From Aquirufa sp. (GTDB lineage Bacteria; Bacteroidota; Bacteroidia; Cytophagales; Spirosomataceae), in the NCBI GenBank assembly GCA_044236555.1, contig JBIIGE010000001.1, positions 669 to 64,668 on the forward strand: DNA of 64,000 nt, read 5' to 3'. This document shows, piece by piece, positions 1 to 64,000 of this stretch. The notes beneath the pieces were generated by a model, which worked only from the letters and a program-made list of their open reading frames with translations, searched no databases and was not told the origin of the DNA. A program made the position numbers and the translations under genes. Within the stretch, counting starts at the first letter, position 1, and each line of letters starts with the position of its first letter.

Positions 1-411
1 CCAGGGGACCCAGCGGTGATGTCCTACGCGATTGATACGGTGACGGAATTCTTGAATAGTGATAAGCCTGTTTTTGGCATCTGTTTAGGTCACCAAATCC
101 TAGCACAAGTGGTGGGTTTATCTACTTATAAAATGCACAATGGGCACCGTGGTTTGAATCATCCGGTGAAGAATTTAATCTCAGGTTTATCAGAAATCAC
201 GTCCCAAAACCACGGTTTTGCAGTTAAAATGGAGGAGTTAAATTCTTCCGATAAAGCAGAATTGACTCACATTAACTTGAATGACCAAACAGTCGAAGGT
301 TTACGTGTGAAAGGACGTAAAGCATTCTCGGTGCAACATCACCCAGAAGCTAGTCCTGGACCTCATGATTCACGTTACTTGTTTGATCAGTTTATTGATC
401 TAATGAATTAA
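1..411 (+). CDS. carA: Carbamoyl-phosphate synthase small subunit (3' part; truncated by window edge)
   Basis: Frame open from base 1 (PGDP...). Glutamine amidotransferase motifs [25 protein letters not shown] and [12 protein letters not shown]. Confidence 0.97.
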
Positions 412-440
412 AAAAAGCCCTGAGAAATCAGGGCTTTTTT
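411..440. terminator. Bidirectional rho-independent terminator
   Basis: AAAAAAGCCCTGA-gaaa-TCAGGGCTTTTTT between convergent genes. Confidence 0.9.
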
Positions 441-441
441 G

Positions 442-1851
442 TTAGGCTTGATAGCCGAAGAGGGAATTCTCTTTAATCATTTTAGCGACCGATTTCGGTA
501 CTAATGGCACCCATTCATCACCGCCGGATTGAATCATTTCGAGCACCTTATCGGTACGAATATTCATTAGCTTTTCATCGTAGTTTTGAATTTCTGCTAA
601 CTTTTGATTTTCTAGTAAATACTGGAATAACCCGTTTAAATGAACCTCTGGTTGAAAGTTTTTGAGGTGAATAATCTCCCCATTTTCATCGATGGTAGGG
701 TAGAGGTATAATTTGATGTTTTGGCCAAATAAACAACCAAAAGCACTCATAATTCCCCCTGGCACTTCTTTGTAATGTTTTTCCTCGAAAATGTACTCTA
801 AGTTAGGCATACCCATGACTAAGGCCATTTTTAACTTAGAGAATTGACTTAAAAAGTCGACTAATTTGAAGTATTCGTGGAAGTTAGAGATTAATACCGT
901 TTGGCCTAAGGAACACAAAATATCCACCCGGTCTAAGAAGTCTTTCTCATCGATCTTGTGGGTTTCATTCTCTAAGCTTTTAAGCGTCAATTCAGACAGT
1001 ACACAGATTTTATCATCGTCCACATCTGGCTCTTGCTCAAATTGCGCAACGCCTTTCTTTAACATGTCCGAGAAGATATTTGTCACCGGACGGAAACGAC
1101 CACGAACCGCTACGATGTGCTTTTTTGACAAAGCGTCATAGGGTTGCATCACCTTTCCATCAGGACCAAAAACGGCCGCTTGCGTATACCCGTGCTTCAC
1201 TAAATACAGTGACATCAAGCGATTATCCACTTCTTTGAAGTCCGGCCCCTCGAAGCGAATCATGTCGATTTCGATGCGGTCTTTTGACAAATCATCTAAT
1301 AGGGATAAGAGTAATTTCTCTGGATTATCGTAATAATGGTAGCACCCGAACAACAAATTCACCCCAATCACCCCTAAAGCCTGTTGTTGCAAGATATTAT
1401 CATTGTCAAGCATATTGACGTGGATAACCACATCATTAAAACCGCCATTTGGTGTTAACTGAAAACGAAGTCCGATCCAGCCATGCGCGTCATTGGTTTT
1501 TTGAAAATTTAAGGCAGAAACGGTATCTGCAAAAGCAAAAAAGCGTTTTTCTGAAGCAGATTCGGTTAAGCGTACATTTAATAACTTGAATTCCCGATTT
1601 AACATTTTCATCAAACGGGGCTCGCAAACATATTTTCCTGAGGCCTCTTCGCCATAGATGGCATCTGAAAAAGCCATGTCATAAGCAGAGATGGTTTTAG
1701 CAATGGTACCAGATGCACCACCTGCTTTGAAAAAGTTAGCCGCTACATCCTGGCCCGCCCCGATTTCCGCGAAAGAACCGTAGATACTGCGATCTAGATT
1801 GATTTGAAGTGCTTTTTGCTTTGTTCCTATGGATTTAATGTGCGATGTCAT
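442..1851 (-). CDS. Conserved protein with CinA/PncC-like N-terminus and nucleotidyltransferase (NadD-like) C-terminus, both degenerate
   Basis: 469 aa. AEIGAGQ..GGASGT..SAY resembles PncC AES(C)TGG..PGSS..Y. RGRFRPVT resembles GxFxPxT/HIGH. C-terminal IRTDKVLEMIQSGGDEWVPLVPKSVAKMIKENSLFGY resembles the NadD/CoaD tail. Confidence 0.6.
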   Translation of the reverse strand: MTSHIKSIGTKQKALQINLDRSIYGSFAEIGAGQDVAANFFKAGGASGTIAKTISAYDMAFSDAIYGEEASGKYVCEPRLMKMLNREFKLLNVRLTESASEKRFFAFADTVSALNFQKTNDAHGWIGLRFQLTPNGGFNDVVIHVNMLDNDNILQQQALGVIGVNLLFGCYHYYDNPEKLLLSLLDDLSKDRIEIDMIRFEGPDFKEVDNRLMSLYLVKHGYTQAAVFGPDGKVMQPYDALSKKHIVAVRGRFRPVTNIFSDMLKKGVAQFEQEPDVDDDKICVLSELTLKSLENETHKIDEKDFLDRVDILCSLGQTVLISNFHEYFKLVDFLSQFSKLKMALVMGMPNLEYIFEEKHYKEVPGGIMSAFGCLFGQNIKLYLYPTIDENGEIIHLKNFQPEVHLNGLFQYLLENQKLAEIQNYDEKLMNIRTDKVLEMIQSGGDEWVPLVPKSVAKMIKENSLFGYQA

Positions 1852-1908
1852 AGGGTTTGTTTTAGTTTGTTGTCTTAGGCTTTTTTAAAAGTGCCGCAAT
1901 TTACGAAT

Positions 1909-2763
1909 TTATGGCCAAAATTCCCCCTTGTGATACAAGCAAAGTCCAGCCATCGGCTCCTCGCTGATATGTCCTATGGTCAAACCATTTCTTTTCATGA
2001 TTTTCTTTAAAATATCAGAATAATAGAAGGCCACCGAACCGGTGAAGTGGAAAGTCTGACCTTCTGGATAGCGTTTTAAATACAAGCTAATAAAGGCTTC
2101 AAAGGATTGCTCAATCACACCATAGCAGAAGCCATCCCTGCGGTGATCAAAAAGAAACTTAGAAAAACTCGCAAACCAGCGATTTGGAAACGATTGTTTG
2201 TAGGCCTTATCTAATACCGTTAGCCGGTCCAATACCCCGTACCGCTTTTCAAAAATGGCACGTAAATCTGCTGGCATTTGCCCATGCAAATAGCTTAGCA
2301 CTAAACTTTTGCCTAAATGCCCTCCACTACCTTCATCTCCTAGCCAAAAACCCAGCGGAGGAATTTGAACAGAAATTCGTCCGCCATCCCAATAACCTGA
2401 ATTAGAACCAGTCCCTAAAATACAGGCAACTCCAGCTGTTTTTCCACAAAGCGATCGCGCCGCCGCAATGAGGTCATTTTGAATATCGAATTGACAAGAA
2501 TCGGAGAAATAAGGCTGAAAAGCCTCCAAAACAACCTTACGCTGCTCATCCCCCGTTACCCCCGTACCATAATAAAACACGGCTTCTATGGGATAGCTTT
2601 CAAATCCAGCTAAGACTGAAGCTTGTGACGCCCTAATCTCTTCGCTGGTTTGATAATAGGGATTAATGCCATCGCTCGAAAAACTTTCATAAGGAGCATT
2701 GGGATCCTTAATGAGCCTCCAAGCCGTTTTAGTCGAACCACTTTCAATAATTAATATCATCAT
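1909..2763 (-). CDS. BadF/BadG/BcrA/BcrD-type ATPase, N-acetylglucosamine kinase-like
   Basis: IESGSTKTAW, GINPYY, ACILGTGSNS, LGDEGSG and FTGSVA motifs. Start overlaps the upstream stop (TAATG). Confidence 0.88.
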   Translation of the reverse strand: MMILIIESGSTKTAWRLIKDPNAPYESFSSDGINPYYQTSEEIRASQASVLAGFESYPIEAVFYYGTGVTGDEQRKVVLEAFQPYFSDSCQFDIQNDLIAAARSLCGKTAGVACILGTGSNSGYWDGGRISVQIPPLGFWLGDEGSGGHLGKSLVLSYLHGQMPADLRAIFEKRYGVLDRLTVLDKAYKQSFPNRWFASFSKFLFDHRRDGFCYGVIEQSFEAFISLYLKRYPEGQTFHFTGSVAFYYSDILKKIMKRNGLTIGHISEEPMAGLCLYHKGEFWP

Positions 2764-2990
2764 TAGGCTAGGATTCCAATAGGGGTGAATTTTTCAAAGA
2801 CTTTCTCAGAATGTGGCGCATCAGCGAGCTCAGGGGTTAAATCTTGGCCTGCCCAATGCTCATAGTGCTTTCCATTTTTCCACAGCTTTGAATCAGTCAT
2901 ATCATAGATGAGGCCTTGGAAGGCAACCCAAATTTCAGGCTTATCTTGCCCATTCCGAAGGGCTAATTGTCCGCGTGTATATGTCTTCAT
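2763..2990 (-). CDS. Cytochrome b5-like heme/steroid-binding domain protein
   Basis: YT..QLA..NGQD..IWVAFQGLIYDMT..W..GKH..H.AGQDLT..L..APH. Confidence 0.9.
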   Translation of the reverse strand: MKTYTRGQLALRNGQDKPEIWVAFQGLIYDMTDSKLWKNGKHYEHWAGQDLTPELADAPHSEKVFEKFTPIGILA

Positions 2991-3074
2991 ATTTTACACG
3001 AAGCTAAATAAAAAGGGACAAACCCGCCTTTTTTTCAGAAAGATTTTTAATTTTACACTGCAAAACTTTCGAAG

Positions 3075-3551
3075 ATGAAACAGATTCTTTTAGTATTATT
3101 CACGATTACTATGCTGGCATGCGGCGGCGGAGATCCTGCCCCGACTCCCACTCCACCACCACCCACTGTTAATGTGGCTACTCTAGTAAAAAAGGTGTGG
3201 ACTGCGAGTTCCGTTCAATGGGATGGGGTGACTAAATACGAAAAGTCAGGTACTTCGAATGTTGTGCAAGGTTACTCACAGTATAAGTTAGATTTGTCTA
3301 ATGCGAGTAATGTGACCTTGACAGAGTTTGATGGTAAAATTTTCACTGGAACCTATACGGTTGCTACAGATGGGAAAAGCCTAACATTAAGTGGTTTAAC
3401 TAGTGCGGAAGGCGCGCCGACCGGTTCGAATGGAACAATAGTCTATACTATTTTATCTACCCCAACAGCTACAGCCTTAAGTTTACAACAAACAACAGCC
3501 TATGTGAAAGCAAGCAGTGCAATTGTTAAACTAGGTTTAGTTGCTCCTTAA
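3075..3551 (+). CDS. Hypothetical lipoprotein (Pro-rich linker, beta-rich lipocalin-like domain)
   Basis: Signal peptide with lipobox MLA-C, then GGGDPAPTPTPPPP. Confidence 0.75.
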   Translation: MKQILLVLFTITMLACGGGDPAPTPTPPPPTVNVATLVKKVWTASSVQWDGVTKYEKSGTSNVVQGYSQYKLDLSNASNVTLTEFDGKIFTGTYTVATDGKSLTLSGLTSAEGAPTGSNGTIVYTILSTPTATALSLQQTTAYVKASSAIVKLGLVAP

Positions 3552-3569
3552 TAAGTATTTATTTTATTG

Positions 3570-3593
3570 AAGCCGTCCCTCGGACGGCTTTTT
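3570..3593 (+). terminator. Intrinsic terminator-like hairpin
   Basis: AAGCCGTCC-ctc-GGACGGCTT followed by TTT. Confidence 0.75.
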
Positions 3594-3600
3594 GTGTTAT

Positions 3601-4626
3601 ATGGAAAAGAGAACAGAAATTGGCGAAATTGGAGAGTTTGGTTTAATAAATCGCATTGCTGCTGCGTTTACTGAAAAACAAGATTGGACAGATCTAGGTA
3701 TCGGAGACGATACAGCTGTTTTAGATCCCCAAGGGAATAAGGTAGTAACCACTACCGAATTATTCATCGAAGGAGTTCATTTTGATTTAGGCTACACACC
3801 GCTGCAGCATTTAGGGTTTAAAGTGGTTTCTGTTGTGCTTTCTGATATCGCTGCTATGAATGCGATTCCAGCCCAACTCACTATTGGACTAGGTCTTAGC
3901 AATCGTTTCTCCGTGGAATCAGTAGATGCGCTCTATGAAGGCATTAAATTAGCCTGTGATGAATACAAAGTAGATTTAGTGGGAGGGGATACGACTTCTA
4001 GTCCACAAGGCTTAATCATTTCTATGACAGCAACAGGCGTGGTAGAAGCGGAGAAATTAGTCCAGCGGGGCACGTCTAAGCCCAATGATGTACTTTGTGT
4101 TTCAGGTGATTTAGGTGCGGCGTTGATGGGTTTGCATTCTTTGGAAAGAGAAAAACAAGTTTTCTTAGCTAACCCCGATATGAAACCGGAATTAGAGGGC
4201 AAAAGCTATGTTGTGTTGCGTCAGCTGAAACCGATGGCCCGTTTTGATATCATCCACGAACTAAGAGAATTAGGCGTTGTACCTACTTCGATGATCGATT
4301 GTTCCGATGGTTTAGCCTCTGAGATTATTCATTTATGCAATGCATCAGGCTTAGGGGCTCGTATTTTCGAGAAAAATATCCCTATCGATGATGAGACCTA
4401 TCTTTCAGCCACAGAATTTAATGTAAGTCCCTTAACGGCTGCTTTGAATGGAGGAGAAGATTATGAATTAGTATTTACGGTTTCGCAGGAGGATTTTCCC
4501 AAAGTGGAAAAGATCGCTGATGTTACCGCTATAGGCTATATGACCAATGTAAGTCACGAACGTGTAATGGTTATGAAATCAGATGCAATTGTTGATTTAA
4601 CGGCACCTGGATTCGGAAAGTCCTAA
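3601..4626 (+). CDS. thiL: Thiamine-monophosphate kinase
   Basis: GEFGLI, GIGDDTAV, EGVHF, SDIAAM, GGDTT, MIDCSDGL and GGEDYELVFT. ATG at 3601 preferred over TTG at 3592. Confidence 0.96.
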   Translation: MEKRTEIGEIGEFGLINRIAAAFTEKQDWTDLGIGDDTAVLDPQGNKVVTTTELFIEGVHFDLGYTPLQHLGFKVVSVVLSDIAAMNAIPAQLTIGLGLSNRFSVESVDALYEGIKLACDEYKVDLVGGDTTSSPQGLIISMTATGVVEAEKLVQRGTSKPNDVLCVSGDLGAALMGLHSLEREKQVFLANPDMKPELEGKSYVVLRQLKPMARFDIIHELRELGVVPTSMIDCSDGLASEIIHLCNASGLGARIFEKNIPIDDETYLSATEFNVSPLTAALNGGEDYELVFTVSQEDFPKVEKIADVTAIGYMTNVSHERVMVMKSDAIVDLTAPGFGKS

Positions 4627-4687
4627 TCCGTTTGTCGACATAATTTGCCGTTTGATAAATTTGTGCTTGGTTTAGGGATTTAATTGG

Positions 4688-4695
4688 TAATTTTG
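4688..4695 (+). promoter_or_regulatory. Bacteroidota sigma-A -7 element
   Basis: TAATTTTG (TAnnTTTG) upstream of the CapD-like gene. Confidence 0.55.
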
Positions 4696-4762
4696 AATGT
4701 TGGAAATTGTCTGACATTAATTTAGTAGTTAATCCGTGTATTTGTTTTAGAGATTACCACTT

Positions 4763-6682
4763 ATGACGAAATCTTCCTTCATCCGGAAATATTCGAATCG
4801 CTTTCTCTCGAGATGGCTCGTATTGGTCTTTGATTCACTCATCGTACTTTTCTCATTTTCTATTGCTACGCTTTTGAGAATGAATTTCCAATTATCGGAA
4901 ATTGATTTCTCTATTTTTGCCTCTCAGTTAATCTTTGTGTTAGGCTTGCGTCTTTTAGCTTTTTTATATTTCCAATCCTACGCAGGAATTATTCGGCATA
5001 CCAGTATTGAGGATGCCATATTGATATTAAAAGCGGTATTTGCCGGTTCATTTGGTGCTGTACTTGTTTCTGCTGTTATTAGAAATACGATGGGTTTCGA
5101 ACACGTATTCAATTTATCAGCCTCTATCTTAATTATTGACTTTTTTATTTGCCTATTCTGGATGGTCATTCTTCGCTTTTTTGTGAAGAGCTTTTACGAA
5201 TCCTTTATTAATCAATTCAAGCCGACCATAGGGGTCTTGATTTATGGAGCAGGTTATACAGGAATGTTGACGAAGAATGTGTTCCAAACGGATCGTTCTA
5301 CTAATTATAAAATCTTAGGTTTTATTGATGATAATGAATCTAAGATTGGTAAAACCATCGAAGGGATTAAGGTATACAGTTTGCCAGAAGTATTAGATAA
5401 GTTTGTAGGCTCTAATGAAGGCTTAGAGGTGATTATGGCCATTAACAATATGTCTGCTAAGTCTAAGCGTAAAATATCTGATATTTTCTTGGACCGTGGT
5501 GTAGTGGTAAAGGCCCTGCCTCCGGTAGATAAGTGGGTAGAAGGGGAGTTTGCCATGAATCAGATTCACAATGTGAAGATTGAAGATTTGTTAGGCAGGG
5601 AGGTTATTCAGATGAATAACAAGCGCATAGGGGAGGAGATATCCGGGAAAGTCATCTTAGTGACCGGAGCGGCAGGTTCGATCGGAAGTGAAATTGTACG
5701 TCAACTCATTGCATATTTCCCGTCAAAATTAGTCTTAGTCGATCAGGCAGAATCAGCCTTGTATGATTTAGAGTATGAATTAGCTGGAAAAGTTCCTACG
5801 AATGTGCAGTTAATCGTTAATGTGGCAGACGTCTCTGATACGAGACGCGTAAGTAAGATTTTTAACAACCACCAACCGGATATAATCTTCCACGCTGCGG
5901 CCTATAAGCATGTGCCTTTGATGGAAAATAATCCGTACGAAGCGATTAAAACCAATGTAATCGGAACACGAATCTTAGCCGAATTAGCCTCAGAGTTAGG
6001 GGTAGAGAAATTTGTCATGGTATCTACCGATAAGGCAGTTAATCCAACGAATGTGATGGGTGCTACGAAGCGATTAGCGGAGATGTATACCCAGTCGATG
6101 AACCAGTTAGAAGGGGTGAAGACAAAGTTTATTGCGACCCGTTTTGGAAATGTATTAGGTTCGAATGGTTCTGTCATTCCTTTATTTAAGAAGCAAATTG
6201 AGCGTGGGGGCCCGGTAACGGTGACACATCCAGAAATTACGCGTTATTTTATGACCATTCCAGAGGCCTGCGAGCTGGTTTTAGAAGCGGCAACCATGGG
6301 CCAGGGTGGCGAAGTATTTGTCTTTGATATGGGCGAATCAGTGAAGATTATTGATTTAGCTAAGAAGATGATCACGCTGAGTGGATTGCGCGTAGATAAG
6401 GATATTGAAATTAGATACACCGGTTTGCGTCCTGGCGAAAAGCTCTATGAGGAGTTGTTAAACAATGACGAAAATACCCTTCCTACACACCATCCTAAGA
6501 TTTTAATTGCGGAAGTGAATACGCCTTCTTATGCCTACATGGAAGTGGCTACGAATGACTTAAATCAATTGTTATCCGCAGGAGACAACAATGCGATTGT
6601 TTCTAAAATCAAGGAAATTATTCCGGAGTATAAATCAAACAATTCGGTGTTTGAGACATTAGACAAGAAATCGTCTAAATAA
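4763..6682 (+). CDS. Membrane-bound UDP-N-acetylhexosamine 4,6-dehydratase (CapD/PglF/WbpM family)
   Basis: Four N-terminal TM segments, IYGAG, IEDLLGR, VTGAAGSIGSEI, HAAAYKHVP, STDKAVNPTNVMGATK, RFGNVLGSNGSV and GLRPGEKLYEEL. Confidence 0.95.
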   Translation: MTKSSFIRKYSNRFLSRWLVLVFDSLIVLFSFSIATLLRMNFQLSEIDFSIFASQLIFVLGLRLLAFLYFQSYAGIIRHTSIEDAILILKAVFAGSFGAVLVSAVIRNTMGFEHVFNLSASILIIDFFICLFWMVILRFFVKSFYESFINQFKPTIGVLIYGAGYTGMLTKNVFQTDRSTNYKILGFIDDNESKIGKTIEGIKVYSLPEVLDKFVGSNEGLEVIMAINNMSAKSKRKISDIFLDRGVVVKALPPVDKWVEGEFAMNQIHNVKIEDLLGREVIQMNNKRIGEEISGKVILVTGAAGSIGSEIVRQLIAYFPSKLVLVDQAESALYDLEYELAGKVPTNVQLIVNVADVSDTRRVSKIFNNHQPDIIFHAAAYKHVPLMENNPYEAIKTNVIGTRILAELASELGVEKFVMVSTDKAVNPTNVMGATKRLAEMYTQSMNQLEGVKTKFIATRFGNVLGSNGSVIPLFKKQIERGGPVTVTHPEITRYFMTIPEACELVLEAATMGQGGEVFVFDMGESVKIIDLAKKMITLSGLRVDKDIEIRYTGLRPGEKLYEELLNNDENTLPTHHPKILIAEVNTPSYAYMEVATNDLNQLLSAGDNNAIVSKIKEIIPEYKSNNSVFETLDKKSSK

Positions 6683-7292
6683 TCCCTGTCTTTTTGACTA
6701 ACCAGATGGCCGCACCTGTAAAGAGTGGAGCTGCTGCTATGTCCACACTGTAATGCACGTGTTGGATCAAAAGTAAGGCTACTAATACGAGGCTAAGCAT
6801 AATGGCAATCCGCCTTTCTCGCTGAGTAGGAAGAAAGAAGCAAACAAAAACCATCGTGGCTGTATGGCCTGAGAAAAACAGGTCTTTTGTGATGGCCATG
6901 TTTTCTCCATAGATGAAAATTTCTGCAAGGGGATCATGTAAATCAACTAAGCCGGCTGGTGGATTCAAGGCCACTAAATAGATGGTCAAAAAGCGGAATC
7001 CAGTCTCTAAGTTGAAGGCCCAGGCAAACCAAAGGAACCTTTTAGGGTCATGCAAGAGACGATACAATAAATAAATTACCGACATATAGATGATTCCAAA
7101 AATTGGGTAGGAAACATTTAGGGCCGGAAGGATGTTAAGTAGTGGATCGTTCCATTGTATACCCTCTCTTTGTTGGATCCATTGGAAGTAATCATCCGCC
7201 TTAAATGGGAAGATGAGAAACACGGCAAGAGCCCCTATAAATGGGAGGACAAAAGTGCGATCTTCAAAGGAGGCTTTCCAGGATTGTTTCAA
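6675..7292 (-). CDS. PAP2-related membrane protein of the sphingomyelin/IPC synthase-like family
   Basis: Multi-TM protein with DLFFSGHT and HYSVDI motifs. TTG at 7292 chosen because the track start at 7397 overlaps msrA. Confidence 0.8.
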   Translation of the reverse strand: MKQSWKASFEDRTFVLPFIGALAVFLIFPFKADDYFQWIQQREGIQWNDPLLNILPALNVSYPIFGIIYMSVIYLLYRLLHDPKRFLWFAWAFNLETGFRFLTIYLVALNPPAGLVDLHDPLAEIFIYGENMAITKDLFFSGHTATMVFVCFFLPTQRERRIAIMLSLVLVALLLIQHVHYSVDIAAAPLFTGAAIWLVKKTGII

Positions 7293-7350
7293 GTTTGAAC
7301 GAAAATTAGGTAATTTGGGAAGCGAAATTAGTGCTAAAAATGAAATTAAG

Positions 7351-8010
7351 ATGAAAAAAATCTCAAAAATTACAGTTATTGTGTTGAGCATCATCACAAG
7401 CGCTTTTCATTTTTCTTGTGGCAGTGCCGCAGAAAGTAGTGCAAGTAAGACGAGTAAACAGACAACAAATATGGATCAGAAATTAGAGAAAATCACTTTT
7501 GGGGCAGGATGCTTTTGGTGTGTGGAAGCCGTTTTTCAACGGGTAAAAGGAGTGAAATCAGTAACATCCGGGTATATGGGAGGAAAGATGAAGAATCCGA
7601 CCTACCGCGAAGTTTGCTCTGGACTTACCGGGCACGCCGAGGTTTGTCAGTTAAGCTATGACCCTGCGGAGGTGAGCGTGGCTACCTTGCTGGAGATATT
7701 TTGGCAAACTCATGATCCTACCACCTTGAATAGACAGGGGGCAGATACGGGTACGCAATACCGCAGTGCGGTGTTTTTCCATACCCCTGAGCAGCAAAAA
7801 GAAGCGAATGCTTGGAAGCAGAAATTGAATGAATCCCGTGTTTTTCCAAACCCAATCGTAACGGAGATCACCCCAGCCTCGGAATTTTATGTGGCAGAAG
7901 ACTACCACCAGAATTATTTCAATGAGAATGGAACGGAGCCTTATTGCCAAATCGTTATTAAGCCCAAAATGGACAAATTCTTAAAGGCTTTTAAATCTAA
8001 GTTAAACTAG
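7351..8010 (+). CDS. msrA: Peptide-methionine (S)-S-oxide reductase with predicted lipoprotein signal
   Basis: GAGCFWC, GHAEV, HDPTTLNRQGAD.GTQYRS and FYVAEDYHQNY. N-terminal MKKISKITVIVLSIITSAFHFS-C. Confidence 0.95.
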   Translation: MKKISKITVIVLSIITSAFHFSCGSAAESSASKTSKQTTNMDQKLEKITFGAGCFWCVEAVFQRVKGVKSVTSGYMGGKMKNPTYREVCSGLTGHAEVCQLSYDPAEVSVATLLEIFWQTHDPTTLNRQGADTGTQYRSAVFFHTPEQQKEANAWKQKLNESRVFPNPIVTEITPASEFYVAEDYHQNYFNENGTEPYCQIVIKPKMDKFLKAFKSKLN

Positions 8011-10712
8011 AATCCTCCTCTATCGTAGAAACTGCGTCTACGGGAAAGTTTCAAGTCTTGTAATAGCGTCGATTTAACGCGGAGATCGAAGGAGTAATTA
8101 CTCGCACGACCATAGAAGGGGCTAGCGATAGGGGTCCAATTGAAGTTCATTTCCCAGCAATGTAAGTCGCGGTGAACGGACATATTCGTATAAGTTAGGC
8201 CCTTGAATTTAAAGTCATATCCGGATGAAATGGTAAACTTCCATTTTTCCGAAAGACTTAGATCTCCTTGAAAGGTAAGTCCACTGACGTTTTGGGCCGC
8301 AGCTAAGCCCGTTTTATTCATACTGTATTGGTACGAAAAAGAAAAGTTCCAAGGCACATTCCAGTCGACATAGTCGTCTAGATTTCGGTTAATTTGGTTC
8401 ATTTGTGCATCGCTGGCATTTTTATTTTCTTTCGGCTTGGGCTTACCAGGGGAGAACCGACGACCTATAGAGAAGTTGAATCCTTGTAATCGAGCTAAAC
8501 CTGCACCTTGGCTAAACATGTATTCAGGTGTTCTGCGGCCGACATCAAAAAATAGGGGATCAGCTACATACAAGTAGGGGTCGAAACTTCCTCCCATATT
8601 GATATCAAAATCCTTTACCCTAGAAGCAAGATTAAATCCGATATTGGAGAGGGCATATTCTTTAGCGAGCAGATTGTAACTACCGTTTAACCCGAAATTA
8701 TCAATAATTCGTATTTTTTCGGTCAAAACGCTCGCTGTGTCAGACTTCGTTTTCAATTTCGCTTCTAAGGTATTTTGGAATCCAAATGAAATTGCACCAG
8801 TGGCACCTCCATAACTGATCGTCCGCGGGTCAAAAGTACTAATGCGTCGAATATCCCCTATTTGCTCTTTTCCGTCTGAATTGATGAATTTACGGTTATT
8901 GATTCGGACATCTTGAAAATAGCCTAAACTAGGGTCCGAATTATCTGGCGTATAACTTAAGCTAATCGAAGGCACCAAAGTGTGTCGAACGGCTTCTAAA
9001 CGCCCTTTTTTAAATCGCAACGTACCGAACAAACGCGTGTTCATACTGGCCGAGAAAGACAATTGCGAATTGAATTTAGGCAAACCACCTATGGTATCAA
9101 TGCGAACTGTTGAATCCGCGGCTACATAAGAATATTTGTAGGATCTGGTATACATATTTCCCGACCAAGAAACGCCTGGAGTTAGGTTAATGTCCTTAGT
9201 TAACTTCAAGTTAGGCAAGGCTAAAGGAATGCTGTAATTGAATTTAGTCTGCGCTTTCTCCCAAAGTATGGGTAGTGTATTCGCATCAACTGGAATCACA
9301 CCAGCAGGCACATCATTCGCACCTGTCGGTATAAATGGTCGCTGAATGGTTCCCCGTAAAGCATTAGAAGATCGGGGAAATACATCAAATTCATAACGTG
9401 TGTAAGGATCACCTACCTGGTTTGTCATTGAAATACCTCCTGAAAAATCTAGACCGATCCGAAATTGATCAATGAACCGATCGCCTAACGCATTTTTCTT
9501 TTTAAATGGTTGTATTTGGTTGAGGCCAAAGTTAAAGTCAGTTCCAGCATCGAACACTCGGGTGCTCATGTTTTGGTTGATACGGAGGTTAACACTTGTG
9601 CGGACACTTTGGCCAAAACTACGGGAATATTGAACCGAAGACCCAATCGTATTCGAAAGGTATTGCTGTGTATTGAACGTATTGAACTGATTGTAGGAGT
9701 TAGAAGCTAGGTTTACTGAAGCGGAGAAACTAGAATTACCTAAACTCCGAGGCGCATGTGACCATTGTAGGGCAAAGTCCGTCCGTTTAGTAGGATCAAA
9801 TTCGTCCCCGTCACTATTGCGGTTAAAGGCTAAATTGAAGCTTCCGTTATACCGATAGCGCTTGTTATATTGAGAATTAGCACCTAAACCCCACCCGCCT
9901 TTGGAATAAATTTGGCCGGTAAAACGGATACCAATGTTTTCGCTAGCCGCCCAATAATAGCCTCCCTCCCGCAGATAAAAACCACGTCCTCTAGGTTCTT
10001 CCCCATAGGTAGGCATGATTATACCCGATTTCCCGGCTTCCTTGGGTTGGGAATACGGGAAAAAACCAAACGGTAATCCAATAGGCAAGGGAATATCATT
10101 TAATTCAAAATGGAAGGGGCCAGAAATAATCTCTTTTTTACCCACAACCTTGATTTTATTGGCCTTGATGTGAAAGTGTGGGTGGGTTAAATTGCAGGTA
10201 GTATAAATGGCATTTCGGATGTAGAGGTTTTCCTCCTCGTCCTTTTTGACATTTTTCCCCTGGACAAAGCCTTCGCCCTGTTGCGTTACGATGCCTTTTA
10301 TAATCGCTCGTTTTGTTTTGAAATTATAGCGAATCTCGTCTGAATCGTATTTGTCACTGCCTTGTAAGAAAACAGGTAATCCGATCATCTTTTTCGTCAA
10401 AGTATCTTTCGTACCGATCGCATATACCTCGTTTTTAGCCCAATCTAGGCGAATGTAGTTCGCTTCAAGGGAGATATCACCGTACTTGACTTTGGCTCCT
10501 CCATACAAATTAACAACTTGAGCATCCGCATCTAGAATGGTAGAGTCGACGGCAGAATAGAATACGGTGGTCTGCAAATCAGCGGCAGAATCCTTCGGGA
10601 TAGATTTTTGTAAAGTATCCGTGGAGATTACCCGCTGCGCTCTTACTTCAACAATGGAAGCAAAAAAGACAAACAGCGTAACAAAAAGGTAATATGTGGA
10701 TTTCTTTACCAA
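8007..10712 (-). CDS. lptD: Putative LPS-assembly outer-membrane protein LptD
   Basis: OstA-like N-terminus (LYGGAKVKYGDISLEANYI), YTTC..HPHFHI and C-terminal RDLHCWEM. Divergent from amidase-MlaD genes. Confidence 0.88.
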   Translation of the reverse strand: MVKKSTYYLFVTLFVFFASIVEVRAQRVISTDTLQKSIPKDSAADLQTTVFYSAVDSTILDADAQVVNLYGGAKVKYGDISLEANYIRLDWAKNEVYAIGTKDTLTKKMIGLPVFLQGSDKYDSDEIRYNFKTKRAIIKGIVTQQGEGFVQGKNVKKDEEENLYIRNAIYTTCNLTHPHFHIKANKIKVVGKKEIISGPFHFELNDIPLPIGLPFGFFPYSQPKEAGKSGIIMPTYGEEPRGRGFYLREGGYYWAASENIGIRFTGQIYSKGGWGLGANSQYNKRYRYNGSFNLAFNRNSDGDEFDPTKRTDFALQWSHAPRSLGNSSFSASVNLASNSYNQFNTFNTQQYLSNTIGSSVQYSRSFGQSVRTSVNLRINQNMSTRVFDAGTDFNFGLNQIQPFKKKNALGDRFIDQFRIGLDFSGGISMTNQVGDPYTRYEFDVFPRSSNALRGTIQRPFIPTGANDVPAGVIPVDANTLPILWEKAQTKFNYSIPLALPNLKLTKDINLTPGVSWSGNMYTRSYKYSYVAADSTVRIDTIGGLPKFNSQLSFSASMNTRLFGTLRFKKGRLEAVRHTLVPSISLSYTPDNSDPSLGYFQDVRINNRKFINSDGKEQIGDIRRISTFDPRTISYGGATGAISFGFQNTLEAKLKTKSDTASVLTEKIRIIDNFGLNGSYNLLAKEYALSNIGFNLASRVKDFDINMGGSFDPYLYVADPLFFDVGRRTPEYMFSQGAGLARLQGFNFSIGRRFSPGKPKPKENKNASDAQMNQINRNLDDYVDWNVPWNFSFSYQYSMNKTGLAAAQNVSGLTFQGDLSLSEKWKFTISSGYDFKFKGLTYTNMSVHRDLHCWEMNFNWTPIASPFYGRASNYSFDLRVKSTLLQDLKLSRRRSFYDRGGF

Positions 10713-10755
10713 ATGGAATTTAAAAATTATATTTGTACTTATATAGACAAGCCTA

Positions 10756-10763
10756 CAAAATTA
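10756..10763 (-). promoter_or_regulatory. Sigma-A -7 element for lptD
   Basis: CAAAATTA on + strand = TAATTTTG on - strand. Confidence 0.55.
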
Positions 10764-10802
10764 CATTTTTGCTTGTTATCAACGTGTAACATTTAGAAAA
10801 TA

Positions 10803-11600
10803 ATGTTTAATCAGCTAAAATCTATCAGTTTAATTTTCGCGGTGGGTTTCTTACTGACAGCTTGGACTCCTAGTGGTTTTCAACAACCGGAGGAAAAAAA
10901 TCGCATTAAAGTAGTTTGCTTGGATGCTGGACACGGAGGCAAAGATCCAGGTTGTATGGGCCCTAAGGGTTCTCATGAGGGCATTGTTACCTTAAAAATC
11001 ATTTTAGAGCTTGGCAAAAAGTTGAAAGAGGCTCATCCGGATCTTAAGGTAATTTATACGAGACAAACGGATAATTTTATTGAATTAAATGAGCGCGCTA
11101 ATATTGCTAATCGCAATAAAGCGGACCTATTTATTTCTGTTCATTGCAACGCGGCTCTAAATAAAAGCGCTTATGGGACAGAAACTTACACGATGGGTTT
11201 GCATAAAACGGATGGTAACTTGAATGTGGCGAAGCGGGAGAACTCTGTTATCTTGCAGGAGAAAGATTACGAGAAGACCTATAATGGTTTTGATCCAAAT
11301 TCTCCGTTAGCGCATATTATGATGGCTAATTACCAAAGTGCCTTCATGGCTAGCTCGGTAAAATTTGCATCGAAAGTGGAAGAGCAGTTTACCAAGACCT
11401 ATAAACGTAAGAGTTTTGGGGTTAAACAAGCGGGATTTTTGGTTATTTGGCGTACGGCTATGCCTAGTGTCTTAATCGAGACGGGATTTTTAACGAACCC
11501 AGATGAGGAGAACTATTTAGCTTCTACAACGGGGCAGTCAGAGGTTGCAACGGCCATTGCATCCGCATTTAAATCATATAAAGAAGAAATCGAAAAATAA
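10803..11600 (+). CDS. N-acetylmuramoyl-L-alanine amidase (Amidase_3)
   Basis: LDAGHGGKDPG, ERANIAN, FISVHCN and MPSVLIETGFLTN; signal peptide. Confidence 0.95.
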   Translation: MFNQLKSISLIFAVGFLLTAWTPSGFQQPEEKNRIKVVCLDAGHGGKDPGCMGPKGSHEGIVTLKIILELGKKLKEAHPDLKVIYTRQTDNFIELNERANIANRNKADLFISVHCNAALNKSAYGTETYTMGLHKTDGNLNVAKRENSVILQEKDYEKTYNGFDPNSPLAHIMMANYQSAFMASSVKFASKVEEQFTKTYKRKSFGVKQAGFLVIWRTAMPSVLIETGFLTNPDEENYLASTTGQSEVATAIASAFKSYKEEIEK

Positions 11601-11605
11601 ATACA

Positions 11606-12553
11606 ATGTTCAAAAGCAATGAATTAAAAGTAGGGTTTTTGGCATTGATCGCCTTCTTAATCCTCTATTTTGGGTTTAATTATTTAAAAGGGAATGACGT
11701 TTTCTCTTCAGCTCGGGTCTATTATGTAGAATACGAGAACGTGGATGGTTTGATGGTTTCAAACCAGGTCATGGTCAATGGAATTGAGGTGGGTAAGGTA
11801 AAGAAGGTCGAACTTCAACCTACTAAATCGAATAAAATTTTAGTGACTTTACAATTCAGTCAAGCTATCGTTCTTCCAGATAAAACAGTGGCAGTACTCT
11901 CTGATGGAGCTTTATTAGGGGGTAAAATTATCCGTTTGCGCTTAGAGGGGAAAGGAAATTTGCCAGAGGAGTCCTTTTTAAAAGGAGAAACGGAAGTGGG
12001 CGTCACGTCCTTATTAAAAGAACGCGCGATTCCTGTTATTGCTAACGCGGATTCTTTGCTCGTTTCTTTCCGCCAAATCTCTACTAAGTTTGATAATACT
12101 GGAACGTATTTGAATACCCTGTTGAAAACATCTAATGAGACGGTTTCAAATATTAACGGTTCTGTAAATGGAATAGTAGCTGATAACCGCGCAAATGTAG
12201 CGCAAATCTCTGCTAACATGAAAATATTGTCCGCAGATTTGATGGAGACAGAGAAGCAATTGCGTCCCTTATTGACGAAATTCAATACAGTAGCGGACTC
12301 TTTACAGGCTTTAAGAATCGGCAAAACGTTAAAGGAAGTGGATTTGGCCGTCGTTTCATTGAGGAAAATTGTACAAGGGTTAGAACAGGGAGAAGGAACT
12401 GCGGGTAAATTAATCAAGAATGATAGCTTGTATCTAGGATTAAACAAAACGCTAGTGGATCTGGACAAACTTTTGCTTGATTTTAGATTACAGCCTAAGC
12501 GCTATATCGGTATTTCTGTTTTCGGAAAGAAAAACACCCCGCCCTCTAATTAA
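11606..12553 (+). CDS. MlaD/MCE family protein
   Basis: N-terminal TM (ELKVG..), VDGL..VMVNGIEVGKV, helical region and G.GTAGKLI.ND.LY..L..D...PKRY tail. Confidence 0.92.
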   Translation: MFKSNELKVGFLALIAFLILYFGFNYLKGNDVFSSARVYYVEYENVDGLMVSNQVMVNGIEVGKVKKVELQPTKSNKILVTLQFSQAIVLPDKTVAVLSDGALLGGKIIRLRLEGKGNLPEESFLKGETEVGVTSLLKERAIPVIANADSLLVSFRQISTKFDNTGTYLNTLLKTSNETVSNINGSVNGIVADNRANVAQISANMKILSADLMETEKQLRPLLTKFNTVADSLQALRIGKTLKEVDLAVVSLRKIVQGLEQGEGTAGKLIKNDSLYLGLNKTLVDLDKLLLDFRLQPKRYIGISVFGKKNTPPSN

Positions 12554-12558
12554 TTTCT

Positions 12559-13380
12559 ATGTCTACGATTCAAGTGAAAATTACAGCCAGTCCTGAGCTG
12601 TCTGATATATTAGTCGCTGAGCTAGGCGAAATTCAATTCGATATTTTTGAGGATTCGGATACAGGGGTCATGGCCTATTGCCCAGAGGTAGACTTTTCTG
12701 AGCAGGCTTTGGTTGAAATTATGTCCCGTTATGGGTTAGAGACCTACGAAACGAGTCGCATCGAGAAGCAAAATTGGAATCAGGTATGGGAAAGTAATTA
12801 TGATCCCATTCGCATCGAAGACTTAGTGTTGATTCGCGCCAGTTTTCACCCCTCAGAGCCAGGATTTCAGATGGAAGTAGTGATTAATCCCAAAATGTCT
12901 TTTGGCACGGGCCACCATGAAACGACTTCGTTGATGACCGCAGCACTATTTGATTTTGATTTAGCTGGCAAAACTGTGTTAGATGCTGGAACGGGAACAG
13001 GGTTGTTAGCTTTTGTGGCAAAGAAGCGTGGTGCTGGTTTCGTGCGTGGTTTTGATATAGATGAGTGGTCGGTAGAGAATTCGATAGAGAATGCCGGCTT
13101 GAATGACTGTTCCGAAATTCCTTTTGGGCTGGGCACTATCGTGGATGAAGATGATACGCAATACGATGTTCTTTTAGCTAATATCAATCGCAATATCTTA
13201 CTTGCCGAAATGGCCGAATATGCCGTTCGCATTAAGCCCGGAGGCCTACTTTTTTTGAGTGGTTTCTATACCGAAGACATTCCACTTTTATTGGAATCCG
13301 CTGAAAAGCAGCAACTTAATTTTATAGCACAGGCATCAAAAAACAACTGGGCTTGCTTGCAATTGAGAAAAAAACCTTAA
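12559..13380 (+). CDS. prmA: Ribosomal protein L11 methyltransferase
   Basis: INPKMSFGTGHHETT, VLDAGTGTGLL, LANINRN and LSGF. Confidence 0.96.
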   Translation: MSTIQVKITASPELSDILVAELGEIQFDIFEDSDTGVMAYCPEVDFSEQALVEIMSRYGLETYETSRIEKQNWNQVWESNYDPIRIEDLVLIRASFHPSEPGFQMEVVINPKMSFGTGHHETTSLMTAALFDFDLAGKTVLDAGTGTGLLAFVAKKRGAGFVRGFDIDEWSVENSIENAGLNDCSEIPFGLGTIVDEDDTQYDVLLANINRNILLAEMAEYAVRIKPGGLLFLSGFYTEDIPLLLESAEKQQLNFIAQASKNNWACLQLRKKP

Positions 13381-13427
13381 TTTTAAAGGTTTGACTCTTG
13401 TAATCCGAGAAATCGGGTGTTTTAAAA

Positions 13428-16364
13428 ATGAAAATCTCCCCTAACAAACCTTTTCAGGTTGTTTATTCTTTGTTGTCTCATGAATGCCTCGGATATTTAT
13501 TCGAAGTCTTTGTGGTGCAATTAAATGAGAAGAATCAATTGACTTGGGAGTATCAAACGCTTACTTCTCGGAATTTCCATGAATTTGAACACGCCTTAGA
13601 CGATCGCGATCGTACGGCGGTGGGTTTGATTGAAAGTATGAAGCCTGTCGCGGTTTATGAAAAGTTTAATTCATCGAAGCGCAAGACGATGGAGGAATTC
13701 TTTTTAAAGACCTGGGATGCAGAAAAAGGAGAGAAGGAGATTCAAGAAGCCGTGATGTCCGTGATTGAGAAGAAAAGAGGTCAGGTTTTTGGATTAATTT
13801 GTCCAGATAAGACGCTTTTCATCATGGGAAATGACGGGAATCCGATGCGCCAATCGGTGCAAATCGAGGCGGAGGCCGTGGATGTCTTATTCCATTTCAT
13901 GCGCAATGAGGAAAATACCCATTATTTTCCTACGCTTAAATACTTAGGTAATAAACTCGAATTCCAGTACAAAGACGCGGTTGTTTTATGTGACGAGCCG
14001 GCTTGGATGCTGATGAATCAAAAATTATACCACTTCAATCCGGAACTAGAGGGCAAGAAATTGCGACCGTTTTTGAACAAGAAGTTTGTTGCCATTCCGA
14101 AGAATATGGAAGAAGATTACTTCCGCAAATTCGTGAAGGCGATGGTAGGACGCTATCCTGTTCATGCCAAGGGATTTGAAATAACGAATACAGAAAAACC
14201 AGTTCAATTCTTACTTTCCTACGGCCCTTTAGCGCCTAAGTTAGACGAGTCAGAATTGATGAAAAAGAAGGCAGCATTAGAAGCAGCAGATCGCTGGCAT
14301 TTTGTGCTCTCCTTTCAATACGGCAATAACCGTTTTCCTTGGGATGGACTTTCATCTGAAGCAAATGTGCTTTTTGAGAAGAAAGCGGATAGTTATGCCT
14401 TCCAAAAAATTATGCGTTCTCACGTAAAGGAGAAGCGGGCTTTCCAACAGCTCAAGACATTAGGTCTCAAGATGGAGAATGATGGCCGCGCCTTTATGCA
14501 ACGTGGGGATGCTGTTCAATGGTTAACTGCGAACAAAGAGGCACTAGATCAGGCAGGATTTGCCGTTCAGTTCAAAGGCGACGGACAAGCGCCACGTTAT
14601 TTCTTAGGAAAGCCAGAAATCAAGATTCGCATTGGTGAAAAACTTGACTGGTTTGATATTCAGGCTATTATTTCGTTTGGGGAGTTCCAAATTCCGTTCC
14701 TGAAAATTCGCCAGCTAATCTTACAAAAGAAAAAAGAATTCCATTTGCCGGATGGTTCCATCGCGATGATTCCGGATAACTGGTTCCACGATTACCAAGA
14801 TTTATTCTACTTCTCCGAGACGCGTCCCGGTGAAGAGGGCGTTTTCTTACGTCGTCAACATTACCAGCTCGTGCAGGAATGGGAGAACCAGGATTTAGTG
14901 AAGACTGCCTTGCGGTCTAAAACGGTGAATGATTTAGCGCTTGAAGCGAAAGAATTCCCTGTCCCTAAGAATTTCAAAGGAACTTTGCGTCCGTATCAAT
15001 TAGAAGGTTACCGTTGGATGCGAACGCGTCAGGTAGCTGGCTTAGGGGCGTGTTTAGCGGATGATATGGGTCTGGGTAAAACCGTACAGACCCTTTGTTT
15101 ATTACAGAGTTTAAAGGAACAAGGCGAGACCTTGCCTACCTTGCTCGTAATGCCTACTTCCTTATTGTATAACTGGGAGATGGAGGCGAAGAAATTTACG
15201 CCGCAGTTACGCGTTTTAGTATACAGCGGACCACAAAGAGAGAAATTACAGGCGCAAATAGGGAAGGTAGACTTACTATTGTGCTCGTTCGGGATGGTGC
15301 GTTCAGATATTGAATGGTTCGAAAAACAGGCGTTCTCCTATGTGATTTTGGATGAGTCGCAGGCGATTAAGAATCCATTAGCCAATATTACCAAAGCCGT
15401 TCAGAAGTTAAACGCGAAATTCCGTCTAGTGATGACGGGAACTCCATTGGAGAATTCGACGATGGATCTTTGGTCTCAAATGAATTTCGTGAATACGGGA
15501 TTACTCGGAACTCAACGTTATTTCAAAGATCATTTCCAACTGCCTATCGAAAAGAAGGCAGATATGGAGAAGAAAAAGCGGCTTTATTTCTTAATTAAGC
15601 CCTATTTATTACGTCGTGAAAAGCGTCAGGTAGCGGCTGATTTACCGGAGAAAATGGAGTCGGTGACTTACTGTTCGATGACGGAAGAGCAAGAACGCTT
15701 GTATGATAAGACGAAGTCATTCTACCGAGATGTGTTATTAAAGCAGATTAAGGATGAAGGTTTGCAGAAATCTCGATTCTCTGTTTTGCAGGGTTTGACG
15801 AAATTACGTCAGCTAGCAAACCATCCATCACTTTGTGAGGACGGTTATGCGGGAGATTCTGGTAAGATGGAGGCCGTTTTAGAAAAATTAGAGACCGTTT
15901 TAGAGCAGCACCACAAAGTATTGATCTTTAGTCAGTTTGTGCAGCACTTGAACTTGATTAAAACGGCCCTAGATGAGCGTGGTATTGCATATGCGTACTT
16001 GGATGGTAGTACGGTAGACCGAAAAGGGCAAGTGGAGAGTTTCCAAAAGGACGATGGACAATCTGTTTTCCTTATTTCCCTGAAAGCCGGAGGGGTAGGT
16101 CTAAACCTGACTGCAGCAGATTACGTTTTCTTGCTAGATCCGTGGTGGAATCCAGCGGCGGAGGCACAGGCGATTGACCGTGCTCACCGTATCGGCCAAA
16201 AGAAAACCGTATTTACCTACAAGTTCATCTCAAAAGAGACGGTGGAAGAAAAGATTCTTGCTTTGCAGCAACGCAAAAAGGATTTAGCTTCAGAGCTAGT
16301 GACGTCAGATGAGAGTATTTTGCGCGCCTTGAGTGAGGACGAGGTACTGGATTTATTAAGCTAA
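13428..16364 (+). CDS. SNF2-family helicase/ATPase
   Basis: LRPYQ, LADDMGLGKT, DESQAIKN, TGTPLEN, SLKAGGVGLNLT and QAIDRAHRIGQ. Confidence 0.95.
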   Translation: MKISPNKPFQVVYSLLSHECLGYLFEVFVVQLNEKNQLTWEYQTLTSRNFHEFEHALDDRDRTAVGLIESMKPVAVYEKFNSSKRKTMEEFFLKTWDAEKGEKEIQEAVMSVIEKKRGQVFGLICPDKTLFIMGNDGNPMRQSVQIEAEAVDVLFHFMRNEENTHYFPTLKYLGNKLEFQYKDAVVLCDEPAWMLMNQKLYHFNPELEGKKLRPFLNKKFVAIPKNMEEDYFRKFVKAMVGRYPVHAKGFEITNTEKPVQFLLSYGPLAPKLDESELMKKKAALEAADRWHFVLSFQYGNNRFPWDGLSSEANVLFEKKADSYAFQKIMRSHVKEKRAFQQLKTLGLKMENDGRAFMQRGDAVQWLTANKEALDQAGFAVQFKGDGQAPRYFLGKPEIKIRIGEKLDWFDIQAIISFGEFQIPFLKIRQLILQKKKEFHLPDGSIAMIPDNWFHDYQDLFYFSETRPGEEGVFLRRQHYQLVQEWENQDLVKTALRSKTVNDLALEAKEFPVPKNFKGTLRPYQLEGYRWMRTRQVAGLGACLADDMGLGKTVQTLCLLQSLKEQGETLPTLLVMPTSLLYNWEMEAKKFTPQLRVLVYSGPQREKLQAQIGKVDLLLCSFGMVRSDIEWFEKQAFSYVILDESQAIKNPLANITKAVQKLNAKFRLVMTGTPLENSTMDLWSQMNFVNTGLLGTQRYFKDHFQLPIEKKADMEKKKRLYFLIKPYLLRREKRQVAADLPEKMESVTYCSMTEEQERLYDKTKSFYRDVLLKQIKDEGLQKSRFSVLQGLTKLRQLANHPSLCEDGYAGDSGKMEAVLEKLETVLEQHHKVLIFSQFVQHLNLIKTALDERGIAYAYLDGSTVDRKGQVESFQKDDGQSVFLISLKAGGVGLNLTAADYVFLLDPWWNPAAEAQAIDRAHRIGQKKTVFTYKFISKETVEEKILALQQRKKDLASELVTSDESILRALSEDEVLDLLS

Positions 16365-17020
16365 GATTTTACGAGGATGTTTTTCGCTACTTCGTGACTA
16401 ATGAAGATGGGCGCAGCGTCATTAATGGAAACAAAGATCGAGCGATCGAATTCGTTAATCTCTTGGATGTCTAATTTTGCCCCAAGACTCAAATTTAATT
16501 TCGTGAGGAGCTGAAGAAAGACCGTTGAATCTTGTGCCACCCCCATTAATTTGCAGGTCTTGTTTGCTTTGATTTCCGAAAGTTGTGAATAGGCAAGCTC
16601 AGGTAAAATTCCGTCCTTGTTCGGGATAGGATCCCCGTGTGGATCAGTCTTTGGAAAGCCTAAATATTCATCTAATTTATTGACTAATTCATCGGATTCG
16701 ATGTGCTCTAATTGTTCTGCGATCTCATGCACCTCATCCCAGTTGAATCCCATTTTTTCGACTAAGAATAATTCCCAAAGACGGTGTTTACGCACTATCG
16801 AGAGAGCTATTTTCTCCCCTGTCGGGCTAAGTCGTACGCCTTGGTATTTTTGGTAGTTCACCCAGCCTTTATCGGCTAGTTTTCGAAGCATGTCTGTCAC
16901 CGATGCAGCTTTCGTCTGCATTTGCTCTGCCACCGCATTGGTGGAGATGTCTTCCTGGGTCGCCTCAGATAGGCGGTGGATAACTTTTAAGTAGTTTTCT
17001 TCGGTGAATGAAATAGCCAT
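16361..17020 (-). CDS. mntR: DtxR/MntR-family metal-dependent repressor with FeoA-like C-terminal domain
   Basis: EENYLK, SVTDML.KL, RKHRLWELFL, VHEIAEQLEH and DPHGDPIP. Divergent from mntH. Confidence 0.92.
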   Translation of the reverse strand: MAISFTEENYLKVIHRLSEATQEDISTNAVAEQMQTKAASVTDMLRKLADKGWVNYQKYQGVRLSPTGEKIALSIVRKHRLWELFLVEKMGFNWDEVHEIAEQLEHIESDELVNKLDEYLGFPKTDPHGDPIPNKDGILPELAYSQLSEIKANKTCKLMGVAQDSTVFLQLLTKLNLSLGAKLDIQEINEFDRSIFVSINDAAPIFISHEVAKNILVKS

Positions 17021-17040
17021 GTGGTAAATATAGCAAATTA

Positions 17041-17064
17041 AATTTTTAGGTTAATCTAAAAATT
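17041..17064. promoter_or_regulatory. Putative MntR/DtxR operator palindrome
   Basis: AATTTTTAG-gttaat-CTAAAAATT with perfect 9-bp arms. Core TTAGGTTAATCTAA resembles the DtxR box. Confidence 0.8.
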
Positions 17065-17069
17065 ATTTT

Positions 17070-17077
17070 TAAATTTG
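17070..17077 (+). promoter_or_regulatory. Sigma-A -7 element for mntH
   Basis: TAAATTTG just downstream of the operator and 15 nt before the ATG at 17093. Confidence 0.65.
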
Positions 17078-17092
17078 ACAAAAATCAGTCTT

Positions 17093-18415
17093 ATGTCGAG
17101 TCCTTGGCGTTCTAGTCCTAAAATGAAGTCTCTCTCCGAGGTGTTTGGTACGATTCCAGTACCAGCGGGGAAGGGTTTTTGGCAGAATTTGCGGGCCTTT
17201 ATGGGGCCAGGTTTTTTAGTGGCCGTAGGTTATATGGATCCGGGCAACTGGGCAACTGATTTAGCGGGAGGGGCCTCTTTTGGGTACACTTTATTGTCTG
17301 TTATTCTCGTTTCAAGCATTTTTGCGATTGTTTTACAGCATTTGGCTTTAAAGTTAGGGGTTGCTTCTGGACGGGATTTAGCGCAGGCCTGTGGGGATGC
17401 TTTTTCTAAACCGGTAGCTATTTTTCTTTGGGTAGTCTGTGAAATTGCGATTGCCGCCTGCGATTTAGCTGAGGTGATCGGTTCGGCATTAGCGCTACAA
17501 TTGTTGTTTGGGATTCCTATTTTGGCGGGGATTGTCATCACCATCTTAGATGTATTTTTGATTTTGTATTTCCAAAACAAGGGTTTCAAAGTCATTGAGT
17601 CCATTGTTCTCTCTCTCTTGATTGTGATTGTTTGCTGTTTTGCCTATGAATTGTTCGTCTCTCAGCCATCTATTTCAGGTATTTTAAGTGGTCTAGTTCC
17701 GCAAACGTCGGTTGTGATGAATCCGAGTCAATTGTATGTTGCCATTGGTATTTTAGGGGCCACGGTGATGCCACATAATTTGTATTTGCATTCAAGTATT
17801 GTGCAGACTCGAGCGATTAAAGATACGCAGGAGGACAAAGCAAAGGCCATTAAATTTGCTACTTGGGACTCTACGATTTCTCTAGGCTTAGCCTTTTTTA
17901 TCAACGCAGGGATTTTGATTTTAGCAGCGGCCGCTTTCCATGGGAATAATTTGACTCATGTGGCGGATATTCGGGATGCCTATCAGTTATTAGATCCGGT
18001 ATTAGGAAGTAAATTAGCTAGTATTTTATTTGCGGTTGCCTTACTCGCTTCTGGTCAGAATGCTACGTTGACGGGTACTTTAGCGGGCCAAATCGTCATG
18101 GAAGGATTCCTCGATCTTCGCATTGCTCCCTGGTTACGGCGTCTAATTACCCGTTTAATTGCTATTATTCCGGCCTTTTTTATCACGTGGATTTACGGGG
18201 AATCGAAGATAGGGGAGCTATTAGTTTTCTCTCAGGTTATTTTATCGATGCAGCTAAGCTTCGCTGTGATTCCTTTAGTCATGTTCACAGGGGATAAACA
18301 GAAGATGGGGGAATTTGCGAATTCACCACTTTTACAAGGAATCGTTTGGGTGATTACTTCGATTATTTTAGGTCTGAATATGTACTTGCTGGGGCAGGTG
18401 TTAGGACTGCTTTAA
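17093..18415 (+). CDS. mntH: Nramp-family divalent metal (Mn2+) transporter
   Basis: VAVGYMDPGNWATD, GATVMPHNLYLHS and GTLAGQIVMEGF. Confidence 0.97.
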   Translation: MSSPWRSSPKMKSLSEVFGTIPVPAGKGFWQNLRAFMGPGFLVAVGYMDPGNWATDLAGGASFGYTLLSVILVSSIFAIVLQHLALKLGVASGRDLAQACGDAFSKPVAIFLWVVCEIAIAACDLAEVIGSALALQLLFGIPILAGIVITILDVFLILYFQNKGFKVIESIVLSLLIVIVCCFAYELFVSQPSISGILSGLVPQTSVVMNPSQLYVAIGILGATVMPHNLYLHSSIVQTRAIKDTQEDKAKAIKFATWDSTISLGLAFFINAGILILAAAAFHGNNLTHVADIRDAYQLLDPVLGSKLASILFAVALLASGQNATLTGTLAGQIVMEGFLDLRIAPWLRRLITRLIAIIPAFFITWIYGESKIGELLVFSQVILSMQLSFAVIPLVMFTGDKQKMGEFANSPLLQGIVWVITSIILGLNMYLLGQVLGLL

Positions 18416-19346
18416 ACCAGGTATCATCGCCTAAATAGTCGATAGCTCTCCATTTTACGGGTAGTTTAGGCTCCGGAATTCCCGCTTGTATCAATTTAGG
18501 ACTTCTGATTTTCCAAATCTCATCCACCAGCCCGTCTGCAAATAATCGTTCCATTGTTTTTGCACCTCCTTCTACGAGGATAGATTGAAGAGCTAAGGCT
18601 GAAAGTTCAGCAGATGATCGCAAAACTAGCGTTTCTCCGCCATCTTGTTGGACTTTTGCCGTTAAGGGCATTCTACCAGACGGATCTAAGACAATTCGGG
18701 TGGGATTCGCACCAGCTACTAACCGAGTCGTGAGTGAGGGGTCATCCGTTAGGATGGTTTGCACGCCCACTACTATCCCTTGGTGCTCTGAGCGCATTTG
18801 ATGCACGCGAATAGCTGATAGTTCATTGGATAGTTGAACCGGAGAGCCATTTGTAGCAGCAATGAATCCATCGGCTGAACAAGCATATTTAAAGGTGATA
18901 TAGGGTCTTTTCAGGCGGTGATAGGTAAAGAAGTGGCGGTTTATCCATTCCCCTTTTTCTGCTCCCACTCCGATATGGCAAGTAATACCGGCAGCTTTCA
19001 GTTTCTCGACTCCTTTACCCGCTACGAGTGGATTAGGATCTAAGTTTGCGACATAAACTTCTTTGATGCCTGATTCGATTAGTAAATCAGCACAAGGAGG
19101 GGTTTTGCCAAAATGGGAGCAGGGCTCTAAGGTCACATAGGCGGTTGCGCCTTCGACTGATGCGGTTGCATTCTCGATAGCATTTACCTCTGCATGAGGA
19201 CCGCCGTATTGTTGGTGATAACCTTCCGCTATAATTTGGTCATTTTTGACAATCACACAACCTACTAATGGATTAGGTGCAACGCGCCCTGAGCCTAACA
19301 GGGCTAGGTCTAAAGCGCGTTGCATCCAAATTTCATTATTCGGCAT
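18363..19346 (-). CDS. ribD: Bifunctional riboflavin deaminase/reductase
   Basis: PNPLVGCVIV, HAEVNAI, TLEPCSHFGKTPPC, DDPSLTTR and LVEGG. Confidence 0.95.
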   Translation of the reverse strand: MPNNEIWMQRALDLALLGSGRVAPNPLVGCVIVKNDQIIAEGYHQQYGGPHAEVNAIENATASVEGATAYVTLEPCSHFGKTPPCADLLIESGIKEVYVANLDPNPLVAGKGVEKLKAAGITCHIGVGAEKGEWINRHFFTYHRLKRPYITFKYACSADGFIAATNGSPVQLSNELSAIRVHQMRSEHQGIVVGVQTILTDDPSLTTRLVAGANPTRIVLDPSGRMPLTAKVQQDGGETLVLRSSAELSALALQSILVEGGAKTMERLFADGLVDEIWKIRSPKLIQAGIPEPKLPVKWRAIDYLGDDTWFKAVLTPAPASTYSDLK

Positions 19347-22300
19347 GTACTGGTTTGCGGTTACTCGATAAATAACTGTAAATCGCAGGAATGATATACA
19401 AGGTCAATGTAGTGGAGAATAACATACCTCCCACTACCGCGATACCCATGGAAACTCTACTTTGTGATCCTGAACCTAGGGCTAAGGCGATAGGTAAAAT
19501 ACCTAAAATCGTACAAAGCGAAGTCATGATAATAGGACGGAAACGCGCAACGGCTGCTTCTTGAACCGCGTTTGTTTTTTCCGAACCGCTTTCCTTCCGC
19601 TGGTTTGCGAACTCCACGATTAAGATACCATTTTTAGTTACCAAACCGATGAGGACGATGATACCGATTTGGGAGAAAATGTTCAGCGTTTGGCTGAAGT
19701 CCCATAGCGTTAATAAAGCTCCAGCTACCGCTAGAGGCACGGTGAACAAGATAATAAATGGATCAATAAAGCTTTCAAACTGTGCCGAAAGGATTAAGTA
19801 GATCAATAAAATAGCAAGTGCGAAGGCGAAGAGTAGCGAAGAGCTGGACTCTTTGAATTCCTTACTTTGGCCATCATACGCCGTGGAGAAGGAAACGTCA
19901 AACGTCTCTTTCGCTAATTTGTCCATCTCATTCAATGCTTCACCTAGCGTCACCCCTTTCGCCATCTGTGCCGTTACGGTAGCCGCCACGTAGCGGTTGT
20001 AACGGAAGAGTTGCGGCGGTGTACTTTGCTCCGTGATCTTCACTAAATTGTCTAATTGGATCAAATCTCCGCGGTTGTTTTTCACATAAAGTGACTTTAA
20101 ATCGGATACGTCATTCCGCATCGGACGGTCGATCTGGCCGATGATTTGGTATTGCTTTCCGTCCATCACGAAGTAACCAAAACGTCTACCAGATAGTCCT
20201 AATTGAAGTGTGGTGGCTACATCTTGAATCGAGACCCCTAGGTTTTGGGCTTTATCGCGGTTGATTTCTAGGCGCAATTCTGGTTTCGTAAATTTCAAGT
20301 TGACATCAGCCACCTCGAATTTCGAACTCTCTCGAACTTTGGCCATAAACAACGGAATATTCTTCTTCAAACTCTCAAAGGTCGACGCTTGAATCACGAA
20401 AGCCACTGGTAATCCACCTCCACCACGTTGTCCCGTAGACAAAGTCGGTTCTTGAATCAAGGTAGCACGTGCACCGGTAAATTTCTTGATCTTAGGTTGA
20501 AGTTCATCCGCAATTTGTTGCTGCGTTCTACGACCTTCTGGATCGGCTAAAATGACACGCATACTACCCGTATTCGATCCACCACTACCAAAAGGAGGGG
20601 AGGTGATCGAGTAAACAGCATAGCGTTCTTTGGCAGGAATATCCGTCATCAAGAACTTAGCCATCTGATCAGTATAATTCAACATGTATTCGAAAGTAGC
20701 ACCCTCTGGAGCCACCGCATTCACCCGCAGACCACCTCGATCTTCTAATGGAGCTAATTCTGAAGGAATTGCTTCGAACTTAAATAGCGCATAAATAATG
20801 CCAAACAAGGAGAACATAATGACCCAAGCCATCCAGCGAATCTTAATAAATGCAGCTAACGAGTTTTCATATCCTTTTGTCAAAGCCACAAAGAAGGGTT
20901 CAGTGACCGTATAGAACCAAGGTTTCTTATGAGCTCCTTTCAATAAACGTGAGCTTAGCATCGGGGTTAAGGTCAAGGAAACAAAGGCAGAAATAATCAC
21001 CGATCCTGCCACGACGATACCGAATTCACGGAATAGACGCCCGGTAATTCCTTGTAAGAAAATCACGGGTAGGAATACCGCAGCTAATGTCACCGTTGTC
21101 GAAATAACGGCAAAGTAGATCTCTTTCGATCCTTCAATTGCCGCTTCCCAAGGACTGAGACCTTCTTCAATTTTGGTATAAATGTTCTCTAATACTACAA
21201 TCGCATCATCCACCACGAGTCCGATGGAAAGAACGATACCTAACAAGGTCAACACGTTGATAGAGAAACCCGCTAAATACATAAAGAAGAATACCCCAAT
21301 TAAGCTGACCGGAATAGCTGTCAACGGAATGATGGTCGACCTCCAATCACGAAGGAAAAGGAAGATAATGAGGGTTACGAGTAAGATCGCTGTAAAGATC
21401 GTCTCTTGTACCTCTTCGATGGATTTACGCACATAACGCGTATTATCGAAACCTTCTTTCATCTCCACGTCTGCAGGTAAAGTCAAGCGAATCTGTTCTA
21501 CCTTTTTGTGAATAGCATTCACGATTTCGATCTGATTCGAACCTGGTTGAGGAATAACGGCGATGGAAATCATCGGTTTTAAATCCCGCTTAAAGAAGGT
21601 CTTATTGTTCTCCGGTGAAAGTTCTGCCCGTCCTACATCCGAAAACTTCACAGATCGATCACCTTCTTCTTTGATGATCAAATTATTAAAATCTTCTTCG
21701 GTGGTCATACGGCCTTGCGTTCTCACCGTTAATTCGGTGTTCGCTCCTTCGATACTTCCAGAAGGCAACTCGATATTTTGTTTGGCTAAAGCATTCACAA
21801 TATCGGGAGCCGTCAAACGGAAAGAGGCTAAGCGTTCTGGATCGATATGTAAGCGCATCGCATATTTTTGCTCCCCCCACAATTGAACAGAACTAACCCC
21901 CGGAATCGTTTGGAATTTCTCCTTGATATTACGTGTCGCTAATTCATTTAAAGAAAGTAAGTTACGCGTTGCAGAGAATACGTTAATGTTATAAATCGGG
22001 TTTGCATCTGCATCTGCCTTCGCAACGATAGGCGGATCTACGTCTTTAGGTAATTGACCCATGGCACGCGATACCCTGTCACGCACGTCGTTCGCCGCAT
22101 CTTCGATATTAACCGACAAGTCAAACTCGACAGTGATACTAGAACGTCCATCGCGGCTCGAGCTGGAGAGGGTACGAATACCCGCAATTCCATTGATGGA
22201 CTCCTCTAAAGGTTCCGTGATTTGGGATTCAATAATATCTGCGTTAGCTCCCGTGTAGGACGTTTGCACGTTTACTACTGGCGGATCTACCGAAGGATAT

Positions 22301-22410
22301 TCTCGAACACCCAAATAGGTATATCCAATGACACCAAATACAATGATCGTGATCGACATCACAATCGCCAGTACCGGTCTTTTTATACTAATTTCTGAGA
22401 AAGATGCCAT
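19336..22410 (-). CDS. RND efflux transporter permease (AcrB/AcrD/AcrF family)
   Basis: 1024 aa. IKRPV, VREYPSVDPP, IGLVVDDAIVVLENI, GLVTKNGILIVEFA and RFRPIIMTS. Confidence 0.97.
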   Translation of the reverse strand: MASFSEISIKRPVLAIVMSITIIVFGVIGYTYLGVREYPSVDPPVVNVQTSYTGANADIIESQITEPLEESINGIAGIRTLSSSSRDGRSSITVEFDLSVNIEDAANDVRDRVSRAMGQLPKDVDPPIVAKADADANPIYNINVFSATRNLLSLNELATRNIKEKFQTIPGVSSVQLWGEQKYAMRLHIDPERLASFRLTAPDIVNALAKQNIELPSGSIEGANTELTVRTQGRMTTEEDFNNLIIKEEGDRSVKFSDVGRAELSPENNKTFFKRDLKPMISIAVIPQPGSNQIEIVNAIHKKVEQIRLTLPADVEMKEGFDNTRYVRKSIEEVQETIFTAILLVTLIIFLFLRDWRSTIIPLTAIPVSLIGVFFFMYLAGFSINVLTLLGIVLSIGLVVDDAIVVLENIYTKIEEGLSPWEAAIEGSKEIYFAVISTTVTLAAVFLPVIFLQGITGRLFREFGIVVAGSVIISAFVSLTLTPMLSSRLLKGAHKKPWFYTVTEPFFVALTKGYENSLAAFIKIRWMAWVIMFSLFGIIYALFKFEAIPSELAPLEDRGGLRVNAVAPEGATFEYMLNYTDQMAKFLMTDIPAKERYAVYSITSPPFGSGGSNTGSMRVILADPEGRRTQQQIADELQPKIKKFTGARATLIQEPTLSTGQRGGGGLPVAFVIQASTFESLKKNIPLFMAKVRESSKFEVADVNLKFTKPELRLEINRDKAQNLGVSIQDVATTLQLGLSGRRFGYFVMDGKQYQIIGQIDRPMRNDVSDLKSLYVKNNRGDLIQLDNLVKITEQSTPPQLFRYNRYVAATVTAQMAKGVTLGEALNEMDKLAKETFDVSFSTAYDGQSKEFKESSSSLLFAFALAILLIYLILSAQFESFIDPFIILFTVPLAVAGALLTLWDFSQTLNIFSQIGIIVLIGLVTKNGILIVEFANQRKESGSEKTNAVQEAAVARFRPIIMTSLCTILGILPIALALGSGSQSRVSMGIAVVGGMLFSTTLTLYIIPAIYSYLSSNRKPVHAE

Positions 22411-22417
22411 AGCTAGG

Positions 22418-23509
22418 TTATTTTACGACTTCTTTAATTTCAATGTCGCCATCTGGTTTTACCTGGAGGATACCGTTCGTAATCAAGGTGTCTCCGATCG
22501 CTAAACCATCTAAAATTTCTACTGTTTTTTCACCGCGTGTTCCTAAGGTCACTTTTGCAGAAACTGATTTGCCGTTTTTCACTACAAATACCTTGCTTCC
22601 TTTTGCTTCTGGAATAACTGCTTCTGTCGGAATCATGATCGCAGAGCCTTTCGTTTTGAGGATCAAATTCACCTTAGCAAATGCTCCCGGAACTAACTGG
22701 TTGCCTGGGTTAGGCGCTTGAGCTCTGATTTGTAGGGTTCTTGTTTGAGGGTCGATTTTAGGGTCGATTGCATACACGCGGCCGATAAAGGTTTTTTCCT
22801 CATTCTCCGTCATAAATTCGATGGTTCCCCCATTTTTCACCTGTGTAGCGTACTTGGCTGGGATCGAAAATTCTATTTTGGCCGGATTAGTATTCGTTAA
22901 AGTTGCGATTTGGGTACTTGGAGAGATGTAACTTCCCATACTCACGTAGCGGAAACCTATTTTTCCTGCAAATGGAGCACGCAAAGTAGTTCTTAAAATC
23001 TGTGCCTTGAGATCTTCGATGTCCGCCGAAATGGTATTAACCGAGTTTACGGCAATATCATATTCACGTTGTGAGATGGCTTCTTTTTGAAGAAGGACTT
23101 TTTGGCGAGCCTCATTGTCCTCTGCTAATTTCTTGTTGAAACCTAACTTACGTAGACGCGCCTGTAAGTCATCATCATTGATACGAAGTAAAACGGTGCC
23201 TTTGGCCACTAGATCCCCCTCTTTTATGTTAAGCGCGATGATTCGTCCAGCGATTTCAGAACGAATTTCTACTTCCTCATTAGGTAAAATAGAACCTGTC
23301 GAACTAATCATGTCGTCTAAACGAGTTGATTTAACAACGGTCACAATCACAGCCGTCTTGCCACCTTTCCCTCCCGGGCCGCCTTTTTCTTTCCCTTTCT
23401 CTTTGGTTTCAGTAGAGAAAAAAGTCTTTTTGATTTTCGGATAAAATGCCAAACCCAAGACTAAGGCTATGGTCAATATCGACAGTAATGTCTTTGTTAT
23501 TTTATTCAT
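22418..23509 (-). CDS. RND efflux periplasmic adaptor (membrane fusion protein)
   Basis: N-terminal TM, EVEIRSEIAGRI, LRAPFAGKIG and DPQTRT. ATG at 23509. Confidence 0.94.
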   Translation of the reverse strand: MNKITKTLLSILTIALVLGLAFYPKIKKTFFSTETKEKGKEKGGPGGKGGKTAVIVTVVKSTRLDDMISSTGSILPNEEVEIRSEIAGRIIALNIKEGDLVAKGTVLLRINDDDLQARLRKLGFNKKLAEDNEARQKVLLQKEAISQREYDIAVNSVNTISADIEDLKAQILRTTLRAPFAGKIGFRYVSMGSYISPSTQIATLTNTNPAKIEFSIPAKYATQVKNGGTIEFMTENEEKTFIGRVYAIDPKIDPQTRTLQIRAQAPNPGNQLVPGAFAKVNLILKTKGSAIMIPTEAVIPEAKGSKVFVVKNGKSVSAKVTLGTRGEKTVEILDGLAIGDTLITNGILQVKPDGDIEIKEVVK

Positions 23510-23571
23510 GGTAATAGGTTTACATACTAAGGTAATCAAATCTATAGAAATGTTTACCCTATCTTATAGGC

Positions 23572-24054
23572 TTAATTGGTTAAAGAATTCGAAATCCAGG
23601 GCATAAAATGTTCATTTTCAACTTCGTTCATGACGAAATGACTCTGTGCATTTCCAATATTTTTTATGCTCGCAAGCTTGTGCAAAATAAATTCGCGGTA
23701 CTCATCCATATTAGTTACGACGATTTTTAGCAGAAAGTCGCTTTGGCCCGATACACAATAACATTCTTGCACTTCGGCTAAATTCATCACATCCTTTTCG
23801 AACTGATTCAAATATTCTGCCGCGTGTTCCTTAAGTGAAATATCACAAAATACGGTTAATGTTTTTCCTAATTTGGCTGGGTTAATCATTGCACGGTAAC
23901 CCGTAATTACACCCTCTTTTTCCATTCGTTTAATGCGCTCATGGATAGGAGTTGCACTCATTCCTAGGCGGGCTGCCATTTCTTTATTGGACAAAAAAGC
24001 ATCTTCGTGCAGAAAAGCGAGGATCTTTTTATCGATGTCATCAATTTTTGCCAT
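23572..24054 (-). CDS. Lrp/AsnC-family transcriptional regulator
   Basis: IDDIDKKIL..L..DA..SNKEMA..HTH..RIKRMEKEGVITGY; EVQECYCVSG.SDFLLK. Confidence 0.95.
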   Translation of the reverse strand: MAKIDDIDKKILAFLHEDAFLSNKEMAARLGMSATPIHERIKRMEKEGVITGYRAMINPAKLGKTLTVFCDISLKEHAAEYLNQFEKDVMNLAEVQECYCVSGQSDFLLKIVVTNMDEYREFILHKLASIKNIGNAQSHFVMNEVENEHFMPWISNSLTN

Positions 24055-24547
24055 GCGCTTTTTTTTCTAAAAATAATCCCATTGAAACGATGCCTGCGAG
24101 TGTATCTACTCGCATGGATTGTTCTAATTGAATTTGGTATTTTCCCTTGTTCGGGAATTTCAAATCGGAATAAATCAGGAACTTTTTCTCGTAAATATCT
24201 CCAAATCCATCGCCTTTGGGCTTTCCCGTTACCGGGTCATATAAAATCGTTTCAGCTAGGCCCTTTTGAATGGTCTTCCCTTTTGCATTGATGATACTAG
24301 GGCTGAAATATAAGTTATAAAAAGGATAGGCGTTGTTTTGACGAACGACCACATACATGGCATAGTTTGCTAACGAATCTTCTACGTTTACCTCGAACCG
24401 AATAGGCTGTTTTTGAATCCAACCTAGCTCTTGCTCGAAACTTACCGTTTTATCTACTAAAACACTCGGATCACTACAAGCAAAGAACAACAGCTCCGAA
24501 AGGAAGATTAATCCTAGACTAAGCTTCAGGGGTAGGCGCTGCACCAT
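24041..24547 (-). CDS. gldH: Gliding motility lipoprotein GldH
   Basis: Lipobox FFA-C, YPFYNLY, G.PKGDGFGDI and Y.IQLEQSMR. Lies downstream of the PSP1/ricT gene, as is typical in Bacteroidota. Confidence 0.9.
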   Translation of the reverse strand: MVQRLPLKLSLGLIFLSELLFFACSDPSVLVDKTVSFEQELGWIQKQPIRFEVNVEDSLANYAMYVVVRQNNAYPFYNLYFSPSIINAKGKTIQKGLAETILYDPVTGKPKGDGFGDIYEKKFLIYSDLKFPNKGKYQIQLEQSMRVDTLAGIVSMGLFLEKKAHGKN

Positions 24548-25994
24548 CTCTCGGAGGTCTTGGTTTAAACTTCTTTTTCTTCTTGAATGGCTTCGGTGTA
24601 GCCGTTGTACCATCTGCCGAAGGTGTACTGCCTTCCGGTCTTGGTGGTCTATTTACTCCTTCAGGACGCGGTCCTCTGTCTGGACGAGGCCCTCTGTCTG
24701 GGCGCGGTCCTCTTTCTGGACGTGGTCCGCGGTTTTCACCCTCCGGTCTCGGTCCTCTATTATCACCTTCTGGTCTTGGGCCACGTTCTGGACGCGGACC
24801 TCTATTCTGACCTTCTGGACGTGGTCCACGATTTCCTCCATCTCGGTTTCCACCAGATTTGCGGTTATTGCGATTGCCTGATTTTACGCCACCATACTTC
24901 TTATCCATCCGCTCTAAATCAGAATTTAGCTCAGATAAGGTAGGTTTTTCCACCGCAGGAGCATCTGGATTCAGATCCTCAAACGACTCAGGAATAATTC
25001 CTTTCTTGTTTAAATCAACGATTTCAGCGACGCGATCACAGCTCACGGGAATCCAGATTGCCTCTTCTCCCACAATGCCAAACCACATCATACGCTTGAA
25101 AATATCCGTCTTTTGCAAGATGGCCTCCCCACGTTTAGTTTTTAATCGACCCTCAATCGTAGGGATACTCTTTAAAGCATCCATGTAGGTCTCTAACTCG
25201 TAATTCAAGCAGCATTTTAAGCGTCCGCACTGGCCACTTAATTTGACTGGATTGAGCGATAAGTTTTGATATCGAGCCGCTGAGGTGGTCACGTTTTTGA
25301 AATCTGATAACCAAGTCGAGCAACATAATTCACGTCCGCAAACTCCGATTCCGCCTAATCGACCCGCCTCTTGACGCAAGGAAATCTGTTTCATCTCCAC
25401 GCGAATCTTGAATTCGGTGGCTAGTAACTTGATTAATTCACGGAAATCGACGCGGTCTTCTGATGAATAATAGAAGATTGCCTTCGAACCATCGGATTGA
25501 AACTCAACATCCGAAAGTTTCATATTCAGCTTTAAATCGCTGATAATTTGACGACCGCGGTACATAGTAGGTAAATCACGGGCCATCGCTTGCTCGTGCT
25601 TCTCTATGTCTTTCTCTGTGGCTAATCGGAAGATGTTTTTGACCTTATCGTCGTCTTTAATGTTCTTCTTTAACAATTGAAGTCGAACAAGTTCTCCCTG
25701 AAGAGAAACTACGCCTAATTGAGTTCCGCTGCTGGAATCGACCATCACCGAGTCCCCCGTGTGGAGTTCTAATTGATCTATATTGCGGAAGTATTCTTTG
25801 CGTCCTCCTTTGAACTTCACCTCCACGATGTGAAAGCGTTGAAAAGAGGGAACGTCTAAGTCTGATAACCAGTCAAAAACGTTCATTTTATTGCAACCAC
25901 CTGAGCCACAACCGCCATTGCTTTGACAGCCTTTTACCTCTCCGTCTGCGCTGCTAGAGCCACATGACCCACTGGAACACGATTTACATGCCAT
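24519..25994 (-). CDS. ricT: PSP1/RicT (YaaT)-family regulatory Fe-S protein with low-complexity C-terminal tail
   Basis: RVDFRELIK, GGIGVCGRELCCSTW and KLSGQCGRLKCCLNYE; Cys-rich N-terminus. Confidence 0.9.
   Translation of the reverse strand: MACKSCSSGSCGSSSADGEVKGCQSNGGCGSGGCNKMNVFDWLSDLDVPSFQRFHIVEVKFKGGRKEYFRNIDQLELHTGDSVMVDSSSGTQLGVVSLQGELVRLQLLKKNIKDDDKVKNIFRLATEKDIEKHEQAMARDLPTMYRGRQIISDLKLNMKLSDVEFQSDGSKAIFYYSSEDRVDFRELIKLLATEFKIRVEMKQISLRQEAGRLGGIGVCGRELCCSTWLSDFKNVTTSAARYQNLSLNPVKLSGQCGRLKCCLNYELETYMDALKSIPTIEGRLKTKRGEAILQKTDIFKRMMWFGIVGEEAIWIPVSCDRVAEIVDLNKKGIIPESFEDLNPDAPAVEKPTLSELNSDLERMDKKYGGVKSGNRNNRKSGGNRDGGNRGPRPEGQNRGPRPERGPRPEGDNRGPRPEGENRGPRPERGPRPDRGPRPDRGPRPEGVNRPPRPEGSTPSADGTTATPKPFKKKKKFKPRPPRDGAAPTPEA
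24640..24835 (-). repeat. Coding tandem repeats of RGPRP(E/D) in the ricT tail
   Basis: Eight RGPRPE/RGPRPD units plus one RPPRPE in the translated ORF. Confidence 0.85.
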
Positions 25995-27270
25995 ATCTTA
26001 ATACATCTAATCCGATGTCTCGTCTAAAGTTTTTGCCTTCGAATTGAATAGTTTGAGCAGCCCGTTGTGATTTTTGGATTGCTCTTTCTAAGGTATTCGA
26101 AGTCCCAGTTAAAGCCATAACTCGGCCACCACTGGTAATAATTTCGCCGTCTTTTGACGTCGTTCCTGCGTGGAAAACGATTGCGTCTTCCACTTTTTCA
26201 AACCCTGTTAGCACATCGCCTTTGCGGTATTCCTCTGGATAACCGCCAGCGACTAACATGGTAGTCACCGCATATTGATCCCATATAGAAATCGTTTGCT
26301 CGCTTAGCGTGCCATTAGAGGCCGCAATTAACAAAGATAGGAAATCTGATTCGATTCTAGGTAAAACGACCTCTGTTTCCGGATCCCCCATTCTTGCGTT
26401 GTATTCGATGACATAGGGCTCACCTTCGTGGTTCATTAAACCAATAAAGATGAAACCTTTGTAGTCAATATTTTCTGCTTTCAAGCCTTTCACTGTCGGT
26501 TCGATCACCTTTTGCTTCACTAATTCCATGAATTTCTCATTCGCAAAAGGGACAGGTGAAACAGCACCCATACCACCGGTATTCAGACCTTCGTCATTTT
26601 CTCCTATGCGTTTATAGTCTTTTGCTTCCGGCAAGACCACGTAGTTTTCTCCATCTGTAAGTACAAAAACGGATAATTCGATACCGCGAAGGAATTGCTC
26701 GATCACCACTTTAGAACTCGCATCCCCAAACTTCGCGTCTAGTAACATCTCGTTTAAGGAGGTCTCTGCTTCAGCTAAAGTCAAGGCAATTATTACCCCT
26801 TTCCCAGCTGCTAAACCGTCTGCTTTCAACACAATGGGTAAAGATTGTGTCCGCAAATAGGCTAAGCCGTCCGCGATTGTGTCCTTCGTGAAGGTTTGCG
26901 ATGCGGCAGTCGGAATGCCGTATTTGTGCATGAAGTTTTTGGAGAAATCTTTGCTTCCTTCGATTTGGGCACCTTCAGCTCCAGGGCCTACGATCCCTAC
27001 GTGCTTTAAGTCTGCTTGAGATTCGATAAAATCACGTATTCCTTTTACCAAAGGCTCTTCTGGCCCCACCACCACTAAGCCGATATCGTGTGTTCGAATT
27101 GCCGTAACAATTCCTTCGAAATCGGTCACACCGATTGCTAAATTAGTGCCGCACTGAGCAGTTCCCGGATTACCCGGCGCAATGTATAAATTACCTAGTA
27201 TAGGGCTTTGGCTAATCTTCCAAGAAAATGCATGTTCACGGCCACCAGCACCTAAAATTAAAACGTTCAT
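25984..27270 (-). CDS. purD: Phosphoribosylamine-glycine ligase
   Basis: GAGGREHA, VVGPEEPL, KADGLAAGKGV, NTGGMGA and EYNARMGDPE. Confidence 0.98.
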   Translation of the reverse strand: MNVLILGAGGREHAFSWKISQSPILGNLYIAPGNPGTAQCGTNLAIGVTDFEGIVTAIRTHDIGLVVVGPEEPLVKGIRDFIESQADLKHVGIVGPGAEGAQIEGSKDFSKNFMHKYGIPTAASQTFTKDTIADGLAYLRTQSLPIVLKADGLAAGKGVIIALTLAEAETSLNEMLLDAKFGDASSKVVIEQFLRGIELSVFVLTDGENYVVLPEAKDYKRIGENDEGLNTGGMGAVSPVPFANEKFMELVKQKVIEPTVKGLKAENIDYKGFIFIGLMNHEGEPYVIEYNARMGDPETEVVLPRIESDFLSLLIAASNGTLSEQTISIWDQYAVTTMLVAGGYPEEYRKGDVLTGFEKVEDAIVFHAGTTSKDGEIITSGGRVMALTGTSNTLERAIQKSQRAAQTIQFEGKNFRRDIGLDVLRYGM

Positions 27271-27277
27271 CTATTTA

Positions 27278-29593
27278 TTAATTGGCTAATTCACTTAAAA
27301 ATTTAATGCGCATTAAACGAAGTTCTTCCTCGGTCACATCTTCTATATCACAATTTTCTAATGCCTCTGCAATATTATCTGTATCTGCCGACATGAAGTA
27401 TTCGTAGATTTCTTCTTGTTTATCAAGCTCCATGACTTGATTAATGTAGTAATCGAGGTTTAGTTTTGTTCCTGAGAAGCAGATAGTCTCAATTTCTTCG
27501 ATTAATTCCGACATACTCACCTCTTTTTGCTCGGCGATCAGGTCTAAATCGATTTTGCGATCGACTTGCTGAATGATGTAAATCTTAATTTTGGACTTAT
27601 TAACCGTAGATTTAACCACCACTTCTTTTGCGGTCTCGATCTCGTTTTCTTCTACGTAGCGATTAATTACCTCAAGAAATGGCTTGCCAAATTTCACGAC
27701 TTTACCCATTCCCACTCCGTTGATTTGGGCCATTTCGTCCTGTGTAGTCGGATAGGTAGTGGCCATTTCTTCCAAAGAAGGATCTTGGAAAATCACATAC
27801 GGGGGCAAGTTTTTCTCTTTCGCAATTTTCTTGCGGAGGGTTTTGAGAATTTCGAAGAGCGCATCATCATAGGCTTTTGCACCTAACGCTACACCTTCGT
27901 CATCATTTTCAGTAGGCTCCGCCTCTTTTTCGTAATCATGGTCTTTGTAAAAAGTGACCGGGAATGACTCTTTCAAGAAAGCCTTACCTGCATCACTTAG
28001 ACGAAGAACACCGTAGTTTTCAATGTCCTTATCTAACAGACCAAAAATAGCCATTTGCTTAATGAACGATATCCAAGCCGATTTTTCATCTTCGATGGGC
28101 ACCGGCTTCGATGCTGTTTTACGCATCTTTGGCTTCTTAGGAACGTCCTCGTCTCCGTCTTCATCCTCGTCATCATCCTCTTCTTCGTCGACCTTCGGCG
28201 TCATCCAGGAAACCACTTTACCTGACCCGAATAGGGATAACTTTTCCTGCTCGTGGCTTTGAATAAAGGAATTCGATTTGCCTTCTAAGAAGTCAGCGAT
28301 ATGTTCTGCATCAAATTGTTCGCCTGTTTGCTGTACCGCTTTTAAGACTAAACTTACTTCATCCTCGGCCTTAAAGGTAGGTGTTGGATGTAAGCAATTA
28401 TCGCAGAAACCGCAGTTCTCCGCCATATGCTCCCCAAAATAGTGAAGCAATTGCTTGCGACGGCAAACGCCTAAATTCGTATAGTAGACCATTTCAGATA
28501 AGAGAATTTTGGCATTCTCCTTTTCGGTCACAGCCTTATCTTTATTAAACTTGTCTAATTTCAGGATATCATCATAGGTGTAGAACAAAATACACGTTCC
28601 ATCTAAGCCATCGCGACCTGCACGCCCCGTTTCCTGATAGTACCCTTCTAATGACTTAGGGGCATCGTAGTGAATCACAAAACGCACATCCGGCTTATCG
28701 ATTCCCATCCCAAAAGCGATGGTCGCCACCATCACATCCACTTCCTCATTCAAGAAAGCTTCCTGGTTTGCCATGCGCACCTGGGGCTCTAAACCAGCAT
28801 GGTAAGGAAGCGCCTTTACGCTATTCACGTGCAATAATTCTGCAATTTCCTCCACACGCTTTCTCGAAAGGCAATAAATAATACCCGCCTTGCCGTTATG
28901 CGACTTAATAAAACGGATTAATTGCTTGTCGATATCCTTCTTCGAACGAATCTCATAGTAGAGGTTCTTTCGGTTGAATGACGATTTGAAAACGGTTGCA
29001 TCTTCCAGATTTAAAGTCTTTTGGATGTCGATTTGCACCTTAGGGGTGGCCGTTGCTGTCAAAGCGATGATAGGCATCTTCTCATCGATGCTCTCGATGA
29101 TGGTGCGGATCTTGCGGTATTCAGGTCTAAAATCGTGTCCCCATTCCGAGATACAGTGTGCTTCGTCGATGGCGACAAAGGAGATTTTAGCCTGTTTTAA
29201 GAAGTTTAGGTTTTCTTGTTTATTCAGGGATTCAGGAGCGATATATAATAATTTCACAGCTCCTGAAATCACTTCAGCTTTTACGCGATTGATTTCAGCG
29301 CGCGTTAAAGAGGAATTTAAGAATTGGGCATTAATGCCAAAAGCCACCATTTGATCCACTTGATTCTTCATCAAAGCAATCAGCGGCGAGATGACAATCG
29401 CCGTTCCTTCCATCACGATCGCAGGCAATTGGTAGCAAAGCGACTTGCCAGCGCCGGTAGGCATTAACACAAAGCTGTTTTTGCCTTGGATGGTATTCAG
29501 AATGATGGCTTCTTGCTCCCCCCGAAATTGACTAAATCCAAAGGTTTTTTTTAGCTGTTCCTTCAAGCTATCGATGGTCATTGGATGGGGCAT
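27278..29593 (-). CDS. recQ: ATP-dependent DNA helicase RecQ (helicase, RQC, HRDC and Bacteroidota C-terminal domain)
   Basis: MPTGAGKSLCYQLP, DEAHCISEWGHDFRPEY, QETGRAGRDG, CRR..CGFCDNC and PPYVIF. Start may be the Met at 29581. Confidence 0.97.
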   Translation of the reverse strand: MPHPMTIDSLKEQLKKTFGFSQFRGEQEAIILNTIQGKNSFVLMPTGAGKSLCYQLPAIVMEGTAIVISPLIALMKNQVDQMVAFGINAQFLNSSLTRAEINRVKAEVISGAVKLLYIAPESLNKQENLNFLKQAKISFVAIDEAHCISEWGHDFRPEYRKIRTIIESIDEKMPIIALTATATPKVQIDIQKTLNLEDATVFKSSFNRKNLYYEIRSKKDIDKQLIRFIKSHNGKAGIIYCLSRKRVEEIAELLHVNSVKALPYHAGLEPQVRMANQEAFLNEEVDVMVATIAFGMGIDKPDVRFVIHYDAPKSLEGYYQETGRAGRDGLDGTCILFYTYDDILKLDKFNKDKAVTEKENAKILLSEMVYYTNLGVCRRKQLLHYFGEHMAENCGFCDNCLHPTPTFKAEDEVSLVLKAVQQTGEQFDAEHIADFLEGKSNSFIQSHEQEKLSLFGSGKVVSWMTPKVDEEEDDDEDEDGDEDVPKKPKMRKTASKPVPIEDEKSAWISFIKQMAIFGLLDKDIENYGVLRLSDAGKAFLKESFPVTFYKDHDYEKEAEPTENDDEGVALGAKAYDDALFEILKTLRKKIAKEKNLPPYVIFQDPSLEEMATTYPTTQDEMAQINGVGMGKVVKFGKPFLEVINRYVEENEIETAKEVVVKSTVNKSKIKIYIIQQVDRKIDLDLIAEQKEVSMSELIEEIETICFSGTKLNLDYYINQVMELDKQEEIYEYFMSADTDNIAEALENCDIEDVTEEELRLMRIKFLSELAN

Positions 29594-29645
29594 ATATTGA
29601 TTAATGTGTTGTTTCGGCGATTGTTAAAGTCTGAGGGCTTCTACT

Positions 29646-29653
29646 TATCTTTG
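29646..29653 (+). promoter_or_regulatory. Sigma-A -7 element for kdsD
   Basis: TATCTTTG, 20 nt before the TTG start. Confidence 0.6.
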
Positions 29654-29673
29654 CCCTACAAATTCTTCTAACA

Positions 29674-30642
29674 TTGAAATTAAGCAAAAATATCCAATCC
29701 ACAGCAAAAAAAGTTTTAACTCAGGAAGCAGAGGCCATTCTGCAAGTGAGCGCCGGAATTAATTCAGATTTTGAGGCTTGTGTGGAACATTTGTTGAGTA
29801 TTCCTGGTCGTATTGTCTTTACAGGGATTGGAAAATCTGCCATCATTGCACAAAAAATTGTGGCCACTATGAATTCCACCGGTACGCCTGCCTTGTTTAT
29901 GCACGCGGCGGATGCGATTCACGGTGATCTAGGAATGATTCAGGAAGGCGATGCGGTGATTTGTATTTCGAAGTCAGGGGATACGCCTGAAATCAAGGTG
30001 TTAGTTCCATTGATTAAGCGTTTACAAGTGAAATTGATTGCCATGGTGTCGAATAAGAACTCCTATTTAGGCCAGCAATCGGATTATATTTTACACGCGT
30101 TGGCGGAGCAGGAGGCGGATTTGCTGAATTTGGCTCCCACGACATCTACTACCGTGGCACTCGCTTTAGGAGATGCTTTAGCGGTCTGTTTGTTAGAGTG
30201 TAAAGGATTTACGGCTCAGGATTTTGCCAAATACCATCCAGGAGGCGCCCTAGGCAAACGTCTCTACTTAAAGGTGGGCGATATTTATCCAACCCATGAA
30301 TTTCCAGCAATCTTCCACACGGCTTCTATTCAGGATGCGATTCATGAAATTTCGTCAAAGCGCTTAGGTGCTACGGCGGTATTAGATGAGAAAGGGGATT
30401 TAGTGGGAATCATCACCGATGGGGACGTTCGTCGTACTTTGGAGAATTCAAAGGATTGGTCTACGATTGTTTTAGCGGATATGATGAATACAAATCCTAA
30501 AACCATCGAAGCGGAGGCATTTGCCACTGAGGCTTTGGCGATCATGCAAAGCAAAAATATCACACAATTGGTCGTGATAGCAAATAAAAAGGCCGTGGGA
30601 TTTGTACATCTCCACGACTTGTTGAAAGAGGGTATTGTCTAA
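29674..30642 (+). CDS. kdsD: Arabinose-5-phosphate isomerase (KpsF/GutQ; SIS + 2 CBS)
   Basis: TGIGKS, HGDLG, SKSG.T, APTTSTT, HPGGALG and GIITDGD. Confidence 0.95.
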   Translation: MKLSKNIQSTAKKVLTQEAEAILQVSAGINSDFEACVEHLLSIPGRIVFTGIGKSAIIAQKIVATMNSTGTPALFMHAADAIHGDLGMIQEGDAVICISKSGDTPEIKVLVPLIKRLQVKLIAMVSNKNSYLGQQSDYILHALAEQEADLLNLAPTTSTTVALALGDALAVCLLECKGFTAQDFAKYHPGGALGKRLYLKVGDIYPTHEFPAIFHTASIQDAIHEISSKRLGATAVLDEKGDLVGIITDGDVRRTLENSKDWSTIVLADMMNTNPKTIEAEAFATEALAIMQSKNITQLVVIANKKAVGFVHLHDLLKEGIV

Positions 30643-30645
30643 AAA

Positions 30646-31125
30646 TTAGCGCATACGGTTCGAAGATTGCACTAGCATCTCGTCCTTGCGGATGAGGCGG
30701 TTCGCAATCATGTTTGCCAGCAAGGAAACCACTAAGGCATAGAATCCATAGCAATATTTGCCCTGAATCTCTGGTTCAAAAGTAGGCATCGCCTCCTTGA
30801 AAATCACCCAAAATGCATAGCCCATCGCTCCCGCTAAAACCAGGGAATTGACCAGGCCTAACATCATTTGACGCATGCGGTTTTTAAATGAGAAAATCGT
30901 TATAAGCGTGATGATCGTCGATAAAGTTACTAATAGGGCAATCGCGATGTTGCTGTGTGCGGCTACTTCTTTCCCATTTTGGAATACTTGCCATTGGTTG
31001 GAAAAAAGCTCTGCTTTTTGGCCTGAAGTGCCTATTTTTTGCCAAATAGAAGTTCCCGAAGTAGCGACGGCATTGCCAATAATCGCTAAGGCTAAGAAAA
31101 GGGTTTGTGGTCTCTGAATAGTCAT
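30646..31125 (-). CDS. DUF4293-like membrane protein
   Basis: MTIQRPQTLFL, IFSFKNRMRQ and ANRLIRKDE.LV.S.NRMR. Confidence 0.88.
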   Translation of the reverse strand: MTIQRPQTLFLALAIIGNAVATSGTSIWQKIGTSGQKAELFSNQWQVFQNGKEVAAHSNIAIALLVTLSTIITLITIFSFKNRMRQMMLGLVNSLVLAGAMGYAFWVIFKEAMPTFEPEIQGKYCYGFYALVVSLLANMIANRLIRKDEMLVQSSNRMR

Positions 31126-31149
31126 ATTTTTATCAATTAATAGGCGAAA

Positions 31150-32619
31150 TTACGCATTTTCTGCAAAAAGTTTCGCCGCAATTTTTGCCGAAGATAAACA
31201 AAGTGGAATTCCCCCGCCGGGATGAACGCTGCCGCCTACCCAATACAAGTTTTTGATCGCCTTTCGGTAATTCGGGTGGCGTAAAAAGGCTGCGAAGCGA
31301 TTATTTGACGCATTTCCGTATAGTGCACCGCCGGCAGACGAGGTCCTTGCCTGAATGCTGCGCGGATCCAATAAGTCTTCTGCGACGATGTGTTTCTCGA
31401 TGTCTACGCCTAAGTTACGCGCTAATTTTGCCATCACATTCTTGCGCATTTTCGCGACTAAGGCATCCCAATCTTGCCCTTCATTTGCCGGAACGTTCAT
31501 TAGAATGAACCAGTTTTCGCCGCCTTCCGGGGCATCTGATTTCTCCACTTTCGAAGAGATATGTAGGTAAATGGTGGGGTCATCGTTAATGGTTTTGTCT
31601 TCGAAGATGGCTTTGAATTCGCCCTGGTAGTCATCCGAGAAGAAGATGTTATGCACACCTAATTCATCAAAGCTGTGGTCCATTCCCCAATAGAAGATGA
31701 TGCCGGAGCTGGACTTAGGCTGGTTTAATAACTTTTGTGGTTGAGGTTCCTGTGCTAGCAGTTTTATATAACTAGGGCGAATGTCCGCGTTGCAGGCGAT
31801 GTAATCGAAGATATAGGAGCCTTTTTCTGTTTCTAATCCGGTCGCAGTATGATTTTGAGTGGTGATGCGTGACACTTTCTCGTTGAAATGGAAGACCACA
31901 CCCAGTTCTTCGGCGAGACGGTGCAGCGCTCTAGGAATGCTAATAATGCCTCCTTTCGGGAAAAAGGCGCCTATGTTGTATTCTAGATGGGGAATGATCG
32001 ATAAAGTTGCGGGCGTTTGGTAAGGATCTGAGCCGTTATAGGTGGCGTAGCGGTCAAAAAGTTGGACCGTTTTCGGATTCTGAAAACGCTTTGCATGGGA
32101 GCGGTGCATGGTGTTAAAAAGGCCTAAGCGGGGGATATTCAGGTATCCTTTCAAGGCTTTTGGTCCTGTCCAAGTCGAAAAAGAATGCAGTGAGTTGTCT
32201 AAAAATAGCTCACTAATGATGTGGTAGTTTTCTCCAATCTGGCGCAAGAAACTAGCTACATTTTCCTCCGATTCACCTAATTGTGAAGCAATTGCTGCCG
32301 CTGTTTCTGCGGGAGCAGCATTCGTTTGTAAGCGCGTGCCATCTTCCCAAAAATACCGACAAATCTCTGGCAAACGCTCATAAGAGAAATAGTCCCGTGG
32401 ATTTTTGCCTGCCAGCGTGAACAGTTCGTCCACTAAATGTGGCATGGTGAAAAGGGAGGGTCCGGCGTCAAAGCGAAATCCGTTCGTTTCGATTTGGGCT
32501 AATTTGCCTCCGGGATAGGAATTTGCTTCGAAAACACTGACTTGGTGACCCGCCACTGCACTTCGTATGGCAAAGCCCAAACTTCCCATTCCTGATCCGA
32601 CAATTCCTATTTTTGGCAT
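31150..32619 (-). CDS. crtD: Carotenoid desaturase (CrtI family), probably 1-hydroxycarotenoid 3,4-desaturase
   Basis: GSGMGSL FAD motif, FDAGPSLFTMP, RYATYNGSDPY, GALYG.ASN..FAAFLRHPN and GGSVHPGGGIPLCL. Confidence 0.8.
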   Translation of the reverse strand: MPKIGIVGSGMGSLGFAIRSAVAGHQVSVFEANSYPGGKLAQIETNGFRFDAGPSLFTMPHLVDELFTLAGKNPRDYFSYERLPEICRYFWEDGTRLQTNAAPAETAAAIASQLGESEENVASFLRQIGENYHIISELFLDNSLHSFSTWTGPKALKGYLNIPRLGLFNTMHRSHAKRFQNPKTVQLFDRYATYNGSDPYQTPATLSIIPHLEYNIGAFFPKGGIISIPRALHRLAEELGVVFHFNEKVSRITTQNHTATGLETEKGSYIFDYIACNADIRPSYIKLLAQEPQPQKLLNQPKSSSGIIFYWGMDHSFDELGVHNIFFSDDYQGEFKAIFEDKTINDDPTIYLHISSKVEKSDAPEGGENWFILMNVPANEGQDWDALVAKMRKNVMAKLARNLGVDIEKHIVAEDLLDPRSIQARTSSAGGALYGNASNNRFAAFLRHPNYRKAIKNLYWVGGSVHPGGGIPLCLSSAKIAAKLFAENA

Positions 32620-32681
32620 AATTCAAAATTAAGTAAAAAAGAATAAAGCCCTAAATGTTTTTCTCTCCCTGCGCTTTTCCG

Positions 32682-32689
32682 TAATTTTG
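32682..32689 (+). promoter_or_regulatory. Sigma-A -7 element for aspS
   Basis: TAATTTTG, 20 nt before the ATG. Confidence 0.6.
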
Positions 32690-32709
32690 CCCGAATTTTA
32701 ATATTTTCT

Positions 32710-34473
32710 ATGCTACGTACACATACAAATGGCGAATTGCGCATCGAACATGCAGGCACCGAGGTAACTCTTTGTGGTTGGGTTCAGCGTTCACGAGATA
32801 AAGGAGGGATGATTTGGGTGGATCTTCGAGATCGTTACGGAGTCACTCAATTGATGTTAGAGGAGGGGAAATCGTCTGCGGAGTCTTTGGCATTAGCGAG
32901 AGGATTAGGCCGTGAATTCGTGGTAGAAGCGAAAGGAATCGTGGTAGAGCGTTTGTCCAAAAACGACAAAATGCCGACCGGCGATATCGAAATCAAAGTA
33001 AAAGAATTACGCGTGTTGAATCCAGCGAAATTGCCTCCCTTCTTGATCGAAGACGAGACGGATGGCGGCGATGATATCCGTATGAAATACCGCTACTTAG
33101 ACTTGCGTCGTAACCCGATTCGCGAGAGTTTACAATTGCGCCACCACGTGGGTCGCGAAGTACGTAATTACTTAGATAAGCAAGATTTTATCGAGGTGGA
33201 AACACCCGTTTTAATTAAGTCAACACCAGAAGGTGCGCGGGATTTCGTGGTACCTTCTCGGATGAATCCAGGTGAATTTTATGCCTTGCCGCAGTCTCCG
33301 CAAACCTTTAAGCAATTGTTGATGGTATCTGGTTTCGACCGTTACTACCAGATTGTGAAGTGTTTCCGAGACGAAGATTTGCGTGCAGATCGCCAGCCAG
33401 AATTTACGCAAATCGACTGCGAAATGTCGTTTGTGGAGCAAGAAGATATCCTGAACATGTTTGAGGGATTGATTCGTCATTTGTTCCAAAACGTGAAAGG
33501 CCTCGAAATCGGCGAAGTGCCTCGCATGACCTACGCGGATGCGATGAAATACTATGGTTCAGATAAGCCGGACATTCGTTTTGACATGAAATTCGTGGAA
33601 TTGAAAGGCGAAGGCGTTGACCTGACTTCAGGAAAAGATTTCCAAGTTTTTGATGCGGCGGACACCGTTGTAGGTATCTGCGTGAAAGGAGCTGCGGAGT
33701 ATACACGCAAGCAAATCGATGAATTAACGGATTTCGTTCGCCGCCCACAAATCGGCGCGAAAGGTTTGATTTACGCCCGCGTTCAAGCAGACGGCGTTGT
33801 GAAATCATCCGTAGACAAATTTTACTCAGAAGCCGATTTAGCGAAATGGGCTGCCGCATTTAATGCAGAGCCAGGCGACTTAATCCTTGTGCTTTCTGGA
33901 GAAGGAGATAAAGTGCGCAAGCAATTAAACGAGCTTCGTTTAGAGATGGGAACACGTATGGGATTACGTGATCCGAATAATTACAAAGTACACTGGGTAG
34001 TGGATTTCCCACTTTTAGAATACGGTGAGGAGGAGGATCGTTGGTTTGCGATGCACCATCCGTTCACAAGCCCTAAGCCGGAGGATATTCCATTGATGCT
34101 TGCTGGCGAATTCGGTAAAGTGCGTGCGAACGCTTACGATTTAGTCGTGAATGGGGTGGAAGTAGGCGGAGGTTCGATTCGTATCTTCCAAAAAGACCTG
34201 CAATCGAAAATGTTCGAAGTCCTTGGATTCACTCCAGAAGAAGCGCAAGCCCAATTCGGTTTCTTATTAGATGCCTTCGAATATGGGGCACCGCCGCACG
34301 GTGGATTGGCCTTTGGTTTTGATCGCCTTTGCTCGTTATTCGGAGGAACAGATTCGATTCGCGATTACATCGCTTTCCCTAAGAACAACGCGGGACGTGA
34401 TGTGATGATCGATTCACCATCTCCATTGGCACAAGCTCAGTTAGATGAATTGAAGATCAAGACGACAGTTTAG
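32710..34473 (+). CDS. aspS: Aspartate--tRNA ligase
   Basis: [47 protein letters not shown] and PPHGG.AFG.DR. Confidence 0.99.
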
Positions 34474-34485
34474 CTTGTCGGAAAT

Positions 34486-34525
34486 AAAAAAGAGAGGGGC
34501 CGCGCAGCGGCCCCTCTCTTTTTTT
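34486..34525. terminator. Bidirectional rho-independent terminator
   Basis: AAAAAAGAGAGGGGCCGC-gca-GCGGCCCCTCTCTTTTTT between convergent aspS and can. Confidence 0.93.
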
Positions 34526-34526
34526 G

Positions 34527-35156
34527 TTAAAAATCGTAATGAAATACCGGGCTGGCCCATTCGCCTGCATTGATATTGATAATTTCCTTGATTTCGCCAT
34601 GGTGAATGTCAAATACCCAGCCGTGAAGGTGTGGAAGTTTTCTATTGGACCAAGCCTTTTGGACGATGGTTGTTTTGGCTAAATTTTGTATTTGTTCTGC
34701 CACATTTAATTCCACCAGTTTATTAAACCGGGCGGTTTCATCCGTGATGTCGTGCAAATCTTCGTAGTGTTTTTCATACACTTCCTTAATATTGCGCAGC
34801 CACTTGTTGATTAGCCCAAAATCGTGGTTCGTCATCGCAGCCTTCACCCCGCCGCAATTGTAGTGTCCGCAAACGATGATGTGTTTTACCTCTAAAACCT
34901 CTACGGCATATTGCAAGACTGATAACAGATTGATATCCGTATGCACCACCATGTTTGCTACATTTCGGTGCACGAAAATATCACCTGGATCCGCGTGCGT
35001 GATTTCCTCTGCAGGCACTCGGCTGTCTGCACATCCGATCCATAGGAATAGCGGATTTTGTTCTTTCGATAAATTATCAAAATAGGTTGGGTCTAATTCT
35101 AGACGCTCGCTTGCCCAAGCTTTATTGCTCAGTAGTAATTTTTTATATTCATTCAT
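34527..35156 (-). CDS. can: Beta-class carbonic anhydrase
   Basis: WIGCADSRVP, FVHRNVAN and CGHYNCGG. Confidence 0.97.
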   Translation of the reverse strand: MNEYKKLLLSNKAWASERLELDPTYFDNLSKEQNPLFLWIGCADSRVPAEEITHADPGDIFVHRNVANMVVHTDINLLSVLQYAVEVLEVKHIIVCGHYNCGGVKAAMTNHDFGLINKWLRNIKEVYEKHYEDLHDITDETARFNKLVELNVAEQIQNLAKTTIVQKAWSNRKLPHLHGWVFDIHHGEIKEIININAGEWASPVFHYDF

Positions 35157-35157
35157 G

Positions 35158-36684
35158 TTATTTCTTTTTTAGATCGACTTCGATGCCGCGTTGTTTTGCT
35201 GTACTCATAAACTCTTGAATCAGAAGAGTGATATCGTGATCCATAAAATGAACCTTAGTTGTATCAATAAATACTTCTGAACCTGCTGGTATTTTTCGCA
35301 AGGCCTCTTTGAGGGACATTTTGTGTAGGAATGTCACATCCTTTTGGAATTTGATTAGAATATCATTCCCATTTTTGAATACTGTAAATACGGACGAATA
35401 ATTAGTAATCACGACAAAAATGAGTCCTACAAGCGTACCTATGAATATTCCCCACAATAAGTCAACTCCTACCACCACGGCCACTGTGATTAAAAAGGGA
35501 ACATATTGTTTCCAACCTTCTGCAAATACTTTTTTGAATTCCTTAGGATGGGCAAGTTTGTATCCCGTGTATAACAAAATGCTCGCTAGGCAGGCTAATG
35601 GGATTTTATTCAAATAGAGCGGTAAAAATAGTACTGCCACTAACAATAGAATGCCGTGGAAGAATCCAGACATTCGCGTTTTTCCTCCAGCATAAATATT
35701 AGTCGAAGAGCGTACGATAACAGACGTGATGGGTAGCCCGCCTAAAAATCCGCTGACTATATTCCCTGTTCCTTGGGCAAGTAATTCTCTGTCAGGGGAG
35801 GAGATTCTTTTTAATGGATCTAACGAATCAGTCGCCTCTAAAGATAAGAGCGATTCTAAGGTAGCCACAATCGCGAGTGTAACAGCCACGGAATACACTT
35901 TAGGATGACTAAGAAAGCTCCAATCGGGCGTAATAAAACCCGATACTAGTTCATTCGTGGACGCAAAAACTGGAAGTCTAACCATGTGATCTACTGAATT
36001 TCCTAGGTACCAGGTGGGGAACCAAATCCCCAGGCTTTCATTGATGGCGACTCCGATTACTACCACAAAAAGTGATGCAGGAATCGCATTCATCCAGGCG
36101 ATTTTTTCGCCAAGTTTAGTCCAAGAGAATAGGATAAGTAGCCCAACAGCAGAGATAATTAGGGCCCCTATTTCAGGGGTTAATAGCGATTTGGTGATTT
36201 CGGTAAAGGTGTTTTCCCCGTCTTTTTGGTCAAATTCAAATTCTCCTATAAAATCTAAATCATCGCCAATAGCGTGTGGAATTTGTTTTAAAATGATCAC
36301 AATTCCTATGGCCACTAACATGCCTCGAATAACAGAGGACGGGAAAAATCCGCCAATTTTACCCCATTTCAATAAGCCTAAAACTACTTGGATAATTCCT
36401 GCTAGGATGACTGCGACTAAAAATCCAGGAAATGATCCTAGCTCAGTTATGGCTGTTGCCACAATGATGGTTAAGCCAGCCGCTGGACCGCTGACAGAAA
36501 GTTCAGATCCAGACAAAAGTGATACGATAGTACCACCCACAATTCCAGCCACAAGGCCAGCAAATAAGGGAGCTCCAGATGCTAATGCAATACCTAGACA
36601 GAGAGGTAAAGCCACTAAAAAGACAGCAACGCCCGATTTCCAATCCCCTTTTACAAAGGATTCAACGTATTCTGATTGTTTCAT
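35158..36684 (-). CDS. SulP/SLC26 anion (probably bicarbonate) transporter
   Basis: VFLVALPLCLGIALASGAP, VSGPAAG, ELLAQG.GN and PITSVIVRSS. Directly upstream of can. Confidence 0.95.
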   Translation of the reverse strand: MKQSEYVESFVKGDWKSGVAVFLVALPLCLGIALASGAPLFAGLVAGIVGGTIVSLLSGSELSVSGPAAGLTIIVATAITELGSFPGFLVAVILAGIIQVVLGLLKWGKIGGFFPSSVIRGMLVAIGIVIILKQIPHAIGDDLDFIGEFEFDQKDGENTFTEITKSLLTPEIGALIISAVGLLILFSWTKLGEKIAWMNAIPASLFVVVIGVAINESLGIWFPTWYLGNSVDHMVRLPVFASTNELVSGFITPDWSFLSHPKVYSVAVTLAIVATLESLLSLEATDSLDPLKRISSPDRELLAQGTGNIVSGFLGGLPITSVIVRSSTNIYAGGKTRMSGFFHGILLLVAVLFLPLYLNKIPLACLASILLYTGYKLAHPKEFKKVFAEGWKQYVPFLITVAVVVGVDLLWGIFIGTLVGLIFVVITNYSSVFTVFKNGNDILIKFQKDVTFLHKMSLKEALRKIPAGSEVFIDTTKVHFMDHDITLLIQEFMSTAKQRGIEVDLKKK

Positions 36685-36717
36685 ATGTTTGTTTAATTAA
36701 TGATAGTTGGTTCGAAA

Positions 36718-37839
36718 TTAAACAGAACAATCGGGGGGTGTTTGATAGGTTACCTTAAATCCATTGGTGATGGATACATGTAATTCTGAGTGACTAAGCG
36801 ATAATTGATAAGTAAAAATTCTATAACTAGTGTCGATAGAAGAAATGAGGGAGTCTTCTTCTCCGTCTTCATCATCCGTGTCGTTGATTGGGTTTTTGCT
36901 AGATTGTCTTTGGGACAATGGCTCCTTCGTTTGAAATATTATTTTTGATTGTTGGTCGCGCTCTTGAATTAACAGTGGCTCAGCAGTGTCAAATTTGTCT
37001 TTGCCATATCGCCACTCCTTATGTAGTCTACCTCCAGAACCCAATTCATGGTATTCTCGCCAGCGACCCACTTTAACACTGTCGTCTAACCGACCATCTT
37101 CTTTCAAAGCACCATTGGGGTAAAAAGCGAAATAGGTTCCGCTTACTTTGCCATAAATGCGTGGAATTACTGTTTTGATTTTCTTTTTTGCAGCATCATA
37201 ATAGTCAATACTTGATCCAGCCGTGTACCCTCTAACGTAATAGACCTTGTTTTCTAGTTCATATTCTGGACCGTAGGTTTCCCAGCGGCCATCTTTTTGA
37301 CCCATATAGTAAAAGCCCTCTTCTACTAGTTTTTTATTTAGGTATTTTTTGAAGGTACCGTGGCAGACTTGAGCGTTTTTTGCGTCTTTTAAAGGAATCG
37401 AAATGACACGGGATTGAGAAGGGTCATAAATGAAAATATCTTGCGCATAAGGACTTAATGCTTCATCCTCTACATATTTCACCACATTAACCTCTTCCAC
37501 CGTCATTCGGGCGCCACTCCCATAGTTGCCCAGTTTTTTTTCAGTTTTAATGCCGGCGTATTCATCTCGTGGTTGAAGTTTTTTCTTCGCGGTTTTGACA
37601 ATTTTTTTTCCCAAATCCTTCACCCCCAAACTCTCGATAAATGCCTTGCTGTCTTCTTTGAATTTCTTGGCTTCCTCAGCCTTGCTTTCTAAACCGGTGG
37701 ATAGGCGGCCATTAAATAAACCCTTTTGATGAACCGACGTGTCTATAAGCGGTTTATTTTTTGTAATAGCCTCATTCTGTGCTTGAACATTCAAGCTCAA
37801 AATAAGGATGACACAGAAAAACAAAACACGTAACAGCAT
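36718..37839 (-). CDS. Secreted MORN-variant repeat (YwqK-like) protein with atypical acidic/PP C-terminal extension
   Basis: Signal peptide; repeats such as HGTFKKY, EEGFYYMGQKDGRWETY and GTYFAFYPNGALKEDG..KVGRWREY. Confidence 0.75.
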   Translation of the reverse strand: MLLRVLFFCVILILSLNVQAQNEAITKNKPLIDTSVHQKGLFNGRLSTGLESKAEEAKKFKEDSKAFIESLGVKDLGKKIVKTAKKKLQPRDEYAGIKTEKKLGNYGSGARMTVEEVNVVKYVEDEALSPYAQDIFIYDPSQSRVISIPLKDAKNAQVCHGTFKKYLNKKLVEEGFYYMGQKDGRWETYGPEYELENKVYYVRGYTAGSSIDYYDAAKKKIKTVIPRIYGKVSGTYFAFYPNGALKEDGRLDDSVKVGRWREYHELGSGGRLHKEWRYGKDKFDTAEPLLIQERDQQSKIIFQTKEPLSQRQSSKNPINDTDDEDGEEDSLISSIDTSYRIFTYQLSLSHSELHVSITNGFKVTYQTPPDCSV

Positions 37840-37902
37840 AGGGTTGACCTAAAATTATTTCTTAAAACTACGAATTAAACTTATTACCTGACGGACTTTA
37901 TG

Positions 37903-37910
37903 TATTTTTG
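37903..37910 (+). promoter_or_regulatory. Sigma-A -7 element for fcl
   Basis: TATTTTTG upstream of fcl. Confidence 0.55.
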
Positions 37911-37944
37911 CAGGGATTTTTTGAGGCCTTAGTTGATTTATTCA

Positions 37945-38883
37945 TTGGAAAAAGAAGCAAAAATATATGTAGCAGGTCACCGCGGTATGGTGGGTTCAGC
38001 TATTGTACGAAAATTACAGCAGGAGGGTTATACGAACCTAGTACTGAAAACATCCGCAGAGTTAGACTTACGTGATCAGGTGAAAGTAGCGTCGTTTTTC
38101 GCCTCAGAAAAACCAGATTACGTCTTTTTAGCAGCAGCTAAAGTGGGCGGTATCGTTGCAAATAATACTTATCGGGCTGATTTTCTTTATGAAAATTTAG
38201 CCATTCAAAACAACATCATTCATTCTTCTTTTGTACATAAAGTAACGAAATTGATGTTCCTAGGATCGTCTTGTATTTACCCAAAACTAGCCCCACAGCC
38301 TCTTAAGGAGTCCTATTTATTAAGTGGTTATTTAGAAGAAACAAACGAGCCCTATGCCATCGCAAAAATTGCGGGTATAAAAATGTGCGAGGCTTACCGT
38401 GCACAATATGGCTGCGATTTCATTTCGGTGATGCCTACTAATTTGTATGGCCCTAATGATAATTATGATTTAGAAAATTCTCACGTTTTACCGGCCATGA
38501 TTCGGAAGTTTCATGAGGCCAAAGTGCAGGAAAAAGAATCAATGACGCTATGGGGTACGGGCGCTCCGATGCGTGAATTCTTACATGCGGATGATTTAGC
38601 GGAGGCCTGTGTTTACTTAATGGAAACTTATAGTGAGTCGGAGTTAGTGAATATCGGAACAGGAATCGATGTGACGATTAAGGAATTAGCCGAAACGGTA
38701 AAAGAAATCGTCGGGTTTTCAGGATCGATTCACTGGGATACAACGCGACCAGACGGGACTCCCCGTAAGTTAATGGATGTATCTAAATTGCATTCACTTG
38801 GCTGGAGCCATAAAATTGCGTTGAAAGAAGGAATCGCTTTAGCTTACCAAGATTTCTTAACTAATGTCAGTATTCGCAAATAA
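37945..38883 (+). CDS. fcl: GDP-L-fucose synthase
   Basis: [45 protein letters not shown] and REFLH.DD. Start is TTG at 37945 or 37933. Confidence 0.96.
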
Positions 38884-39620
38884 TGGAGGAGAAAGAATGG
38901 TTTAGTACCTGGTTTGATTCTCCTTATTACCATATTCTTTATGCGCAACGGGATGAGGATGAAGCAGCCGCATTTATAACCTTCCTGCAGAAAAAACTAG
39001 CCTTAACACCAGGTGCACGTGTATTGGATGCCGCTTGTGGCAAGGGGCGTCATGCCATCACATTAGAGCAATTAGGATTTTCGGTCGATGCGTTTGATTT
39101 ATCCACCGCAAATATTGAGTCTGCCACCGTTTTTGAGAACAAGAACTTACTTTTCTTCGTACATGATTTACGAGAGCCTTTGCCATTGCAAAATCAGTAC
39201 GATGCCATCTTTAATTTCTTCACCAGTTTTGGTTATTTTGACGATCAGCGTGATAACCAAAAAGCTTTTGATACCTTCTCTGGGGGCCTGAAAGTAGGGG
39301 GATTGTTAGTAGTCGATTTTTTCAATCCCACCTATGTCCTAGCGAATTTAGTGCCATCTGAAATAGTGGAATCCCAAGGAATTTCATTCCGGATCAAGCG
39401 CTGGTCAGACGAAGGGTATTTGTATAAATCTATTGAATTTACTGACCAAGGAAAGCAATATTCCTTTTTGGAAAAAGTAGAATTAGTCGCAAAAAACGAC
39501 TTCATTTCTTATGCAGCGAAATCAGGCCTAAGTCTTGTGGATTTAAAAGGCGACTATAACTTATCTGAATTTAATGAGTTAGAGTCGCCTCGTATGATCT
39601 TTATTTGGGCAAAGAAGTAA
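38883..39620 (+). CDS. Class I SAM-dependent methyltransferase
   Basis: WF..WFDSPYYHILY..RD, VLDAACGKGRH and NFFTSFGYF. Confidence 0.92.
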   Translation: MEEKEWFSTWFDSPYYHILYAQRDEDEAAAFITFLQKKLALTPGARVLDAACGKGRHAITLEQLGFSVDAFDLSTANIESATVFENKNLLFFVHDLREPLPLQNQYDAIFNFFTSFGYFDDQRDNQKAFDTFSGGLKVGGLLVVDFFNPTYVLANLVPSEIVESQGISFRIKRWSDEGYLYKSIEFTDQGKQYSFLEKVELVAKNDFISYAAKSGLSLVDLKGDYNLSEFNELESPRMIFIWAKK

Positions 39621-39621
39621 A

Positions 39622-42600
39622 TTAGTTCTTCTGGAACTTAATAGAAGCCTCTCCATCTAGTTCAGGGAAGCTAATCACGTAATTTCCAGCCGGAAGTAAA
39701 GAGATATTCACGGTTAATTTATTATCTCTTCTCTCTACTCTACTATCTCTAATCTCCTTACCCTGCATATCACTAATGCGAATCCGGTATTTGCTTGCAT
39801 TAAACTTACTTGGCATACCGATATGCAACACATCTTGAGCTGGATTAGGGAAGGCATAAAGCGTGGCATAAGGATTATCTGCTGTAGCAGAAAGAATTGC
39901 TACAGTGAAAGAGGCAGTGACAACACAACCATTTGAATCCTTTAATCTTACTTTATATACTCCGTTCGCCGTAGGCTTGTAGGTAGTGGCTGTCGCCCCA
40001 GTGATCGCCACATCATTTAAAAACCATTGAATATCGGTTCCGGCTGAAGTGGTTAAAGTTCCTTGATTGAAAGTTATCAAAGGTTCTTGTGGGTTAGCGA
40101 CCGTAATCGTCGATGCGGGTGATACAACAGGACAAATTCCATTAAAGCTCGAATTTAACGTATAGGCTCCTGAAGTGGTGACATCTAGTTTATTTGTGGT
40201 CGCCCCTGCGATGGCGGATCCATTTTTAAACCATTGGAAGACTGGCGTTCCAGAGGCTGGCGTTCCGGTTAAGGTGATTTTGTCACCTGCACAAATTGTA
40301 GATGCCCCCGTTGGACTTACACTTACTACTGGACTGGTGCCTGTGGTTACATTTACAGGCACTCTCGGGCTTGGGCAGGCAAACGATTTGAACTTCATAT
40401 CGTATAAATAGTAATAAGCCGATTGAATGGGAGCTCCATTAAATAGCGCACCTGTAAGGCTAATTACACCCGGAATGGAATATGGATAACCAATATTCGT
40501 AGGAGCATTCACTGTGTCAGCTAATGTTCGATTACTACGGAAAATAGAGGCACCATTTGAGCAAACGTGGGATAAAACATAGTTACCTGCCTTAGGGAAG
40601 GGAAGGTTAAGGATGACTCTTTGGCCTGGATCCGTTTTATCATCGATTAATTGACTGCTTACCGTTGTGCTGTTTGCCGTAGTTCGCGTTCCATTTAAAT
40701 CCTTGGTGACAGAGGCAATTAATTCTCCTGTGTCTTTATCAAAAATACCAAAGGTAACCGTTCCTGAAGTACCCATGTAGACTATAGCTGATTCTAATAT
40801 AGTCGGTTGAGTAACTACGAAAATAGGTTCAGGGCCAAAATTATTAAAATAACTACCCGACCCAAACGCCGCTTTCGAGGTAGGTCCCAGGGTGGTATTT
40901 AAGTTATTAAATGCAGCGAAAAAGGTTCCAGAGGATGGGGTCTTGAAGGTAGTGCCTGCACCTAACAAGGTGTTTCCGTTGTACCACAAAGGGCTTCCAT
41001 TGCTCGCTTCTAAACTTAATTCAGTCGCACCGCTACAAATAGTTCCTGTCACAATTGGGGCTGCTGGACTCTCTATTACTTTCGTTGTGGTGAATACATC
41101 GTTCAATAAGTTTTGATCACCGGTTAATTGTGTTTTTAGCTCGAAAGAATAGCTGTTTCCTGCGACTAAAGTTGCATTTCCAGTTAAATTCACATCAATT
41201 TCCCTGCCAGATGCGAGAGAGGTTATTGTGCCAGTTGCCGTTCCTACAAGGGTAGAACCGGATTTTATATCTAACACTACCGGAACATTGGTCTGAGTTA
41301 ACGAACCTACATTTCTAACTTTAGCTAGGAAACTTGTTGAACCAGTACTTGCACAAAATCCAGAGGTGAGTTGAGCGACGGAAACAGCCGTAAAGTCTTT
41401 TGATGCTTGCAGTATTTGCAAGGCGTAATCCTTGGTTTCACCTGAATTAATCGTTCCACAAGACGGTGCAGATCCTGAACCATTTTCGGCTACCCATCTT
41501 ATGCGGTAAAAGTTGTCTTGCTTGAGTGTGCTAGGTATAGAAATGGTGTTCAAATTAGAGGTGGAATTATACAATTCTTCTCCTGAATCGATAAAATCAC
41601 CATCTTGATTCCAGTCCGCATATAGGCGAATTTGTTTAGATCCTGTACCTGTAAAATCAAATTTAACAGGTAAGGATGCTCCTAATTCCGCTGTAAAGGC
41701 AGGATTTAATCCAGTAGAATCTTTTGAGGATCCTAAAGTGAATTTCTGGAAATTAGCCGTTTTTGTATTAGGGGCTAAAGCGCAATAGGTTGTCCCGCCT
41801 ACGCCTGATACCGCTAAACCAAAATTTTGACTACTATTCTTTAAATTACCTTTGTGACTTACTGTTAGGGTAAAGGTCTGGCCAGGCATCGTGTTATTAA
41901 CTAGAATTTGTTCCACATTGTCTCGAATATTGTCCCCTGGAACAGCTAAAGCGGCTGGGGTATCCGGATTTAATGTAAATGGAAGGAACGTGGTAGAACC
42001 ACTTGTTATTCGAATGTCTAAATCGTTTACTAATCGAGGTGTACGGTCATTCAAAGCGGACGACGTCGATGCTTCCGGGTCAGTCCAAGCAATAGTCGCT
42101 TTTAATGGGCCATTACCGGAACTCGTCAGTGTGTAGGTTTTAGTTTGGCCTTGATTTAAAATTTCCTCCTTTAAAATATGGGAATTTCCTTCATTTCGTA
42201 CTAAGGCTGCAGCTTTATCAATTTGAATGAGTCCAAAACCTGTTTTATAGTCAGGTCCAGCAACCTCCATATCTAAAGCCGTATGTATCGCGACTGTCTT
42301 TAGCGTAGATGCTAACATGTAGGTATTTTTATTCAAACGCCCGAATAATTGCTGAATTAAGTATAAGGAACCAGACGCTTGCGGAGAGGCCATGGAGGTA
42401 CCACTTTTTGTGCTGTACGATTTATCATCCGCGCTACCCGTAGAGAACATACTCGTTCCTATTGCCATGACATCGGGCTTTATTCTCCCGTCGTCAGTGG
42501 GCCCCCAGCTGGTGAAGCTGGAAATGCTTAGATCAGCTGCCTTTGTTGGAATTAAGGATGATATAGTCGCTGCTCCTACCGTTAGGATATTTTTAGCAGT

Positions 42601-43494
42601 TCCTGAGGTGGATATAATATCGTATCCATCATTTTTTGCTCTGGCTATATTAGAGGAGTCGGTAGTTGAACGTAATAAATAGTATTCTCCTGCCGCCGGA
42701 CCGTTTTGATTTCGGCTATTTCCCGCAGATTTTACAATTAAATAGGAGGGAGCATTAAAGGCAATTCGATCCCAGGTTTGCGTGTTTGCATCATATAAAC
42801 CAAACTTGACATCTTCGTTTTGACTAACCGCATCATTTCCCCACCATTGCCATTTTTTCTTCGTTTCATCGTAGATCCATCCCGCTTGATATCCATAGGA
42901 GTGGTTACTGATTAAGAGTGAGGTGGAGGCGGTACTCATCTCCGAGTTGTCATTAGTAAAGTCCCAAAACTTCATATCTGCCGCATAGGCCATTCCTTTC
43001 GCTGATGGGCTAATACCGCTTGCAACTAAAGTTCCAGCCACATGGGTAGCATGATCACTCAGGGAAGAGGTTGTTTGGGCTGCCGTAACTCTGTTGCCAA
43101 ATTCTTGGTGGGTTGATAATACCCCACCACCATCCCACATCCCTAATTTACCTAGAAGCGAATCGGATTTACCTGTGAGTCCTAAATTCAAAGATCCGCC
43201 AGGGTATAACAGGTTGGTTCTAGTCATTTTGGCGGCCTGTTCATTAGAATCAGTCGTTAAATACAATGCTTCGCCTATTTCAGAGAACCCTTGGAATTGC
43301 AGCGACTTGTCTTTTCCTAAATCTACATGAAGTGGAATGCCTTTTTTTTTCGCCAAAGCTTGATTGCCTTGGAAAATAGAATCTTGTTGAATAGCCATTC
43401 GTAAGGCGCGTTCGTTTCTAAACGACACTTGGCCTAACGTGGAATAGCTAAGTAAGAAAAGGAGTAGTATACGTATTTTCATATTCGGCAACAA
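39622..43494 (-). CDS. S8 subtilisin-like serine peptidase with GEVED/CARDB/Ig-like domains and T9SS C-terminal sorting domain
   Basis: Catalytic triad in WDGGGV, HATHVAGT and GTSMASP; SSWGPTDDGRIKPD-like motif; ADWNQDGDF..GETKDY; CTD LYAFPNPA..GNYVI..KFQKN. Confidence 0.93.
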   Translation of the reverse strand: MLPNMKIRILLLFLLSYSTLGQVSFRNERALRMAIQQDSIFQGNQALAKKKGIPLHVDLGKDKSLQFQGFSEIGEALYLTTDSNEQAAKMTRTNLLYPGGSLNLGLTGKSDSLLGKLGMWDGGGVLSTHQEFGNRVTAAQTTSSLSDHATHVAGTLVASGISPSAKGMAYAADMKFWDFTNDNSEMSTASTSLLISNHSYGYQAGWIYDETKKKWQWWGNDAVSQNEDVKFGLYDANTQTWDRIAFNAPSYLIVKSAGNSRNQNGPAAGEYYLLRSTTDSSNIARAKNDGYDIISTSGTAKNILTVGAATISSLIPTKAADLSISSFTSWGPTDDGRIKPDVMAIGTSMFSTGSADDKSYSTKSGTSMASPQASGSLYLIQQLFGRLNKNTYMLASTLKTVAIHTALDMEVAGPDYKTGFGLIQIDKAAALVRNEGNSHILKEEILNQGQTKTYTLTSSGNGPLKATIAWTDPEASTSSALNDRTPRLVNDLDIRITSGSTTFLPFTLNPDTPAALAVPGDNIRDNVEQILVNNTMPGQTFTLTVSHKGNLKNSSQNFGLAVSGVGGTTYCALAPNTKTANFQKFTLGSSKDSTGLNPAFTAELGASLPVKFDFTGTGSKQIRLYADWNQDGDFIDSGEELYNSTSNLNTISIPSTLKQDNFYRIRWVAENGSGSAPSCGTINSGETKDYALQILQASKDFTAVSVAQLTSGFCASTGSTSFLAKVRNVGSLTQTNVPVVLDIKSGSTLVGTATGTITSLASGREIDVNLTGNATLVAGNSYSFELKTQLTGDQNLLNDVFTTTKVIESPAAPIVTGTICSGATELSLEASNGSPLWYNGNTLLGAGTTFKTPSSGTFFAAFNNLNTTLGPTSKAAFGSGSYFNNFGPEPIFVVTQPTILESAIVYMGTSGTVTFGIFDKDTGELIASVTKDLNGTRTTANSTTVSSQLIDDKTDPGQRVILNLPFPKAGNYVLSHVCSNGASIFRSNRTLADTVNAPTNIGYPYSIPGVISLTGALFNGAPIQSAYYYLYDMKFKSFACPSPRVPVNVTTGTSPVVSVSPTGASTICAGDKITLTGTPASGTPVFQWFKNGSAIAGATTNKLDVTTSGAYTLNSSFNGICPVVSPASTITVANPQEPLITFNQGTLTTSAGTDIQWFLNDVAITGATATTYKPTANGVYKVRLKDSNGCVVTASFTVAILSATADNPYATLYAFPNPAQDVLHIGMPSKFNASKYRIRISDMQGKEIRDSRVERRDNKLTVNISLLPAGNYVISFPELDGEASIKFQKN

Positions 43495-43503
43495 TTTACA
43501 TAA

Positions 43504-44091
43504 TTATTTGATTTCTACCTTAAACGTTTTTCGATGAAGTATTGTTAGACCATTTTCTAGAATAGCCTTTCGGTGTTGAAGCGTAGGGTACCCCGCATTT
43601 CGTTCCCAACCATAACCAGGATGTTCTATGGCTGCTTTTTCCATGATTTCGTCTCGATGTGTTTTGGCCAAAATAGAGGCTGCCGCTATCGAGAAATATT
43701 TTGAGTCCCCTTTCACTATACACGTATGCGGTATCAACGGGTAGCTATAAAAGCGATTCCCATCTACTAATAAATGCTCCGGCCGATGCTTTAATTGATC
43801 TACTGCCAGGTGCATCGCTAAAATACTAGATTTTAAAATATTTATTTCATCAATTTTTGCCGCTTCCACCTCCGCAATCGCAAAATCGACGGCATACTCC
43901 CGCACTAGACGTTTTAATTCATTTCGCTGACGCAAAGTCATCTGCTTCGAATCTGTCAAGAACGGATGGTGAAAGTCACGCGGTAAAATCACGGCCGCTG
44001 CCACGACTGGACCAGCTAAACAACCTCTCCCTGCTTCATCTAAGCCGGCTTCTAGTCCGATAGGGGAATAAAAGGGGAGGAGTGCGGCCAT
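43504..44091 (-). CDS. rnhB: Ribonuclease HII
   Basis: AGLDEAGRGCLAGPV, DSK, VDGN, KGD..SIAAASILAK and GYPT..H. ATG at 44091. Confidence 0.97.
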   Translation of the reverse strand: MAALLPFYSPIGLEAGLDEAGRGCLAGPVVAAAVILPRDFHHPFLTDSKQMTLRQRNELKRLVREYAVDFAIAEVEAAKIDEINILKSSILAMHLAVDQLKHRPEHLLVDGNRFYSYPLIPHTCIVKGDSKYFSIAAASILAKTHRDEIMEKAAIEHPGYGWERNAGYPTLQHRKAILENGLTILHRKTFKVEIK

Positions 44092-44092
44092 T

Positions 44093-45430
44093 TTATCGGT
44101 TAAATAACAAGCGTTTCCCTTTCTTACTTTCATCAAAAGAACCTTTAGAATAAGCTAAATGTCCTGAAACGAAAGTATGTTCCACTGAAGCGGATAGGGT
44201 TTGTCCTTCTAGGGGAGACCAGCCACATTGATAGAGGATATTCTCTTTTGAAACGAAAGTAGATGTATTCAAATCAACAATCGCTAAATCCGCCCAATAT
44301 CCTTCGCGAATATAGCCGCGCTCTTCGATTTGGAAGCAATCTGCTACTGCATGTGCGGTTTTTTCGGCGATAAGCTCGAGGCTGATGTGACCTTCTTTGG
44401 CCAAATCAATCATCAATAACAAGGGATGCTGTACTAATGGCAAACCCGATGGGGCCTTCCAAAATTCCTGCGATTTCTCCTCCCAAGTGTGTGGCGCATG
44501 ATCCGTGGCGATAATATCCAATTCACCGGACACCAAAGCCTTTCGCAAAGCTGTTTTGTGACGCGCGTCTTTAATCGCTGGATTACATTTAATCTGATTG
44601 CCTAAGTTGTCATATTGCGACGCATCGAACCACAAATGGTGCACGCAAACCTCTGCCGTAATCTTTTTATCTTTCACCGCTTTCCCTGTTTCAAACAAGG
44701 CTAATTCCTCTTCTGTCGAAATATGCAAGATGTGCAAACGGGTATTGTTTTTCTTCGCTAAATCCACTGCCATAGAAGAAGAAAGGTAACAAGCTTCTTC
44801 ATTTCTGACTAACGGATGTATGTAGGCGGGTGCGTTTTCCGGGTATCTTTCCTTGAAAAGTTCAGTGCGTGCCCGTACCGTTGCTTCGTCTTCGCAGTGC
44901 GTGGCAATCAACATTTCACAACTCGAAAATAATTTCTCTAAGGTTTGAGCATTATCTACGAGCATATTGCCGGTAGACGAACCCATGAAGATTTTTACTC
45001 CACAAACATCGCGGGGGTTAGTCTTTAACACCTCCTCTAAATTGTCGTTGCCCGCTCCCATAAAAAAGGAGTAGTTTGCCAAAGATCCTTTCGCCGCAAT
45101 CTCGTATTTATCCGCTAACAATTCCTGTGTTAATGCGTTAGGAACTGTGTTAGGCATCTCCATAAAACTAGTTACTCCACCCGCTACGGCCGCACGTGCT
45201 TCACTAGCAATGGTAGCTTTGTGAGTTAAACCAGGCTCTCTGAAATGGACCTGATCATCTATCATACCCGGGAAAATATGTTTCCCAGTTAGGTCTAAAA
45301 CCACCTCTCCCGGAGCAGGACTAATTTCGGATGCTATTTTAGCAATTCTACCGTCAGCGATTCGGAGATCCGCCTGGATAATTGCACCCTCATTAACTAA
45401 TTGGGCATTTTTTAAAACGTAATTAGTCAT
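44093..45430 (-). CDS. pyrC: Dihydroorotase (type I-like)
   Basis: PGMIDDQVHFREPG, EMPNT, HCEDE, KCNPAIK and ATDHAPH. Confidence 0.9.
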   Translation of the reverse strand: MTNYVLKNAQLVNEGAIIQADLRIADGRIAKIASEISPAPGEVVLDLTGKHIFPGMIDDQVHFREPGLTHKATIASEARAAVAGGVTSFMEMPNTVPNALTQELLADKYEIAAKGSLANYSFFMGAGNDNLEEVLKTNPRDVCGVKIFMGSSTGNMLVDNAQTLEKLFSSCEMLIATHCEDEATVRARTELFKERYPENAPAYIHPLVRNEEACYLSSSMAVDLAKKNNTRLHILHISTEEELALFETGKAVKDKKITAEVCVHHLWFDASQYDNLGNQIKCNPAIKDARHKTALRKALVSGELDIIATDHAPHTWEEKSQEFWKAPSGLPLVQHPLLLMIDLAKEGHISLELIAEKTAHAVADCFQIEERGYIREGYWADLAIVDLNTSTFVSKENILYQCGWSPLEGQTLSASVEHTFVSGHLAYSKGSFDESKKGKRLLFNR

Positions 45431-47429
45431 TTAGGTCGGTGATTTTAAATTCTGTTCGGCGGTTTTCTTGGTGGGCCTCTTCGCTACAGTCAACTCCATC
45501 AGAACAGCCGTTGATGAGTTGCGTTTCTCCATAGCCTTTGGCTTTGATTCTCGCAGCTTCAATTCCGTGTTCGATGATATATCTAACAGCGGACTCCGCT
45601 CTTCTTTGAGATAATTTCAAGTTATAGCTCGCACTAGCGCGCGCATCGGTGTGAGAACCTAATTCGATTGAAATGTTTGGATTGTCTTTTAATACCTGTA
45701 CGATTTTGTCTAATTCAGCCGCCGCATCTGGACGAATATTCGATTTGTCTAAATCATAATAAATAGGATTTACTTCAAATAAGGCCCCTATTTCATCCCC
45801 GATTTCAGCCTGACTCAAGATAATTTTATGGTCAAAAGTCGTATCTGTTAATTCTTTCTTCAATAATTGCTTCGGAATCTCTCTTCCATCCATCAGGAAT
45901 TCGCTACGCTTGGTCAGGAATTTTTCCTTGCTGGCGTTGAAGCTAATTTGATCGGCTGGATTTAAGTCCATGATCTCTAGGTAGCCTTCCGCATCACTAA
46001 ATTGAACGGGTTGAATTTCCCCATTGCGTTTGACCCCTACTTTTGCATTAGCAATTGGCTTATTGCGGGCATTGACAATTTGCGTTCTTAAATGGTATAG
46101 GGCCACTTTTGCAGGCTCAACACTCTCTGTAATCGTAATTTCATTCGACCACCAGCGATCTTCTGAACCCGTAGACTCGAAATAATAAATATCATCATCC
46201 CCTTTTCCTCCTACCCGATTTGAGCTAAAATAGCCTTGGGTAACATCCGATAAAAACAACCCAAAATCATCCCCCACCGAATTAACCGGCACGCCCAAAT
46301 GTTCAATTTGAATTTCATCTCCACTGCGACTAGCCACAAAAATATCTAAACCACCTAAGCTAGGGTGGCCATCCGATGAGAAATAGAGTTTACCATCTTC
46401 GGAGACATAAGGGAAGATTTCATTGCCACGCGTATTGATGGTAGAACCTAAATTGATCGGTCTTCCAAATCGTCCTGAATTATCCATCGGAGCACGATAT
46501 AAATCCAATCCGCCTTTTCCCCCTCTTCGATTCGAAGCAAAATACAAGGTTTTTCCATCTCTAGAGAACGCTGGACTACCATCCCAACCAATGGAATCAG
46601 AGATTGCTAAACGCTCGGGGGTAGACCAACCGCCATCTCTTTTGGTAGAAATGTATAAATCAACATCGGGAGAAAGGTCTTTGCTTTTCCCCGTATTTCC
46701 GCGCGCAAAAACCATCATATTGCCATCTTTCGAAAAAGCGGGAGTTCCTTCGTTCGCATTCGCCTCCAATAAATTCGGGCTAAATAACTCCAGTTTCTCT
46801 ATTTCGCCTGGACTTTTAAGACGTGCCTTGTATAAACCTAAATAGGGCAAACCATTGTTTTTGTAAATCAAGGGTTTCTTCGAACTCGTTAAAATCAGTT
46901 CATCCCCCATTTTAATCGGGCCAAATTCTGCCTGATTCGTATTTCCTACTAAACCTTGAATCTTGACCGGACTTGGCTTTTTAGTGTATTCCTCCACCGC
47001 GGGCAAATTCTCTAATTCAATTTCGGCCTTCACCACTAGTTCACGTGAGGGTTTAGAATCAATAAACTCTTTCAGGTATTTACGTGCATCCGCATACTTT
47101 CCATTCGCTTTAGAGGCGTAGGCTAGATTTAAATTAATGTTTTTGTCTAGGTTTCCTTTCTCTTTAGCAATCAAATAAAAAGGCGTTGCATATTGAATGC
47201 GATTCGATAGACGATATGATTCAGCGACAAAATAATTGGTTTCTGCTGCGCGGTAGTAGCGTTGTGCTAAGGGTTTTACTTCCCTTATTGTCCACTCATA
47301 TTCCCCTAACTCGAAGTTTTGTTTGGCTTTTTTGAATAATCGCGCGTCATAATTACAACTGCTTACAAGGCTCGCAATTGCTAATAGTAAGAGGTAAACG
47401 CTTGAATTGAATGGCTTTACGAATTTCAT
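45423..47429 (-). CDS. TPR/PD40 beta-propeller/OmpA-family lipoprotein (PorE-like)
   Basis: Lipobox VSS-C; TPR-like N-terminus; PD40 repeats (PAFSRDGKTLYFASNR.GG.GG.D); OmpA domain (IELGSHTD..YNLKLSQRRA..GYGE..NRRTEF). Confidence 0.9.
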   Translation of the reverse strand: MKFVKPFNSSVYLLLLAIASLVSSCNYDARLFKKAKQNFELGEYEWTIREVKPLAQRYYRAAETNYFVAESYRLSNRIQYATPFYLIAKEKGNLDKNINLNLAYASKANGKYADARKYLKEFIDSKPSRELVVKAEIELENLPAVEEYTKKPSPVKIQGLVGNTNQAEFGPIKMGDELILTSSKKPLIYKNNGLPYLGLYKARLKSPGEIEKLELFSPNLLEANANEGTPAFSKDGNMMVFARGNTGKSKDLSPDVDLYISTKRDGGWSTPERLAISDSIGWDGSPAFSRDGKTLYFASNRRGGKGGLDLYRAPMDNSGRFGRPINLGSTINTRGNEIFPYVSEDGKLYFSSDGHPSLGGLDIFVASRSGDEIQIEHLGVPVNSVGDDFGLFLSDVTQGYFSSNRVGGKGDDDIYYFESTGSEDRWWSNEITITESVEPAKVALYHLRTQIVNARNKPIANAKVGVKRNGEIQPVQFSDAEGYLEIMDLNPADQISFNASKEKFLTKRSEFLMDGREIPKQLLKKELTDTTFDHKIILSQAEIGDEIGALFEVNPIYYDLDKSNIRPDAAAELDKIVQVLKDNPNISIELGSHTDARASASYNLKLSQRRAESAVRYIIEHGIEAARIKAKGYGETQLINGCSDGVDCSEEAHQENRRTEFKITDLND

Positions 47430-47477
47430 ATGTGGCTAATCTTACGTAAATGTAAATACAAACCCGATTAATTTATG

Positions 47478-47485
47478 TACCTTTG
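47478..47485 (+). promoter_or_regulatory. Sigma-A -7 element for the pseudouridine synthase gene
   Basis: TACCTTTG. Confidence 0.65.
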
Positions 47486-47559
47486 CCTAAATTTCGACAA
47501 TCGAAAGCAAGATGACAAACGTTCGTCGTCTTTTATTCCAGCAGTGATGTTGTACAACC

Positions 47560-49104
47560 ATGAGAAAAAGAATATCAAACGACGATAGCCGTCGTAGCAG
47601 CCGACCATCAGAAGGTCGTGCACCAGAAGGAAGATCTACAGCAAGATCTACCGGCAGATCAGAAGGTCGCTCTTCCACAGGTCGTGATTTTAACGGCCCA
47701 CGTAATGACTCAGGTGCCCCACGTGCACCCCGTTCAGAATCAAGCAATCGTTTTTCAGGAGAACGCAAGCCCTACCAAGGTGGCGGTGATCGCAAACCAT
47801 TTGATGGCGAAAGAAAACCGTATCAAGGTGGAGATCGCAAACCATTCAATCGCGATAACCGCGAAGGTGGCGAACGACGTTCGTTTGGGGACCGCAAGCC
47901 ATTTGATGGAGAGCGTAAGCCCTATCAAGGTGGTGAAAGAAAACCATTTAATCGTGATAATCGCGAAGGTGGCGAACGCCGTTCCTTTGGGGACCGTAAG
48001 CCATTTGATGGGGAACGCAAACCGTATCAAGGCGGAGAGCGTAAGCCTTTTGGCAGAACTGAAAATCCAACACGCACACCCTATAAAGGAGATAATCGCT
48101 GGGATCGCAACGCGGCTCCTAAAGCAGATGGTTCGGAAGAATCGACGAAACCGCGTGATGAGAATCCAACAGCTCGTATTGAGCGTCGCTACGAGGAGCG
48201 TACGGAACGTTCGGCAGATCGCACAGAGAGTCCTGAAGGTGCTCGCAATCCACGTTATTCTGATCGCGAGACTTTTAAAAGTCGTTCTCGTTTTGATGCG
48301 GGGCCTGCCTACGAGCCTCAATATAAATTAGATCGTTACAAGGAGCGTGCTCCTTCGAAAATCCAAAAGAAAATTGCTCAAACCGAACGTCGCTCTGACG
48401 AAATTCGCTTAAACCGCTACATTGCAAACGCGGGAATTTGTTCTCGTCGCGATGCCGATAAATTAATCGAAGCAGGGGAGATCAAAGTAAATAACAAGGT
48501 GATCACAGAAATGGGATACCAGGTGAAGCCTACGGATATCGTGAAATATGGTAACCGCAAGTTGAACCGCGAAAAACCAGTTTACTTATTATTAAATAAG
48601 CCCAAAGACTTCTTAACCACCACCGACGACCCTAACGATCGCAAGACCGTAATGGAACTTGTAAAGAACGCAACTGAATCGCGCATTTACCCGGTAGGAC
48701 GTTTAGATAGAAATACGACTGGTTTATTGTTATTGACAAATGATGGGGAATTAGCGGATAAATTAACCCACCCATCAAACGAAATCGAGAAGATTTACCA
48801 AGCGGAATTAGACAAGCCTTTGACGGACGAAGATTTCGAGAAAATCAAGGAAGGTTTAACTTTAGAGGATGGTGAAATTAAAGTAGATGATTTAGCCAAA
48901 GTCACTCCAGATGGTTATGTCATCGGTGTTAAAATTCACTCTGGCAAGAATCGCATCGTTCGTCGTATTTTCGAACACCTCGGTTACGAAGTAACGAAAC
49001 TAGATCGCACTACCTTCTCTGGCTTAACCAAGAAAGATCTTCCACGCGGAAGCTGGAGATTCTTAACCGAGAGAGAGTTAGTGAAGTTGAAGTATTTGAT
49101 GTAG
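47560..49104 (+). CDS. rRNA pseudouridine synthase (RluB/RsuA family, S4 domain) with ~280-aa disordered N-terminus
   Basis: RLNRYIANAGICSRRDAD, LLNKPK, PVGRLDRNTTGLLLLTNDG and GKNRIVRR. Confidence 0.95.
   Translation: MRKRISNDDSRRSSRPSEGRAPEGRSTARSTGRSEGRSSTGRDFNGPRNDSGAPRAPRSESSNRFSGERKPYQGGGDRKPFDGERKPYQGGDRKPFNRDNREGGERRSFGDRKPFDGERKPYQGGERKPFNRDNREGGERRSFGDRKPFDGERKPYQGGERKPFGRTENPTRTPYKGDNRWDRNAAPKADGSEESTKPRDENPTARIERRYEERTERSADRTESPEGARNPRYSDRETFKSRSRFDAGPAYEPQYKLDRYKERAPSKIQKKIAQTERRSDEIRLNRYIANAGICSRRDADKLIEAGEIKVNNKVITEMGYQVKPTDIVKYGNRKLNREKPVYLLLNKPKDFLTTTDDPNDRKTVMELVKNATESRIYPVGRLDRNTTGLLLLTNDGELADKLTHPSNEIEKIYQAELDKPLTDEDFEKIKEGLTLEDGEIKVDDLAKVTPDGYVIGVKIHSGKNRIVRRIFEHLGYEVTKLDRTTFSGLTKKDLPRGSWRFLTERELVKLKYLM
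47785..48051 (+). repeat. 102-bp (34-aa) coding tandem repeat, about 2.6 copies
   Basis: GDRKPFDGERKPYQGG(D/E)RKPF(NRDNREGGERRSF) units start at 47785, 47887 and 47989. Confidence 0.92.
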
Positions 49105-49200
49105 TCGAAGCGAAGCTGCGAGTACAGTAAACAGTAAACAGTAGTCGGTAGCCAGTGTTTGACTAGTTACTGTCTACTGATTACTGTCCACTGTCGACTA
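49102..49200. repeat. Heptamer-periodic inverted repeat (CAGTnnn x5 facing ACTRnnn x6)
   Basis: CAGTAAA CAGTAAA CAGTAGT CGGTAGC CAGTGTT at 49125-49159, then ACTAGTT ACTGTCT ACTGATT ACTGTCC ACTGTCG ACTA at 49162-49200. Outer TAGTCGA/TCGACTA inverted pair. Confidence 0.9.
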
Positions 49201-49240
49201 ACAAAAAAGCCGTTGAAGGAATTCAACGGCTTTTTTGTTA
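49199..49240. terminator. Bidirectional rho-independent terminator
   Basis: Perfect 19-bp arms TAACAAAAAAGCCGTTGAA-ggaa-TTCAACGGCTTTTTTGTTA. Confidence 0.93.
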
Positions 49241-50164
49241 AATATTCATCAACGATTCTCTGCGTCTCATCTTTCCAGCTGGAATGCCGAACATCATCTT
49301 GAAACGACGGCAGAAATACGCCGTGTCTTTATAACCTACTTCGGAACCGATCGCGCGGATGGATTTCTTCGTTGTGCGAAGTAAACCTACTGCCGCTTCC
49401 ATACGTTGGTACTCGATATAATCTTGTGGGTTGATACCCGTTAACATCTTGAAATATTGACCTACGTAGTCTTCTGATACGTTTGCGACGTTCGCCAAAA
49501 CTTTATTTGACAAATCACCACCCAAATGATCCTTGATGTAAGCGAAGATATCGATTAAGCGTGGATCTTTAAAGTAGGTCGAGTTCGTAGCTAATTGCTC
49601 TACAAATAAACGGTTCTCAATGATGTAACGAATCACTTCGATTACAATTTCTTCCGTTTTGATTTTAATAATACGGCCTTTACCAATCGCATCTGACAAA
49701 TCTTCTTCTAAGATTTCACGGATGGTTGCCGCTAATTTATCATCACGTTTGATTAAGAACGGAGGAATATCTAGGGAAGTGAAGAAGTTTACTGAATCGA
49801 AAACTTTCGCTTCGAAGGCCACCATTCCGAATGAGTTAGGTTGCATTCCGATTTGAGATGCGTCGGTATTTTGATCAAAATACAGTTCCCGGTGCGTCAT
49901 GAACTCTTCATTGTTCACCGCTTTCGGTTTTTCTGCGTTTCCGTACGTTACACTGATCATTTTGCCTCCTGGGATAAAAAGCATATCGCCTTCTTCCACT
50001 GGTGTTTCCTCTTCTCCAAAAGAAACCTCCCCTTTGTACAATATCAAGAGTGAATTTTCTACGTCATAGAAATTCTTGATACGAATCGGTTGTAATATTC
50101 TAATGTTGCGCGCTTTGATGAATTTAACACCTAAGGACTCGATGATCTTGTTATAATCTTCCAT
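49238..50164 (-). CDS. AraC-family transcriptional regulator
   Basis: Cupin-like N-terminus; C-terminal double HTH (LANVANVSEDY..FK..TG..; IGSEVGY.DTAYFCRRFK..FG). Confidence 0.93.
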   Translation of the reverse strand: MEDYNKIIESLGVKFIKARNIRILQPIRIKNFYDVENSLLILYKGEVSFGEEETPVEEGDMLFIPGGKMISVTYGNAEKPKAVNNEEFMTHRELYFDQNTDASQIGMQPNSFGMVAFEAKVFDSVNFFTSLDIPPFLIKRDDKLAATIREILEEDLSDAIGKGRIIKIKTEEIVIEVIRYIIENRLFVEQLATNSTYFKDPRLIDIFAYIKDHLGGDLSNKVLANVANVSEDYVGQYFKMLTGINPQDYIEYQRMEAAVGLLRTTKKSIRAIGSEVGYKDTAYFCRRFKMMFGIPAGKMRRRESLMNI

Positions 50165-50215
50165 AATTTATCTCCCAAACAGAGTAATTAATACGATTTC
50201 TCAAATAAACTTGGA

Positions 50216-50223
50216 CAAAACTA
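50216..50223 (-). promoter_or_regulatory. Sigma-A -7 element for the AraC gene
   Basis: CAAAACTA on + strand = TAGTTTTG on - strand. Confidence 0.5.
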
Positions 50224-50429
50224 ATAAATCAGATAATAATTCCAAATTATTTCGTCGATTAATTTGTGCGATGAAAGCTGTTTTTTTTCAGGTATTTATT
50301 TGTAATATATCAATAAGGGGCAGATTCATTATAGGAAGTAATTTGCAAGAAGTTCTTTGGCCTATTTTATAATTATTTCGAGGAAATTGTAAAATTCTAT
50401 TTTTTTAAAATTTTACCTCAATTTTTATG

Positions 50430-50437
50430 TAAATTTG
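50430..50437 (+). promoter_or_regulatory. Sigma-A -7 element for mreB
   Basis: TAAATTTG, 22 nt before the ATG. Confidence 0.6.
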
Positions 50438-50459
50438 TGTTTTACTATCACAAAATCAG

Positions 50460-51485
50460 ATGGGCTTATTTAATTTTCTTTCGAAGGACATTGCCATGGA
50501 CTTAGGTACGGCAAATACCTTGATTATTCACAAAGATCAGGTTGTTGTAGACGAACCGTCTATCATTGCTTTGGACCGTAATACCAATAAAGTATTAGCT
50601 GTAGGTCGTCAAGCCATGATGATGCACGAGAAGACAAATGATAATATTAAGACGATTCGCCCATTAAAAGACGGTGTAATTGCGGACTTTACCGCAGCCG
50701 AATTGATGATGCGTGGTTTAATCAAAATGATGGATAAAGGGAATTCGTTCTTTTCTCCAGCCTTAAGAATGGTTATCTGTATTCCATCCGGTATTACGGA
50801 GGTAGAAAAAAGAGCCGTTAAGGACTCCGCAGAACATGCCGGAGCACGTGAAGTCTACATGGTACACGAACCGATTGCTGCGGCTATTGGTATCGGAATT
50901 GATATTGAACAACCGAATGGATCCCTTGTAGTCGATATTGGAGGTGGTACAACGGAAGTTGCGATTATTTCATTGAGCGGAATCGTAGTTGAAAATTCGA
51001 TTCGTGTTGCGGGAGATGAGTTTACGCGTGATATTAAAGATTATTTGTTGCGTGAGCACAAGCTGGTTATTGGTGAGCGTTCAGCGGAGCAAATTAAGAT
51101 CCAAGTAGGTTCTGCATTGCCAGAATTAGAGAATCCTCCAGCAGATTTTGAGATCCGTGGTCGTGATCAAATGACAGGAATACCGAAAGAAATCCTCATC
51201 AACTATTCAGAAATCGCTTATGCTTTAGATAGCTCAATCACAAAAATTGAGGTAGCGATCATGGAAACGTTGCAAAGAGCTCCTGCCGAATTATCTGGCG
51301 ATATTTTCCACAACGGTATTCACTTAGCGGGTGGTGGTGCGATGTTGCACGGTTTAGATAAGCGTATTGAAAAGAAGACTCAGTTAAAAGTACATGTGGC
51401 GGACGATCCTTTGAAAGCCGTTATCCGTGGTACGGGAGAAATCTTGAAAAACTTAGAGAAATACCGTCCGGTATTGATTACCTAG
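50460..51485 (+). CDS. mreB: Rod shape-determining protein MreB
   Basis: DLGTANT, RPLKDGVIADF, PSGITEVEKRAV, EPIAAAIG and VDIGGGTTE. Confidence 0.98.
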   Translation: MGLFNFLSKDIAMDLGTANTLIIHKDQVVVDEPSIIALDRNTNKVLAVGRQAMMMHEKTNDNIKTIRPLKDGVIADFTAAELMMRGLIKMMDKGNSFFSPALRMVICIPSGITEVEKRAVKDSAEHAGAREVYMVHEPIAAAIGIGIDIEQPNGSLVVDIGGGTTEVAIISLSGIVVENSIRVAGDEFTRDIKDYLLREHKLVIGERSAEQIKIQVGSALPELENPPADFEIRGRDQMTGIPKEILINYSEIAYALDSSITKIEVAIMETLQRAPAELSGDIFHNGIHLAGGGAMLHGLDKRIEKKTQLKVHVADDPLKAVIRGTGEILKNLEKYRPVLIT

Positions 51486-51491
51486 TAGGGG

Positions 51492-52331
51492 ATGAATCAA
51501 CTGTTTGAGTTTTTATTGCGTCAGCGAAATCTGCTTCTGTTTATTTTGCTGCAGGGTATCAGTCTTTGGTCTGTGTTTACCTACAATAATTACCAACACA
51601 CGCTCTATTTTAATACTACGAATGCTTGGGCTGCGTCCATTTTATCCACTCGTCAAGAAGTGGCATCCTATCATCAATTACGGGATATTAACGGGGAATT
51701 AGCCTTGGAGAATCAAAAGCTGCACCAACAAGTTTTTCAACTCCAAGCCCAAGTCCAGCAAAAGGCTGAATTGCCAGTTTTTTTTAGCCAAGCCTCTCTT
51801 GACCGTTACAAGCCGATTGCGTGCAAAGTGATTGATCAGAGTACTCGAAATTCTCAGAATTATTTAACGATTGAAAAAGGTTCGCAAGATGGCATTAAGC
51901 CTGGTATGGCTGTAATTTCCTCTACAGGTGTAGTAGGGAAAGTTATATCGTGTACAGAGAATTTATCCTTAATTGTCTCTGTATTGCACACTAGTAATAC
52001 GGTTTCAGCTAAAATTAAGTCTTCTGGTGAATTAGGCTACATTAAATGGCCTGGCTATCAGCCGGAAGTCGCTGAATTAATGGATGTTTCTAAATACAAA
52101 AAAGTAGTCAAAGGGGATACCATTGTTACATCCGATTATAACGCAGTTTTTCCTCCCAATGTACCTATCGGTATTGTTGTAAAGGTCGGTTTACAGGATG
52201 ATGGGACGTTTCATGACATCAGAGTAATGTTACTGACCCATTTTTCTACTTTGCGGTATGTGTATGTGATTGAGAATAAGTTTGCAGGGCAGCAGGCGAA
52301 ATTGGAGCAAACTAAACCCAAAATCGACTAA
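51492..52331 (+). CDS. mreC: Rod shape-determining protein MreC
   Basis: TM and coiled coil; KGSQDGIKPGMAVI..GVVGKV and GDTIVTS...VFPPNVPIG. Confidence 0.95.
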   Translation: MNQLFEFLLRQRNLLLFILLQGISLWSVFTYNNYQHTLYFNTTNAWAASILSTRQEVASYHQLRDINGELALENQKLHQQVFQLQAQVQQKAELPVFFSQASLDRYKPIACKVIDQSTRNSQNYLTIEKGSQDGIKPGMAVISSTGVVGKVISCTENLSLIVSVLHTSNTVSAKIKSSGELGYIKWPGYQPEVAELMDVSKYKKVVKGDTIVTSDYNAVFPPNVPIGIVVKVGLQDDGTFHDIRVMLLTHFSTLRYVYVIENKFAGQQAKLEQTKPKID

Positions 52332-52332
52332 A

Positions 52333-52842
52333 ATGGGAAGTAATTTTCAATATAAATGGTTGATTGGGGTTGTTTTGACCATCTTACTACAAGTCTTGTT
52401 CTTGCGTGATTTGGCCTTATTCTATTATGGATTTTGTTTCATCTATTTATGGGCCATTATCAAGGCGCCTATCGATACACCCCCTCTTTATTTGATTTTA
52501 GGTGGCTTTGCATTAGGATGGCTATTGGATATCTTTTATAATACGCATGGGATGCATGCATTTTCAACCGTTCTTATCGCTTGGTTGCGTCCTACTTTCT
52601 TTTCTATTTTGACACCTGCGAATGGGTATGATGAGCGCTCTAATATCAGTTTAGCAGAGTTGAAATGGATGTGGTTTTTTCCTTACTTAGGATTGATGTT
52701 GTTTACGCACCATTTTGTGTTGTTTCAGCTAGAAGCAAGTGAGGCAAGTTTATTTGGCCTAAGCCTGTTGAAGGCCTTTTTAAGTACCGTTTTAGGCGTC
52801 ATTGTATTTGCGCTACTAGAACTATTCAATAAAGGCAAATAA
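52333..52842 (+). CDS. mreD: Rod shape-determining protein MreD
   Basis: Hydrophobic protein with GF.LG..LDIFYNT.GMHA; follows mreC; ATG at 52333. Confidence 0.88.
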   Translation: MGSNFQYKWLIGVVLTILLQVLFLRDLALFYYGFCFIYLWAIIKAPIDTPPLYLILGGFALGWLLDIFYNTHGMHAFSTVLIAWLRPTFFSILTPANGYDERSNISLAELKWMWFFPYLGLMLFTHHFVLFQLEASEASLFGLSLLKAFLSTVLGVIVFALLELFNKGK

Positions 52843-52850
52843 GCCTTTTT
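52831..52850 (+). terminator. Weak possible terminator after mreD
   Basis: AAAGGC-aaataa-GCCTTT followed by a T-rich run. Confidence 0.4.
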
Positions 52851-52911
52851 GTCACCTTTTCTTTTTGGCGTTTAAATTGTAAGCATAGCGTTATCTTATT
52901 GATAAACCGCC

Positions 52912-53517
52912 ATGAGTACAGAAACTAGTTCAGCTATTGCACTGACAGAATCGCAAGCCAGGGATCTCTTTGAAAAAGAGTTTGTTCCACACCTAGATGC
53001 GATGTATAATTTTGCCCTTCGACTGACTAATGACGAGGACGACGCGCATGATTTAGTACAAGATACGTGCGTACGTGCTTTTCGATTTATTGGATCATTT
53101 GAGCCTGGGACTTATGCCAAAGCTTGGTTGTTCCGTATTCTTAAGAATAATTTCATCAACGATTACCGCAAAAAATCCCGTGGACCTTCTAAGGTCGAGT
53201 TCGAATGGGTGGAGCAATCTTTTGCAGGAGAAGATGATCCTGAGCCTGCTTTTCAAGCTGATTTACAAGCTGAGACAGTGAATGAGATGTTAGGGGATGA
53301 GATTACGTCAGCTATTCAAGCGTTGCCAGTGGATTTTCGAATGATTATTATTTTGTGTGATTTGGAGGAGTTTAGCTATGAAGAAATGGCCAAAATTCTG
53401 AATATCCCCATCGGTACTGTGCGTTCCCGACTTCATCGGGCACGTACCATGCTGAAGGAAACCTTAGCTGAATATGCTGCTAAAAGAGGATACAAAACTG
53501 ACATGTTGTCAGCCTAG
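52912..53517 (+). CDS. ECF sigma-70 factor (SigR/SigH-like, ECF12-type)
   Basis: DLVQDT..RAF..SFEPGT..KAWLFRILKNNFINDYRKK; FSYEEMA..IPIGTVRSRLHRAR. Confidence 0.92.
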   Translation: MSTETSSAIALTESQARDLFEKEFVPHLDAMYNFALRLTNDEDDAHDLVQDTCVRAFRFIGSFEPGTYAKAWLFRILKNNFINDYRKKSRGPSKVEFEWVEQSFAGEDDPEPAFQADLQAETVNEMLGDEITSAIQALPVDFRMIIILCDLEEFSYEEMAKILNIPIGTVRSRLHRARTMLKETLAEYAAKRGYKTDMLSA

Positions 53518-53520
53518 TGC

Positions 53521-53546
53521 GGAACTATTTTTTTATCATCGATGTT
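53521..53546 (+). promoter_or_regulatory. Putative ECF (SigR/SigH-type) promoter upstream of the anti-sigma gene
   Basis: GGAAC (53521-25), 18-nt spacer, GTT (53544-46); ATG at 53556. Confidence 0.6.
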
Positions 53547-53555
53547 AAAAGCACT

Positions 53556-53837
53556 ATGAAGTCGAATTGTTCCCATCAAGCTGAATGTATAAAGCTGATC
53601 CAGCGCATCTTGGATAAAGAGGCGTCAGCGGAGGATGAGGCTCGTTTTTTAGTTAATAAAGAGCTCTGTTCCCCATGTAAAGAAGGGTATGAACTTGAGG
53701 TCGCGCTTCGTAGTGCCTTAAAATCCAAATGCACATCTACCTGTCCAACCCATTTACTTGAAAGTATTCGATTAAAAATATCATCTATTATCCTCCTTAT
53801 ATTGCTCTTAATTCCCTTATTTTGTTGGTTCATTTAA
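53556..53837 (+). CDS. Putative zinc-binding-type (RsrA-like) anti-sigma factor with C-terminal TM helix
   Basis: C..LIQ.ILD.E.....E......CSPC...YELE..LR..L..KC...CP..L...IR pattern; hydrophobic tail; adjacent to the ECF sigma. Confidence 0.78.
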   Translation: MKSNCSHQAECIKLIQRILDKEASAEDEARFLVNKELCSPCKEGYELEVALRSALKSKCTSTCPTHLLESIRLKISSIILLILLLIPLFCWFI

Positions 53838-53849
53838 TCATCAGAATTT

Positions 53850-54416
53850 TTGGAAGGCAAACTCATCATATTTTCAGCTCCATCCGGCTCAGGTAAAACC
53901 ACGATCGTGAAAGAACTATTAGCCCGAAATGCTAATTTAGGTTTTTCGATTTCTGCTTGTACACGCGATAAACGTGGTCGCCATGAAGAGCATGGAAAAG
54001 ATTACTATTTTTTAACACCAGATGATTTTCGTGCAAAAATCTCCAACGACGAGTTCGTCGAATGGGAAGAGGTATATGCAGGAGCCTATTATGGGACTTT
54101 AAAGGCAGAAATTGAACGTATCTGGGCATCTGGGAAACATGTAATTTTTGATGTGGATGTGCGCGGAGGCTTAGCTTTGAAGAAGTATTATGGAGATAGG
54201 GCGTTAGCCGTTTTTGTGAAAGTGCCTACACTAGAGATGTTAGAAGAGCGTTTGCGTTCACGTGGGACGGAAGATGAGGAGGCCTTGTCTAAGCGTATTT
54301 TCAAGATGAAATTTGAGTGGTCTTTCCAAGATCAGTTTGATGTTATTTTAGTGAATGATAAGTTAGACGAGGCAGTGGCTGAGGCGCAAGCTTTATTCGA
54401 TAAATTAACGAAATAA
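53850..54416 (+). CDS. gmk: Guanylate kinase
   Basis: [32 protein letters not shown]...YYGT and DVDVRG. Confidence 0.97.
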
Positions 54417-54988
54417 TGAAAATAGGCCTGTTTTTTGGTTCTTTTAACCCCATTCACCAGGGTCATTTGATCATTGCCCAGGCCGTATTGAATCAGACGG
54501 AGGTGGACCAAATTTGGTTCGTCGTTTCTCCTCAGAATCCCCATAAAAAGTCTAAAAGTCTTTTGCATGAGTTTGATCGTTTGGATCTAGTGGACCGCGC
54601 CATAGCGGACAATTATGCCTTTAAATCTTCAGATATCGAGTTTCAGTTACCACGTCCATCTTACACCATTGATACGTTAGTGCATTTAGCGGAGCGCTAT
54701 CCAGAGAACGAATTCAAGTTGATTATAGGAGGGGATAATTTAGAGCAGTTCAAGAGTTGGAAAAACTACAATCAACTACTTGATTATTATGGCCTCTATG
54801 TCTATCCACGTGGAGAAGAACCTGTCTCAGATTTATGGGCGCATAAGAACGTTCAGCGGATTGAGGCACCTATTTTACACATTTCGGCAACCTATATCAG
54901 AGGCTGTATTCAGCAAGGTAAATCAATAAAATACCTAGTTCCTGATGAAGTAGAGGCTCTTATCTCTATCAAAAAATTCTACCTTTAG
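54416..54988 (+). CDS. nadD: Nicotinate-nucleotide adenylyltransferase
   Basis: GSFNPIHQGH, PQNPHK, SYTIDTL, IIGGDN..F.SW and ISATYIR. Confidence 0.97.
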   Translation: MKIGLFFGSFNPIHQGHLIIAQAVLNQTEVDQIWFVVSPQNPHKKSKSLLHEFDRLDLVDRAIADNYAFKSSDIEFQLPRPSYTIDTLVHLAERYPENEFKLIIGGDNLEQFKSWKNYNQLLDYYGLYVYPRGEEPVSDLWAHKNVQRIEAPILHISATYIRGCIQQGKSIKYLVPDEVEALISIKKFYL

Positions 54989-55005
54989 GCCTTTCCGCCT
55001 AATCG

Positions 55006-56949
55006 ATGATCACTTATTTTTCTCGTTTCCCTTTTGTCCGAATTCTATTGTTTTGGATGCTAGGAATCTTGCTTTCTGAATTTGCATTCTGGCCACTGTT
55101 GGGCTGCTTAGGTTTTATTGCGCCGGGGAGAGTTAATAGAAGTATCGGAATATCCAGCTTGATTGTTGTTTTTGCGATGATTTGGACGATGCGGCTACAA
55201 CCTGTTTTGCCGACACCTCCGGCCGATGGTTTTGTATTTCGGGTGGAAGGGCAGGTGGAAGCAAAACCTAAATCTTGGTCCGTTTTAGCTAGATGTCTGG
55301 GTCTGCGAGATTCCTCTGGTAAATGGTCTTCCTCAACGGGCTTGTTTCGGTTATACCTCGCAAAGCAATTGCCTAAACCCAGCGCCGGAGATGTCTATGG
55401 GGTAAGGCAGGCAGTTAAGCCGTTCCCGAAACCTCTTTTCCCATTTGAGAAAGATTGGGGAAATTATTTCGCTCAAAAAGGTATCGCAGGATCAGCCTTT
55501 GTTTCGTTCGATCGTATTCGGATGATGCAAAAAGGAACAGATGAGGGGACTTTTTTCGAAAAAGCTCAGACTCATTTTGTTGGGCTACTAGAGCGTGCTT
55601 TCGAACCGGGCCGAGATCGTGATGTGGCCGAGGCGATGTTGCTTGGGGTGAAGACTAAGATTGATTTCGAAACATTGTCGGCTTATTCGGCTTTGGGGGC
55701 CATTCATATTTTGTCTGTATCGGGTCTTCACGTGGGGCTTTTGTATATGGGTCTTTCGTTGATTCTCGGTTTTTTGCTGAAGCTTCGACCAGTGGGGCCC
55801 TTTGTATTTTTTGGATTAATGATGGCCTTATTATGGTGTTACGCCGGAATTAGTGGTTTTTCTTTGCCGGTCATGCGGTCGGCATGGATGTTTTCGGTCA
55901 TATTATTTGCCAAAACTTTTCTTCGAAGGCAAGAGAGCTTAAACACCTTGGCATTTAGCGCTTTTGTGCTCTTGTTTTTACATCCAGCCTCCTTGTTTGA
56001 TCCCGGGTTTCAGCTGTCCTATTTAGCGGTCTATGGTTTGGTTGTTTTTCAACAACGCTGGGCGTCTGTTTTACACTTTAGTGGTTGGCTTCGTTGGCCG
56101 CTGACTCAAATGTGGGAATTGACCTGTGTGGCATTAGCCGCTCAAATATTCACTTGGCCGTTGATTGTCTATTATTTTCATCAATTGCCTCATCCGCTTT
56201 CGTTTTTTCTATTGAATCCATTTTTAATCTTATTCTCCTCCATTGCGCTCTTTCTAGGTTTTTTATTATTAGCGATAGGCTCTTTTTTGCCCGATTTGGT
56301 CTTTCAGCCGTTGGGCTATCTTTTGAACATGAGTTTTAAATTATTGCATGGGTTGATGTTCAGCTGGGTGGAGCGAGTTACCTCGGTTATGCCGTTTTTG
56401 CGGATTTCGGCACTTGAAATGTTGGTGTATTTTCTTTCCATTGCTGTGGTTGCTTGGGCACCACGGCGCTATAAAAGTGTTGCGATTTTTGCGCTATTGT
56501 TTTGGCAAACTACGGAAAATGAATCCAATGCTTATTTAAACACGTTCAAAGGGGAGGCTGTTTGGGTAGCGCATTCAGGTAAAAATGCGGTTGCCTCGTT
56601 GCCTAAGGACATCGGTCCCGCGTGGATTCAATCACACCTTAGTCCGATGTGGGCAAATGTAGGGGTGAAAGATACCTTAACTCGAAGGTGGCCGTTAACA
56701 GGTAATTTGCAATGGAACTACCGAGGTCAAACTTACGCTTATGTGCGGGAACCTACAGAAGCTAGAGGGCAGCATCATTTAATTTTAGGTAAGGAATTGA
56801 AATTTCGTAAACCTGTATGGTTGAAAAGTTGGAACCAAGCGACTTGGTATTTTCTACAGAAACCAACAGCGTATTGGTTAGGTGAGCTGAAGCCTTACTT
56901 GCCTGAGAAATATTATTTTTTGGACGAACAACCTGCTATCCAATTATAA
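55006..56949 (+). CDS. comEC: ComEC/Rec2-family competence membrane protein (no MBL domain evident)
   Basis: GAIHILSVSGLHVG, PVMRSAWM and FDPGFQLSYLAV. Confidence 0.88.
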   Translation: MITYFSRFPFVRILLFWMLGILLSEFAFWPLLGCLGFIAPGRVNRSIGISSLIVVFAMIWTMRLQPVLPTPPADGFVFRVEGQVEAKPKSWSVLARCLGLRDSSGKWSSSTGLFRLYLAKQLPKPSAGDVYGVRQAVKPFPKPLFPFEKDWGNYFAQKGIAGSAFVSFDRIRMMQKGTDEGTFFEKAQTHFVGLLERAFEPGRDRDVAEAMLLGVKTKIDFETLSAYSALGAIHILSVSGLHVGLLYMGLSLILGFLLKLRPVGPFVFFGLMMALLWCYAGISGFSLPVMRSAWMFSVILFAKTFLRRQESLNTLAFSAFVLLFLHPASLFDPGFQLSYLAVYGLVVFQQRWASVLHFSGWLRWPLTQMWELTCVALAAQIFTWPLIVYYFHQLPHPLSFFLLNPFLILFSSIALFLGFLLLAIGSFLPDLVFQPLGYLLNMSFKLLHGLMFSWVERVTSVMPFLRISALEMLVYFLSIAVVAWAPRRYKSVAIFALLFWQTTENESNAYLNTFKGEAVWVAHSGKNAVASLPKDIGPAWIQSHLSPMWANVGVKDTLTRRWPLTGNLQWNYRGQTYAYVREPTEARGQHHLILGKELKFRKPVWLKSWNQATWYFLQKPTAYWLGELKPYLPEKYYFLDEQPAIQL

Positions 56950-56950
56950 A

Positions 56951-56980
56951 AAAAGGCTGCCCCGTTGAGGGCAGCCTTTT
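56951..56980. terminator. Bidirectional rho-independent terminator
   Basis: AAAAGGCTGCCC-cgttga-GGGCAGCCTTTT between convergent comEC and typA. Confidence 0.9.
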
Positions 56981-56984
56981 AAAA

Positions 56985-58793
56985 TTAGCTTGGCTTCTTT
57001 TCGTTACGTTTACGCTCGTTCGGATCTAACCAAATTTTACGCATACGTAAAGACTTAGGAGTGATTTCTAAGTACTCATCCTTTTGGATAAATTCCATAC
57101 ACTCTTCTAATGAGAAGTTTAATTTAGGAGCAATTTTGGTATTCGAATCCGTACCTGACGCACGCATGTTCGTTAATTGCTTTGAAGCTTGAAGGTTCAC
57201 TTCGATGTCGTTTTGGCGATTGTGCTCACCTACTACCATTCCTGTGTATACTTCTTCACCTGGATCGATGAAGAACACCCCTCTATCTTGTAACTTATCA
57301 ATCGCATAAGGAATCGCAGGACCTGTGTTCATCGAAATCAATGATCCGTTGATACGGCCAGGAATAGGGCCTTTGAATGGTTCATAAGCGATGAAACGGT
57401 GGGCCATAATCGCTTCTCCGAATGTGGCTGTCAATACTTTAGAACGTAAACCAATCAAACCACGAGATGGAATGTTGAATTCTAAGTGTTGTAAGTCACC
57501 TTTAGGCTCCATAATCAACAACTCACCTTTACCTTGAGTCGCTAATTCGATTACCTTACCTGCAACCTCAGCTGGAACGTCTACTACTAATGATTCGATC
57601 GGCTCTAATTTCTCGCCATTCTCACCCTCTTTGAAAATAACCTGAGGCTGACCTACTTGTAATTCATAACCCTCACGACGCATCGTTTCAATTAAAACGG
57701 ACAAGTGAAGAATACCACGGCCAAATACTAAGAACTTATCTTCGCTTTCCGTTGTAACTACTTTCAAGGCTAAGTTTTTCTCTGTCTCTTTGAACAGACG
57801 ATCACGGATATGACGAGAGGTAACTAATTTACCTTCTTTACCAAAGAATGGAGAGTTATTAATCGTGAACAACATATTCATCGTAGGCTCATCAATCGCG
57901 ATACGAGCTAAAGCCTCTGGGTTTTCTGCATCTGCAACCGTGTCACCGATTTCAAAATCTTCGATACCTGTAATCGCACAAATCTCACCACACTCTACTT
58001 TATCTACTTTTACTTTTCCTAGACCTTCAAATACTTGAAGTTCTTTGATACGCATTTTCTTTGTCGTGCCGTCTGCTTTGCAAAGAGAAATTTGCATTCC
58101 TTCAGTTAACGTTCCACGCTCTAAACGACCGATCGCGATACGACCTACGAATGAAGAGTAGTCTAATGAAGTGATCTGCATTTGTGGCGTACCTTCCTGT
58201 ACTTTAGAAGCTGGAATGTGCTCAATAATCGCGTCTAACAATGGGATGATATTATCCGTTGGTTTTTTCCAATCCGTACTCATCCATCCTTGCTTAGATG
58301 AACCATAGATACAAGGGAAGTCTAATTGATCTTCAGTTGCGTCTAAGTTAAACATTAAGTCAAATACACTTTCGTGTACTTCGTCTGGACGACAGTTTTC
58401 TTTATCTACTTTGTTCACAATCACGATAGGCTTCAAACCTAAAGCGATCGCTTTTGACAATACGAAACGTGTTTGAGGCATAGGGCCTTCGAAAGCATCC
58501 ACTAACAAAATAACTCCATCCGCCATACGTAGAACTCGTTCTACTTCACCGCCAAAGTCGGCGTGACCAGGTGTATCGATAATGTTGATTTTCACTCCAT
58601 TGTAACGAACCGATACGTTTTTAGACGTGATCGTAATTCCTCTTTCTCTTTCAAGGTCGTTATTATCAAGGATCAAATCTCCAAATTCTTGATTTTCTCT
58701 AAAAATCTTGGATGCGTGAATGATTTTGTCAACTAGGGTCGTTTTACCGTGGTCAACGTGGGCAATAATAGCAATGTTGCGAATGCTTAGCAT
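56985..58793 (-). CDS. typA: Translational GTPase TypA/BipA
   Basis: IAHVDHGKTT, ERERGITI, DTPGHADFGGEVER, GRGILHLSVLIETMRREG and KQLTNMRASG. Confidence 0.98.
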   Translation of the reverse strand: MLSIRNIAIIAHVDHGKTTLVDKIIHASKIFRENQEFGDLILDNNDLERERGITITSKNVSVRYNGVKINIIDTPGHADFGGEVERVLRMADGVILLVDAFEGPMPQTRFVLSKAIALGLKPIVIVNKVDKENCRPDEVHESVFDLMFNLDATEDQLDFPCIYGSSKQGWMSTDWKKPTDNIIPLLDAIIEHIPASKVQEGTPQMQITSLDYSSFVGRIAIGRLERGTLTEGMQISLCKADGTTKKMRIKELQVFEGLGKVKVDKVECGEICAITGIEDFEIGDTVADAENPEALARIAIDEPTMNMLFTINNSPFFGKEGKLVTSRHIRDRLFKETEKNLALKVVTTESEDKFLVFGRGILHLSVLIETMRREGYELQVGQPQVIFKEGENGEKLEPIESLVVDVPAEVAGKVIELATQGKGELLIMEPKGDLQHLEFNIPSRGLIGLRSKVLTATFGEAIMAHRFIAYEPFKGPIPGRINGSLISMNTGPAIPYAIDKLQDRGVFFIDPGEEVYTGMVVGEHNRQNDIEVNLQASKQLTNMRASGTDSNTKIAPKLNFSLEECMEFIQKDEYLEITPKSLRMRKIWLDPNERKRNEKKPS

Positions 58794-58847
58794 AAAAATG
58801 TATTCGTTGAATGAAACGAAAATCCTTTAATTGGGAAATTCAAGGTG

Positions 58848-58855
58848 CAAAGGTA
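58848..58855 (-). promoter_or_regulatory. Sigma-A -7 element for typA
   Basis: CAAAGGTA on + strand = TACCTTTG on - strand. Confidence 0.65.
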
Positions 58856-58888
58856 GGTATAATTTCTTTGAAAAGTACTATTAGCAAA

Positions 58889-60841
58889 TTAAGAAACAAT
58901 TGCTTTCGGATTATTTTTCGCAGGACGTGCAATAGTATTCGCTTGGATTTTTGCTAAAATGCCTTCAGCATCAATTCCGCATAGGGCATACAATTCTTTT
59001 TGCTCCCCGTGTTCGATGATTTCGTCCGGTATTCCGAGGCGAATAACTTGAGACGAATAGTGATTGTCTACCATAAATTCAGCTATAGCTGACCCAAATC
59101 CTCCTTGAATCGCTGCATCCTCTACCGTAATTACCTTTTTGAATTGCTTAAATACGCTGTGTAAAAGTTCTTCATCTAATGGTTTAACAAATCGCATGTC
59201 GAATAAAGCAGGTTTTAAACCTAGCTTATGGGCTGCTTCACAAGCTTCGATGGCTTGGTTACCGATATGTCCAATCGACAAGACAGCGATTTCTTCACCT
59301 TCTAAAAGTTGTACGCCTTTTCCTATTTGAACCTCTTCAAAATCTGTGCGCCAAGCCGGCATCACCCCTTCTCCGCGTGGATAGCGGATAGTTATCGCCT
59401 TTTCATGCGATTTAAAGGAGTCTAAAGACGCGGTATACATAAGATTGCGGAGCTCCTGTTCGTTACGAGGTGCTGCCACAATCATGTTAGGCACACAACG
59501 CATGAAGGCTAAATCCAATAATCCATGGTGGGTAGGTCCATCAGCTCCAGCCAGACCAGCACGATCTAGACAGAAGATAACGGGTAATTTTTGTAAACAG
59601 ACATCGTGAACTACTTGATCATACCCACGCTGCATGAAAGAACTGTAGATATTGCAGAAAACGGTTAAGCCTTGTGTCGCTAGTCCAGCCGAGAAAGTCA
59701 CCGCATGTTGTTCTGCGATTCCTACGTCAAAAGCGCGATCTGGCATCGCCCGCATCATAATATTCATCGAAGATCCCGACGGCATCGCAGGAGTGATACC
59801 CATGATTTTCGGATTCTTCTCTGCTAATTCTAATAAAGTATGTCCAAAAACCTCCTGGTATTTAGGTGGCTGCGGATCATCATAGGTCTTTTTATGAATT
59901 TCCCCTGTGAGTTTATCAAATTTACCCGGAGCATGCCAAAGTGTTTGATCCTTTTCTGCTAATGAATACCCCTTGCCTTTCGTAGTAATGCAATGCAAGA
60001 TTTTAGGCCCAGGAATATCTTTTAGATCGTTTAAGACCGTTGTTAAATTATCGATATCGTGTCCGTCGATCGGGCCAAAATACCGTAAATTCAAGGATTC
60101 AAACAGATTGCTTTGGTTTAATAAAGTGGCTTTTAGCCCATTTTCAATCTTTGACACAATTTCTTGCGCCGTCTTTCCGAAAGTAGACATCTTACCTAAT
60201 AAATTCCACACATCATCCTTTACCTTGTTATAGGTGTGTGAGGTGGTGATGTCCGTTAGGTATTCTTTCAAAGCACCCACATTCGGGTCGATCGCCATGC
60301 AATTATCGTTTAAGATAATCAACATATTGTTCGGGATATCGCCCGCATGGTTCATGGCTTCGAAAGCCATTCCCGCTGTCATGGATCCATCCCCAATAAC
60401 GGCGATATGTTGTCTGTGTGTTTCTTTCTTATAGCGTGAACCTACCGCCATTCCCAGCGCTGCGGAGATAGAAGTAGAGGAGTGACCTACGCCAAACGTA
60501 TCAAAATTACTTTCTGAGCGTTTCGGGAAACCTGAAATACCTCCGATTAAACGATTGGTATGAAAAACTTCACGGCGACCGGTTAAAATTTTGTGGCCAT
60601 AAGCCTGGTGTCCCACATCCCAAACCAACTGATCATCTGGAGTATTAAACACATAATGCAAGGCAACTGTTAACTCAGTTACCCCTAAGGAAGCCCCAAA
60701 ATGGCCTCCATTCACCGACACATTATCAATGATGAATTGTCGCAATTCAGCACAGACTTGGGGTAAGTCTGATTTCGGTAACTTGCGCAAATCCTCCGGG
60801 GTGGTGATTTGGCTAAGTAAAGGACCGGCTTCAAATTGCAT
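58889..60841 (-). CDS. dxs: 1-deoxy-D-xylulose-5-phosphate synthase
   Basis: GGHFGASLG, WDVGHQAYGHK, GDGSMTAGMAFEA.N, DVGIAEQHA and DRAGLAGADGPTH. Confidence 0.98.
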   Translation of the reverse strand: MQFEAGPLLSQITTPEDLRKLPKSDLPQVCAELRQFIIDNVSVNGGHFGASLGVTELTVALHYVFNTPDDQLVWDVGHQAYGHKILTGRREVFHTNRLIGGISGFPKRSESNFDTFGVGHSSTSISAALGMAVGSRYKKETHRQHIAVIGDGSMTAGMAFEAMNHAGDIPNNMLIILNDNCMAIDPNVGALKEYLTDITTSHTYNKVKDDVWNLLGKMSTFGKTAQEIVSKIENGLKATLLNQSNLFESLNLRYFGPIDGHDIDNLTTVLNDLKDIPGPKILHCITTKGKGYSLAEKDQTLWHAPGKFDKLTGEIHKKTYDDPQPPKYQEVFGHTLLELAEKNPKIMGITPAMPSGSSMNIMMRAMPDRAFDVGIAEQHAVTFSAGLATQGLTVFCNIYSSFMQRGYDQVVHDVCLQKLPVIFCLDRAGLAGADGPTHHGLLDLAFMRCVPNMIVAAPRNEQELRNLMYTASLDSFKSHEKAITIRYPRGEGVMPAWRTDFEEVQIGKGVQLLEGEEIAVLSIGHIGNQAIEACEAAHKLGLKPALFDMRFVKPLDEELLHSVFKQFKKVITVEDAAIQGGFGSAIAEFMVDNHYSSQVIRLGIPDEIIEHGEQKELYALCGIDAEGILAKIQANTIARPAKNNPKAIVS

Positions 60842-60875
60842 AGACTCGTGTGATGATAGTGAAAGATTAACCTTA

Positions 60876-60883
60876 CAAAGGTA
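60876..60883 (-). promoter_or_regulatory. Sigma-A -7 element for dxs
   Basis: CAAAGGTA on + strand = TACCTTTG on - strand. Confidence 0.6.
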
Positions 60884-60899
60884 AAAATGTTTTTAAGCC

Positions 60900-61754
60900 T
60901 TAGTCATTTTTTTGACTGGCTTTGAATAATCTTTTTTGCTCATAGTCCGTCAAACTGTCGTAGCCAGACTGTGAAATTTTGTCCAAAATAGCATTCAGTT
61001 CTTCCTCCGGTACGGTTTCTAGTTCTTTCCGGGGTTGTATTTTCTGATTGACAACGGAGGCAAATTCTTTTATTTTTATTTCAAAAATTGCTTGCGGACG
61101 GGATGCGGCTAAAAAGTTTTTGGCAAATATGAAACCTAAAATGGCTCCACCTAAATGCGCTATGTTTCCGCCAGCGTTTGCTCCAGTTGTTTCAATAAAA
61201 GACCACAGTATATAAAAGGCGGAGATATATTTAATGCGAACTTCACCCAATAAGAGCATGTGAACTTGGTAGTTTGGGCGAATGGTGGCAGCTGCCACTA
61301 CGACCGCAAATACCCCAGCAGAAGCACCATTGAGGAAATTAGGTCCTTTGGCAATAAAAAAACTGACCGTATTCATGGCTAAAAGGAATGCCGCAGCACC
61401 CGCTAATCCACCATAAAAAAAGAGCTGAACGAGGCGTTTATTGCCAATGAAATCTTGGATAATAATACCAAACCAATACAAGAATAGCATATTAAACACC
61501 AGGTGAAATACCTCAATGTGCAAGAAGAAATAAGTAATCAGACTCCAAGGTCTTTGGATAAGCAGATCTAGGGAGGATGGCAACGAAACATGGGTGAAAA
61601 AGGCATCAAATAGCTCCGATTTTCCTGCTATCAATAACCCGACTCTAGCCAGCATCAACGCCACAAAAATGGCTCCGTTGGCCACAATAATTTTCATCAA
61701 CCCTTGGCCAGGTTGTGTAATGATGTTTTTTATATCGGTCCAAATACTGCGCAT
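60900..61754 (-). CDS. Rhomboid intramembrane serine protease (with C-terminal soluble tail)
   Basis: FLH..FHLVFNM, GASAG and AHLGG; tail ILDKISQSGYDSLT..E..RLF. Confidence 0.92.
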   Translation of the reverse strand: MRSIWTDIKNIITQPGQGLMKIIVANGAIFVALMLARVGLLIAGKSELFDAFFTHVSLPSSLDLLIQRPWSLITYFFLHIEVFHLVFNMLFLYWFGIIIQDFIGNKRLVQLFFYGGLAGAAAFLLAMNTVSFFIAKGPNFLNGASAGVFAVVVAAATIRPNYQVHMLLLGEVRIKYISAFYILWSFIETTGANAGGNIAHLGGAILGFIFAKNFLAASRPQAIFEIKIKEFASVVNQKIQPRKELETVPEEELNAILDKISQSGYDSLTDYEQKRLFKASQKND

Positions 61755-61755
61755 C

Positions 61756-62496
61756 TTAGTAGAAGCTATCGCGTTTTTGTCTCCAAATTAACAACAAAAT
61801 GACCGCAAAAAGCATCCCACCTAAATGGGCAAAATGGGCCACATTATCTCCCTCAGCAGCTGCTTTACCAGCATAAAGCTCATAAAAGGCAAATCCCATC
61901 ACGAGGTATTTCGCTTTCACGGGAATAGGGATAGGGAAGATGAACATCTCTGAATTAGGGAATAAATAGCCGTAGGCCATCAAGATTCCAAAAACACTAC
62001 CGGACGCGCCCACCACTGGATTTTGCGTCGTATAATATTTATAATGCTCAATGGCTCCTAAGGAATTCAAGCGCCCATCATTAATGGCTGTGCTTCCATC
62101 AAATCGATTAAAATAATCCATCAAAAAGTCTGAATTAGGATTCGAAAGGGCTAATTCCAAAGCCTTACGAATACTTGCATAGTCATGGAAATATTGAATC
62201 GCCTCGTGTAGTAAACCCGCGCCCACTCCACAGAAAAGATAGAAAAACAAGAAACGTTGTCCGCCCCAAATTTTCTCCAAAATCGAACCGAACATATACA
62301 GCCCGAACATATTCATCAACAAATGCATAAAATTCGCATGCACGAACATGTAGCTAATCAGTTGGAAGTATTGAAACTTGCTGGATTGGAAAAAATACAA
62401 CGCGAATATATCATCTGGAATAAAGGATGATCCTAAGAAGATGGCGACATTCGCGAAAATCAAATTTCGAACCGTTGGTGTAATATCTCTTAGCAT
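61756..62496 (-). CDS. Rhomboid intramembrane serine protease
   Basis: MFVHANFMHLLMNM, VGASG and AHFAHLGG. ATG at 62496 avoids overlap with cysS. Confidence 0.93.
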   Translation of the reverse strand: MLRDITPTVRNLIFANVAIFLGSSFIPDDIFALYFFQSSKFQYFQLISYMFVHANFMHLLMNMFGLYMFGSILEKIWGGQRFLFFYLFCGVGAGLLHEAIQYFHDYASIRKALELALSNPNSDFLMDYFNRFDGSTAINDGRLNSLGAIEHYKYYTTQNPVVGASGSVFGILMAYGYLFPNSEMFIFPIPIPVKAKYLVMGFAFYELYAGKAAAEGDNVAHFAHLGGMLFAVILLLIWRQKRDSFY

Positions 62497-62500
62497 AAGC

Positions 62501-63991
62501 TTATTCTTCGTATCCCCAATCAATGGAGTTTTTCATGTCTTTAATTAACAATCCGGCAGATTTGAACGCCCCGCGGATTTCATCAACTTTATCGTATTGT
62601 CTACTTTCCTTGAAACCCTTGTAGAGCTGAAGAAGTTCATCTGTCAAGCCATTCATCTGCTCGGGAACCTCTTCTTTGATCCCTAGAACGTCTTCTAAAA
62701 TGCTAATATAAGAACGCTGTAAATTCAAAAATGTTTCAGCAGAAATCGATTCGAACGATAAGGCTCCGGTATATAAAGAATTGATTTTTTTCAATAAAGT
62801 AAACACATGTGCTATTGCCACGGCTGTATTCAAGTCGTCGTTCATACCATCGTAGCAGCCTTGAATCGCGTCATTGATCTCTTTTTCTTGTGCTGCATCT
62901 GAATTCAAGGTAATTCCGGTAGGATATTCGAGCTTCTTGATGATGCGCAAACCGTTTGCGATCTTTTTGTAGCCTTTTTGGGCAGCCTTAAGTGCGTCGT
63001 TCGAGAAGTCCAAGGTGCTGCGGTACTGAGATTGCAACATAAAGAAGCGCACGGTCATGGGGCTATAGGCTTGCTCTAATAAGGCATGGCTACCAGCGAA
63101 TAACTCCGATGGTAAAAAGGAGTTTCCGAGGGATTTACTCATTTTTTGACCATTCACCGTTAACATATTCGTATGCATCCAATAACGTACCGGAGCGCGA
63201 TCATACGCTGCTTTTGCTTGGGCAATCTCACATTCGTGGTGCGGGAATTTTAAGTCCATTCCGCCGCCGTGAATATCAAAGGTGTCGCCTAAGTACTTGT
63301 GGCTCATGCAGGTGCATTCTAAGTGCCAGCCTGGGAAACCGTCTCCCCAAGGGGATGGCCAACGCATAATGTGTTCGGGAGCGGCTTTTTTCCAAAGTGC
63401 AAAATCCAACGGATTCCGCTTCTCGCCCACGCCATCTAAGTCACGTGTTTCGGTTAATAAATCATCCAAAACGCGGCCAGATAAATGACCGTAGTTGCCG
63501 CCGTTTTTATTGTAAGTTTCTATGTCAAAATATACCGAACCATTCGATTCATAGGCTAATCCTTTTTCAATTAAGGCCTTAGTTGTCTCGATTTGTTCTA
63601 CGATATGTCCCGTCGCCGTAGGCTCGATGCTAGGAGGCAAGACATTGAATTTTTCTAATACTTGGTGGAAATCCTGGGTAAAGCGATGAACGATCTCCAT
63701 CGGCTCTAACTTTTCTAATTTAGCCATCTTCCCAATCTTATCTTCTCCCTCATCGCCATCGCCTACTAGGTGACCTACGTCCGTAATATTACGCACATAA
63801 CGTACTTTGTAGCCAATGTGCAATAAATAGCGGTTTAGGATGTCAAATGAGGTAAAAGTGCGCAGATTTCCTAAGTGAACATAATTGTATACCGTGGGTC
63901 CACAAACATAAAGTCCTACATGATTTTCGTGTATCGGGGTGAAAAGTTCTTTTTCACGACTCAGGGTATTGTATATTTTTAAGGGCTGCAT
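62501..63991 (-). CDS. cysS: Cysteine--tRNA ligase
   Basis: YVCGPTVY..VHLGN, DFALWK, GFPGWHLEC, HGGGMDLKFPHHECE and KMSKSLGN. Confidence 0.99.
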   Translation of the reverse strand: MQPLKIYNTLSREKELFTPIHENHVGLYVCGPTVYNYVHLGNLRTFTSFDILNRYLLHIGYKVRYVRNITDVGHLVGDGDEGEDKIGKMAKLEKLEPMEIVHRFTQDFHQVLEKFNVLPPSIEPTATGHIVEQIETTKALIEKGLAYESNGSVYFDIETYNKNGGNYGHLSGRVLDDLLTETRDLDGVGEKRNPLDFALWKKAAPEHIMRWPSPWGDGFPGWHLECTCMSHKYLGDTFDIHGGGMDLKFPHHECEIAQAKAAYDRAPVRYWMHTNMLTVNGQKMSKSLGNSFLPSELFAGSHALLEQAYSPMTVRFFMLQSQYRSTLDFSNDALKAAQKGYKKIANGLRIIKKLEYPTGITLNSDAAQEKEINDAIQGCYDGMNDDLNTAVAIAHVFTLLKKINSLYTGALSFESISAETFLNLQRSYISILEDVLGIKEEVPEQMNGLTDELLQLYKGFKESRQYDKVDEIRGAFKSAGLLIKDMKNSIDWGYEE

Positions 63992-64000
63992 GTAAAGCGG

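What the first reader, a model, noticed from the sequence alone, without database searches (positions are those of the whole stretch)
49102..49200. 7-nt-periodic inverted-repeat hairpin element between a stop codon and its terminator (possible cargo-less mobile/REP-like cassette)
Seen: five CAGTnnn heptads (49125-49159) face six ACTRnnn heptads (49162-49200) at a strict 7-nt period, inside an outer TAGTCGA...TCGACTA inverted pair that includes the upstream stop codon. On the + strand it folds into a long stem with roughly one mismatch per 7 bp. The CGGTAGC unit pairs fully with GTTACTG only through two G-U wobbles, which suggests a strand-specific RNA or ssDNA structure. A separate perfect terminator lies next to it, so the element is not needed for termination. 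Recalled, not verified: similar heptamer arrays resemble cyanobacterial STRR repeats and flank small accessory genes (four-helix-bundle/23S-IVP-like, GxxExxY) in Bacteroidota. Inference: this is the empty form of a heptad-bracketed insertion system, or a protein-bound 3'-UTR element.
Basis: partly seen in the sequence, partly recalled or inferred. Interest (0 to 1): 0.8.

Follow-up and report, generated by a model that had tools for sequence, protein, structure and literature searches.

The report
Gene-less heptamer hairpin after stop codon
This hairpin of mirrored 7-base repeats behind a gene in a freshwater Aquirufa-type bacterium is one fast-changing copy of a genome-wide repeat family of a known but unexplained kind; the same repeat arms bracket a small four-helix-bundle gene elsewhere, and the family likely acts as folded single-stranded DNA rather than as an RNA signal.

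Summary
The genome holds 173 period-7 arrays, 157 of them outside ORFs. They concentrate between convergent genes (44 of 128) and sit purine arm first (57 versus 2). That layout is published for Xanthomonas heptamers (PMC4692102).

The rluB-araC insert is confined to one clade and lost once inside it. It is remodelled very fast: one strain differs at 2 of 618 coding bases but 22 of 96 element bases, and another has 7- and 28-base indels.

No cargo gene occurs at this site (0 of 78 orthologous spacers). Both PF05635 four-helix-bundle genes of the genome, and 51 of 58 scorable ones in the genus, are bracketed by matching inverted arms whose motif follows the protein subfamily.

The G-U/strand-specific RNA argument failed (9 versus 10). 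Embedded mini-hairpins favour C-G-closed GNA triloops, a DNA-specific stable loop, in both orientations.

Best reading: a gene-less, DNA-level relative of the four-helix-bundle cassette; mobility and protein binding are untested. The scan noted this class before on other DNA.

The parts
47560..49104 (+). rluB-like pseudouridine synthase (S4 + PseudoU_synth_2), 514 aa; its TAG stop is the first triplet of the element
49102..49124 (.). Module A: 10-bp stop-codon hairpin with a C-G-closed GAA triloop (GCGAAGC at 49110-49116); imperfect in this strain
   Evidence: loop GNA in 7, its reverse complement TNC in 6, other in 8 of 21 alleles
49125..49159 (+). Module B left arm: five CAGT-type heptads (one CGGT)
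49162..49203 (+). Module B right arm: six ACTR-type heptads, reverse complement of the same unit family
49199..49240 (.). Bidirectional intrinsic-terminator-like hairpin (19-bp perfect stem, A6/T6 tracts) ending on the araC stop codon; differences between strains are compensatory (49209/49230, 49213/49226)
49238..50164 (-). AraC-family regulator, 308 aa, convergent with rluB

Best explanation
The element is one gene-less copy of a genome-wide family of heptamer-armed hairpins whose arms are the same kind that bracket four-helix-bundle (PF05635) genes, and it is likely a non-autonomous DNA element kept and reshuffled as folded single-stranded DNA. Shown: arrays sit at gene 3' ends, purine arm first; this copy was gained by one clade, lost once inside it, and changes by 7-base multiples and whole-unit swaps between strains with near-identical flanks; arm motif follows the four-helix-bundle subfamily. 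Inferred: slippage plus unit-wise conversion among the roughly 170 arrays drives the turnover; the C-GNA-G triloops are read in single-stranded or cruciform DNA; the four-helix-bundle protein would be the factor that recognises or seeds the arms. The spot behind the stop codon is likely just a tolerated landing place. Any stabilising effect on the rluB mRNA would be secondary.
For: Period 7: 173 arrays, against at most 17 for periods 4, 5, 6, 8, 9, 10, 11, 13 (30 for period 12, 125 for the harmonic 14); 157 of 173 outside ORFs. Convergent 44/128, tandem 35/463, divergent 5/239. Same-family pairs purine arm first 57 versus 2. Both PF05635 genes in G000 are bracketed. In 51 of 58 scorable genus loci (of 71 fetched) the arms match as inverted repeats: mean similarity 0.69 inverted, 0.06 direct, 0.10 cross-locus. 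Each of the four motif families of G000 has a four-helix-bundle subfamily with that arm. The unit types inserted at this site in five relatives are those flanking other subfamilies. Insert in a 100/100 clade, 12 of 25 genomes; lost in L197 inside that clade. Run X9: 2/618 coding versus 22/96 element differences; X7: -7 and +28 nt. L189: flanks about identical, different arms. C-G-closed triloops near arrays are GNA/TNC in 19 of 32, against 57 of 417 in genes and 0 of 3 for G-C closure; both orientations occur at this site. d(GNA) loops with C-G closure are extra stable in DNA and much less so in RNA (PMC13037366 passages; PMC3201870 abstract). Empty AGAG or CAGT hairpins occur in 37 of 51 genomes with PF05635 and 1 of 10 without (kin not independent).
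Against: No cargo at this site in 78 spacers. Where relatives carry the gene and G000 does not, G000 has arrays at 5 of 6 junctions, but of a different motif each time (two of the six matched on one flank only), so they are not simple deletion products. Near-complete G010 and G014 have 43 and 33 AGAG hairpin matches yet lack the AGAG-arm subfamily. 14 of 51 genomes with PF05635 have no empty hairpin of the two motifs searched. No transposase or target duplication was identified. The triloop counts include repeated copies; 8 of 21 alleles here have other loops; non-array intergenic hairpins are also somewhat enriched (12 of 49). The strong 3'-end bias and polarity tie the arrays to transcription direction, which fits an RNA role as well.
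Confidence: 0.5

Rival explanations
1. The hairpins are selected RNA elements: long 3'-UTR or intercistronic stems that protect mRNA ends, give RNase III sites (as rRNA intervening-sequence stems do) or replace terminators.
For: Arrays start at stop codons and avoid divergent spacers. 24 of 44 convergent array spacers have no canonical terminator by my scan. Similar hairpins with other motifs follow the rluB stop in Arcicella and several more distant Bacteroidota loci. The Coxiella S23p IVS has heptamer repeats at an RNase III-cut stem (PMC4990558 passages).
Against: No strand preference: G-U excess 9 versus 10, energy 14 versus 9 of 23. The loop flips between GNA and TNC on the same strand. 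Most of the genus and L197 do without the insert. Array presence does not reduce terminator frequency in convergent spacers (20/44 versus 33/84). Own-arm pairing is rarely the best match (rank 1 in 2 of 14).
Confidence: 0.25
2. The arrays are neutral by-products of a mutational process (polymerase slippage on 7-mers plus fold-back template switching) that accumulate wherever tolerated; the four-helix-bundle gene is only a passenger that picks up the same arrays.
For: 7-multiple indels and hypervariability; partial duplications of the terminator arm in several alleles; arrays persist without the cognate subfamily; a general heptamer excess attributed to slippage is cited in PMC4679880.
Against: The arms are not copies of each other (variable triplets differ). 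Polarity is 57:2. Motif follows the protein subfamily rather than the site or the genome. Nearly all four-helix-bundle genes are bracketed while only about a tenth of all spacers carry arrays (84 of 830).
Confidence: 0.2
3. A classical REP/REPIN or MITE moved by a Y1 (RAYT) or DDE transposase.
For: Short, palindromic, intergenic, multi-copy, 3'-biased, with presence/absence.
Against: No PF01797 in G000 (73% complete) nor in near-complete array-rich G005, G010, G014, G020. No conserved unit sequence or length between copies. Only the Y1 family was searched.
Confidence: 0.05

Closest known systems
Heptameric intergenic repeats in convergent inverted pairs: GGGAATC of Xanthomonas, GGGGAYT of Nostoc (Rehm et al. 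2015, PMC4692102; passages and section 10 read)
   Same: 7-nt degenerate units, intergenic, purine-rich strand just after stop codons or on the antisense strand before starts, many facing pairs, rare between divergent genes, variable length between relatives, function unknown.
   Different: No G-tracts, so the G-quadruplex reading does not apply. At least four motif families coexist and nest in one genome. Embedded GNA-triloop hairpins and a link to PF05635 were not seen in the passages I read.
TAACTGA repeats of Beggiatoaceae, Cyanobacteria and Bacteroidetes (MacGregor 2015, PMC4679880; abstract, introduction, sections 12 and 24, passages read)
   Same: ACTG-core heptamers before start codons and reversed after stop codons; in Bacteroidetes the spacers hold several heptamer types and are absent from close relatives.
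   Different: The exact TAACTGA unit is not in this element. The paper treats them as direct repeats (one inverted case) and proposes translational control; the terms 'helix bundle', 'IVS' and 'intervening' do not occur in its main text. Supplements not read.
S23p-encoding intervening sequences of 23S rRNA (Coxiella IVS, Warrier et al. 2016, PMC4990558; passages read)
   Same: PF05635 gene inside terminal inverted repeats, with variable tandem heptamers (GACAGAT) in the 5' arm.
   Different: Here the cassettes lie between protein genes, not in rRNA; this copy has no ORF; RNase III excision is untested.
DGR target hairpins and Avd (Paul et al. 2015, PMC4372165; passages read)
   Same: DNA hairpins with GRA triloops act in cis in elements that encode Avd; the C118 four-helix-bundle protein has a weak bAvd-like hit (E 2e-4, below cut-off).
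   Different: No template/variable repeat and no linked reverse transcriptase; the only RT found in G000 lies on another contig. Analogy only.
REP/BIME/REPIN elements with RAYT transposases (recalled, not read)
   Same: Small intergenic palindromes at gene 3' ends.
   Different: No Y1 transposase in array-rich genomes; arms are tandem heptamers without a fixed sequence.

Membership tests
Heptameric intergenic inverted repeats (Rehm 2015 type) | Tandem degenerate 7-nt units, mostly intergenic | tested here: met
   173 period-7 arrays, 157 outside ORFs
Heptameric intergenic inverted repeats (Rehm 2015 type) | Facing pairs, purine strand after stop codons, rare between divergent genes | tested here: met
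   57 versus 2; 44/128 convergent versus 5/239 divergent
Heptameric intergenic inverted repeats (Rehm 2015 type) | GGG tracts able to form G-quadruplexes | tested here: not met
   units of this element are CAGTnnn without G3 runs
TAACTGA repeats (MacGregor 2015) | Exact TAACTGA direct repeats | tested here: not met
   right-arm units share the ACTG core only
Heptad-bracketed PF05635 cassette / S23p IVS | Inverted arms of matching motif | tested here: met
Heptad-bracketed PF05635 cassette / S23p IVS | PF05635 ORF between the arms at this locus | tested here: not met
   0 of 78 orthologous spacers
Heptad-bracketed PF05635 cassette / S23p IVS | Location in 23S rRNA | tested here: not met
   lies between rluB and araC
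Heptad-bracketed PF05635 cassette / S23p IVS | Excision by RNase III | not testable with these tools
   only assembled RNA contigs were available; no cover or joint at the element
REP/REPIN-RAYT | Cognate Y1 tyrosine transposase in the genome | tested here: not met
   (G000 only 73% complete, but four near-complete array-bearing relatives also lack it)
REP/REPIN-RAYT or MITE | Conserved element sequence and length between copies | tested here: not met
   alleles of 125-207 nt with different unit types at one site
MITE | Target-site duplication | tested here: inconclusive
   the whole spacer differs from insert-free relatives, so no empty target can be aligned
Cyanobacterial STRR | STRR1-6 consensus heptamers | not tested
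   recalled name only; one search returned no STRR paper of use

The most novel reading that the evidence does not exclude
Four-helix-bundle (S23p/Avd-like) proteins are motif-specific binders of folded single-stranded DNA that seed and rewrite heptamer arrays. Each protein subfamily has its own 7-mer word; the gene-less hairpins capped by C-GNA-G DNA loops are its non-autonomous copies, rewritten unit by unit far faster than neutral sequence. This would explain the long-noted excess of 7-nt repeats in bacterial genomes as the footprint of an undescribed transposase-free mobile system.
Probability: 0.25. Interest if true: 0.85.

Novelty: new variant of a known kind. Interest (0 to 1): 0.45.

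Why it matters
Heptamer repeats are over-represented in many bacteria without an accepted explanation, and PF05635 proteins have no known function. Aquirufa offers cultured strains, several arm motifs each tied to a protein subfamily, and one site with gained, lost and rewritten alleles. That makes the link directly testable. The single locus is ordinary within its genome; its value is as a clean natural allelic series.

Tried and rejected
Rfam scan: 13 weak hits, none at gathering score. RNA evidence: four metatranscriptome contig sets cover rluB and araC but barely the spacer and show no joint there; contigs cannot show ends, so uninformative. G-U strand bias: none. Cross-pairing of arms among 14 CAGT-type alleles: own arms pair better on average (residual -5 kcal/mol, permutation p 5e-5 as RNA; -1.9, p 0.002 as DNA), but the own arm ranked first in only 2 of 14 (RNA), two long alleles weigh heavily and alleles are related, so I do not count it as base-level covariation. 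Module A covariation on 9 alleles is modest: 2 pairs change on both sides, 11 of 500 shuffles reach the score. Search for other cargo between facing arrays in G000 gave five spans: one PF05635 gene, two without ORF, two with ordinary-looking genes more likely bracketed by independent neighbouring arrays; the strict pattern missed the C118 cassette. PF13366 and PF01797 not found in G000. The RT on C47 is unlinked. Gene calls were crude ORF calls of at least 90 aa, so small genes are missed and the spacer totals differ slightly. No structure or complex prediction was run: the tools cannot score protein-DNA binding.

Full report
Setting. The window lies in a 1.88-Mb, 73%-complete genome (G000). 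Its closest named relatives by RluB are Aquirufa species at 98-99% identity. The finding is the spacer between the convergent genes rluB (47560-49104, +) and an AraC regulator (49238-50164, -).

Observation. The heptads, the outer TAGTCGA/TCGACTA pair and the adjacent terminator are as described. The region folds far better than shuffles on both strands. The stem can slide by one unit, and the two G-U pairs exist in only one of two similar registers. The spacer has three modules: A, a 10-bp hairpin starting at the stop codon with a GAA triloop (49102-49124); B, the facing heptad arms (49125-49203); C, a two-way terminator ending on the araC stop (49199-49240).

A genome-wide family. A motif-free scan found 173 period-7 arrays, against at most 17 for most other periods, 157 of them outside ORFs. 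They occupy 44 of 128 convergent, 35 of 463 tandem and 5 of 239 divergent spacers. Same-family pairs are purine arm first in 57 cases and reversed in 2. At least four motif families coexist: of 51 empty-hairpin matches (some overlapping), 35 are AGAG, 9 CAGT, 5 ATGG and 2 AAAG. In the genus, empty AGAG hairpins occur in 30 of 61 genomes and CAGT-type in 34 of 61, with reversed-pattern controls near zero. These positional rules match the Xanthomonas GGGAATC repeats (PMC4692102, passages and section 10) and the TAACTGA repeats (PMC4679880), so the class is known.

History of this site. Among 25 genus genomes, 12 carry an insert (spacer 125-207 nt) and 13 only a terminator (56-81 nt). The 12 form one 100/100 clade. 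With metagenome loci added, L197 sits inside that clade and has no insert. Inside the clade the arms switch between CAGT heptads, AGTCGCT heptads and TTAGTC-plus-mini-hairpin units. Turnover is very fast. Run X9 differs from the window at 2 of 618 flanking coding bases but at 22 of 96 element bases, often as whole triplets; run X7 has a 7-nt deletion and a 28-nt insertion; X2 and X4 hold a second allele. L189 has near-identical flanks and different arms. None of 78 orthologous spacers (25, 53, some duplicates) is long enough for a gene. One of 162 rluB loci had a four-helix-bundle hit, about 1.2 kb downstream in a distant genus.

Link to four-helix-bundle genes. G000 has two PF05635 genes, both bracketed by facing arrays: CAGT type on C118 and ATGG type on C149. 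Of 71 PF05635 loci fetched from the genus (of about 105 listed), 58 had scorable arms on both sides and 51 matched as inverted repeats. The 13 unscored loci mostly have longer-period units. Arm motif follows the protein subfamily: three or more subfamilies with different motifs alternate at the yihA-hemE junction, in both orientations. Every motif family of G000, and the other unit types seen at this site, is the arm of some subfamily. At six junctions filled in relatives and unfilled in G000, five carry arrays in G000, but of another motif, and two of the six were matched on one flank only. They look like shared hotspots, not direct deletion scars. Empty hairpins of the two searched motifs occur in 37 of 51 genomes with PF05635 and 1 of 10 without (tallied by hand, Fisher p 4e-4, but kin are not independent). 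All 11 genomes with the AGAG-arm subfamily at 68% identity or more have at least 8 AGAG matches. Against a strict dependence, near-complete G010 and G014 have many such matches and lack that subfamily.

DNA or RNA. In contrast, C-G-closed triloop hairpins near arrays have GNA or TNC loops in 19 of 32 cases, against 57 of 417 in genes, 12 of 49 in other spacers and 0 of 3 for G-C closure. Around four-helix-bundle genes the upstream arm shows TNC in 35 of 47 and the downstream arm GNA in 32 of 41 such hairpins (many related copies). At this site module A has GNA in 7, TNC in 6 and other loops in 8 of 21 alleles, so either DNA strand may carry the loop. d(GCGNAGC) mini-hairpins are exceptionally stable in DNA and much less so in RNA, and occur at primase and N4 RNA polymerase sites (PMC13037366, passages). 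C-G closure is the stabilising one (PMC3201870, abstract). GRA triloops also mark DGR target hairpins (PMC4372165, passages). This favours a DNA-level element, by inference. The 3'-end bias still allows an RNA role, and the RNA contigs could not test it.

Mechanism. Shown: family membership, polarity, clade-level gain, one loss, unit-wise hypervariability, shared arms with PF05635 cassettes. Inferred: slippage and conversion among arrays drive turnover; folded DNA is the recognised form; the four-helix-bundle protein is the recognising or seeding factor. No mobilising enzyme was found: PF01797 is absent from G000 and from four near-complete array-bearing relatives, and the single RT is unlinked. 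Confidence 0.5, against 0.25 for a selected RNA stem, 0.2 for neutral mutational debris and 0.05 for REP/MITE.

Novelty. Facing heptamer pairs are published, and heptamers in an S23p IVS arm are published (PMC4990558, passages). A general link between such arrays and PF05635 genes outside rRNA, and the GNA-triloop signature, did not turn up in my searches. The library lacks most subscription journals, and I did not read the supplements of the papers above, which may bear on this. Mrazek 2007 was seen only as cited. The scan itself has noted the cassette in 88 findings and the gene-less form several times on other genomes; those notes are leads, and the claims here rest on my own calls. Verdict: real, a new variant of a known but unexplained kind, interest 0.45.

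Noticed in passing
G000:C118:1745-2382 (L031) and L033-L066, L086, L090: The four-helix-bundle cassette between yihA/engB and hemE occurs in both orientations and with at least three protein subfamilies, each with its own arm motif; the arms end just before apparent TAnnTTTG promoter elements (consensus recalled).
   Followed up: partly
L031-L101, about 50-90 nt upstream of the four-helix-bundle start: A TATCA motif lies upstream of 55 of 71 genes, in 34 as an inverted TGATAA/TTATCA pair, across subfamilies of 40-60% identity; possible operator or recombination site. No background rate was computed.
   Followed up: partly
G000 convergent spacers, e.g. C3:1118-1196, C149:3615-3709, C160:9260-9358: The heptad hairpin fills the spacer from stop codon to stop codon with no canonical terminator; 24 of 44 convergent array spacers lack one by my scan.
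   Followed up: partly
L129, L130, L132, L133, L213 (Arcicella-like), L186, L230, L240, L254, L256, L267: Heptad arrays of other motifs follow the rluB stop codon independently in more distant Bacteroidota.
   Followed up: no
L006, L009, L011, L012, L189, L191, L198 spacers: Partial duplication of the terminator's right arm next to the araC stop, suggesting template switching at these hairpins.
   Followed up: no
L102:1222-2325 (G000:C47): Stand-alone 367-aa reverse transcriptase (PF00078) beside a 77-aa ORF and a divergent regulator-like ORF; type not determined, no arrays linked.
   Followed up: no
window 47560-48300: The N-terminal low-complexity region of RluB holds tandem peptide repeats that differ in copy number among metatranscriptome contigs (skips of 90-207 nt); probably strain variation.
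   Followed up: no
L067, L069, L072, L076-L078: The AGAG-arm four-helix-bundle subfamily has complete small hairpins on each side rather than single arms; its flanking genes were not found in the G000 assembly.
   Followed up: partly
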